Below are positions 1 to 64,000 of a stretch of DNA of 64,000 nt, one piece after another. The DNA is from Octopus vulgaris. Its lineage: Eukaryota. Below the pieces are notes generated by a model, which saw nothing but the letters and a program-made list of their open reading frames with translations, was not told where the DNA came from and did not search any database. Position 1 is the first letter of the stretch. Each line of letters begins with the position of its first letter. The stretch covers positions 18,662,001-18,726,000 of the forward strand of contig OX597835.1 in NCBI GenBank assembly GCA_951406725.2, written 5' to 3'. The translations under genes were made by a program, and so were the position numbers.

Positions 1-108
1 CCTACTGTCACGTTAAATCGACAGTATACAACAATTATATCGCCCCATCACCGTATATATCTCTATGAGATATTTAGAAATTTAATATTTCTAAAGAAAA
101 AATATAAT

Positions 109-255
109 ATGAAAACTATACTTGATATTGATGCCACCGTAGAAACCATCAAGCAAATAGTATCTGCTAAAGCTGCCCGCATAGCGAGGTATGAAAAGCG
201 TGTTAGATTCCTCAAGGACAATATGTTAAAAAAAAAACCCAAAATTTTTTACAAT
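109..255 (+). mobile_element. Fragment of an R4/Dong-type (RLE) non-LTR retrotransposon ORF, region N-terminal to RT
   Basis: Translation ETIKQIVSAKAARIARYEKRVRFLKDNM..KPKIFY resembles the E.LKQ...A...RI.RY..R....QN......K.FY segment of R4/Dong ORFs (recalled motif). Confidence 0.55.
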
Positions 256-456
256 TTTAGATATTTTACCATCTGTACTCCTAATGGACAGTGTAGTATC
301 CTGTATCTCCTATTTAACTGATAATACTAAAATCGTTTCTGTCAAACCAATACCTATGTACCTGGACATTTACCACTATCTAAATGAGATTTTTTTTCTG
401 ATGTAGTCAAGTGAATTTATAGCCATGGAGATTTAGATAATTCATATTCATTACAT

Positions 457-650
457 TTGGCGGATATTTTTCCTCGTCTTGTTTGTTGTTAATACAACGT
501 TACGGCTGATATTGCCTTCAACCTTCATCAGGTGTCTTGGGGAAATTACGAACCTGGGAAATTTTCCCAAGACACCTGATGAAGGCTGGAGGGTATATCA
601 GCCGAAATATTATGTTAACAACAAACAAGATGAGGACAAATATCCGCTAA
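457..650. repeat. ~190-bp imperfect palindrome (inverted PLE pseudo-LTR fragments) with degenerate hammerhead cores on both strands
   Basis: 457-547 is the reverse complement of ~559-650. The plus arm reads GACAC-CTGATGA-A-GGCTG...CAGCC-GAAA; the minus arm has the same core with GAAA changed to GTAA. Confidence 0.8.
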
Positions 651-1033
651 TTGTAGTTAATGTAAATAATATACATAATTCCTCAACTCTTAAATATATA
701 ACTGTATAGAGATTTAAGTTTTGGGAGAATATCTAACAATATCAATTTATGACCAGCAACTAGAATTTAACTGTCAACTTCTAGTGTCTTAATACTGCAG
801 TAGATCTTTTGATAGTGATAAGAAGAGAGATTAAAAATTGTAGCAAAATTACGAATCACAAAACCGCCCACTATGTCTCGAAATTTGCCAGTCCAAAATT
901 GTAGTTGTTTCACTTTAAGCTTACTCTGCTACTTTAGAAGCAGCATGTAATTCTTTCCTTTTCTAGCTCTGATGAAATATTTGCGAAAAATTATAAGTTA
1001 ATATCCTGACTGGCGAATATATATTTTTCTATT

Positions 1034-1121
1034 TTGCAGCTGAAGACGGTGGTGTATTTCAAATTGATGTAATGCTTCTATTGTCCAATTGAATGGGGCT
1101 GCCTGAAACGGCCGTGTTGCG
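1034..1121 (+). ncRNA. Degenerate type-I hammerhead ribozyme (PLE-type)
   Basis: TGCAG-CTGAAGA-(C)GGTGGT...GCTGCC(T)-GAAAC-GGCC-GTG-TTGCG. It has the core, stem II with GU pairs, palindromic GGCC loop III and stem I TGCAG/TTGCG. The cleavage triplet is GUG, so it is probably inactive. Confidence 0.6.
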
Positions 1122-1200
1122 TTAACACCTCGACATCCTTGTTACTTATTTGCTATAGAGATATATAAATAAATAAACACACTCACACACGCACACATAT

Positions 1201-1308
<108 letters not shown>

Positions 1309-1310
1309 TC

Positions 1311-1368
<58 letters not shown>

Positions 1369-2241
1369 GAGTGTGTAACTGTGTATGTGTGTCCTTGTGT
1401 GAGATGCTGCGCATGTGTGTGCTTTCAGCGGTGTTTTCTATCTGTGTGAGTGATTGTGATAGAAACTTGTCCTTCATACACACGCACACTAATATATACA
1501 TGCGCATCTTAGTATCTATACATCTAAACATGTATGAACACATGCAAACGTATACATCATTATTTGCTCCTAATGACCTGACCGAAATACAGAGTCAAAG
1601 ACATCGACTCGAGAATTACTCGTGGAAACATGGCAGCAAGTTTTATATATTAATGGTGAAATCACAATTTGGTAGACTTGAGAAACTGTCAAGACATTTG
1701 ACAACGTAGTTTTAGAATTGAAATTAAGTATATTTAGTAGAATCCATCACAGTTGGATACTAGCGTCTTTGATATGTGAAAAGGTTAACTTATTCACGGT
1801 AATAATGCAGAGACAAGTCTGTATATTTGGCCTGTAGCAAGAATGTCCCTCGTAAATTCCTTATATTTGCATGTTATATGTATGCTTGCAGATAAAAGCT
1901 TTCAACAGCCAACGTCTATGAAGTTCATTGTGCTACAATATTTCTCATATTCTTTATTATTTAATAGATCTAGAGACACATATAAACACGGTTAAATGCA
2001 TAGAAATATATACAAAAGCAGTAATATAGCCACACACACACACAAACACACGCACACACACTTATATTTATTTTGTATATATATATATAGCAATAATAAT
2101 ATACAGGTATATATGCAGTTGTATGTACGCGTTTGTACAAATAATTATGCATATAAATAGTTGAGTGTGTATATATATATATATATATATATATGACGTT
2201 AAGTATATATATTCATTTATATATATGTAATATGTGTATGC

Positions 2242-2242
<1 letters not shown>

Positions 2243-2326
<84 letters not shown>

Positions 2327-2449
2327 AATCTCTCTCTCACTCTCTCTCTCACTCTCTCTCTCTATATATATATATTTATATATTACTCTCTTTGTCTTTC
2401 TTTATACATATACAGACAGGCAGACAGGTAGATAGATAGATAGACAGAC

Positions 2450-2508
<59 letters not shown>

Positions 2509-2523
2509 CAGATATATATATAT

Positions 2524-2568
<45 letters not shown>

Positions 2569-2585
2569 GAGATAGATAGATAGAT

Positions 2586-2666
<81 letters not shown>

Positions 2667-2667
2667 T
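2243..2667. repeat. Compound microsatellite: (CTAT)n, (CT)n, then complementary (GATA)n
   Basis: Read directly from the sequence. Confidence 0.95.
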
Positions 2668-2831
2668 AAAGGATGATTGAACTATTTCATAAAATGACTT
2701 ATGAATATTGAGTAAGTTTCAAACCAGTTTGAAGAGAGCAAGGAATCTCTTAAAATTCAACCGAATTCAGCACAAAGTGAAACTATGCTCACGGGTGAAT
2801 ACATCTAATTTGTCTCCGCGATGGTCGATGC

Positions 2832-2875
<44 letters not shown>

Positions 2876-2939
2876 ATAGATATATAATCTATACGCACAC
2901 CCAAAGGTATGCGTATAGATTATATTTATATTCTCTTCC

Positions 2940-3312
2940 ACTCTACGCACAAGGCCCGACATTCTTTTTTGGGGGGAGGGGGGGGGGGCTAGTCGATTAG
3001 ATCGACGCCAGTACGCAACTGGTACTTAATTTATCGAAACCGAAAGGATGAAATGCAAAATCGCCATCGCCAGAAGTTGAACTCTGAACGTATAGACAGA
3101 CGTAATACCTATTTCTTTACTACCCGCAAGGGCCTAAACACAGAGAGGACAAGCAAGGACAGACAAACGGATTAAGTTGATTATATCGACTCCAGTGCGT
3201 AACTGGTACTTATTTAATCGACCTCGAAAGGATAAAAGTCAAAGTCGACCTCGGCGGAATGTGAACTCGGAACGTACAGCAGACGAAAAACGGCTAACGT
3301 TTCTGCCAGTTT
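2940..3312 (-). mobile_element. Two tandem copies of tRNA-derived SINE family B (central GCCTTTCATCCTTTCGGGGTCGATAAA domain, Meta/MESC-like)
   Basis: Matches the reverse complement of 41081-41294, e.g. gaaaggatgaaa..caaagtcgacctcggcggaat. Confidence 0.85.
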
Positions 3313-3387
3313 GCGATAAATATACATATATATATATATATATATACACATCCATATATCTACATATACATACACACACACACACAC

Positions 3388-3485
<98 letters not shown>

Positions 3486-4084
3486 ACATATATATGTGTA
3501 TGTGTGTGTGATGATTGTGATAATGGACTCTCCCGTCTATTTTCGAGAACGAAATCTACCCTTTCTTACTTATAATATTTATATCGAATGTGACATTCGG
3601 GAGCAGCTAATAATTTGCAAAGAGTCAGATATTAAAAGTATGAGAATTACGGATCACTGCAGGCGGTATATTTCCAGCCTCTCCTTCCCCTTGCATTGCA
3701 CCCTTAAACCTGTTTTTGCCGGTTGAATCAATGTGCCTTATACTATTTTGAAAGGATGATCTCCAAATCGGTTTGCTCAAAAGTGTTGTGAAGTGTATGT
3801 ACGAATTGTTTTATTTATAAAGCATATTCTTTATCCCTTCTGCTTCTATCCAGTCTTGTAGTCGGCTGTTTTCATATGAACTGAAACCACTATCGCTTGT
3901 CGTGAGAGTGGACTACTAGAACATCATTTTCTCAAACCCGTCAGTGAAGTTATGTATGTTGAATTTCAGATATCATTTTGTATTTTGTATGGCGATTTTA
4001 TTTATATTTTGCGCGTCATCTTACTGTATCTCACTATATGTGTGTGACAGTCAGTGTATACGCTAATGTGTATATTAGAATATA

Positions 4085-5311
4085 CAGGTGTTCGACAAAA
4101 TAATGGAAGCACCATAATATTTCAAAAAAATTATTTCAATATGGGGTAGGACCGCCTTTGGCAGTAATTTTAGCTTAAATTCTACGAGGTATGGTCTCGT
4201 ACAAAGTTTGAATTTTTCCAAAGGTATTTATGTCTATTCTTCAGTTAAACAGTCTCCTGTACTTGATGATGGTGGAGGATATCGAGTCTTTATTTGTTTT
4301 TCTAAAATGCACCATTAATGTTCAATAATATTGAGATCTGGGGACTGTGGTGGCCAGCTAAGATTTACAACTTCACTAGAATGTTCCTCGTGCTATTCAG
4401 TAACAAATTTAGCTGTGGGAATTGGTGCATTATCATCCTGAAAGATTGCATTTTTCCCCCGGAAACAGTTCCGCAACCATAAGATCAATTTCATCAGATA
4501 AAATGCTTAAATAGTCTTGTCTCTTAAGTCTGCCATTGGGTGGATTTCCAAGATATAGCCCCGCAGATTATCACAGATCCTCCTCCATGTTTAGCAGTTG
4601 GTAGAAGGCAGTCTGGCTCACATGCTTCTTATGGCTGTGCCCACGCATATACTCGGCCGGTGGTCGGAAATACGGTAAAGGATGACTCGTCCGCGAAAAT
4701 AACATTCTTCCACTGCTCTAGGGATCAATTCCGTTGGTTTTTACTTCATTCTAGACTCTTTGCAACGTTTGTTTTTGAATGTAGTGGTTTTCTGATTGCA
4801 GCCCTCCCGTGAAATACGGTTTTGTGCGGCTTCCAGCGAAGAGATTTTGCGGAAACTGGGTTCTCGAGGTGGTCATTGAGTTCTGCACTAATTCTGGGAA
4901 CTGTACTTTTGTAATCGTCTTTAACAATATGCGTAACAATCCGATGGTCCCTTTCTGAAAGGTTTGATTTTCTTCCGGAGTTTGTGCGGCATTTCCCTCT
5001 TTCTCAAAGGCTGTCATTACTTTCAAGGCAATACTTCCTGATACCCCAAATATTTCAGCTGTTTTCGTTACGCTAGTGCCTGATGATGCAACATTTTGAA
5101 CTTTTCGAAAGTACGATATATCTATCATTCTAATGAATTTTAATTACCTTTTTCTGATGACATCTGAAAAGAAGGAGCAATATTAGCAACTCTTATTAGC
5201 AACACTGATAATAAATAAAAAAACTAAAAATAAACAAGCTTTTGAGGATTTTATAGATATTTCAAAATTATGATTTTTTCCATTAGTTTCCTTTATTTAG
5301 TCCAGCCCCTG
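4085..5311 (-). mobile_element. Full-length decayed Tc1-like DNA transposon with DD36E spacing (Incomer-like)
   Basis: TA flanks at 4083-4084 and 5312-5313. Imperfect ~26-bp TIRs CAGGTGTTCGACAAAATAATGGAAGC / CAGGGGCTGGACTAAATAAAGGAAAC. Minus-strand motifs WKNVIFADESSF, FQDDNAPI and WPPQSPDLNIIE, with 36 residues between the second D and E. Contains stops and frameshifts. Confidence 0.92.
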
Positions 5312-5690
5312 TACATACAATGTAGAATTCTCTGACTTCCGTGTATTTGTTATTGTTCCCCCACCAACTTATGGAAGACCCCATTGAATGCCTTTAAAAT
5401 GAAAGTGTCCTCTATAAGTGTCATAACATCTATTTTCACATGTCTTCAAAACAACTGCCAATAAGGTTCTCATTCAAATTGGGAAGCAACTACATGACAG
5501 AAAAATCGAGGTCTGTACCGTTGGAAAAGTGAACAACAGATTTTCCTACCCGTTCCTGAAAAGTTATTGGTTAACAGGATAGAATTGGGACAAGCTATGA
5601 GAAGTAATGTTTATAAGGGCATGTTCCTTGGTCTATTGGATCCATGTATTTCAATGTGGAATAAAAATCTTGATATTCCAGCTTATTAGA

Positions 5691-5902
5691 TACTCTTTTA
5701 CTCTTTTACTTGTTTCAGTCATTTGACTGGGGCCATGCTGGAGCACCGCCTTTAGTCGATCAAATCGACCCCGGGACTTATTCGTTGTAAGCCCAGTACT
5801 TATTCTATCGGTCTCTTTTTGCCGAACCGCTAAGTGACGGAGACGTAAACACACAAGCATCGGTTGTCAAGTAATGCTAGGGGGACAAACACAGACACAC
5901 AA

Positions 5903-5947
<45 letters not shown>

Positions 5948-6113
5948 CATATATACGACAGGCTTCTTTCAGATTCCGTCTACCAAATCCACTCACAAGG
6001 CATTGGTCGGCCCGGGGCTATAGCAGAAGGCACTCGCCCAAGGTGCCACGCAGTGGGACTGAACCCCGATACATGTGGTTGGTTAGCAAGCTACTTACCA
6101 CACAGCCACTCCT
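5691..6113 (-). mobile_element. tRNA-derived SINE family A (CORE-like domain, internal (TA)/(TG) tract, (GTAAAAGA)n tail)
   Basis: Head AGGAGTGGCTGTGTGGTAAG...GGTTCAGTCCC with A/B-box-like motifs, then CCTTGGGC. Near-identical to the copies at 15146, 16298, 43888 and 53825. Confidence 0.92.
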
Positions 6114-6618
6114 TTTCACGAATGATACACTAAATTTACATCAATCTAGGGCAGGTGTAACTGCCTCCCTGCCGCCTCCCAAAGAGTCTCAAATTTTCTG
6201 AAATGATCATCGTATATTACTTTTGAGTCCCTGATTTTAATTCCGTTAATTTAGTTGAGTGATCTAATTATATGTGTCGTTGAAAGGCGGATTTTCAACG
6301 AATAATATACTTCGCTCCAACTGGCAACGCGTGGGGGGGAATGAAGATTTTCAAATGCCACTGCGTAGTTGAGCCCATACTTCTCAATGAAGTATTGGAC
6401 AGAGAGGAAATAAAAGGTGAAAAAGGGGAATCTTGAACGCAGAGTGAAGGTAGGACCATAACCTAAATAAATAGCATTTGATCAATCTATTCAGGAGATG
6501 TCAAGGTAAATCTAGTTGGAATCTAAATTCAGATCATCGCAGAAAACTTACAAAGCCAGATTGAATAACCGACGATGCTCAATAACAATCACAACTACCT
6601 CTTCCAGTTCACCGCTCG

Positions 6619-6619
<1 letters not shown>

Positions 6620-6701
<82 letters not shown>

Positions 6702-6730
6702 TACATATATATATACATATATATATATAC

Positions 6731-6784
<54 letters not shown>

Positions 6785-6982
6785 ATATACATATATATAT
6801 ATATAAGTGTGTGTGTGTGCGTGTGCATATATACATTAATATATATATATATATATATATACATATATATACATATATACATATATATATACATATATAT
6901 ACACACACATGTACATATATATATATATATATTCATTTACATACATAAATATATGTATATACATATATATACAAATATACAT

Positions 6983-7029
<47 letters not shown>

Positions 7030-7270
7030 TTATATGAAGACTTACGCACACGTGCAATGCATACATACTCACGCTCATATATATTTATATATATGCAAAT
7101 TTATACATACAGATATACAAGTGCGTATATGAGATTGCATCTTATATATTTTCCTCATCTTCATATACACACACACATATATATATATATATGTGTGTAT
7201 ATACATAAATGTATATGTATATATGTATATAAATACAAACATCAACAAACATACATATATGCATATATAC
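6620..7270. repeat. Long degenerate (TA)n/(CA)n microsatellite field
   Basis: Read directly; it explains the IYIY-type ORFs here. Confidence 0.95.
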
Positions 7271-7911
7271 AGAGAGATAGATTGGTAGAAACATTGATAA
7301 ATATAGATAGAAACATATTTGCAAGGATATTTATTCATCTTAGATTCGCATACACACATAGAAACACAGTCGCGCACACACAAAATTACACGAATGCACA
7401 CACATATACACACACAGAGTCACATACACACACAAACATATAAAATATGTCATTTTTTTTCTCCCTCTTGAAATTTCTTCTGGAACTGAACAAAATAAAT
7501 ATTTAATCCCTAGAGCAATGAAAATTACATTCTTCTGTTTACATTGCATTGGGTATTTGTGTGTAATATTATTCCTTGTTTTGCTATTTTACCATAATTC
7601 TTTAAACATATTTCGCTGAATCTATTTACATATTTATCTTCAAATCTTCAATCAAGAGTTCGGGATGCCAAAAATTTCAAGTTTCTAGTAAAATTGCCTT
7701 TTTTTTTTTTTTTTACTTTTTATTGTTAAAAAAAAAAAATCAATAAAATCCGAATTACAATATTGCCAAATCGCAGAACACCATCTCCTCCATCACCATC
7801 ATCGACCTAATATAAACAACCAATTTATAAAATAACATTTGGAAGTCTGCTAAGTCATCGAGAATGATCTGCTTTCTTCGCTATAGCATACTTTTCTTCC
7901 TATTTCTCATA

Positions 7912-7957
7912 TTCCTCCTCCTCCTCCTCATCATCATCATCATCGTCATCATCGTTG

Positions 7958-8032
<75 letters not shown>

Positions 8033-8048
8033 ACGGCATCAACAACAA
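7912..8048. repeat. (CCT)n-(CAT)n-(CAA)n trinucleotide microsatellite
   Basis: Read directly. Confidence 0.95.
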
Positions 8049-8142
8049 CATAATTATCACGAGAAACATCATCTGTATCGTTGATGCTGTCATCATTACC
8101 TTGATTATGGTCAAAACGACTCTATGAATTACTGCGTGTTCT

Positions 8143-8565
8143 AAGATGTCGAGCTGGCAAAATGGTTAGCACGCCGGGCCAAATGCTTAGCGGCATTTCC
8201 TCTGTTCTTACGTTCTCGTTCGAATTCCGCCGAGGTCGACATTTCCTTTCATGGTTTCCGGCTCGACAATTTAACTACCAGTGAAACACTGTGGTCGATG
8301 TAATCGACTAGTCACCTCCCACAAAATATCAGGTCTTGTGCCTGTATTAGGAGAGATTATTACTGCGTGTACTAACGCACCGAGCGAGCGAGTCGCCAGC
8401 AATCCGTACCAAATGTACAGTAGCATTTTGTCCGACTTTCCTTCCCGTTCAAATTCCACTTTGGTCGACTTCCCCGTTCACTTTTTCGGAGTCCTTAAGA
8501 TTAAGCACAACCCAAGTCGATGTAATCATTTACCGTCGCCCATAAATTTCAAACCTTCTGCATAA
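8143..8565 (+). mobile_element. Two degenerate SINE family B copies
   Basis: gagctggcaaaatggttagcacgccgggc...gttcgaattccgccgaggtcgac, with a second more decayed unit from ~8380. Confidence 0.75.
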
Positions 8566-8581
8566 AGCGGAATACATTATA

Positions 8582-9170
8582 CTTTCCTACTCCAGGCACA
8601 AGGACCGAAATTTTGTGGGAAGTGGGCCAATCGATTAGATTGACCCCAATACGTAACTGGTACCTAATTTATATACCCCGAAGGGATGAAAGGCAAAGTC
8701 GACCACGTCTGAATTTGAACTCAGAACGTAGCGGCAGACGAAATACTTAGTTCTTATTTCTTTACTACCCACAAGGGGCTAAACACAGAGAGGACAGGCG
8801 GATTAAGTCGATTATATCGACCCCAGTGCGTCACTGCTACTTATTTAATCGACCTCGAAAGGATGAAAAGCAAAGTCGACCTCGGTGGAATTTGAGCAAA
8901 CAACGTAAAAACAGATTAAATGAGGCTAAGCATTTTGCCTGACGCGCTAACGATCCTGCTAGCTTTCCGACTAAATTTTTTCTTAAATTTTTTAACAAGG
9001 CCAACTACTTTGGGAGAAAGTGTTGGTTGATTGCATCCACCTCGATACTCAACTGGCACATATTTTTCGTCTCTGCGGTATAAACGCCAAAACGTCGATC
9101 TCAACGGAATTTGAACTCAGAACGTAAAGACGGACGAAATTCACACTCGGCGTGGTAATGATTCTGCCAT
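8582..9170 (-). mobile_element. Three head-to-tail SINE family B copies
   Basis: Repeated gatgaaaggcaaagtcgac..gaatttgaactcagaacgta blocks at ~8690, ~8860 and ~9100. Confidence 0.8.
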
Positions 9171-11579
9171 AGTATATTACTTCTAAATAATACGCTTACC
9201 TGCCATGTTTTGTTATTCCACACCGAAGGAGGTGCCTGCGACAGGACTTTGAACACACCTTACTACTTGTCACGATTTCAGCCTGGTAATCAAGGAAATG
9301 GCAGATATTAGCATCAAATCTATCCTCCCCTTCCTCAGAGTCCAACCGTTGCTCCCTGAGAATTTCACCGTTCCCTAAACTGGATGATCCTCAGGGATAG
9401 ATGTTTTGAAAGGATTCAGAAGGAATCTGAGACAAGAATCCTGCATATCTTCACGTTAGACAACTTCCATTCGCCCCTTTACGAAGTGGCTGGAGCGTTA
9501 CTGCCAATACGTTGAAGATAGAGGACCCTACTCAGATTAAAACCGCGTACATTTTGAAATTACAACTTTCCTGAAAATGTCTCAAATCTTCCGGAATGCA
9601 TCTCGAATCTACATTTACTCACAAATATATATTCAAACACATGTACACTTATATGTGTAGGAATAACTAATGCATTATCATAACTAATACATTTTCGTGA
9701 AACACGCAATGCTTAAAACAATATATATTTAATGGAAATTTAACACGAAAGGTTACTGTTTAGTTTCAATTAGGGCATCACATGAACACATTCCTTTAAC
9801 CATTTTTGAAATTTGCTCTTTTTTTTTTAGATATTTGTTGTTGAAAACAGCACCTTTAGAATTTGTTGAGAACTTCGGCGTAAACTATTTTGTACAAATC
9901 GTTTATTTTCTCAAACTCAAGCTAATGTGTCATTATAACCTCTTCGCAATTATGTAGCTCCGGACTTGTGTAAAATTTCAATTTACGTTTTGTTCGATGT
10001 ACGGAGAACGATAACACTTAGTTCATCTTCGTTCACTGAATCTTTTTCTTAGGAGGATTTTTCACTACCATTTGAAAAATTTAGTGTTTCTCGCTTGTTT
10101 TTTTTGTTTTTTTTTTTTGCTTTTTTATGACGCGTTATATTTCTTCTGTGGATTTTCGCTTCTTTTGCGTTTCATATTTTCGCCGGCCGTTCGTACATTT
10201 TCATCGGCAAATATAATTCCTTTGTCATAGCGTGACCAAAATACACAAACGGTGATTTGCCTTCTTCTGGGACGATGTATTTGCTAATCTATTTGTGAAT
10301 CTCAATATATTTCTTTGTAATCACCCAAGTTTTGTCTGTTAGTTCTGGTGGAAATTGTTATTTCATATTCTTTTCACTGTTGCTCTTTATTATTTCGCTA
10401 TATTCAATTTTACCAAACTTTACCAATCAGCTATAAGGATTACTAGACTCCTACAAAGTTAACACTTATATTTTCTATCCTGCACCACCAATATCAATCA
10501 CCTTTGCTTCGGGTTTTTCCTAACACACTGCTTCAGTAGGGTGACTAAAGTGCTTCCAAGTCCTTTTTTGAAGCCCTTCTTGTTTGGATGAACTTGTTTT
10601 TCTCATACGACAAAAGACTCCCACTGTGTCGCATCTGATGTCTCTTATTGTGACTCATGTGTTTCTTTGATATATTTTCTGTAGCAAATACTTAAGATTC
10701 AGTTATGTTTCACAAATTCATTTTGTATTCTCACCTCCTTTATATTTTCAACGTACATCAAAGTAGTCTCTCTCTTTTCTTTACTGAATCGAGAGAATTT
10801 CTCCTGATATATGCTGATCGACTTGTTGCCTGGCGGTAGTAAAATTTCAAAAATTGTCGAAGTGGAGTACAGCGAATTCGTTATGGAATAGAGAATCTAT
10901 TTTTTCGTTTGTTGAAAAAGCAATATTTTTTACTTACAACACATTTGCATAATAACAACAATATTAAATTTAAATATAATTTTTCATTTTGCCTATCTTT
11001 TTCGTATATAATTTTCCCCTTTACCTGTCTTTATCTTAGCTCTTACGAAAAAAATGTTTTCATTGTAGTATGATTTGCCTTTACACGACCGCTATCATAA
11101 ACAGATTATTTGGAACATTGTACGAGTAACTACTGCCATTATTCTTCTATTTCGAATTACTTATTTTAGTTTTGGGGGCATTTTCTTCTATACATTGTTC
11201 AGTTTCTCCTTCCTCTAGTACATATTTTTTGTTATGATTTTGTACTGTTTTTATATCATTTTCTTTTCTGTTTTTGAAATTCATGTGTTTAGACTTGTGG
11301 CATAATTATGTGGGGTTTGTTTTCGATGTGAAATATTTGTAATATTTATAAATTAAATGTTAATGTTATTGAAACATACGTATTATGTTTTTATGCTATC
11401 TACCCCGGGATATAGAAAACAGTATATTCTTAGGCAGTTATAATTATTTCAGGCAAACACACTTAAGTTAATGCTATAAGGTAAAACATAAATACATCGT
11501 GTCTCAAATGAAGGAAACGACAATTTTCACTACAAGAGTGAAATATAACATGTATAATGGTATTATAATTCTGATATAT

Positions 11580-12655
11580 TGCCATCGATTTTGAGACTCA
11601 ATGCTCAACTGGTACTTATGTTATCGATGATCGCTGGATGAACGGCAAGTCGACCTTGTAGCCATTTGTACTGAGAGTGAGAAGAAATATTGTTAAGTAT
11701 GATGTCTGAATCGGCATCTCGGCAATTTAAATGGATCCAAATTTTGGTACAATGCTACGTATTTTGGAGGTAGGAGATTATTCTATAGTATCGTCTAGTA
11801 GTCTCGTATATTATTATATTAAGCCTGCAGATATATAAGGTAGAGTGTAACCCCGATAGATTTTGAACTCTGAAGGAAAAGTGCCCGATTTAAAAAGCCG
11901 CTGAGAACTCTGTCTGAGGAGCTGACGTGTCACCCCGGTAACCGAATCAATAATAATGGTAATTCAGAAAATACTTTTAAAAACGGTTCCATATTTTGGC
12001 TCGAGGCAAGCAATTTGTGGAGAGGGGTTAAGTCGATTACCGGAACACTTTTATCGACACAGAAAAGAGGAAACGTACTGTCATTCTATGCGGAGTTGAA
12101 CCTAGATCGAAAAAAAGACGGATGGAATGCAGCTAAGCAATATGCCCAACGTGCTAACTATTCTGCCACCCCGGCGACTTAATTACTTCGAATAATGGCT
12201 TCAAATTTCGGCAAACGCCTGTCAGTTTCGCGGTTGGGGAAGAGTCGACTACATCGGCCCTAGTACTTATTTTATTAATCTCGAAATTATGAGAGGCAAA
12301 GTCGACTTGTACGGAATTTGAACACAGAATAAAAACAAAAGCAGAAAAATGCTAATAAGCATTTTGCCCGGCGTGCCAACAATTCTGCCTGCTCAGCACC
12401 CTAACTACATCTACCACTAAATAATGGCTTCAAATTTTGCCACAATGGCAGCCATTTTGGGGAAGGGATAAGTCTTTTACATCGACCGCAGTGTTTGACA
12501 CGTACTTAATTTATCATGAAAGAATGAAAGATCCTGAAAGAATGAAAGTCAAAGTCGACCTCGGAGGAAATTGAACCCAGAACGCAACGACGGGTGAAAT
12601 GCAGCTAAGCATATTGGCCGGCGTGCTGACGGTTCTAGCAGCTCGCCACTATAAC
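11580..12655 (-). mobile_element. Tandem array of ~5 degenerate SINE family B units (~220-250 bp period)
   Basis: Units begin atgg(a/c)t(t/c)caaattt(t/c)gg at ~11731, ~11985, ~12195 and ~12424, each followed by gtcga.tac / aaagtcgac / gaac..agaa / ttctgcc motifs. Confidence 0.75.
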
Positions 12656-12940
12656 TACATGTAATCTTAAATAATAATATCCATTGTTATCATCACTGCG
12701 CTTGTCATACAAGTGCATTGGGTATACATATCGTCGACAAAATCAATGTAATAACTATCGAAATCCTAATTACAAAAATCATAATAGCTTAGAGTTTATT
12801 ATTCCCATATCCTTTACAGCTATAATTACCAGTCCATAAACTCAGAGTTTCTATCAGTAACACCATAGCCATTGCATTAAACTCTGAAGGAGCATGTTCA
12901 ATGTTTAATTGCACTTCAATGCAGTTGGGGACTTTACAGT

Positions 12941-13283
12941 AAAATAACTTCGGTTTGAAACGAAGCAAAATCTATAGAACATCTTATGAACCAATTCATA
13001 TTGTATGTTACATTAGTGATATAATTCTTCACATTCCAACTTGATAGTGTTTATTTAGCGATTCTATCTTGATCTTTACGGTACAAAGTGAACTTGTATG
13101 GATTTAGACATTGTACACCAAAATGACTTCCGTTTGAAATGGAGCAAAATGCATAGAAAATCTACGATAGATGAAGTCTTATGGAACAATTATATTGTAT
13201 GTTCCATATGAAATATATTCTTCACATTCCAACACGATAGCGTTTATTTAGCGTTTCCACCTTGATCTTTACGACACAAGGTA
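12941..13283. repeat. Diverged tandem duplication (~180-bp period)
   Basis: aa(t)acttc.gtttgaaa..gagcaaaa...ttcttcacattccaac..gatag.gtttatttagcg...ttgatctttacg occurs at ~12941 and ~13120. Confidence 0.85.
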
Positions 13284-13610
13284 CACGCGCTTTAGAGATC
13301 ATCATTTATGATTCAATAAGAATGTATATTAATTCACGAATTAAAATAATGGAAATGTTTTAAACAATCACATCTATTAGAACGAAAGCAGCATATTAGT
13401 ATTAATGGTAGTATGTTACGGTGCGTCAACGTTGGTTATCTTTTAGCATAATTTAATTCCTTCAAATTTATTGGGATTTCCATATTAGAGAAGAATGCAC
13501 AGATGCATACCTTTCAACATGAAAGCCGATCCCTTTTGAAATGTATAATATAAATAGGTTGTGTTGTGGGTATCCGTATATAGCCATATATAAATTTATC
13601 CATATGTATA

Positions 13611-13719
<109 letters not shown>

Positions 13720-13943
13720 AAATGTATATGTATGTGTGTGTGTGTGTGTGTTTGTGAATTATATACATGTTATATAAATCTTATGCTTCCCAGTTAGAGC
13801 GATGAAGAAAAAGAAGCAGCGAAATCCCAGTTTATATCAGTTAAGCAGTATTATAAAGTATCCTTAATTAAATCCAAACTCTCAAGACCCATCTATAAAT
13901 GAAGTTATTTCCATAACTTCTGAATAATTATTCTATCATTACC

Positions 13944-14210
<267 letters not shown>

Positions 14211-14289
14211 ATATATATAATTTATATACATGAACAGTTCATCCTTATCATATGAAATTTTTCTCATTATTTCAGTGGACAGAGTGTTA

Positions 14290-14700
14290 AAATGGCATGT
14301 ATAGCCAATGGCAGGCCTAAATATTTTATATGTTCACCTCCCATGGAGATAATTTGATCTACTACTTCAATCAAAGCCGCATTGTATATAACATCAATGA
14401 AACCAATATCTTGCTCAGGACTATTGAACTGAAGTTGGTGCTTTAAATCTTCAGCAAAATCATTTCTGAACATATTCCACAGTTGAACAGAATTACTTAC
14501 TTGGGAATTCTTCGAATATAGCTTCCCATTGCTGATCATTTGCAAGGTAACCTAGCTTGAAACACGTTTCTCGATATGTTCTGCAAATTTCACCATCAAT
14601 TTATTTCAAACTTTCCTATGAAGTTGGTCATCTTTTTACATGAAGACGAATTCTGAGATGAAAGTAATTGTTGTTCCAATCCTAATACCAGACTGAACTT
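14290..14700 (-). pseudogene. Helitron RepHel remnant (Rep-helicase linker region)
   Basis: Minus-strand translations IDGEICRTYRETCFKLGYLANDQQWEAIFEE and SNSVQLWNMFRNDFAED...IYNAALIEVVDQIISMGGEHIKYLGLP match the Helitron T(F/Y)REAC..LGLL.DD..W and LW..F...M.ED...YN.AL..IE...GG..L...GLP motifs. Frameshifted. Confidence 0.85.
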
Positions 14701-15052
14701 GAATTTTTGTAACAATTTTGCGTCTGTTCCGTTTATTGTTACTCCATGTGCAATAATAAAGAAAGACAGATAGAGAAAGGGTGAAAGGAAGAGAGACAGA
14801 GTGAAGGAAAGAGAGGGAAAATAGACAGAGAAGAACGAAAATCATAGAGAAATGGTGTCTGATTTTAGTTTCAAATTACAGGACTAGCAAAGAGACAGAG
14901 TGTCTTTCAAGTAGCATTGCAAAGAAATAGAAAGGAAGACAGGCAGAGAATATAGAGAGGGAGAGAGAAAAGAGGAGACATAGAAAGAAAATCAAAGAAA
15001 GATGGTGTCTAGTTTCACTTTGTGGGACAAACAGATCAACAGACAGAATCTC

Positions 15053-15145
<93 letters not shown>

Positions 15146-15148
<3 letters not shown>

Positions 15149-15537
15149 AGTGGATGTGTGGTAAGTAGCTTGCTAACCAACCACATGGTTCCGGGTTCAG
15201 TCCCACTGCGTGGCATCTTGGGCAACTGTCTTCTGCTATAGCCCCGGGCCAACCAATGCTGTGAGTGGATTTGTTAGACGGAAACTGAAAGAAGCCTGTC
15301 GTATATATGTATATGTATATATATGTATGTGTGTGTGTGTGTGTGTGTTTGTCCCCCTAGCATTGCGTGACAGCCGATGCTGGTGTGTTTACGTCCCCGT
15401 CAATTAGCGGTTCGGCAATAGAGACCGATAGAATAAGTACTGGGCTTACAAAGAATAAGTCCCGGGGTCGATTTGCTCGACTAAAGGCGGTGCTCCAGCA
15501 TGGCCGCAGTCAAATGACTGAAACAAGTAAAAGAGTA
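15146..15537 (+). mobile_element. SINE family A, full length
   Basis: Runs from the tRNA-like head to the ...GAAACAAGTAAAAGAG tail, inserted after a (TA)n tract. Confidence 0.93.
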
Positions 15538-16263
15538 TATATACATATAAACGCGTGTGCGTGTATATGTGTGTGTGCGTGTGTGTACATATATGCATTT
15601 CGCATTAAATCTCAATAGTTTTTCACCACTCAATTACTTTATGAATTACAGTTACTAAGATAGCTTGAACTTTCAATTTGTTGTATTGTCCATCGTTCAA
15701 TTGTTTTAAGACTACATGTAGTATCTATTTACATCTTTTTCCATCGCATTATTCAAATATTATAAGCTTTGCGTGACAAATAAATTATGTTTTGGATTGC
15801 ATTCCATAATGTATCAGATGAGAGCCATACAAATAAATATTGTGTTTCTAATAGATTTTAGTTTTGCTTTCATTCTACGCTAAGTGCTGTATCTACACAT
15901 CGTAATGTCTTGGATTTCCTTCCATACTTAAACTATATTTCGTTTAACGTGTAAAATGCGGACGTTGCAGCAGAATAAATATCTTACAGATCATTATCGC
16001 CATCATTATTGTCACTATCACACGATTCATCTCCACTCTCTTCTTAATCAGAAGTAATTAACGTATTTAATAACAACAACACCATTACTGTTATTACAAA
16101 TTTTATCAGAACTAATCGTTAAGAAAACTAAAAATTAAAAAACTAAAATTATTTTCCTAATAAATAACATCATTATCAACATCATTAAAGTTGTAAGCGT
16201 TCTGACATCAGCATCTTCATTTCTGCTAAACAGATGGTAATCATTAACCAGTTTCCACGTTAG

Positions 16264-16297
<34 letters not shown>

Positions 16298-16300
<3 letters not shown>

Positions 16301-16698
16301 TCTTTTACTCTTTTACTTGTTTCAGTCATTTGACTGCGGCCATGCTGGAGCACCGCCTTTAATCGAGCCACTCGACCCTGGGACTTATTCTTTTGTAAGC
16401 CCAGTACTTATTCTATCGGTTTCTTTTGCCGAACTGCTAAGTAACGGGGACATAAACACACCAGTATCGGTTGTCAAGCAATGCTAGGGGGACAAACACA
16501 GACACACAAACACACACATGCATATATATACACATATACAACGGGCTTCTTTCAGTTTCCGTCTACCAAATCCACTCACAAGGCTTTGGTTGGGCCGAGG
16601 CTGTAGTAGAAGACACTTGCCCAAGGTGTCACACAGTGGGACTGAACCCGGAACCATGTGGTTGGTAAGCAAGTAACTTACCACACAGCCACTCCTGC
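16298..16698 (-). mobile_element. SINE family A, full length
   Basis: Near reverse complement of 15146-15537. Confidence 0.93.
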
Positions 16699-16710
16699 AC
16701 ACATATACAC

Positions 16711-16777
<67 letters not shown>

Positions 16778-17049
16778 GCTTGTTTAACTCAGAGTAATTC
16801 CTAGTACACTTTCGTTTAGATTACATGGAAATGATGAGTTGTGGATGACACTGCGGATCACTAGTCGGAAGAAAACTCCCCCGTCTACCTTAGTTTTAAC
16901 TGATCAAATGAAGAATACATACCGAAAATATTCACATAAAGATAATATACACACATACACATGTGCATACACATTCATGTAAACTCTCTCCCTCCCTCCC
17001 TCTCTGATTCTTTATGTCTCTCTCTCTCTGTATATATACGTACATGAGA

Positions 17050-17098
<49 letters not shown>

Positions 17099-17203
17099 CG
17101 TGTGTTTTTATTGGCTAAACTTGCAAAATGACCATTCCGAAATACATTATATATATATATATATATCATATTTATATAAATACAAATATAATTTCATATT
17201 TAT

Positions 17204-17242
<39 letters not shown>

Positions 17243-17784
17243 TATATATATATATATATATATATACATTTTATGAAATATATGTATATACGCAGAGACA
17301 GTTAACAATATTATTATAATCTTATAATTATTTTTGGGCAAATTGTGATATAAGTACTTATGCATTTACGTATACACACGTATTATATATGTGTGTGTGT
17401 GTGTGTTTGTGTTTTATGTGTATGCACATGTGTGTGAAAGTGTGCGTGTGCACCTGTTTGAGCGTGTGTGTGTGTGTGTGTGTGTTAGAGTGATTATATA
17501 CAAAAACGCACGCACGTATATTGTTCGTAATATTCAATGAGGAAAAAATTGTGTTTGCTTTTGTAATATTCTGAATTTTAATAGGATTAAAGGTAGATAG
17601 AAGAGATTCTGAGTTCGATTTATATTCAAGACTAACGGGAGATGTTAATTCGTTCTAATCCTAGAAATATAAAATAATATATTTGAAAGTACAACGTATT
17701 TTCATCATGATGACAAATCTATTTCACTATTAAAGGTGCTTTTAATCCTCTCCTGGAACGAAATTTATTTAAAATAAATTTTTT

Positions 17785-18209
<425 letters not shown>

Positions 18210-18221
<12 letters not shown>

Positions 18222-18589
18222 GGCAGTTTGTCTGTGCGTGTTTCTGTGTGTCTGTTTGCTTGTACCCTCACCCTGACCACGGCTTTCAACCGATTCTGAT
18301 GAAACTTGACACACGCATAGCCCAATGTCATAATTCAAAACTAACGCAGCGAAAATTTTGAAAAGTTCCCCCAGTTCTGAAAAAAAAACCGATAAATTCG
18401 ACATGGGGTCGAGAATCAGAAACACAAACCGCAAACTGTCTAGAGGACGCAACTCCACCTTTTTTAACTAAAAAAAAAATTTACCATCATTTTTTTCCAT
18501 TTTTTTGCTATTTTTTGGCTATAACTCTCTAAAAATGCTTTATAGTTATTTCCCTTACAAACCTGAGCAACGCCGGGCGATACTGCTAG
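18210..18589 (+). mobile_element. Non-autonomous Helitron, 5' type 1
   Basis: Ends in the subterminal hairpin CCTGAGCAACGCCGGG, then CGATACTG-CTAG^T. Near-identical to the minus copies at 38968 and 40294. Confidence 0.85.
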
Positions 18590-19039
18590 TATATTATATA
18601 TATATATATATCGGTATCTCATGTACGTATATATATACAAAGAGAGAGACAGAGAGAAACAGACATGGAGTGAGAGAGTTGCATGCATGTGTATACACAT
18701 GTGTATGTGTCTGTGTGTCTATGTGTGTGTTATCTTTATGTGAATATTTTCGGTATGTATTCATCATTTCATCAGTTAAAACTCCCCATTTTTTCCCTTG
18801 TACTTAACGCCTGGTTTCATTTCCTTACGCTTCTCTCTATTTCCTCTTCTGTATTCTCCCCTCTCTCATATTCTATCACCTCCCGTTTTATTACAATTTC
18901 TTATATTTTAAAATTCTGTCACACTATAAAATCTCATAATGGTATGAGTGTTATGAAAATGGGGAATTTAGTGCACTTGCACTCACTACGATTATTATTC
19001 ACAATCCAGTTTAAAATATTTATTTATGGACATTCGTTT

Positions 19040-19182
19040 GGATATGTATGCAGGTAAAAGTCTGTGTGTGGAGAATTGAGATCACGTTGAGGAGGAAGGC
19101 GCGATCCAGAGAGGAGTGATCAGCGTGCTGTGATTAGCGGTGTCAAATGAACGCCCGACGGTCTGGTCGGCCAATGTGATAT
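19040..19182 (+). mobile_element. Probable LINE (RTE-like) 3' end
   Basis: Reads LRRKARSREE* then gtgattagcggtgt...gacggtctggtcggcca.tgtgata, similar to the tail of the SINE at 21323. Confidence 0.4.
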
Positions 19183-19211
19183 ATATAATAATATAAATAA
19201 TATACATATAT

Positions 19212-19596
19212 TGGAAGCACTACGTCGGTTACGACGATGAGGGTTCCGGTTGATCCGAATCAACGGAACAGCCTGCTCGTGAAATTAACGTGTAAGTGGC
19301 TGAGCACTCCACAGACACGTGTACCCTTAACGTAGTTCTCGGGGATATTCAGCGTGACACAGAGAGTGACAAGGCCGGCCCTTTGAAATACAGGTACAAC
19401 AGAAACAGGAAGTAAGAGTGAGAGAAAGTTGTGGTGAAAGAGTACAGCAGGGGTCACCACCATCCCCTGCCAGAGCCTCGTGGAGCTTTAGGTGTTTTCG
19501 CTCAATAAACACTCACAACGCCCGGTTTGGGAATCGAAACCGCGATCCTATGACCGCGAGTCCGCTGCCCTAACCACTGGGCCATTGCGCTTCCAC
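19212..19596 (-). mobile_element. tRNA-derived SINE family C with 14-bp TSD
   Basis: Minus head GTGGAAGCGCAATGGCCCAGTGGTTAGGG...GGTTTCGATTCCC. TSD TAATATACATATAT at 19198-19211 and 19597-19610. Confidence 0.92.
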
Positions 19597-19624
19597 TAAT
19601 ATACATATATATACATACAGCGAT

Positions 19625-19940
19625 TTTAGAAATAGCAGTCAAAAAGTCTTGGCTATTCCTCCTACTTTAAAGGGAGACCCCAGTAAAACCAAAGCACTGG
19701 TTTGTTCTTGAGTGCTTTGGTTTTACTGGGATCTCCCTTTAAAGTAGAAGAAATAGCCATGACTTTTTGACTGCTATTTCTAAATTCGGTGTGTGGTGAG
19801 GCAAATCGTTGCTGAACCCTAATTACTTAGTATTACATAAACTTACCTTGAATTGGTCTTTTACATGCCGAATTCTACTTGGTGAAATTACTGATTACTT
19901 CTTAATTAATTAATTTCACCCTTTGTTATTATTGATATAT
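19625..19940 (+). repeat. 160-bp palindrome (19625-19784) running into a structured (TA)n-abutting repeat terminus
   Basis: Arms 19625-19698 and 19711-19784 are reverse complements around a 12-nt loop. Followed by helices P1 and P2 (see findings). Confidence 0.8.
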
Positions 19941-20929
19941 ATACATACATTACATACCTACATATAAACAGAAAGGGGTCTGCAGATTTCCTGGAAAGCA
20001 GTAGTTGAGTACTTAATTAATTATTTAATTATTTAATTAACTACACATGCCTTTATATATAAATAATTTTACACTCACCTTACAATTAATTTTTCAATTA
20101 ATTGAAATTTTATGAAGAGAAGTAAATACTGTTTTTCTTTACGCCTTACTGTCCCAAAACATAAGACTCTGCACTGATATACTCCCCGACTTAATCTATG
20201 ATTGATTAAATTTTAAATTCCTTTCGATTTCTCTCTTTCTCTCTGTAGCACGCACGTGCACTCACACACACAAACACACACACAATCTCTCGCTCTAACA
20301 CACGCACGCACGCACACAGAAAACGCCCCTTTCTCTCTCCTTGTATATGTATCTATTTAAAATGTGTGTATATGGGAATATGGCTATAGAACTGTTATAG
20401 CTATATAATCAAAGACACATAAATCTTTATCCCCTAACCCAACTTATACCTCTTCCATCTGTGCTCGCATAGATCTCCCTCCCTGTATATCTTTCTATTG
20501 AACATGTACGAATATGGGGATATGCCGGTACAAAAATTATAGATAGATATATATACTCACAGACAGACCTTTCTTCCCTATCCCAACTAATACCGTTCAC
20601 ATCTGTGCACGCATAAATCAATACAACTTCTCTTTCTCTTCTTCTCTTTCTTCTCTCCCTATCTCACCTGATCTCAATTTTTTTCTAAATACATAATGAT
20701 ACACTTCCTCCCTGTGCACGCATCGATCAATACGACTTACAACAGTCTTTGTCCGCTCTCCTTTTCTCAATCTTTCTCTAAGTATATACAAAATAAAACG
20801 GCAGGTTAAGAATGTCTCGAAACTGGGCCTGAAGAATTGAAACACTTAATGAGAGTGTAGCAATTTTTCGATGGAGACAATCAAAATATTATCATAACGG
20901 CAGCTCTAAAGAGCAATAGCACAGATAGA

Positions 20930-21297
20930 GTGATAACAAAAAAGAATTCATCGTCTCCTATGCTCTCACCAGATCTCATATTGGCACACATAACACCATC
21001 CTTGCACAAAGACTCATAAAAGACGACAAAGATGTAGACCTTGATGTGAGTGACAAATGTTTCCCTGGCCCCACTGATCCACAAGCGTACTCACCTGAAA
21101 CAAAAACTGAAATTGAGAGGTCTGCCAAAGAAGAAGACAGAAGCCCTGTTTGCCCTCACACTACCAATATCAACATCCATAAGCGATGTGTAAAGGTACA
21201 AAAACATAAGGATAAAAGTGACAAAATAAGAAGATAAAAGTAAAAATAAAGATTAGATTCAGATATTAATACTACTCCTGTTACTATTAGCTAATTA
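20930..21297 (+). mobile_element. Possible I-group LINE 3' fragment
   Basis: YALTRSHIGTH...PVCPH...INIHKRC resembles the LTRLRIG.H...CP.C...HIL..C C-terminus. Its 3' UTR recurs inverted at 26440-26488. Confidence 0.35.
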
Positions 21298-21322
21298 TAT
21301 ATATATATATATGTATATATAT

Positions 21323-21577
21323 ATCGCGGTTTCGATTCCCAGACCGGGCGTTGTGAGTGTTTATTGAGCGAAAACACCTAAAAGCTCCACGAGGCTCCGG
21401 CAGGGTGGGGGTGGGGTGATCCCTGCTGTACTCTTTCACCACTCTTTCTCCCACTCTTTCTTCTGTTGGCCTGCTCGCTTACCCAGCGGGGTGGCGTCAT
21501 TCGAAGGCTAAAACAATGCGAACGCATTGTGACCAGCGATGTGTAACAGCATCTGATGGTCTGGTAGGTCACGTGAT

Positions 21578-21582
<5 letters not shown>
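21323..21582 (+). mobile_element. 5'-truncated SINE with family C head and a different 3' tail
   Basis: 21323-21445 matches family C. It then continues ...gtgaccagcgatgtgtaacagcatctgatggtctggtaggtcacgtga. Inserted in (TA)n. Confidence 0.8.
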
Positions 21583-21632
<50 letters not shown>

Positions 21633-22087
21633 AACACAAGAATTACGGGGGCCAAGCAATATTTATAATACAAGCAAGTCGTCAGGCCAAGAGTTATCTA
21701 GATTAAAGCTTTCATTGTCGCGTGGAGGTACATGTTAACAAATGGAAGATTTGATCAGTATGTTAAGAGAGCATGGAAACGTGCATGACGAGAATATACG
21801 CATGGATACATGCATGACGGGAGCATCGATACGTGCATGGCGTGAATATAAGATTTTTCGAAACAAAACTAGATCTACTTCTATGAAGAGTTCCGGATGA
21901 ACCTAACAAAGATGACTGCAAGAAACACAGTTGGGGGCGGCAACGTCAAACGCCCTCGTCCTCCAAATGTCATATATCAGAGTAGGCTTAGTTAGAGAGT
22001 TGCAAATTAAACGGTGGTGCCCCAATATATCGTTTCACGTTGCAACGTCCTAAACTGTAAGGCACGCACCTCCACATTTGTCGTATG

Positions 22088-22471
22088 GATGGAAGCACTC
22101 CGTCGGTTACGACGACGAGGGTTCCGGTTGATCCGATCAACGGAAGAGCCTGCTCGTGAAATTAACGTGCAAGTGACTGAGCACTCCACAGACACGTGTA
22201 CCCTTAACGTAGTTCTCGGGGATATTCAGCGTGACACAGAGAGTGACAAGGCCGGCCCTTTGAAATTCAGGTACAACAGAAAGAGGAAGTAAGAGTGAGA
22301 GAAAGTTGTGGTGAAATAGTACAGCAGGGATCACAACCATCCCTGCCGGAGCCTCGTAGAGCTTTAGGTGTTTTCGCTCAATAAACACTCACAACACCTG
22401 GTGTGGGAATCGAAACCGCGATCCTACGACCGCGAGTCCGCTGCCCTAACCACTGGGCCATGCGCCTCCAC
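22088..22471 (-). mobile_element. SINE family C with flanking direct repeat
   Basis: Near-identical to 19212-19596. CCTCCACATTTGTCGTATG occurs at 22069-22087 and 22465-22483. Confidence 0.92.
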
Positions 22472-22710
22472 ATTTGTCGTATGTACGAATATAGAATCCA
22501 TTCTACTAAAGGTGCTGATGCTAAAAATCAAGGAACTAAATGATACAGCTCACTGCAGTGTTGAACCGGTACGTATTTTGTTGGTCACGAATAGATAAAT
22601 ATCGAAGTGGAAAACGACGGGATTTGAACTCAAAATAGGGGGAATGCTGTGAAACAGTGTGCGTTTCCCTAACGATTCTGCCAGCTCACCCCTCTTTATG
22701 TATAAATATA

Positions 22711-22878
22711 CTTATTTCTTTACTACCCACAAGGGGCTAAACACAGAGAGGAGAAGCAAGGACAGACAAACGGATTAAGTCGATTATATCGACTCCAATG
22801 CGTAACTCGTACTTATTTAATCGACCCCGAAAAGATGAAAGGCAAAGTCGACCTCGGCGGAATTTGAACTCAGAACGT
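22711..22878 (-). mobile_element. SINE family B, 5'-truncated
   Basis: Matches 3108-3270 and 39568-39747. Confidence 0.85.
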
Positions 22879-23738
22879 ATAAATATACTGAGGTGTTCGC
22901 CATAACACATCCATTACCCAAATGTAAATCAGTTTAATGTTGACCTATAAGAAAGTAGGTATTGTGCCTCCATGGCATAAGCGACTAAATATCTTCGGCT
23001 ATGAATGAATTCGTCTGGAGGTCGATCTGGATCTCATTTGTTAAGAATCACTCATATTTGCTTTCCATGAATATATACAGAGAAATACGATTAGTGTAAT
23101 TGATATTATACATAAGGTAAAGTCATATTCTAAAAACATTGGTATATTTTCAGAAGGTAATTTGTTTTAAAAGAAAAACAGTTCATTACAAACATTTATC
23201 ATATATACGAATTCTAAATGTTGAGTAACATATTTTTGAAACTAATTTCAAATTTAACTACAAATTGATGTGTTTCAGGAAGCTATATATTTAACTCTAA
23301 TGATGCAAATTTAAATAAAAAATCATATCCATACAAATTACTCATCATCATCATCATCATCATCATCATTATCGTCGTCGTCGTCGTCGTCATCATCATT
23401 ATCATCATCATCATTTCTTAAATATGTATTAACTGCTATTTGCAATGTTGTAGATGTATATTATCATCATTAACTTTCTAACAAATATACATTAAACTCA
23501 TTATTTTCGTGATATTTATTTTCTCTTTCTATATTCAAACATACATGCATTCAAATGTGTATATATATATATATATATACACATTCTCCAGAAAAGACTC
23601 CGACCTATCACGCGAAGATATTGATATCACATTAGCAGCTCGCTGAACTATCATACTGTTCAATGGGCAAACCTGTGCCCGCAAGAACACACCACCCTTT
23701 TTCGATATCTCTATGGGGGTCTATGACTCCGCTCAAGT

Positions 23739-23849
23739 TACAGATGCCCAACCTCCTGTTCCTTAGATAGTAGCTGTACCACCTAAAACACCGTTTACAA
23801 GTGTACAAAATCTCATAAAACTCTCTCGCTCTCTCTGTGTCAGTGAGGT

Positions 23850-23883
<34 letters not shown>

Positions 23884-24153
23884 CTCGTGCATCACTAACT
23901 TCAAAGCTAGAGTTGGAAACCACTACTCTAGCTTGAAGTCACAATCAAATTCCCAAAGTACATCTTTATCTCAGCTTATCCACAAACTAAAGAAAAATTC
24001 ACCCACGCCAATCCATACAGCGACTATAATAACAAATGCAATCTCTGCATAGCTGAACACTTAGCTATTGTGCATTCCACAGATTGGCTTAATGAAAGTG
24101 AAAGCATAATTTTTACCTGTTAACATCGGTTGCGCAAACTATTCTCAGAATAA
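23739..24153 (+). pseudogene. Penelope-like element C-terminal GIY-YIG endonuclease remnant
   Basis: RCPTSCSLDSSCTT*NTVYKC ... IYIGSCITNFKARVGNHYSS...TSLSQLIHKLK ... PYSDYNNKCNLCIAEHLAI...LNESESIIFTC*H matches the PLE EN pattern C..C.(LDG)C...VYKC / YIG..F K.R..NH..S / C.LC..EK..I...LN...E....CRH. Confidence 0.85.
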
Positions 24154-24579
24154 AGTTAACATCTCACCCCGTGCATCATTCCCCCATCAGCCTTTAGAAA
24201 CATTCCCCTTTATTTACCCACACAACCACCATATATTAAGCCACCAATATTATCCCAATACATTCCCTTTAACTATTTACTCTCGTTTACATATTTCTTT
24301 ACGGTTAATACCCTTTTTGTTCTAGTATTTCACCTGTCTCCTCTCCACCTAGCCATTTGTAAACTTACAAGTACATACGCCGGCATATACCTCTGTTCAC
24401 ACAAACAACGTACATTCCTCTATTGATAGCTTTTAATAGTTACAATTATTCGCCATTCTCTCTTCAATTCCAATTCTAATCTACCTCATCCCTTCAAGCA
24501 TACATGACCACATATATTTCTCTACCTTCTTCCCTCGACATTATCTGCTTTTCGAATACCACTCACCTTGATGATATAA

Positions 24580-24695
24580 TATGAGTGTTTATTGTGGTAT
24601 TATAGCTGTTTTGACTGCTATTTCTAGATATATGAGGGCTTTATAACCTTCCCCGTTATCATTATGATTTATTCACAATTATACACTCTTCTTTG

Positions 24696-24698
<3 letters not shown>
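24580..24698 (+). mobile_element. PLE-type terminal repeat ending in (TA)n
   Basis: Lies ~430 bp downstream of the GIY-YIG remnant in the same orientation and ends TTGAAA(TA)n. Inverted copies begin at 25618 and 27276. Confidence 0.7.
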
Positions 24699-24767
<69 letters not shown>

Positions 24768-24769
<2 letters not shown>

Positions 24770-24833
24770 TTTATTTAAAGCAGCAGAATATTCAACAAAA
24801 CCTGTTACTCTGAGTTTCGCGTTGCCGTTCATC
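24768..24833 (-). repeat. Single arm of the 27051-27220 hammerhead palindrome family, truncated within the core
   Basis: The reverse complement reads GATGAACGGCAACGCGAAACTCAGAGTAACAGGTTTTG. Confidence 0.85.
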
Positions 24834-25176
24834 TAAGACACCACAAAAATAGCCCTATTGAAAAATACCGATGAAATGACCTTGCATAAATTCCTTACTT
24901 CTCCCACTTCCTTATGTTTTTATTCCTTTCATTTTTTTGTATCGTTTACTTTTATATTCCTGATTTCTCTCCACGTTTATATTCTCCCCTTTTAGGAGGC
25001 TCTCTAAGCATACTGATCGAATCTTACGTTTGTTAACATGCAGCTCCATGCGACAATGAAAGCTTTCATTTAATCAAGATAACTCTTGGCCTGATGAATT
25101 GCCTCTTGTATAAATCCCGTTTGCCCCCTTAACTCTTGTGTGTCTGTGTGTATATATACATATATATATGTATAAG

Positions 25177-25237
<61 letters not shown>

Positions 25238-25376
25238 CGGAATTCAAACTGTTTCCACGTTTGCGATCCAGAAACATATGTCCGCTATTAACGGTAAGTG
25301 ATTGAATTCGTATATTTGCCACTCCGGTTTTGTGTATGTGAGCCGTAAGGGCCTTCGTTTTTGGATTCTCCACTTA

Positions 25377-25600
25377 TAGAAATTGGAAAAACGGTCTTTG
25401 ACTGCCATTTCTAATTCCTTCGGTATGAGGTGAAACAGCCTGCTGTTAGCCTTCTTATTTTTTCTTTACTATATACTGAACCTTACAAAGGTCTTGACAA
25501 TTAATTTGTCGTATTTACATACCGAAATTTACCGGTAAATAATTGTTGGTTACATGATAAACCACAGGAAAATTATTTACCATTTTTATTGAATTATATA
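25377..25600 (+). repeat. Structured (TA)n-abutting repeat terminus (three-helix motif)
   Basis: TAGAAATTGG/CCATTTCTA, TTCGGTATG/CATACCGAA and GGTAAATAATT/AATTATTTACC, then TTGAATTATATA. Confidence 0.65.
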
Positions 25601-25617
25601 AATATATATATATATAT

Positions 25618-26010
25618 TTCAAAGAAGAGTGTATAATTGTGAATAAATCGTAATGATAACGGGGAAGGTTATAAAGCCCTCATATATCTAGAAATAGCAG
25701 TCAAAACAGCTATAATACCACAATGAACACTCAATTATATCTCCTCAACATTAAAAGCTGTCGGCAATCGACATGACATAAAAATTAAAGGTTATTCCTC
25801 TATTGCAATTTCGAAGTTTGGAAACAAAAATAAGTCCATTCTTCTCGTCAGGAGAACATTCCTGTTCATAGAAATTAACACTAAAAACATGTTGCTTAAC
25901 AAGTGTCTCAACTGGTAAGAACAACGTATCAACGTCTATCTACACAATTCAAATTCTGAGTTCAAATGTCGTGCACAGCGTTTATAAGGAGAGACCAGTT
26001 AAACGGACCG
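25618..26010 (-). mobile_element. PLE-type terminal repeat (inverted relative to 24580-24698; direct repeat of 27276-27590)
   Basis: ttcaaagaagagtgtataattgtgaataaatc...ctagaaatagcagtcaaaacagc is shared among the copies. Confidence 0.75.
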
Positions 26011-26020
26011 CATTGGCAAA

Positions 26021-26267
26021 TCTTTATATATAAAAGTGAAGTTGTGTGTCTGTCTCCTACGATTTAGATTCCTAACTACTCCCACATTTTGCGGTGTAGT
26101 TTAACCGAAACCGGGTATCTTATAGTCGTGATTCATATCGAGCCCTTCTGGGTATTAGCGCGCGTCTACGATGAGTCTACGATTGAAAAAAAAATTACCA
26201 TAATTTTTCCGCTTTTTTAATGCATTTTCGCTCGGTTTATATAATGGAGGTAACTCTCTAAAAATGT
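26021..26267 (+). mobile_element. Non-autonomous Helitron, 5' type 2, 3'-truncated
   Basis: Starts A^TCTTTATATATAAAAG and matches the reverse complement of ~53410-53653. Confidence 0.8.
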
Positions 26268-26372
26268 ATTATGAAAGCTTTCATTTAATCAAGATAAATC
26301 TTTGCCTGATAACTTGCCTCTAGTATAAATCTCGCTTGCCCCCTTAACTCTTGTGTGTCTCTGTGTAAATAT

Positions 26373-26403
<31 letters not shown>

Positions 26404-26919
26404 CATACACACTCACACACACGCATATATATATTTAATTAATTAGCTAACAGCGACAGGAGTAGTATTAATACCTAAATCCAATCTTCATATATGTTTC
26501 ATTAGAACACCGAATATTGCGCAATTTACCACGTGAGAACCATTCATATCAACGCATGGTGCCTAAAAGCACTCGTATATCACTGACAGACGAAAGTTTT
26601 CCACCATCTGCGCCGAAACTATTCGATCATATAATTTCGACAAATGCGTTAACTCCAGTTGTAAGTTAGCCGCATCGCATACACTGCACATTGTCAGCAA
26701 TATAAAGAGAGTGTCATTGTCTTTTCGGACAGTATTGCCACAATTAACCAGCAAGGTGATTTAAATGGCACAATCAATAGAGACAGATGTTGTATTAATA
26801 AGAAAACGCGATCTGTATATCCAAAGTTTGTTGTGTTAGAACACAGAATACTACTTTATTTACCTTAAGAGTGACTCATATAAAGATGTACGTTGTATGT
26901 ATGTATGTAGGTATGTATG

Positions 26920-26985
<66 letters not shown>

Positions 26986-27050
26986 GGAGTAAACACATAA
27001 ATGTGAAACAAGGTGGACAAAAGAGTACTCAAATACCAGTGGTAGAGTAA

Positions 27051-27216
27051 TATGCTTTATTTAAAGCAGCAGAAAATTCAACAAAACCTGTTATTCTGAG
27101 TTTCGCGTTGCCGTTCATCGGGTAGTTTTACCATGCTAGCAAAAACTGTCCGATGAACGGCAACGCGAAACTCAGAGTAACAGGTTTTGTTGAATTTTCT
27201 GCTGCTTTAAATAAAG

Positions 27217-27220
<4 letters not shown>
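27051..27220. repeat. 170-bp near-perfect palindrome with hammerhead cores on both strands
   Basis: 27051-27129 is the reverse complement of 27141-27220. It lies between (TA)n tracts. Confidence 0.9.
27142..27188 (+). ncRNA. Type-I hammerhead ribozyme, CCGAUGA core variant
   Basis: AAAACTGT-CCGATGA-A-CG-GCAA-CG-C-GAA-ACT-CAG-AGT-A^-ACAG(G)TTTT. It has stem I, a GNRA-capped stem II, a short stem III and a GUA cleavage site after 27179. Confidence 0.7.
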
Positions 27221-27275
<55 letters not shown>

Positions 27276-27277
<2 letters not shown>

Positions 27278-27590
27278 CAAAGAAGAGTGTATAATTGTGA
27301 ATAAATCATAATGATAACGGGGAAGGTTATAAAGCCCTCATATATCTAGAAATAGCAGTCAAAACAGCTATAATACCACAATACACACTCATGTTATATC
27401 TCCTTAACATTAAAAGCTGTCGGCAATCGACATGACATGAAAATTAAAGGTTATTCTTCTATTGCAATTTCGAAGTTTGGAAACAAAAATATCAAAAAAC
27501 AACGTATCAACGTCTATCTACACAATTCAAATTCTGTGTTCAAATGTCGGGCACAGCGTTAATAAGAAGAGACCAGTTAAACGGACCACG
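27276..27590 (-). mobile_element. PLE-type terminal repeat (copy of 25618-26010 with an internal deletion)
   Basis: Direct sequence match; a further diverged copy lies at ~27745-27880. Confidence 0.75.
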
Positions 27591-27890
27591 TCGAAGAACA
27601 GTGACAAATAATTAATAAAAGTGGAATGGATGTAAAAAAAAACATTACACCAGACGTATCGTAAATAATTCAAAAGGATTTCCGAATATATCAGGGGCCA
27701 GAGCATGCAATAAACAATGTCTTCATAAAACAAAAACAATATATAAATGTGAATAAATCACAATTATAACGGAGAGAGAGCTATAAAAAACCCTTAAATG
27801 TCTAGAAATAACAGTCAAAGCAGTTATTGGGACACTTAAATACTCCTATCTCCTCAAATATAAAAACAGTCGGCCAGCAATACAACACAA

Positions 27891-27954
<64 letters not shown>

Positions 27955-28013
27955 AAAATATTATTGGTGAATTGAAGAAATGGAGCTGAACGCAGATTGA
28001 ACAGAAATCGTTT

Positions 28014-28106
28014 TATTTCATTCTACACGTGTTTCGAAAGGCACAATTTACCAAAATCCGATTGAATAATGGGACCATATTGTGTCTTTCTCTTCAGGAA
28101 GAAATA
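28014..28106 (-). ncRNA. Type-I minimal hammerhead ribozyme with intact core (PLE pseudo-LTR type)
   Basis: Minus strand: TATTTCTTC-CTGAAGA-GAAAGACACAAT...ATTGTGCCTTTC-GAAAC-ACGT-GTA^-GAA(T)GAAATA. Stem II is 12 bp with one mismatch, loop III is palindromic ACGT, and AATAAA and (TA)n follow. Confidence 0.85.
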
Positions 28107-29049
28107 GGAAATCCGTTGGAAAAAACAAAAACAGAACAGAGGCGGAGCAAGACAAATCGAACAAGGCTCCTAAGAGCCCATGGCGAAACTGTTTATCAGT
28201 GTATGTTGAGAACCGGTGGCTGAAGAATTTAACGGGTCAGGCATCGGTCAACCATGTGGGTGAGGGTGTGTAGATGTTCTTTGTGACCGAGAATAAAGTT
28301 CTGACTATTTAAGGAATATTGGATGTTTTATAAGGGGCGAGAAAAAATCTACTTAGAGACGTGTGTGTGTATACTGTTCTATATATGTGTGTGCTGGCGT
28401 AGGGGTAGAAAACATTTTTTGTGTACGTGTGTGCGTTTGATCGTTCGGCTGTCAGTGGCTACTGCAGTGAGAACCGTTGGGTGGCAGAAAAAAAAATATA
28501 TATATATTATGTTTTATGTGTGTGTGTGTTCACCTAGGCCTGCCTTGTCAAGGAAACCCCCCGTTGTGAAAAAACCAAGCCCCGTTTATCTTACAGGAGT
28601 AATTCCCCTTGCAGTGGTTAATCGTAGATATCTTAAAGGCTATTTCAGAATTTGTTACCAAGGGCTATGGGTGCCGGTATTATTTATAAACGCTATTTAA
28701 AAGCCAGATAAGTGTAACGCCGCCAATGGGGGCATCGAAAAGCCGACTGTAAAAGCCCGTTTACCATCCGGCCTCTGGCAAACAAAATATGGAAGAGTTC
28801 GGAGACACAAAGGTTGCACTGCCTTCTGCCCCTATCAAATGTACATATATATATACATATATATATACATAAATACATAAATACATAAATACATACACAC
28901 ATATATACATAAATACATACATACATACATACATATATACATAAATACATACACACACACACACATATATATATAGAGAGAGATACATATACATATATAT
29001 ATGTATATATATACATACACATCCATATATACACACATACACACATATA

Positions 29050-29210
29050 CACATAAACACAGAGCCACGACAGACTTCTCTGCTTTTCTGTCTACCAAAC
29101 TCACTCACAAGGCTTTGGTCAGTAATAAAAGAACGTCCAAGGTACTACGCAGTGGGATTGAATCCAGCACCATGTGGCTGGAAATCAAACCTCTTACCAC
29201 AGTGCCACTC
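29050..29210 (-). mobile_element. Degenerate SINE family A 5' half
   Basis: tctaccaaac.cactcacaaggctttggtc...cgcagtgggattgaa...ttaccacag.gccac. Confidence 0.7.
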
Positions 29211-30946
29211 TGTGAAGAAAATTCGTCTCAAAGAATGATGCTTTCTATTGTCGAAACTGTATCTTTTTTTTAATCTCAGCTGCCATGTGCTGAAAAGCTT
29301 TGCAAGCAACAACCATTTTTTAAAAATTTTATTTGTAATCTCTGTATTTTGTGAAACTATGTTGCGAAAATGCTATCTAGAATATCAAAGTGTACACACT
29401 TTTTACGAGTTGTGAAAGAATTTAAGAATTACCGATAAAAGTCAAAATACCTGCGAAAAAAATAAGTCAAATAATCTCCTTAAACTGTTTTCCCAACTAA
29501 TTCAAATGAAATCATATATTTTCCTAGACAGAAGAGTTTACTATAGATTGGAAAAGAAAGCGAAGGGAAAAGAGATTTTCATTGCTATTTCTGCCATTTT
29601 AGATCCGCTTAATGCATAAGTCTTATTGTGACACACAAATTCTTTGTATTGTCATATTGGTAGAATCATTAAGCACGTTGGACAAAATAACTTAGTGTCA
29701 ATTTTTAGCTTCAGGGTACAAATCTTATTACGTCAACGTACTTTTAATCATTACACAGCGGATTAAATAATGTGCCAGCGAAATGTTTGGGCGATGGATT
29801 GTGTATAAATCAGTAACCACCATCTTATAGATAAGATTAAAGGTGCAAAATGCAGCGAGCGAGCTGAATAAATAGCACCACGAGCAAAATGCTTTGCGAT
29901 GTGTCATCTCAGTGTACGTTCTTAGTTCAAATTTTACCATGGTCAGTTTTTTGGGGTTGATAACATCATTGGTAGTGAAGAACTGGGATCAGTTTGGTCT
30001 TGCGCCAAAGTTCGACAGAAATATTAGAGTTGCCAGCGCCGAGAATTGTTATTGCTTTAGGTAAAAGTCTATTTTGGTTTATCTCTCATCTTCTGATTCC
30101 TCGGTTCCAAATCCATCGAGGTGAACCAAACTTTTCGTCATTTCGCAGGTCGATAAAATAAAGTACAACTCAAACCTCGTTGTCGATGTGATCGAGTAAA
30201 AAAACTCCCATCACAATGTCTGATATAGGATGACTATCCGAAATATTAGCTAAAGTATTCTATAACTACCAGAAATATTAGCTAAAATATTCTATAACTA
30301 TTGTATCAAACCAAAAGTAATAAATAGCTTGCATGTAGAATGTTATGATGTTGTCTGAATTTGTCTCGTTTTGAAAGCATTTTGATATAAATTTGGCAAG
30401 GCAGGGTGCAAGTATGCAGGGCTATAAATAATAACGACTTAGACACATATGAATTGTTCGCAGTGAGTTCAGGCTGCTGCTCAGTGAAAAGATGAATGTC
30501 CGCATGGCAAGATGTGAACCACGAATGGCTGATATTAATTTTCTAATATATTGCAGCAGTCTGGTAATATATAATATTCTTATGTAAGTACAATCAGGTA
30601 TATTTTAGAGTGCATTGTTTCGAATGAACTCAGAAGATGCTTTGTCCTTTCAAAGATCTTTTCGTCAAAGAAATACATGAATGGAATTTAAACACACACA
30701 CACACACACACACAACACATTCCCTGAAACACACACACACACACACAAACACACATGTACACACAAACACATGCACACAAAGACACACCCTTTCTCACAC
30801 TCATACACACAGACGCACACACAGAATACCACAAACGCAGACACACACAAGGACACACACACACAAACACACACACACAAACACACATACACACAGACAC
30901 ACATATACGCAGACATATATGTATATACACATAGAGTACGCACATG

Positions 30947-30977
<31 letters not shown>

Positions 30978-31914
30978 TCGTATACATATGTATGGATAAA
31001 TATATACATGCATATACACACACACACACAGAGGCACACAAATACAACACACACACCACACATAAACAGGCACACAAACACAAACAAACACTCACACACG
31101 TATATGTTCAAAGAAATTCAAAAGAATTGCGAAATGGTTTGCATCAGTGAAATTTCTTTTCTCCTACCTCCAACAACCTTTTAACCAATATATTACGTGT
31201 TTTTTTTCTTTCTTTTGTTTGGCAAGCAATTGTATTCTTGTTTGCCAAAGAAGGTTTCTTGGTACAAATGCTAAATTATATTGTTATAATGGCAGGAAAT
31301 TCCCATATTAGAACACTCCAATCTATAAATACATAAATAAAAAAAAAACACGTAAACAAAATATCTAAATAAATAGATAAATAAATAAATAAGTATACAA
31401 AACGAACAAGAATCAGCATAAATGCAAAATACCAATTTCTGAATTAAAACAAGAGAAAGATTTAAAAATAAAGGAAACTTAATATAGATTTGATTATTTT
31501 AGCAAACCATTATATAAAGGAAACGTTACATGTTGTATTGTTAAACAAATTCGTATTTTTGTTTGGTATGGCTGTTTCTGATTGATCCCATTATGTCTTC
31601 CAAAGTCAATAATCTTTGTTTGTCGTTGTTTGAATTCGGATATATTTAATGCATCTATTGCTGTACAGATAACATGCGTTGCGTAAATGTATTCTCATGT
31701 ATATATGTATGTATTATGTGTGCATGTACGTATGTATGTATGTATGCACTTTGTTTATGTGGGTGTGTTTCTTTGGGTGTGTGAGCGTGTACATGGTTAT
31801 ATATGCAAATGTCATGATATATATGTATATGTATGTATATGTCTACACATAAGCATACACACACATATATATATATATATATGTATATATATGCATATAT
31901 GTGTGTATATATTC

Positions 31915-32000
<86 letters not shown>

Positions 32001-32077
32001 AAGACATGCATACTCAAGCCTATACGCATTTATAAAATTGTGCATGTAGGTGTCTACATATGTATCCATATGTATAC

Positions 32078-32128
<51 letters not shown>

Positions 32129-32707
32129 CATGTGTGCCTGAGTGTGTGCATGTATGTATATACAGAAGGAGAGATAAAAGCACATAAGTACGATTAGTTT
32201 GTAAATTAAGGTAAACTGATGTCAAAATGTGGAAGGACAAACAGACACACACACACACATGCATACACATACACGCACACACATGCACAGACACACGCAT
32301 ATATATTCGCAGTTGTGTATATTTACGTAATTAATTTTGTTTTTATACGGAATACTATGAGTTATTCATGACATTAGATTATCTAGGGACACAGATGTCA
32401 AAGTGAAAGTGAAATAAGAAAGATTTGCTTATACAGCAAATACTTAGATTCTTCTAGAAAGTAGCATGAATGTCACATGGCTGTAGGATATAAAATAACA
32501 ATAAAATATACCACGTTCAATGTGGAATTCAATGTCTACCAATATTTTACGCTTTCCTCCTGTATTATAAATGCATGACACGCAACTCACAAACAAAGCC
32601 AATTACACACACATGCGTGCACAGATATCGACGAAGTCAAATACAGCCGTAAGCAAAACAGCCAACGAGCACAATGACATCGTAATAATAATAATAATAA
32701 TAATAAT

Positions 32708-33060
32708 GAGATTGAAACTATAAACCACCTAACCTCAGGGTGAAGAGTCTTAGCACCTGTAGATATATAAAGCAAGACATGACAGAGTCGGCCAATGTTT
32801 ACACTGGACAATATGTCGGCATTATGAAATCAAAACCGCTGACAAATGGTATGAACACAATCCTGAAGCTGTGACTGAGGGATAAAATGTGTCGATTCTC
32901 TGGGACTTCCCTGTACATACCGACAAAACTATATAAGCTAATAAACCGGATATTATTATAAATGATTAGACAAAAAAGTTGTGTTTATTAATTGACATGA
33001 GTATACCTTGCGACCACAATATAGCGGCGAAAGAATTTGACAATTTCAGTAAATATAAAG
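32708..33060 (+). mobile_element. R4/Dong-type retrotransposon fragment (zinc knuckle + RLE) after (TAA)n
   Basis: ETINHLTSG*RVLA..YKARHDRVGQCLHWTICRHY...KWYEHNPEAV...SILWDFPVHTDKTI*ANKPDII...LLIDMSIPCD. Confidence 0.88.
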
Positions 33061-33099
33061 GCCGATTACAGCTTGGCACCTGTGACATCGCAACACATT

Positions 33100-33238
33100 T
33101 CTAGAGTTGAGGGAACTGGGGCAACATGAAATAAAGTGTCTTGCTCAAGAACACAACACGCAGCCCGGTCCGGGATTCGAAGTTACAAGCTCACGATCGT
33201 AAGCTCGACGCTCTAACCACTGAGCCATGCGCCTTCAC
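33100..33238 (-). mobile_element. tRNA-derived SINE 5' part (related to family C, CORE-like)
   Basis: Minus head GTGAAGGCGCATGGCTCAGTGGTTAGAGCG...TTCGAATCCCGG, then GTTCTTGAGCAAGACACTTTA. Confidence 0.75.
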
Positions 33239-33290
33239 ACACACACACACATATATATGTATATTATATTATGTGTATATATATTTATAT

Positions 33291-33337
<47 letters not shown>

Positions 33338-33339
33338 TG

Positions 33340-33413
<74 letters not shown>

Positions 33414-33631
33414 AAAGGGCTTAGTATATATGTATATGTATATTTTATGTATGTGTATATATATATGTATATATGTATGTATATATGGTATATATATATA
33501 TAAATAAATATTCAATATATATATATATTATATATATATGAAAATATATATATATTAGATGTTTTAAAAGTTTTTAGTGCATTTCTGAGTTCAGTATGCG
33601 GCAAATATTTATTTTCTAAGCCCTTTTATAT

Positions 33632-33669
<38 letters not shown>

Positions 33670-34498
33670 TATATAGCTGATACTATATATATATCTTTAT
33701 ATTGACCAAGCTATATGATATTCGTATGCCAAAGTAATTTTTTACTAAGCCTTTATATATTAATAATTTGAATTCGCCTTATATACTATATATAATATAC
33801 ATACATACATACACACACACACAGACTGATGAATTTGTTTTACCAGATTCCTGATGTGAAATCGTCTATTTGAATAAATATTGTTATACTTTGTGGGGAT
33901 GGTCACAGAAGTGGTAAGAGAAGTATGACAAATAAACTAAAAATAATAAATCTAAACAGAATATGAGTTAAATAGAGTGTACGTTTAATAAGCAACATAT
34001 GACAATAACCAAATGTATTAATTCATATAAAATAATGGTTTTACATTTCGGCCCCCTCATAAAATATTTCTGCCAGAAAGCCAGATATTTTGTAGAACGA
34101 TGGAAATCGACTCGTTTATATCGACTCCAATATTTAAGAGGTAACTTTTTTAGTGATTCGAGATGATGAAATGCTAAGTTGATAACGGTAGACATGAACT
34201 CAAAAAGTAAAGCTTCCCAAGAAAAACCGCTATGCATTGTGTGCCAATGCCACGCCTTATATATTTGTATAACAATAATTTTCGTTGTGTTTTAGCAGAA
34301 GGCCAGTAATGTTGAGGGGGAAGAAAACCGATTGTGTCACCCTAGTGCTCTAGTGGCACTTATTTTGTCAATACCAGAAGAATGAAAGGCAGAGCCGAGG
34401 TTTTGAACTTAGAACGTAAATATTCAGAAGAAATATTGTTAGCTATTTTTTCCAGCTTGCTAAAGATTCTACTAGAACATATTGGTAATACTTTAGGG

Positions 34499-34717
34499 CA
34501 GTGGTTTTCAACCAGGCTTCCGCGGAACCTTATGCTTCCGCCAGCACAGTCCAGGGGTTCCGCAAGAAGTTACAAAACTGCTAAAATCGGCAGTAATTTT
34601 TAATTCTCCTGTGAAGATATGTGTGCATAAGACTATTAAATTATTGCACAGGGGTTCCTCAAGCCAGTGGAATGTTTCCTTGGGGTTCCGCTCCAGCAAA
34701 AAGTTTGAAAAGTACTG
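34499..34717. mobile_element. Non-autonomous hAT-type MITE
   Basis: TIRs CAGTGGTTTTCAACC / CAGTACTTTTCAAAC, 8-bp TSD CTTTAGGG / CTTTCGGG, and subterminal GGGGTTCC repeats. Confidence 0.85.
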
Positions 34718-35378
34718 CTTTCGGGTAATAATAACTAATCATTAACATGAAGAAATCAAATACACCTACACACAGCCAAATGCGTTTTTGATATACTGCG
34801 GTTGTCGATGCTTAAACAAAACAAGGTCATATCATTGCCATATTAACTTAAATACACTTTGTTTCAACATGGCTAATTAGAAATTGATAATTAGTGTGTA
34901 ACAGTTTTTTTTTTCCTCATATGTTATTTATTTTTGGGGAAATTAATATTTTGTAAAACTGTCCTGCAATTCTTTTATTCATCAGATGTTTCCATGAAAT
35001 GAACTTCAAGCATAGAGAAGTAATTAGGTGTTAATGAATATCAAAATAATTCAGTCAGGTCACTAGAGCAAACAGACGAGTTCTCTGAACTCATGTACTC
35101 CAGTGCAGTGAGGTCAAACATATTTATTTTGTTATTAATTGAGTCAAGTTAATGAACTTGAGGTCGATTGGATGACTTTGTATAATCAGGAGAGCATTAA
35201 GAAAAAATAATAAAATACACCTTCAAGGAATATTGTTATTACATTTTAAGTATTTATTATAGAAAAAAATAGATTGATTCTTGTCGTACTCCATTCTAAA
35301 GACAATCCAAATTATTACCTCTAAGTCCTTGGCTATTTAGCAGAAATACATAACTGAAATCTGAATATTTTAAGAGCA

Positions 35379-36085
35379 TAGCGGTTCGGCAAAAGAGACC
35401 GATAGAGTAAGTACTGGGCTTACAAAGAATAAGTCCCGGGGTCGATTTGTACGACTAAAGGCGGTGCTCCAGCATGGCCGCAGTCAAAAGACTGAAACAA
35501 GTAAAAGAGTAAAGAGTAAAAGAGAGTTTCTTTTGCCCATCTAAGTCACGCGGTCAAGGTGGAACATCGATTTGAAGGGGTTATTGAAACAAGTCAACAA
35601 CAGGCCCTATATTGTCTGAAGTCAGGTTTTTTCTTAAAACAGTCGTTCAGTCGAACCGCTAAGTTACAGCAAATCAAGGTAAGCAAAATCAGTTGTCAGG
35701 CAGTGTTCTCTGTCTGTCCGTTTGTCTATTTTTCTTCAATATATATTCTTTTATTCTTTTATTTGTTTCAGTTATTACATTCTGGTCACGCTGCAGCAAG
35801 GCTTTTAGTCGAACAAATAGACCCCAGGACTTATTCGGTGTAAGCCCAGAACTTATTCTATCGGTCTGTTTTATCTTATCGGTGTTGCTAAGGCGCTAAG
35901 TTGCGGGAACGTAAAGACATCAACATCGGTTGTTAAGCGATGGTGGGTGGGGACAAACACAGACATACAAATACATACATACAAATATATATATATATAT
36001 ATATGTATACACCAAGGGCTTCTTTCAGTTTCCGCCTACCAAATGCGTTCACAAGGCTCTGGTCGGCCCGAGGCCGTAATAGAAG
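35379..36085. mobile_element. SINE family A 3' part (+, 35379-35527) and an older family A copy (-, ~35745-36085)
   Basis: Both match 15400-15537 or its reverse complement. Confidence 0.8.
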
Positions 36086-36272
36086 GCTCTCACATATACT
36101 CACACGGGCACACATACATACAAAAATGATGCATGCATATGTATTTATGTATGTACGTACACATAACAACAAACACCTTGAATGACTCTCTCTCTCATAA
36201 AAATACACATATATAAAAGCATAGAAACGTACATACAAAAACACACGTGTGCCTGTGTAACCGTCCTGAGAA

Positions 36273-36316
<44 letters not shown>

Positions 36317-36738
36317 GAAGAAGAGGAGAACATTGCAAAGAATGAATGAAATAAGGATGAAATGAAAAAATTCTGTAAAGGAAAGCTCGTTAAAAACTAT
36401 CTTGTACGGAATATTTAAATATTTCTTTCAGTAATTCATTGTGGTTGTTTTTAGAGATAGTGTGCTAAAATTTGAAATGAAGGGAAATTTCGCCGTTGCT
36501 ACGTCGATATCGAAAGTTGATATTAAGAAACCTTTTTAAAGAAGTGAACCATATAAAGAAAGCAATATTATGTAATTTTAGCAAAAAGAAATTCAAATGA
36601 AGACCCTTACAATTGCCCGAGGTCAAAAGTATGGAAGCAATTGGTGAAGCCGTTTTCGCGCGGAAAGCGAACAAACATATATCTCTATTTTATATATTAG
36701 ATAGATACTTGGTGGTTGTGTGTGTTTGTGTATATATG

Positions 36739-36793
<55 letters not shown>

Positions 36794-37478
36794 GTGTGTG
36801 TGTGTGTGTGTGTCTGTGTTTATGTGTGTGTGTGTATGTATGTAGAGATATATTTATATAAATACATATATATATATATTTAACTTACTTGAAAAATTAT
36901 GCGTGGCATTCGATCATATAATAATATAAATAATATATAAATATATGCATATACACAGACATATATGTACATACCTAGATATTTATGTATATTTACATGC
37001 ATATATGAGTACAGGACATCAAAAAACGTTGAACACAATGAGAAACGAAAACATAAAAGCAAAAACATAGAAAACGAACATTTTTTCGAGCAACAAAAAA
37101 AAAAAAACAACAGAAAAACGAGTCATGCAACATAAGGAATATTCCCTTTCTTCAGTTGTCCCTTTTTCTTCTACTCCACGTATATACTTATATGTGTGTG
37201 TATGTGTGTGTATGTGTGTGTGTGCATGTATGTGTTGTGGTGTGAGTGTGTCCCCGTGTGTCAGTGTTTGTCACGCTCCACTACTTAATGAGATGTGTTA
37301 GTGTGTTTATGTCCCCGTAACTTAGCGGTCCGGCAAAAGAGATCGCCGGAACAAGTACCAGGCTTAAAAATTAGGACTGAGAGCGATTCATTCCACAAAA
37401 ATTCATCAACGCGATGCTGCAGCATGTTCATGATCTAGTGAATGCAACATCTAAAAGAGAGATGATACATGTGAGCGA

Positions 37479-37708
37479 ATGTGTATGTGTGCGTGTGTGT
37501 GTGTGTGCGTGTGTCTGTGTGTGTGTCTGTGTGTCTGTGTGTGTGTGTGTCTGTGTATATGTGTGTGTATATGTGTGTGTATGTTTGTGTGTATGTGTGT
37601 GTGTATGTGTGTGTGTATGTGTGTGTGCGTGTGTATATGTGTGTGTATATGTGTGTGTATATGTGTGTGTCTGTGTGTGTGTGTGTGCGCGCGCGCGCGT
37701 GTGTGTGT

Positions 37709-37739
<31 letters not shown>

Positions 37740-37748
37740 CTCTGTGTG
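37479..37748. repeat. (TG)n-rich compound microsatellite with a (CG)n core
   Basis: Read directly. Confidence 0.95.
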
Positions 37749-38519
37749 TTTTGTATGGCGTGATCGTTGTTGCCTGAATCAGTTTTAGAAGGTTCGTGAA
37801 TTTCCCCGCTGTCGTCTGACATTATGGAATTCATCTGTGTATTTACGTGCGATTTCTTTGCGTGACTATATGAATTTTTCAGCCATTCTAAGGCTATCTT
37901 TTCTTTTACATCTTGCAAGTAACCTCAAAGAAAAAAATCAAAAAAAAAATCGAAACCATGAAAGAAAAAAAAACACCTGAAAATATAACACCTACATATT
38001 CTCTCCGGAGCTAACATGGAAACCCCTTAAGTCCTTGCAGTTGCATGTTTCTATATAATTACATTCCAGTCTACACAAACAACCTTCAATGATACAGTAT
38101 AGCGCACGTGCCAATGATGCAAACACACAGACACACACACACACAGGCACACACATACACAGACACACACACATACACACACATACACACACCTACATTC
38201 ACGCACATACATAAACACACTAGCGTACAAATTTTTTGACGCATCCCTCAGCATCTGTACAGGCAATTTATATTTTAACATTATTATTTGAAAGATTAAG
38301 TCAGATCGAAAATATCCTGCAAAGCATATGGTTGTGAAGCATGTGAAATAGCTTTTAACTAAATAGTAATATATCTTTATACAATTAAGACGTTGTTAGG
38401 TCGTCAAGTGAAGTGTGTTGTGGTATTTTTACTCCGAGATCAAATCCCGCTGAAGTCAATTTTGATTTTTCTCAGTCCAAGTTGGTGTTATAATAATATA
38501 ATAATATGATATAATAATA

Positions 38520-38790
38520 AACATTGTGTACAGTTTTCAGGTGCACTACAACTCATCTAAAGTGCATATATAATCAGGTGTAGTTTCGACGGATTTCGGA
38601 AAGCATGAGGGCCTTAAAGGATGCAGTGTCATGGCAGTCAACAACTGACGCAGGCAGTTTATTCCATGAGCGTGAAGAAATGTTTCCGAAGGTCATGGGA
38701 GCTGTGTTGTTTTCTGACTTTGTAGGCATGTCCACGTGTGTTAGACACATGGAGATCAAAAAGGTGTTCAGTGTTGTTATTGGTGGAAAC
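38520..38790 (-). mobile_element. CR1-type LINE 3' fragment
   Basis: SNTRGHAYKVRKQHSSHDLRKHFFT..WNKLPASVVDCHDTASFKALM* matches the CR1 C-terminal TRGH...R..FF..RV...WN.LP..VV....FK pattern. Confidence 0.85.
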
Positions 38791-38967
38791 TGCTAGAGAT
38801 CCGAGTGAGATTCTGGCAAAGTAGCATTTTATCCATTGTATTTCTATTTCAAATTTATCTGAAAATTTTGAATGTCTTCGACAGCTGTTGGGCGAGTTAA
38901 TGAAAAGCTTCTGGCTTTGGGTAAACGAAAATGCAGGAGGATGAGTTAATTATGATTTTATTCAACA

Positions 38968-39351
38968 CTAGCAGTATCGCCCGGCGTTGCTCGGGTTTGT
39001 AAGGGAAATAACTATAAAGCATTTTGAGAGAGTTATAGCCAAAAAATAGCAAAAAAGTGGAAAAAAAATTATGGTAAATTTCTTTTGAGAGTTAAAAAGG
39101 TCGAGTTGCGTCCCCTAGACAGTCTGTGGTTTGTGTTTCTGATTCTCGACCCCATGTCGAATTTATCGATTTTTTTCAGAACTGGAGGAACTTTTCAAAA
39201 TTTTCGCTGCGTTAGTTTTGAATTATGACATTGGGCTATGTGTGTGTTAAGTTTCATCAGAATCGGTTGAAAGCCGTGGTCAGGGTGAGGGTACAACCTA
39301 ACAGACACACACACACGCAGACAGACAAACTGCCGTTTATATATAGAGAGA
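38968..39351 (-). mobile_element. Non-autonomous Helitron, 5' type 1, complete
   Basis: Minus strand A^TCTCTCTATATATAAAC ... CCCGAGCAACGCCGGG-CGATACTG-CTAG^T, with no TSD. Confidence 0.88.
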
Positions 39352-39567
39352 TATATCTCTCTCTGATTCACATAGTTATGACAGCGGCCCTTTGGTTTTT
39401 TTTCTAAGATCTATAGTAAAATCGAGATATTGAGCCTCCAACCAGGCCCTTCGCACTACCTTTAAGGCTAGGAACATTTCAGGACCCACCCCTCGTAGCT
39501 TAGCCATGCTGTTACAAGACCTCGAATGACTATGAAAGTAGTGTTGTAGAATAGTTATAATTCAATA

Positions 39568-39747
39568 TATTTCTTTACTGCTCAGAAGGGGCTAAACATA
39601 GAGGGGACAAACAAAGACAGACGAAGGGATCGAGTCGATTATATCGCCCCCAGTGCGAAACTGGTACTTTATTTATCGACCCCGAAAGGATGAAAGGCAA
39701 AGTTGACCTCGGCGGAATTTGAACTCAGAACGTAACGACAGACGAAA
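39568..39747 (-). mobile_element. SINE family B, 5'-truncated
   Basis: Matches the reverse complement of 41130-41294. Confidence 0.85.
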
Positions 39748-40293
39748 TATAATTCAATAGAAACAGGGTATTGATTACGCGCGAGTGCTGAGTATCATGG
39801 TGGTTGTGTTGATGATTATGATGGTGGTTGTTTCGATGATGATGGTGATGACGATGACGACGAGGACGATAAAAATTAAAAGTGGAAACAGAGAGGTGAA
39901 TGTGAGGAGAGAGAGCAAGGGATGAGGAAAATATTCAGCGTTTATGAAACATTTGTCTTTCAATTTATCACTCTCTCATTTTATACTCGTCCGGATATTG
40001 AACCTGAGACTAGCATTGCTTTCTTCAATGTTAAATATCCTATACGGCTATCTGAAGATAATTTACTAAGGAATTCTTGAAAGATTCACACAAACCTCAT
40101 AGCTCCTCGACAAACTCGAATAGTAGGTTCTTGTTGTAACACGAGAATACAGACAAGAGAAAAACACAGGGAGATGAATGCAAAGAGTGGGCGCAAGTAT
40201 TTATCTGCAAACAATATGTTTCACATGATACTTTGGAAGGTTTCATTGCGGAAAAGTTTTGGTTTTATGTACACACGAGCACTTAATCATATA

Positions 40294-40665
40294 CTAGCAG
40301 TATCGCCCGGCGTTGCTCGGGTTTGTAAGGGAAATAACTATAAAGCATTTTTAGAGAGTTATAGCCAAAAAATAGCCAAAAAATAGAAAAAAATGATGGT
40401 AAATTTTTTTTGAGAGTAAAAAAAGGTGGAGTTGCGTCCCCTAGATAGTTTGCGGTTTGTGTTTCTGATTCTCGACCCCATGTCGAATTTATCGATTTTT
40501 TTCAGAACTGGGGAACTTTTCAAAATTTTCGCTGCGTTAGTTTTGAATTATGACATTGGGCTATGTGTGTGTCAAATTTCATCAGAATCGGTTGAAAGCC
40601 GTGGTCAGGGTGAGGGTACAACCAAACAGACACACAGAAAAACGCACAGACAAACTGCCGTTTAT
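40294..40665 (-). mobile_element. Non-autonomous Helitron, 5' type 1
   Basis: Near-identical to 38968-39340, with the CTAG 3' end at 40294. Confidence 0.88.
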
Positions 40666-41080
40666 CATATATGTGTGTGCATCTTGGAGTGCGTAGGCCA
40701 GAATGTTATTCTAAACTTGGATAAGTTGTGACTGATCCAGTTCTCTTTATCTGTGAACGATCCATGCGTAAATGCCATACGTACGTTCGTTGTAATACGT
40801 TGCGTATTGTAGACGATAGAACAATACGTGAATGCATGATTAAAATCTATCTACCCTACTATTATAGTTTGCTTTCAAAATGTCTCACTCTCATTCTCTC
40901 GGTCTTTTTCTCTATCTCTGTCTATTTCAAAAATGCATTGCAATATAAAACCACACGCACGATATTTATATATGGACACACATGTACTTGCATATATGTA
41001 CACATACATATATGCATACATACATATATATGTATGTATGTATATATATATGTATATATGTCTGTATATATATATATACA

Positions 41081-41294
41081 AGGCGGCGAACTGGCAGAAA
41101 CGTTAGCACGCCGGGCGAAATGCTCAGCAGTATTTCGGCTCTCGTTACGTTCTGATTCAAATTCCGCCGAGGTCGACTTTGCCTTTCATCCTTTCGGGGT
41201 CGATAAATAAAGTACCAGTTACGCACTGGGGATCGATGTAATATAATCCTTTTCCTGTCCTTGTTTGTCTCCTCTATGTTTAGCCCCTTGTGGC
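41081..41294 (+). mobile_element. SINE family B
   Basis: Head GGCGGCGAACTGGCAGAAACGTTAGC, B-box-like TTCAAATTCC, then GCCTTTCATCCTTTCGGGGTCGATAAA. Confidence 0.9.
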
Positions 41295-41365
41295 ATATAT
41301 ATATATATATATACATAAACACACACTCAGAGACACCCACCCACAAACATATACACACATATATA

Positions 41366-41536
41366 TTCTCACTTTACTTTGACTGCTCCATGCTGGAGCA
41401 CAGCCTTTAATCGAGCAAATCGACCCCAGGGCTTATACTTTGTAACCTAGTACTTATTCTATCGGTTTCTTTTGCCGAACCGTAAGTTACGGGGACGTAA
41501 ACACAGGAATACAAACATATACACGCACATACATAT

Positions 41537-41623
<87 letters not shown>

Positions 41624-41794
41624 AATATAGATATATACGACGGGTTTCTTTCAGTTTCCGTCTACGGAATCCACTTACATGGCTTCGTCGAGGCTATAGT
41701 AGAAGACACTCGCCCACGTTGCGATGCAGTGGGACTGAACCCACAACCATGTGGTTTGTAAGCAAGCTACCTGCCATACAGCCTATCCTGCGCC

Positions 41795-41795
<1 letters not shown>
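41366..41795 (-). mobile_element. SINE family A (older, expanded internal TA tract)
   Basis: Same head and tail as 43888-44308. Confidence 0.85.
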
Positions 41796-41826
<31 letters not shown>

Positions 41827-42764
41827 TATATACATATATATATATATACATAAATATATATATATATATACATATACATAAATACACACACATAAATATA
41901 TTTATATATACATATATATTGAATTATATTTATTTAATTTTCGGAATAACAGAAAAATTGGTTTATTTTTCTTGCTATTTTTATTTGTGTTATTAAATTA
42001 CATTTCATTTTCGGAAACGTAAACTGTTAGTGTTGCCTTTCATTTTTTCAAGTTCATCTCGTTCAAGTTATCTAGTTTTACCTGCATCATAACATTTCAG
42101 AAATGAACAGATACACATGCGCGCGCACACATGCGTTCGCAGACACACTCAAACACACACATTTATTTCTTTTGTTCCTTTTCCTTTTCTTCTTTTTTTA
42201 TTTAAATTTTTTTTAATTTTATTATTTTTTTTGTTCTTTTCTTCCCTTTTACGATCTCTCTTGATCGAAAACCTACACCTCCCCCTTTTTTTTGTTTCTT
42301 TTGTTTTTTGTTTTTTTTTCATCCCCCAAAAGAAAAGCTCTACCTTGTAACTTGTCCCATCTGTGTGCAGCCCTGTGTGGCCAATAAAGAAACTTATATA
42401 GATACATGGTACGTCTGAGTGTTTGCATCTGTTTGAGGGTGGATTTATATACCGGCTCCAATGCTTGTAAATGCATATTTCAGAGCAAGAGAGGTAATGA
42501 AAAGCGGAATCCTTTTCGCGTAGATTTCGGTCATTAAAGAAATCTCATTCGTGATGGATTTCGCCGAATATTTCAAAAATGGTGAAGCAGCAAAGAGGGT
42601 AATTATAAACAAGAAATACAAGTTCAGTGTCCCAACAGAACGAGCGGATGCATGGAAATCAGAAGAGAAGCAATGATTCATTTAATATGCTTTAAATAAT
42701 ACGAAGCATTCCTATTTTGAACTATTTTAATACATCACTCCTTGCTGAATCAATAGATACCTTT

Positions 42765-42815
42765 GTATATGTATGTATGTATGTATGTATGTATATATGT
42801 ATGTATGTATGTATG

Positions 42816-42849
<34 letters not shown>

Positions 42850-43274
42850 CGTATGTATGTATGTATGTATGCATGTATGTATGTATGTACGTATGTATGT
42901 ATGTATGTATGTATGTATGTATGTATGTATGTATGTATGTATGTATGTATGCATGCATGTATGTATGTATGTATGTATGTATGTATGTATGTATGTATGT
43001 ATGTATGTATGTATGTATGTATGTATGTACGTATGTACGTATGTATGTGTGGATGTATGCATGTATGTATGTACGTACGAATCCCCCTCTCTCTCTCTCA
43101 ATATATATATACATATATATATATTATATATACATGCACACACATTCATATATATGTATGAATGTCTGTTTGCATGTATGTATATATGTGTATATGTCTG
43201 TATGTATATAAGTATATATCTATCTGTCTCTCCCTCTCTTTCTCTCTCTCTCTCTCTCTTATATATATATATAA

Positions 43275-43365
<91 letters not shown>
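42765..43365. repeat. (TATG)n followed by (CT)n/(TA)n microsatellites
   Basis: Read directly; it explains the MYVC/HTYI ORFs. Confidence 0.95.
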
Positions 43366-43366
<1 letters not shown>

Positions 43367-43887
43367 CACCTCCGGTAAATATTTGGAAATCTATGTTTAG
43401 TCTTTACTTTGCTGTGAATCTCTAAGCTTCATCTCACTGCAATAATTCTCCAAGTGGAATTTATTTCATGCTGGCATTTTGATAATATTTTCGGATATAT
43501 GGGGAAGAAATATCGAACTATATTATATATTTTTCTTTCAAGCTGTGCATCGTTTCCAATGTTTTGCTCCAATTACGTCTGGAAATTAATTTCAGTGCAT
43601 TTCTGTGCAACGCTATATACTGTATTAGTTCGCAGCTCTGTCATGCTAAGTAAAGAAGAGAGATGAGATGAGATGAAATTTCGTCTCCTGCTACACTTCT
43701 TTCATTCCAGGTTATCACCGATTTCGCTGTACTGTCTTCTAGTGCATTCCATCAATGGTAATCCAGTACGATTTCAGACACTTTTTTTTTTACCTCAAAT
43801 CCGCATTTTTATTACGAGTTCAAATCCAGCGACTTGTAAATTCGTTTTCTTACTTGACCTTCTCCGTTCGACTAATTAATATAAATA

Positions 43888-44308
43888 TACTCTTTTACTC
43901 TTTTACTCTTTTACTTGTTTCAGTCATTTGACTGCGGCCATGCTGGAGCACCGCCTTTAATCGAGCAAATCGACCCCGGGACTTATTCTTTTGTAAGCCC
44001 AGTACTTATTCTATCGGTCTCTTTTTGCCGAACCGCTAAGTAACGGGGACATAAACGCGCCAGCATCGGTTGTCAAAAAATGCTAGGGGGAAACACACAA
44101 ACACACAAACACACACACGCATATATATATATATATACATATATACGACAGGCTTCTCTCAGTTTCCGTCTACCAAATCCACTCACAAGGCTTTGGTCGG
44201 CCCGAGGCTATAGTAGAAGACACTTGCCCAAGGTGCCACGCAGTGGGACTGAACCCGGAACCATGTGGTTGGTAAGTAAGCTACTTACCACACAGCCACT
44301 CCTGCGCC
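43888..44308 (-). mobile_element. SINE family A, full length
   Basis: Complete head and tail. An older head lies head-to-head at ~44370-44507 (+). Confidence 0.93.
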
Positions 44309-45299
44309 CATATGTGTAACATTGTAGGCAACTAACATCATCCCCTCTATTTCATGGACCTAGGCTTAAGGAGCAGGTGTGGTCGTGTGGTAAGACGCTT
44401 GCTTCTCAAACACAAGGTAACAGGTTCAATTTCACTGTGTGAAACATTGGGCACGTTGTGTTTTCGAATGTGTCTTCGGACCGACTAAAGAATTGAGAGT
44501 GGATTTCTTAGTCAGAAACTACAAGAAGTACCATGTATAAAAACACATGCACACGCAGACACACAGACACGCACATATGCACACAAACACACACACATAC
44601 ACATGCACACGCACGCAAGCACACGCACGCACGCACGCACACGCACGCACGCACACACGAACAGAAAAATACACACACAAATGCACACACACACACAAAA
44701 AGAATACACACACTCATGCACACGTACATGCACACGTACATACACACGTACGCACACACAGACACAAAAATACACGCACATATGCACATGCACACGCACA
44801 CACAAGCACAAAAAATACACACACACGCACACACGCGCACACACACACGTGCACGCACACACGCCCCTATATATACGAGTGAGTGAAGAAACGAAGGAAG
44901 GGCACTCGACATATTATTTAGGAGTTACATATATGGATTTAGTCAGGAACTACAGGAAGCACCCCGTATACATACACACACAAGCACACGAAGACACACC
45001 CATGCACACACTCAAAAACACAAAAATGCTCACACACGCACACACACACACGTGCACGCACAGAGCTCCCCACAAACACACACACATATACAAGTGATTT
45101 TATTGGGAGTTACATATATAGGTGAAAGCAGTTTGATTCAAATCCGTCGGTACTCTTGATTTTCATGCGCTTCAATGTATATATATATAGTTAATCCAAA
45201 CAAGAAGACACAAAAGCAAAAAAACACAACGACGCGAGGACGTGGAACAAATAAAGTATTATTGGACGCTCAGGAAAGAAGGGAAGAAATATATATATG

Positions 45300-45351
<52 letters not shown>

Positions 45352-45363
45352 GTATATATAATA

Positions 45364-45394
<31 letters not shown>

Positions 45395-45448
45395 TCTTTC
45401 GTGAGTTGAGTTGAGCAAACACTATATGAGAGAGGTTTTCTTTAAGTA

Positions 45449-45640
45449 TTAGAAATAGTTTTAAAAAGTTTTTTAGCTGCTATTTCTAATGAGTTCAGTA
45501 TGCGGCAAAGTAATTTATTTTACTAAGCCCTTTTATATAATGTAATAATTTGAATTCGCCTTAAATGGTCCCTTTGCATACTGAACACTTGGTGAAATTG
45601 ATTAATAATTAATTAATTTTACCCTCAATTGTTGAAATAT
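45449..45640 (+). repeat. Structured (TA)n-abutting repeat terminus (three-helix motif)
   Basis: TTAGAAATAG/CTATTTCTAA, GTTCAGTATGC/GCATACTGAAC and GGTGAAATT/AATTTTACC, then TTGAAA(TA)n. Fragments recur at 33411-33785. Confidence 0.7.
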
Positions 45641-47079
45641 ATATATATATGCATATATATATATAGATGGATGTGCTTGTGTGCGCGTGTGATTTTGTGT
45701 TCTTGTATGTCCACCACCGACGCTTGACGACCAGTGTTGGTGTATTTGCATCCTGTGACCTATCAGTTCGGCAAAGTGTCCGTTTAAATAAGCAAAAGTT
45801 TTAATAATTATAAGTACTTAAGTCTTCTCACTCATCTCATTCGACCATAATTCGACCAACACGAAGAAAGCTGAAATAATATTACTTAGATTTGCCCATC
45901 AACATTTCGTTTTCATTTTTCTCTGCGTCGAATATTACTTCATTCTACCTGTCTCCTTATTGCTTATAATTTAGGCAAATGTCTAGCAATTTAAAACGGG
46001 TTACTAAAGTACTTTGCATTGGTTATGATGCATATTGTCAAGGACTAGTAGGGTGAAAGGCAAATTTGGGCCACTTGAGCGGAACGTAAGAAAATAGATC
46101 AAGGAGAAATGTCAAACGATCTCAAGACTCGGATTATCCACGAATTATACCCTCTGGAATAATAAATGGTATGAGCTCGTGTTGTCTAACCTGAATTCAA
46201 TCCAGGGTTACTAGATCAAAGAATGAACAATTTGCGACCATCATATCCTCCCAGTTTTATTCTGAAATAATATAAAGTATCAAAAGCAACATTACCCTCT
46301 TCTTACAAGACATTCAGCAATGGTTTGAGTGCCATTGGAGTGAACTACTTTTAGCAAGCCAATCGTTTTCTTGAAAACCCTGAGTTGCGATGCTCCAGCA
46401 AAACCACAGTCCAATTAACGAAACCAATAAATTTATAAATGAATATATCCTACTTAAATGAGAAAGCTTTCAGAAAAATGTTCGGAACTAGGCTAAATAT
46501 GCTTTTACAAAATCAATTCCATTACATTATCTCTGATTGAATAATAACATTTAGATTATATATCGCATGGCTTGGGCTGTCATTAGAATTGTCTTGGAGA
46601 ATGGATTATATATAGTTCTTCTTTTAATGTTCCTTCTTAACAGACACGTGAGTGTAACAGCTGAAGCTATAGTAGTAGTATTAGTGGTAGTAGCAGCAGA
46701 GCAGTATTAGTAGTGGCAGTAGCAGCGGCAGTAGCAGCAGCAGTAGCAGCCACAGACGAAATGATTCTATTGATACTAGTTGTTGAGAACATACGAACTA
46801 TTTATTATATGTACATGCTTGTATAAATGTATGCACTTATGTGTGTGTGTGTGTGCGCATATATAGATGTGTTCATTTATATATCTGATAGTATATTTGT
46901 ACTCAGATGTGTTTAATTTTATTTAGAACTATAATTATCCTACAAAAATATGTTTCTGTGTGTGTGTATGTGTGTGTGTGTGCATTGCATTTGTGTGTCT
47001 GTGTCTCTGTGTGTGCATAAATGTATCTATATGTATATGTGTGTACTTGTGTATGCTGTATATATCATCTATCTATCCG

Positions 47080-47146
<67 letters not shown>

Positions 47147-47155
47147 CTCTCTCTC

Positions 47156-47241
<86 letters not shown>

Positions 47242-47245
47242 CAGG

Positions 47246-47879
47246 AAACTAGATGTAAAAAGTTTTTACTTTTCATTTCGTTCCTTTCGGAATTTTATCG
47301 CTAATTTTGTGGTTTTGGAAGCTAGCTGTTCTTTTTAGCGTAATGAATCCTATACTTGGAAACCTCGTATGTGTTTAAATGTACACTGTATTTTATGAGT
47401 AATACATAGCCTGTGGTCAACATTTTTATACGTTAGACCACTGGAAGTGAAAATGTCTATTAATTTCCATTTCAGTTCGATGTCATTAAGTATTGTAAGT
47501 CTTTGGATAATTTTCGAATTTTAAAAGTTGACATTTTTTCTATTGCCGACGAGGAGCTGCGCTGGCGAAGTAGATTTGTAAGAATTCGGCTGCATAAACA
47601 AGAAGCATATAATTGATTGCCTTGCGTTTATATATTTAATCTGAGGTGTACCTGTTTATAACGATTTCACCTAGCAAATTATTTTATTTGCTAAACTGAA
47701 ATCAGAAACCAATTGGTCCAGTAAACTAGATGGTAAAAGTTTTTATTTTCTCATTTCGTTCCTGTCGGAATTTTATCGCTAATTTTGTGGTTTTGGAACC
47801 TAGCTGTACTTTCTAGCGTGATGAATCCCATGAGTGGATTCCTCGTATGTGTTTAAATGTAAACTGAGTTTTATGAGTA
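47246..47879. repeat. ~155-bp direct repeats (47246-47401, 47723-47879) bracketing ~320 bp, flanked by (TA)n
   Basis: aaactagatg..aaagttttta....tcatttcgttcct.tcggaattttatcgctaattttgtggttttggaa occurs twice. Confidence 0.85.
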
Positions 47880-47941
47880 CATATATATATATATATATAT
47901 ACATATATATATGTGTGTGTGTATGTATGTATGTATGTATG

Positions 47942-48036
<95 letters not shown>

Positions 48037-48869
48037 CTGTGTGTGTGAAGATAGAGAGAGAGGGAGACAGCCAGACTGTCAGACAGACAGAGACAGTGGC
48101 TCCTCTACTCTCAGCCTCTAAATATGTGTATTTTTTTCAAGTCTAGTAAGAGAATTTCCAGACATGTCGGGACGGGTACATAGATTAGAATTCACCCTAA
48201 GCAATCCTTGGTGCACCTTACTACTTGATGTGGGTAGGCGGAATCTGAACTATACCTTAGAGCACTTACAGTTCCCTCCTGGATAAGTTATCCCACTATG
48301 CCCATAATATGAGTGTGCTTATCTATATTCACATATAGAAGAGGGTACATCCGGAAGGATAAGAGTGAAGAAGTAGAAGCACAGAACTAAAAATCTAATA
48401 TGGTCTGAAACTATATATCGCTTCACGTCTGAATGAAGTAGAAGGGGGGAAAGTAATGCGCAGACCTCATATGTGGATGATGAATGCAAACAATTACTGC
48501 AACAATGGTAGCAGCAACAATTGCAGCTGTAACAACTCTTACTTCATTAACACACTTTTAATTTGATAATAGAAGAATCTAGCTTATAGATGAGAATTAT
48601 AACCCTCAGCTTTAAAGGAAATAAACAAATCGTTGAAGTATGATTAGAAAACTTATTGTAATTAAGTGTACTTATCCACACAAACACTCTCACACACACA
48701 AACACAGTTGCTGTTTGGAATAATGTTTAGTTGGGTATATAATGCGTAATGTAATTAAATGTGTTTAGAATGTATTGAATGTAAACATAAGTATAGGCGT
48801 ATTTATAATGGAAATAAAAAAATTGTAAATACTTGTGTATCGTTTTTCCTATACATACAACGCAATGGC

Positions 48870-48901
<32 letters not shown>

Positions 48902-49239
48902 CTGTGTGTGTGTGTGTGTGTGTGTGAATGTGTGTGTGTGTGTGCATGTATAAATAAAGAGGTTGTATTTAATGCAAGACTAGAAAAATTTTGTATGACA
49001 TAATGTATTTAGTAAAAAAACAGTTAAAATATATGTTTTCCATTATATAACTGTTTCGGTGTATATGAATTAATTAGCCAATTGTTAATGTGTGTGTAGA
49101 ATAAATCGATTACAAATTTGTTTTAGAATGTATATAATGCGGTGCGTAAAGAAATATTAATTTGTGTACGTAATATATTGAATAACGACAATAGAAATAT
49201 ATTTATAAAATGTTTTGCATAATGATTTTATGTTAGACA

Positions 49240-49630
49240 GGATGGATGGAAGCACTCCGTCGGTTACGACGACGAGGGTTCCGGTTGATTCGATCAACAG
49301 AACAGCCTGCTCGTGAAATTAACGTGTAAGTGGCTGAGCACTCCACAGACACGTGTACCCTTAACGTAGTTCTCGGGGATATTCAGCGTGACACAGAGAG
49401 TGACAAGGCCGGCCCTTTGAAATACAGGTACAACAGAAACAGGAAGTAAGAGTGAGAGAAAGTTGTGGTGAAAGAGTACAGCAGGGATCACCACCATCCC
49501 CTGCCGGAGCCTCGTGGAGCTTTAGGTGTTTTCGCTTAATAAACACTCACAACGACCGGTCTGGGAATCGAAACCGCGATCCTATGACCGCGAGTCCGCT
49601 GCCCTAACCACTGGGCCATTGCGCCTCCAC
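49240..49630 (-). mobile_element. SINE family C
   Basis: Near-identical to 19212-19596, with an (ATCC)n tail. Confidence 0.92.
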
Positions 49631-51884
49631 TAATGTGATATATTTGTTAAGATCTACGTGATCATATATTTACATACACACATACACACAAGCACGCGCA
49701 CACACACTTAGACATACACAAACACACACATATATGTATGTATGCATTTATGTATGTGTGCATAAATATATATATATGTGCATGTATGTGGGGAGGGTTT
49801 ATTTATGTATACACACACACCTATATGCACAGGTGTATACTAGCTGGAGGCAGTACCTCAGTAGGGCTGCCCGTCGCTGTCACATGAATGAATAAAATAA
49901 AAGATAGTTTATATGTGTGTGTGTGTGTGAGTGTGTGTGTGCGTGCGTGAACGTATGTGTATATGTGCATGTATGTTTTCACCCCTGTTCTATATTTATA
50001 TTTACATATGCTCTTAAGATGTGTTGAACTTGATACTAATATATCGGTGTATATTCTGCAATCACTCGCCGTCAGTAAAAGAGAATTAAGAAACCTGAAA
50101 AATGCAAAAAATCCTACAAGTTGCATTTATAGAAGTCAGATTTCTTTTATAAAAAACTTTTTTTAAACTAACAAAAAATACATAACCGTTGGGTAATTAT
50201 TTATCCTTACAGTATTTTTTATATGAAAATTAACAAAAAATTATTTCAGTGCTGCTACATCTGCTGACCTTACGATATTTCTATATTCATGGTACATGGC
50301 CGGCATTCAAGTGTTATTTTTCTGTGTTAGTTGATGGCGGTCTTGATAAGAATATACGCGATTCTTTTAATTTACTACGAATTCACCATCTCACCTGTTG
50401 CAATATGTGGCTTCAGAACCGAACTGGCTTCGTTTGTAAAAATCAAATTATGTATGATTTTTCCTGGAATACTGACCCAGGAGAAATTCATAGTTTAGTA
50501 TGTAATCCCGTATACTTCTTTTGTTTAACCGAGGAAGTATTCTTATTCTGTGTGTGGTGGTGGTGGTGGTGGTTCCTGAAGGATACTTATCAAGTGTAGT
50601 TGATGACACATATTTTTGGATATGGTGCACCAGCTTTTCAACGATACGCTGGCTACTGTTTCCATAAAGGATTATATATATCTTTATTGTTTTTCTGACG
50701 TAGATGTTGTGAAACAGGATTGGCATAGCCTGTTCAGTATAATATTTTGTGGCAGAAAATCAGATATGATGACAACTTTATCACTTTTGAAGATTGCAAT
50801 TTAGAAAATGCAAATTCTTGTAAAATGGTCATTGCAAATGTTTGTTTATTAGTTGTGCAAGTTGATTCTCTTAATCTATAGATGTTTGAAATATATTGTA
50901 TTCAAATACCTTCAGTAATTTTGAGATATAACCTTGTATTAAAAATCCGAGCTCAGATATAGAAAACTTGTGGCATAGAATCTGGGACAACCTTAATATT
51001 ATCATTTACAAAGAACTGTCGTCTATAGTATTAACATATTTGTTCTTGAAGTTTCAGAAGGCAGCGGGTGGAAATTCCTAAAATATAAGCTGCAATGTGC
51101 CAATGTACACAGTTTCTTGCATAAGTGCAAGTAACCCCAGATGCTTAAGGTTAGAAATACCACTATGATTTTTAGATGTTCATATTTACCTTCTATGTTG
51201 ATCTTGCAAATGGAAGTTTTAGTGTTTACGCATTAAAATATCAGAGATACATTTAATGCAGTCTTAAGAAGACAACTAAAAGATCCGATCACATCAAAGG
51301 ACCCCGCTTGTGACACTTCCTCATAGAAAGAAGAGATCATTAGAGTCGACAAGGATTTGAAGTCTTTAAAGCTGCCTAGAACTCATGTTGAAGCACGGAT
51401 GTCAAAACGTTACAATCCCGATATGAAGTAAAATGTGATAATGCTTTGAAACAAAAATATCTTTGTGAAAGTAGGTATCATCAGCTAGAACATGAATTAT
51501 GTGAAACTTATGGCCACATCAACAAATTTATAAATAGATATATTGAAAGTAGATACTTTGAGGATCACGACCAAAATATCTGGTGTGTATACATTGGAAA
51601 CAGCAAAAACATGAAATAAGTTTCTTGTACGCAGTATAAGTTTGTGGATTCTACTAACAACAATGAATTAGACAATATAATGGTAGCAGAAAATAGTTGG
51701 AAACAGTATTCTCCAAATATACTAATGTATTTGTCCAGAACAGGACAAAACTGGACAAGAAATACACCTAATATAACAACATCAAATTCACGTTCAATAA
51801 TGCTTCACCAACATGTTAATCAACCTGCAAATTTAGAAATAGTCTAAATAAAAGAAAAGTACAAACGTAAAGCAAAAGTCAAAC

Positions 51885-51963
<79 letters not shown>

Positions 51964-51974
51964 AAGAAGAAGAA

Positions 51975-52619
51975 GAAACAATAAATCATATTATCTCTAG
52001 CTGCCCAGTCCTGGCTAAGAAGGAATATATTCACAGACATGACAGAGTTGGAACTTACATACATTGGAAGCTATGCCAACATTATGGAATAACAACAGAA
52101 AAAAGATGGTATAGGCACACACCAGAAAAGGTCACAGAAAACGAGAAAGCAACCATACTCTGGGATATGCCGATACACACAGATAGAGAAATTAAGGCCA
52201 ACAGACCAGATATAGTTGTCAGAGACCATGAAGAAAAAAAATGCTTTCTAATTGATGTATCAGTACCGGCAGATGACAACGTGTCTCTAAAAGAAATGGA
52301 GAAACTCTCAAAATACAAGACCTGGAAATAGAGGTAACTAGAATGTGGAATATGAAAACAGAAACAATTCCTATCATAGTAGGTGCATTAGGCATGATAA
52401 AAAAATATTCAGACAAATACATAACAAAAACACCAGGACTTACAAACACATATAACATACAGAAAATTGCACTACTAGGCACTGCACACATCCTACGCAG
52501 AACACTTTCCATACAATAACCATCAGAGCATCACAACAAATCACAGCACATACCCAAGGCACACAGAGCTGCGCTCGGTAGTGAAGTGAAAGCACGCTAT
52601 AAAAATAAAACTAAAACTA

Positions 52620-52622
<3 letters not shown>
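51975..52622 (+). mobile_element. R4/Dong-type retrotransposon 3' end inserted in (TAA)n
   Basis: ETINHIISSCPVLAKKEYIHRHDRVG...ILWDMPIHTDREIKANRPDIVV...FLIDVSVP...EKLSKYK/DLEIEVTRMW...PIIVGALG...IQKIALLGTAHILRRTL* (CCHC tail, PD..D RLE). One frameshift at ~52318. Flanked by (TAA)n/(AAG)n and (TAA)n. Confidence 0.93.
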
Positions 52623-52657
<35 letters not shown>

Positions 52658-52703
52658 CAATAATAATAGCAATAATAATATTAATAACAACAATAATAAT
52701 AGC

Positions 52704-52821
<118 letters not shown>

Positions 52822-53254
52822 GAGGGTACTACTTGTAGCACCAGCATGCTAAAGGTACCATTCAAAATAACTCAAAACCACAGGTATCACTTGTACACAA
52901 GGGCGTAATCGAAGGCACGGGCTGTAAAATTATAAGACTCCATATCTTAGAGGAAAAGAAAATGAAATCACACATACCCGTATCACACTGGTTCCGAACT
53001 TTCTAAATGATGTCTTTGTTCTCGTCATTGAGAAATGCTGACCCAGGATGAAAAAGCAGGCGTGCTTCATCCATCTGTTCGATGACCATATTTAATGCCG
53101 CGGGAAGTTTTAAAATTTCACGTTCCATTCCTTCGATTTCGAATTTGTGTAATACCCTTCATTATTAATTGATAAGTATGCCTTTGTGGTTCTTTCATGC
53201 ACGCTAGCCTCTGATATTATTATTTATTGGTAACAGTAATATCCTTATATATTA

Positions 53255-53653
53255 CTAGCAGTATCGCCCGGCGTTGCTCGGGTTTGTAAGGGAAATAACT
53301 ATATAAGCATTTTTAGAGAGTTATAGCCAAAAAATAGCAAACAAATTGCATTAAAAATGGAAAAAAATGATGGTAATTTTTTTTAAAAATCGTTGACTCA
53401 TCGTAGACATTTTTAGAGAGTTACTTCCCTTATATAATAGTGAAAAGAATGCATTAAAATTGAAAAAAATGATGGTAAATTATTTTTTAAATCGTAGACT
53501 CATCGTAGACGCGCGCTAATACCCAGAAGGGCTCGATATGAATCACGACTATAAGATACCCGCTTTTGGTTACACTGCACCGCAAAATGTGGGAGTAGTT
53601 AGGAATCTAAATCGTAGGAGACAGACACACAACTTGACTTTTATATATAAAGA
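53255..53653 (-). mobile_element. Non-autonomous Helitron, 5' type 2, complete
   Basis: Minus strand A^TCTTTATATATAAAAG...CCCGAGCAACGCCGGGCGATACTGCTAG^T, with an internal ~100-bp tandem duplication. Confidence 0.88.
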
Positions 53654-53824
53654 TTATAGTTTTTTTTCACTTCGATCATCATTTTAAATTTGCCGTGGCT
53701 ATAAAAATGGTAATAGAGCACATCGATGTACTCACTTTACCAGCGTGCTTCCATGCTGAAGTCGACTTTGCTCAAATTCTTGAAAGGAAGAGAAGCAGGA
53801 CTAGCACCAGCCACTGACTTCTGA

Positions 53825-54215
53825 TACTCTTTTACTCTTTTACTTGTTTCAGTCATTTTGACTGCGGCTATGCTGGAGCACCGCCTTTAATCGAGAAAAT
53901 CGACCCTGTGACTTATTCTTTGTAAGCCCAGTACTTATTCTATCGGTCTCTTTTGCCGAACCGCTAACTGACGGGGATGTAAACACACCAGCATCGGTTG
54001 TCAAGCAATGCTAGGGGGACAAACACAGACACACAAACACACACATATATATATACGACAGGCTTCTTTCAGTTTCCGTCTACCAAATCCATTCACAAGG
54101 CATTGGTCGGCCCGGGGCTATAGCAGAAGACACTTGCCCAAGATGCCACGCAGTGGGACTGAACCCGGAACCATGTGGTTGGTTAGCAAGCTACTTACCA
54201 CTCAGCCACTCCTGC
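53825..54215 (-). mobile_element. SINE family A, inserted at the 3' part of an RTE fragment
   Basis: Full head and tail match. Confidence 0.93.
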
Positions 54216-54224
54216 TTTTTAATT

Positions 54225-54700
54225 TTTTTCAGGAACAAAAGGGAATTTTACTTCGCTTCAGATTGACTTTTAGTGTGTGTTTGCAGCTCAAGACTGGCCT
54301 TCCACATGGTATTTCTATGCTAAATTTATCAATGAGAAGTTGCTTCAGAGTTCTGATATCGTTAGAGATGACCTGATCATTTAAGCAGTATTTAGATAAG
54401 GATGGCTTCAGTACCTCATAGCATTTTGTTAGCACTTCATTGTTACGAATATGGTCATTCGATTTTAAATTGGAGATCGTATCCAAGCATCACCTATGAA
54501 AAACGCGAAGCTGGTTAATAAGTTTACGGTACAGGGTACATGGTTCAAGCAATGATCTCAAAATCCCCGAATTGTATACATCGACTTTCATATTCAACGA
54601 TATATCGTGATTGTTCGAAAGCTTGTGGTAAACATTTTTGAACTTGAACGCTTCTCATCTAATTCCTAATTCTAAGATGGATTGGTTTCTTCAAACATCA
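54225..54700 (-). mobile_element. RTE-type LINE fragment (post-RT C-terminus)
   Basis: HDISLNMKVDVYNSGILRSLL.EPCTLYRKLINQLRVFHR*CLDTISNLKSNDHIRNNEVL ... KQLL...GRPVLSCKHTLKVNLK matches the RTE IS..TK..VY...L..LLYG.E.WT...FH.RCLR.I.....D.I.N.EVL pattern. Confidence 0.85.
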
Positions 54701-55527
54701 CAGACTTAAAGTCAGAAGCAACACAAACAGCGACAACAACAACAACAATACCAACTACAAAAATGTTTTATTGATTCACTAAACCTTTTTGTAGGTTACA
54801 CATTTGAAAGTGCAAAATAGTATAGAATATCCGAAAAACTTTCAAATTGATTTAAATGTTTGCTGAAGAACTGTGTGGGAAGTTGTGTGTGCGTGTTCGA
54901 CGTGTATCTGTGGGAGAAATAAAGTAAGAGTATTTCTGTGTATGTGTGAGGGAGAGAGAGCGCGAGTGAGAGAGAGAGATTGTGTATATATGCGTATATA
55001 TGTGCCTTTTCTGTGTAATTGTGTATGTGTGTTTGCGGTCGGTCGCTTGTGTTTGGGAGAAACCGTATATACTACTCTTTAAATTTACAGAAAGAAGTAA
55101 TAAAATTCCTTATTATATCTAAAAAAAAATTACGGCAATGTTATAAACAAATTTTAATGTTAAAAAATATTAATCTAAAAAAAACTAATAACATTCAGTG
55201 ATATGTGTGTGTGTTTTTACACACACACACACATATATATATATTAGAGTAGGTACAGTGATGTGTATAGACATACATACAGATTTATATTATATGTATA
55301 CATACATATATATATATCTATGTATATATATTTACATGCATATATACGTAGATGTATATATTATACATGCATATATATATATACATATATACATATAAAT
55401 GTATATATGTTTCATTATATGTATTAAATATTAAGTAATATTAACGTATATAATACTCATGATATATATACACATAAATATATACATATACATATATATA
55501 TATGTGTATATATATATATGCATACAT

Positions 55528-55610
<83 letters not shown>

Positions 55611-55628
55611 TATACATATATATATGTG

Positions 55629-55689
<61 letters not shown>

Positions 55690-56456
55690 AATTTTGGGGC
55701 TTCGTCTAATTGGTTTCTTACATCTAATGAAATATATTACGTTAGATTTTTTATAGCAATGCAAGAAATTGAAGATGTCAGTCTGTGTCGATAATTTAAT
55801 TTCTATAAAATCACGGCTGCTACGTCGAGGACTAACAGACTGACGGATTTGAGGCTGGTTCACTCGATCACTTTCAACATATCTAATATGAGTGTTTTCA
55901 AGATTCCGCATATCGCAGCAGACAACTGTGTCATTCTAGGAATATTTTCTTGAAAACAGGACAAGGCGATTGTTCAGCAATAGTCCCGATTAAGTAATTC
56001 TCAGATCAACAGTATTTAAACCAGGTTTATATAATTTGTGGCTAATACGGACACGCACAACACAAATCAGAGGCACATAGACACACACATACAACCACGC
56101 GCGCACACATCGCACGCACACACATGAATATAAGATACAAAGGAAAATTAGGATGTAATTTATATGACAAATCATACAAAAATTGAGACTCTGTTGCGCA
56201 TATAGTTAGGAAACACGGTGTGTCCAAAAACGTAATGTCTATGGTTTACAAATGGAGGATATAGAGAGATAAAAGCCAATTTCCAGATTTCCAGACTTCC
56301 GACGCCCGGTTTCATGGTTTGTTGAAGGCAAAGTATTTGGTCAGAAAGCTACATACGTTCGAATATGCACAAAAAGCATATATATATATATATATATATA
56401 TACATGCATACTACTCATATATATGCATAAATATTATACGTAGATATACACATATA

Positions 56457-56511
<55 letters not shown>

Positions 56512-56678
56512 AATATATACGCCCATACATATCGATATATATATATGTATATTTATACATGTATATATATAAATATATATATATATAAATATATATACAT
56601 ACATATATAGGTACATACATATATGCACGCGAGTGTATATATATAAATATGTATACATATACATGTGTGTGTGTATGA

Positions 56679-56854
<176 letters not shown>

Positions 56855-57613
56855 TATATATGCACGTGTATTCCTGTACGCATGTGCGTTATACGGAACC
56901 ACTTTATGCTCCGTCGTTGTTTTTACAAAATGGCAACCCTCACTTACGAACATGACATTAATGGCGCCGCTATTGCTTTTATATTACGACATTAATGACA
57001 AAATCTGTCCCACTGCATCAGTTTGCTCCAAATTCTTGTAGGTAATGTGTCTTTTATTCCTATCATTTATTTATGTTTTCATTTTATAACCAACTCTTAC
57101 TTTTCTAACCAAAATTTCATGTCCTTTGTTTTCGCGGAATGATGGGACTATAATCTTTTCAGCCATTTTACTTATCTCATTTAAGCGCAATTAAATTCAC
57201 GTAGATTTCTTTTTGTTGTATTTTATTCAGTTTGTTTCCCTTCTTATTTTCTTCTTTATTTATTGCTTTTTTTTCTCTTGTTTGTTTTGATTTCAGAGTG
57301 TGTTTGTGTTCACGTGTATGCGTGTAAGGGAGTGTTTGCGTTTGTGTTTCTACGTATGGTTGCTAGAGTAATATAACTGACCGTTTTAGTTGTTGTTCTC
57401 AACGTCATCGTCACCATCATCGTCATCAGCACCAGCACCACCAGCACTACCAATACCACCGCTAACACCACGAACACTAGTACCGGCATCATCATCAGTA
57501 CCATCACAATTACCAACACTATCATCGTTGTCATCATGATCATTATCATCGCCACTATCATCATCACCATCCTCTTCAGCAACAGTATCTTGTGGGCAAT
57601 AAAGAACCGACTG

Positions 57614-57925
57614 CTATTATTATTTTGGTTTGGCTCAGATTTGGTCGTAACGCTGGTAGCATTTGCGTGGTTAGCGGGTTACTACACGTAACCTTAGCTA
57701 TCCACAGCTTTTCAGCTGTATTTCAAATACTGAGGAAGCTCCTGATAATCCTTGCTCTCCCTAAGAGACAAACTTTCTGTGGGAGTTCTACCGGCCATTC
57801 TATTCCAATCCCCTTCAACCATTTGTCTATATTTTTGCTTAGTGTTCCCAACGCACCAACTATTATAGGCACGACCTTGACGGTTCTCATACTCCAAATT
57901 CTTGCAATTTCAAATTTTCAAGCAT
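57614..57925 (-). mobile_element. R4/Dong-type retrotransposon extreme 3' end (another family)
   Basis: IARIWSMRTVKVVPIIVGALGTLSKNIDKWL...QKVCLLGRARIIRSFL*, then a 3' UTR ending in (AAT)3. (TAA)n on its 5' side. Confidence 0.85.
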
Positions 57926-57929
57926 TTCC

Positions 57930-57982
<53 letters not shown>

Positions 57983-58374
57983 GAGTGAGAGAGCAGTTCA
58001 TGCCATCAAAGTGACACTGGGGTAAAATATACGAAGCCCAATATACCCATCATGACTACCCGTCTGATAAGGCACGTGCATCACAACCATATGTGCGCGA
58101 CATGGTGATCTTATATCAAGATAAACAGCACATGACCTTGCAGGTGGGGCCCAGTTAAAAATTTCTTTAGGTTGAGTAGCCCATCCTGCTCAAAAGGTCC
58201 CTGAATAAGGGTTGTTTAAGGATGTTGAAAGAACCACCCATGTTTCCAGAGGTGAATTATTCAAATCCCAAAGAATCCCTCTCAACACATGGCTATGATG
58301 CTCCCCCACTACTTCTGCTCGTGATCAGAGATGCACATATCGTCAGCCACTAAGGGACATGCTCAACTGGTTAA
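57983..58374. mobile_element. ~390-bp non-coding insert embedded in (TTA)n
   Basis: A complex, more GC-balanced block with sharp boundaries against (TTA)n on both sides; no ORF or tRNA head recognised. Confidence 0.5.
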
Positions 58375-58377
58375 CAA

Positions 58378-58405
58378 TATATTATTATTATTATTATTAT
58401 TATTA

Positions 58406-58487
<82 letters not shown>

Positions 58488-58562
58488 CAGTAGTAGTAGT
58501 AGTAGTATTAGTATTAGTAGTAGTAGTAGTAGTAGTACTAGTAGTAGTAGTAGTAGTGGTAA

Positions 58563-58634
<72 letters not shown>
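58378..58634. repeat. (TTA)n-(TAG)n microsatellite
   Basis: Read directly. Confidence 0.95.
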
Positions 58635-59778
58635 AACAAATTTGGCCAGAGTTTGAAGAGATATTTGTTCTAAATTCTTCGTTTCTTTACAACCTGTTTT
58701 CAAATCCTTCGTAGATTACACTCTCCATCTTTCGGGGAACAATATGGTATGCGACAAATTACATAATTTGGCCGATGCTATCAGCTAGTGTCCTTCACTC
58801 AAAATCTTTGGCTTTAAACTTAAACCTCTAACAATTAATTTCTTTTTCCTTTTTTGGCGAAATTTTGTCTTGTTCTCATTATTGAAACTTAGGTATTTAC
58901 AATACTTGTGAATGTAAGCTATGAAACACGCTGTAAATGTGTTTCAATCCACCTATTGCCCGGACAAATTAATCTCTTCTACGCCAAATTTTACAACCGC
59001 AAGATGAGGTAAGAATGCCCGGACTCGGTATTTGTCGCATTGGTTTTTCGCTAAATGAAACATTCCATCTGCACATGGCTCGAACACAGATCATAGCAAA
59101 ATATCGCTGTATTAAATTGGTTGATCCTGGCCTTTGGCAATTGGCCTTCGTGTAGAGATATTCGCAATTGATTCAATGAGATGCCTTTGACAAAATATTT
59201 CATATATCTACTCTTACATCCCTTGATTGCAATGTACACTAGTTCGGATGGTTACATTATATTTAATCCAAAATTGAGACATTCACAAATGCTACAGCTT
59301 CAGGCTAGACGTCTGGGAGTAACAACGGATAAGTTGGTGGCCGATACTTTCAATACACTGTAACACACCAAGAGTTTAATGTCATACTCAGGACCACATC
59401 TATTGTTCTGAATGGATATAAAAAATTGCATAGTGGTTTTAGTAGACAAAAACCACGTTTTTCAACAATGTGTAATTCCTTCTGTCTACATGAAACACAA
59501 TAATTTAATTAGTGTTAATATATTTATTACAGAAGTAAGAAAAAAAAAAAGAAAAAGAAAAAAAGAAACACAGATGAAAATAACCCAATGATTAATTTTA
59601 GTTTCATGTTTTCTTCAACTAAAGTAATATTTTAGCTGCGTCAACAATATAATGTACTTCGTAACTAAGTTAACAGATTATTGCGCTATGAAGTTTGGCT
59701 AGCGAAATAGTGGAGGAGTATCAGTAACTTTATGAACAATATCATCAACATATATGTGTGTGCTGTGCTCTGTGTATG

Positions 59779-60270
<492 letters not shown>

Positions 60271-61053
60271 ATTTTATGACAAGAAACACACCGTGAGTGT
60301 CAACCCAACACCATTTCGGCGATTGAAGGGGACTCTTTCAAAGAGAGAAAGAGCGGGAAACTCGTGGAGAAAGGATATGAAACCGCAGTATTTTACGGGT
60401 TTCTTCACCGATTAACAAAAATACAAAGCTACATGTATGCAGAATGGATTGGAACTCAGTGAACCTTTACTTATGCAGCAACGGTTATTGTTATCAAACG
60501 ATCTAACGCGTCTGCTATTTCCATTGTTTTACGTTGGGTGAATTTAGTAAATATAACAGAAAAAATTGGTTAAGTAAAGAATAAATCAGAATATAAGACA
60601 TACAACCCACTTGACACAGAGAAGTTGCTTTAATGTAAATGACTTTGCTTCAAGTCAAGAGAGACCATTATTAATAGGAAAGCATGGCATTTGATGGTCG
60701 GCACTTGACAAGGTCACTTTTCAGACAGGTCCACAAGGTAGGTTTCAATATATTTGCTACGTCTCTATTTACTTATGGTTCTGTTTTCAAGTGAATACAA
60801 ACTCCGTGAACTTTACAACACTCTTTGTCATTAATCTCATCAAAGATTTCGATTTTATTTAGCCCCAGGACAACACTGACTCTTGAGAGTAATCGGCAAA
60901 TGTGTTCCAGGTAGGTGAGAATATCCTCACACACATATATATATATGTATATGTATATGTATATATATATATATTTATACATATATATACATATATATAT
61001 ACATATATGTATAAACATATATATGTATATATATATATATATATATATAAACA

Positions 61054-61093
<40 letters not shown>

Positions 61094-61520
61094 TGTGTGT
61101 GTGTGTGTATGTATATATCTTCCGCATTCGTTTATATTGCGCAATGCATCGCTTCTTTCTAAATGGCAGTGAGGTTGAATTTTTAGGGAATGATGCTGCT
61201 GTTTCTACCAGGGTTTAGTAGTATTTACAAAACGAAAACAACAAGCGATCGCGTTGTAGTATAAGTACAGTAATTCAGTGAGAAGAACTTTATAGATTCA
61301 CTGGTGGACATAAAATATAAAAATCGATAAAAGGGTTATAGCGCATGCTTTAGTATTTACAGGATGTCTTAAACAAAAAGAATGTATACACACACACATA
61401 CACACACGTACACACTCGCAAACACATGAACACACTTATACATACATATGAAACCAAATACGCATTAATAAAAAATAATATGATGCAATGTATATATATA
61501 TATATATATATATATACATA

Positions 61521-61792
61521 CAGGGTGGCTCAAAAGTAAGTCTACACTCATTCAACTGTTTCTTTCATATTCATATATTAACAGTTTAGATCTTAATTAC
61601 AAAAAAAAAATCTGAAACCATTATTCCACAAGATGGAGCACCTCCACATTAACCGTTGAGAATAAGAGACTTCGTTATCTAAGCCTTTCCACAGCGTTGC
61701 TTTGGAATACGGGGCAGCATTGAATGGCTACCACGTTCGCATGAACATCAGTGAATTTATTTTTTCGAGGTGTTGTAAAGAACAAGGTTTAT
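61521..61792 (+). mobile_element. Internally deleted mariner-superfamily (rosa/DD41D-like) remnant
   Basis: TA-CAGGGTG start, then degenerate F(Q)QDGAPPH, EWLPRS and FF.GVVKNKVY motifs. Confidence 0.65.
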
Positions 61793-62704
61793 GAGAGAGA
61801 GATAGAGAGAGAGAGAAAGTCTTACATATATACGCATATACAAATACGCATATACAAATACGCAATTATCCGCACACACCAACGTGCGCACACATACGCA
61901 CGCACACACACATATGATAAAAAATAGGAACTAATGATAAAGGATGTAATGGAATGTAAAGAAACGAGAGAAAACTGGCAGTAATTCTGGAAAAATGTCC
62001 CAAGGAAATAACACTATCTCTGCCCAGGACTTGAACAACAGAAGACCAAAAAATATATGTTAAGTAACTTGAGTTGTAAATTGCCTTTTTATTAAATTTT
62101 TTTTCCGCTTCCAGAGAAGTTTAACCAATCATGTGTTGAAATTGTCATCAACACCTTAGAAACAAGGGACATATCTTTAAGCAAAAAATAAACAAAAATA
62201 AAATAATAATTCTCAAAATTTAAGAAGCCATGAAAGCAGACAGAAGAAAATAATACCAAGAAAGAAATGCTCTGAGATGATCTGAAGACAAGGGGATTAC
62301 TCTAGAAGACAATGCAGAATATTCTGTATTGACATCAACGAAAGACATCGTGTGATTCGTAATTTAAATAGCGAATGATAAATAGTAGAGCAGATATTGA
62401 TGCGGTCTCCGGATATGATTGCGTATCTTCTATAACATATTCTGACAGATTATATACCTTGGGGAAGGACACCATATTTGCATTTGTATGAACTGATAAG
62501 GTCTATGTTATATCAATGTGTTATGAAGTAATCACTTGATAATTAGTCAGAATATCGCGATAGATATTTGCATTTGTAATCATAAAGTTGACTAGATCGT
62601 CTTCGAATCCCCATTTCAAATAAGTTTTAAGGGAATATCTTTAGAATTTTAATATGAATAAGAACGTCAGTAAATCTTGAATTTTCAATGTGAACAGTAA
62701 TATT

Positions 62705-63155
62705 AGTTTGAAATTTTGGTACAACGCCAGCATTTGAATGGGTGAGGTTTAGTCGAGTCGATTACATCGTCCCCAGTATTCAACTGGTACTTGGTTTATA
62801 GGCCTCGAAAGTATCAAAGTCAAAGTCGGCCTCAAGAGAATTTGCTCTCAGAATGTGCAGACAGACGAAATGACGCTAAGCATTCTGGTCAACCTGCTAA
62901 AGATACTCCCAGGTCCCGCTTTATGTATACAATAAAATTAGCATTTCTTTTAAAACGAAAAGCTAGCAGATTCTTTACGGTATCGGAGAGAATGCCTACC
63001 AACGTCTTCCGATTTTACTTTCTGATTTCAAATGCTGTCTGGGTCGACTTTTTATTTTATTATTTTGGGACCGATAAAGTAAGTACAAATTGTGTAATGG
63101 CATTTATGTAATAGATTTTCCTTACCCACGAAATTACTGGCCTTACGCCAAATAT
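62705..63155. mobile_element. Two degenerate SINE family B copies in inverted orientation (- 62705-62920, + 62985-63155)
   Basis: gtcgattacatcg.ccccagta...caaagtcggcctc, and gggtcgacttt...gggaccgataaa. Confidence 0.6.
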
Positions 63156-64000
63156 TGAAATTAATATTTCATTTATTTTCTTGGAACCATATTTTGGCTT
63201 CATGCACTAACCCTCTTTAATGTTTGATATACACAGTATTGAAATGCTTCTTTATTGAACCTAGTTTTAAATTTTGAACATTTAAAGATAAGTTCGAAAC
63301 CCATCCTCACATTGCACCACAGTAAAATTTCTCTTACTGAATTTTAGGTGTGTAATAATTCTGATAGAAATAATGCTTGCCAATAATTTCTATGCCGTAC
63401 TTGTCTTTACCTGTTAAAGCACACAATTTTCGCTAGGTATTTGCTTATTTGCCGCATACAATAAATTTCCTGACATATTTATATTTTATGTAGCATCAAA
63501 CAATTTTCACTTCACACAAAAAATCCCTACCATTTATGTTTTAGACTTTATACACCCAAAAGACCTCCATAAAAAAATTTCAAATAAAAAATATAGAAAC
63601 ATAATAAATAAATTAAATGAAAGTTATGCTCTCGTAGAAAACTTTGCCTAGGCCTTTAAAGTTGGACGCATGTTTTTTTTTTTTTTTTTTTTTTTTGAAG
63701 TTGATTAATGCATTAGGGGATTAATATTAATCAAAACCGATCCCTTTTCTATATCACGATCTGCTGATATAGTGTATTGGTGGCTTTTTAACGAGATTAT
63801 ATTCCCCTTGCAAGAAAACCATAAAAAGACATGATTTTACTTAGATTCTGAATTGGATATTCATCTCACGGGGATCCCTATTTTGTTTTCCCCAACAATA
63901 AAAAATAAATGAAAATAATAAAGTTATATATTTCTTGCCTTGGCACGGCTAAGTAATGAAGATTATGTATTTTGAATTAATCCCAGTAGACGGGACGAAG

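Follow-up and report, generated by a model that had tools for sequence, protein, structure and literature searches.

Metazoan non-LTR retrozymes are non-coding, low-GC tandem repeats whose units each carry a type I hammerhead with a palindromic stem III, whose monomers are predicted to be highly paired and whose mobilisation by Penelope-like elements has been proposed, and the octopus units described here resemble them in each of these respects (PMC7229834; 10.64898/2026.07.22.740005). Our monomers measure 503-578 nt against 170-400 nt, a range that PMC7229834 gives as descriptive and not as defining, and the available portions of both accounts make no mention of a covarying junction domain tied to two end sites. 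The assignment of the octopus units to this class rests on sequence, with cleavage and circles being predicted. The second comparison is with EN+ Penelope-like elements: in vitro, a Poseidon RT starts at two internal stem-loop sites that match genomic tail ends (PMC11167929). With the pLTR or "tail" of these elements, as in Poseidon PAc, the octopus families share two internal RT starts (putative in octopus) downstream of a hammerhead, AT-rich targets, an inverted 5'-truncated second arm and a one-sided tail. They differ in having a tail of ~100-120 nt instead of 30-40, in lacking an ORF and in the starts themselves, which in PAc lie in an AC-rich stem-loop without homology, whereas those of the octopus units are AU-rich, with the potential for pairing to the target (PMC11167929). 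The Hydra clade of Penelope-like elements also targets (TA)n and carries a canonical hammerhead, but it has a short paired hairpin at each end, its loci leave our P1 model unmatched, and the families studied here are without its ORF (PMC8557442). An active Hydra family in the octopus genome, like the retrozyme families, uses two end sites and pairs one of each.

These comparisons bear on two matters: what makes Penelope-like RTs, telomerase's closest mobile relatives, start at particular internal sites, and by what means animal retrozymes are mobilised. The template domain of telomerase RNA holds a single-stranded copying region within a long-range helix, with flanking stems and a related RT; its likeness to the octopus domain is an analogy only, as the latter shows no repeat addition, supported pseudoknot, or sequence or model match. 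The element class is already known, and for the P0-P1-P2 domain we found no earlier description. Nor did we find octopus retrozymes described in the literature, a search outside which lay subscription papers (e.g. Arkhipova 2006) and Repbase/Dfam, which may bear on novelty; the available part of PMC13282606 lists no octopus retrozymes.

The window, a 64,000-nt stretch of Octopus vulgaris contig OX597835.1, contains three segments for which the initial annotation had proposed one common helix layout. This proposal held: the named helix arms are present at 19749-19935, 25377-25593 and 45449-45637, and each segment is predicted to fold into P0, P1 and P2, P1 in turn holding the stem P1a with its purine-rich internal loop, then an AU-rich linker and lastly P1b (fold z-scores of -5.4, -3.8 and -7.0, respectively, with none of 200 dinucleotide shuffles as stable in any of the three). 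The proposed P0 pairing stands as a layout, but in the 25377 segment the arms as written are 10 and 9 nt long and need a bulge, and the MFE structure uses another register. Similarly, P1 does enclose the CCTT..AAWGGTC reported as conserved, but CCTT varies in other subfamilies, and CCTT..GGTC is itself a hairpin of 3-5 bp, P1b, which is missing or altered in some subfamilies; in the 25377 copy it is a different hairpin that MAFFT places opposite P1b. Each of the three segments represents a separate high-copy family, A, B or C.

The family A copy has two arms. Its main arm (19700-19935, +) is 5'-truncated downstream of the hammerhead and contains, all on the + strand, the P0 hairpin (19749-19781; arms 19749-19757 and 19773-19781), whose 3' strand is conserved more strongly than any other sequence in the domain, and P1 (19785-19872; arms 19785-19794 and 19863-19872), within which lie P1a, a stem with a purine-rich 3x3 internal loop (19795-19818), end site 1 (19827-19833, with 15 of 23 short arms stopping at the equivalent of 19833) and P1b (19845-19857). 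The P2 hairpin (19881-19920) follows, and then a tail predicted to be single-stranded (19921-19935), which holds end site 2 and the TA target junction. The (TA)n ending annotated for every segment needs qualifying here, as 19935 is followed by a TA run of about four units and then by TACA repeats. An inverted second arm, also 5'-truncated (19621-19699, -, identified by sequence and fold), ends right past P0, short of the usual site 1, and the two arms form a near-perfect 80-bp palindrome (fold of 19600-19800, -128.5 kcal/mol). At this palindrome (19676-19735) lies the one Rfam hit seen here among the matches listed, a weak miRNA match.

The family B copy retains the 3' half of a hammerhead (25235-25287, +; stem II, GAAA and palindromic stem III, with a predicted cut after 25282), the 5' half of the core being gone by truncation, followed by the domain (25377-25593, +), with P0, P1 (25419-25427/25518-25526), P2 (25534-25581) and end sites at 25475 and ~25593. 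The family C copy (45396-45637, +), 5'-truncated as well, comprises P0 (45449-45489), P1 (45493-45503/45576-45586) and P2 (45591-45623), with site 1 at ~45539-45555 and site 2 at ~45637. Two decayed family C fragments, each stopping near site 1, were also seen at 33600-33790 (+). Because of 5' truncation, the hammerhead is lost from the A and C copies and halved in B; the annotation was right that no hammerhead core lies inside the three segments, but full units carry one ~120-130 nt upstream of P0.

A fourth family, D, is represented in the window by copies that stop at site 1: 24573-24698 (+), 25621-25990 (-), whose hammerhead is intact (core 25851-25845, with cleavage predicted between 25801 and 25800), and 27280-27900 (-), which is preceded by a partial, diverged D unit of approximate extent. 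The first of these had been read, at 24580-24698, as a shorter relative of the three segments; longer family D copies have the full P1 and P2 layout, and this copy simply stopped within P1 at the internal end site. A decayed Hydra-type endonuclease remnant (23869-24138, +) lies 470 nt upstream of it; a TA run separates this remnant from a decayed Hydra-type RT remnant (23580-23742, +). The annotation had pointed out this GIY-YIG neighbour. Among 231 distinct P0-anchored copies, some of them unrelated repeats with the same word, a search with the Hydra profile found an ORF remnant directly upstream, without an intervening TA run, only at 24580, and three further copies were separated from ORF remnants by TA runs; the adjacency at 24580 looks like that of a chance neighbour.

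Throughout the genome (2.8 Gb in 227 contigs), first-look searches returned 2242 candidates for family A, 1146 for B and 223 for C, and among the 40 scored in each family copy identity was 98-100% for B and C and 91-98% for A. A tight P1b-to-P2 pattern gave 4283 matches compared to 446 for the reversed control, and a P0-to-P1a pattern gave 1774 compared to none; few copies were present in 200 kb of unselected genome. Distant families were located by pattern matches and in flanks. Copies take the form of head-to-tail units of ~550 nt, spaced at 547-549 nt in B and 545-560 nt in C, and of back-to-back inverted arms in (TA)n, and one locus holds ten tandem units and an inverted arm. Eight distinct monomers (503-578 nt) could be aligned as one superfamily, in which the domain is by a modest margin the best conserved block (40-column identity of 0.57-0.62, compared to 0.15-0.56 in other blocks and 0.50-0.52 in those of the hammerhead). 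Words of family C are present in five other organisms, and this family appears to predate or cross species splits. Contigs from four sequencing runs span the unit, and two contain the head-to-tail joint, which tandem DNA also yields.

Of 151 copies with a long stretch of upstream sequence, 94 have a type I hammerhead core and its stem I upstream of the domain, 86-137 nt from the P0 anchor, compared to 9 of 1089 control windows; in the other 57 no core was detected. The Rfam model RF00163 (Hammerhead_1) matched family A at 24 bits (E 0.0017), under the gathering score, which none of six loci reached, and the family C hammerhead went undetected by Rfam. Near-identical young copies of family B (e.g. 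L040) have CCGAUGA in place of CUGAUGA in the core. Within arrays monomer directly abuts monomer, and the units code for no protein. Because the units are hammerhead-bearing, tandem and non-coding, families A-C appear to be unusually large non-LTR retrozymes, as this class is defined in PMC7229834 and 10.64898/2026.07.22.740005, and not autonomous Penelope elements. An RT and GIY-YIG ORF between pLTRs, which would mark an autonomous EN+ Penelope-like element, was not found in the families studied. The families do show the inverted 5'-truncated arm, one-sided tail and microsatellite target of Penelope-type insertion. The annotation's idea of a conserved RNA of (TA)n-targeting Penelope-like elements is therefore upheld for the strand-specific fold, the manner of insertion and the position at insertion ends, but not for membership of ORF-bearing elements. 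Rfam comparison of the domain returned no relevant family among the matches listed (150 of 229) or in further scans of the loci. Readings as Naiad or SECIS were rejected, since the units have hammerheads and no ORF; three words of the domain are also absent from the octopus Naiad consensuses in the available part of the PMC8557442 supplement.

Covariation supports the fold in part. A MAFFT alignment of 15 subfamily copies, made without regard to structure, showed double-sided changes at 7 of the 20 P1-domain pairs, a count reached in 2 of 500 shuffles, and 94% of alignment cells were paired, compared to 30-42% in slid controls; across the whole domain 8 of 39 pairs were double-sided among 16 copies (10 of 500 shuffles), figures to be read with the shuffle tests inflated by the relatedness of the subfamilies and with each representative being a single copy. 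The compensatory changes predicted for all three helices were confined to P1, P1a and P1b among 16 close subfamilies; P0 and P2 had one-sided changes only. Since relatedness inflates these tests, we rank the kept layout above the covariation counts. The distant families D, O, H, J and K have the same layout with different helix sequences, with complete helix turnover in D, O, H and J, and this is the stronger argument for selection on the fold. The layout test was passed by 11 of 14 family representatives, compared to 67 of 840 shuffles, and failed by three; for 12 of the 14, folding favoured the + strand. Frequent fold-back junctions, some of which take the place of the P0 5' arm, would suit a view of the helices as neutral by-products of fold-back inversions during Penelope-type insertion; as the helices occupy fixed places in tandem monomers and covary across families, this is the least credible of the readings considered.

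Primary sequence is also conserved beyond the needs of pairing in the P0 3' strand, in the internal loop of P1a and where P1 joins P2. What we take to be an Inr-like word in the 5' arm of family C P1 would fit a reading in which such conserved words act as DNA, either as an internal promoter or as an endonuclease recognition site in the tail, with the helices secondary. Promoters do occur in pLTRs, and recognition by the D. virilis endonuclease depended on the tail (work cited in PMC11167929). Double-sided changes with G-U tolerance on one strand, and the complete turnover of helices under a kept layout, make a role at the DNA level improbable.

Insertions stop at two sites: site 1 lies within P1, in its AU-rich linker, and site 2 in the tail after P2. 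We mapped 23 site 1 arms in family A, 15 of them ending at one base, and 15 in B, 12 at one base, while 19 in C are spread over ~16 bases; site 2 accounts for 31, 18 and 36 arms in A, B and C, respectively. In these counts arms reaching <39 nt past the anchor are excluded, the queries favour long copies, and TA microhomology blurs the mapped ends. No arms of A, B or C stop in the AT-rich P2 stem-loop, three family B arms stop elsewhere, in the next unit, and the other AU-rich loops of the unit are unused as ends. Among 30 loci picked regardless of where they end, 18 do not reach the 3' arm of P1 and 12 extend through P2. Back-to-back pairs combine one site 1 and one site 2 arm in 38 of 43 cases, four being two short arms and one two long; in this tally, some ten arms scored as site 1, those offset by >110, are probably decayed copies put in the wrong class. 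The stretch between the sites is ~100-120 nt, and both contain UA steps. This two-end pattern is that of the one-sided "tail" described for Penelope-like elements (PMC8557442, PMC3846280), whose ends correspond in vitro to two internal RT start sites (PMC11167929).

Alternatively, the domain itself might create one of the insertion ends, as the novel ribozyme that had initially been entertained. The multi-way junction and conserved unpaired purines are of a kind with this, and 97% of cells would allow the P0 loop to pair with P1b in a pseudoknot. We rejected the pseudoknot, as its covariation was not significant (162 of 500 shuffles). No Rfam ribozyme matched among the matches listed, the units already carry a hammerhead, Hydra elements show two ends without the domain fold, and the family C ends scatter over several bases, so self-cleavage by the domain seems very improbable.

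The active Hydra-clade family is our best candidate helper. It has a 708-aa ORF (locus L137:91-2214, +) and 150 scored matches at 94-100% identity, several with full open frames. Its translation fits the published features of the clade (RWK, DKT, a CxCX5C linker, CxxC and CxH), as do its length of <3 kb, hammerhead and (TA)n targets (PMC8557442); the label "Neptune" was rejected, since the motifs are those of Hydra. Pfam scans gave no matches. Its hammerhead core is a variant, CCGAAGA. Insertions of this family in (TA)n end 32-48 or 104-112 nt past the hammerhead cut, and all eight back-to-back pairs use one end of each kind. Hydra elements also carry a short hairpin, GCTC...GAGCACT, usually twice ~62 nt apart before the ORF (metagenome contigs; PMC8557442 supplement). 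It was found in 52 of 62 metagenome loci, compared to 0.8% of shuffles and 6 of 603 ORF windows, and is visible in three of six published Hydra consensuses (PMC8557442 supplement), though undescribed in the available PMC8557442 text. All nine independent TA junctions lie 0-5 nt 5' of this hairpin (chance fraction 0.19 each); two of the 11 rows examined were left out as a single artefact, with a TA run in the reference itself. In the octopus family the hairpin after each end is a variant whose outer pair is swapped. Since a paired hairpin sits 0-5 nt 3' of each end in the Hydra elements of other animals, structure-marked start sites occur in this class of retroelements, and the retrozyme domain is a different, larger fold. 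The P1 covariance model had no match in two loci where the Hydra 3' end was the only one among the families, nor in 25 metagenome Hydra loci, and equating P1b with the Hydra hairpin was rejected as a partial likeness, the strict pattern matching the Hydra family and no retrozyme unit. A second Hydra-type family, seen as a pLTR and ORF start at L084:700-1330 (+), has the GAGCACT hairpin word twice.

We suggest that the covarying multi-helix domain probably acts as the docking and start site for a Penelope-type RT, which would produce the Penelope "tail". A retrozyme unit would be transcribed, cut by its hammerhead, probably as dimers because stem III is palindromic (PMC4209133), and possibly circularised, with P0, P1 and P2 branching from a junction that a long helix closes. 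Acting in trans, a Penelope protein that nicks (TA)n would then dock on the domain. It would prime one cut strand in the linker within P1 and the other in the tail past P2, both of them AU-rich, so that the stretch between the sites becomes the one-sided tail, while run-on copying would give rise to tandem units. Predicted circular folds of four monomers tend to place P0, P1 and P2 as arms at one end of a long rod, clearly for B and C and partially for A and J. Against docking is the absence of the domain from the autonomous Hydra elements examined, which leaves the helper and the recognition element unmatched.

Conservation may also reflect general folding of the circle, because predicted folds of whole monomers are highly paired, branched rods of -144 to -158 kcal/mol, and published retrozyme circles are highly self-paired too (PMC7229834). 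With UA steps at both sites, base pairing to the nicked target could be enough to position the ends. The helices would then be a compact retrozyme fold, with the ends being accessible UA-rich strands that pair nicked (TA)n without specific protein recognition, and the mismatch with Hydra elements would be expected. We consider this unlikely, though a serious competitor, given the letters kept beyond pairing needs, the strict one-of-each pairing of ends and the other AU-rich loops that are not end sites. The docking model may be taken further, and here we are only tentative: the P0-P1-P2 junction could be a dedicated, telomerase-template-like RT-loading domain that holds UA-rich strands open inside P1 and after P2, allowing a Penelope dimer to prime both (TA)n strands on one RNA circle. 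If true, it would be the first defined cis-element for retrozymes hijacking Penelope proteins in animals, and a portable signal to write a chosen RNA into TA microsatellites. Thousands of young copies with a covarying domain bracketing both starts lend themselves to mutational work in the in vitro assay that already exists, and the intact ORF of the active Hydra-clade family in the same genome encodes a candidate enzyme.

Several other repeats were detected alongside these families. At L324:2539-2760 (+), a different repeat has the conserved P0 3'-strand word followed by unrelated sequence and is possibly a SINE-like element that shares or has captured this word. Another hammerhead-bearing element, with a short tail into (TA)n, lies in the window at 27910-28090 (-) and has a relative in locus L083. 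The window also contains two ORF remnants, one at 51936-52331 (+) resembling what we take to be a restriction-like LINE endonuclease and one at 4751-5143 (-) resembling a Tc1-type transposase.
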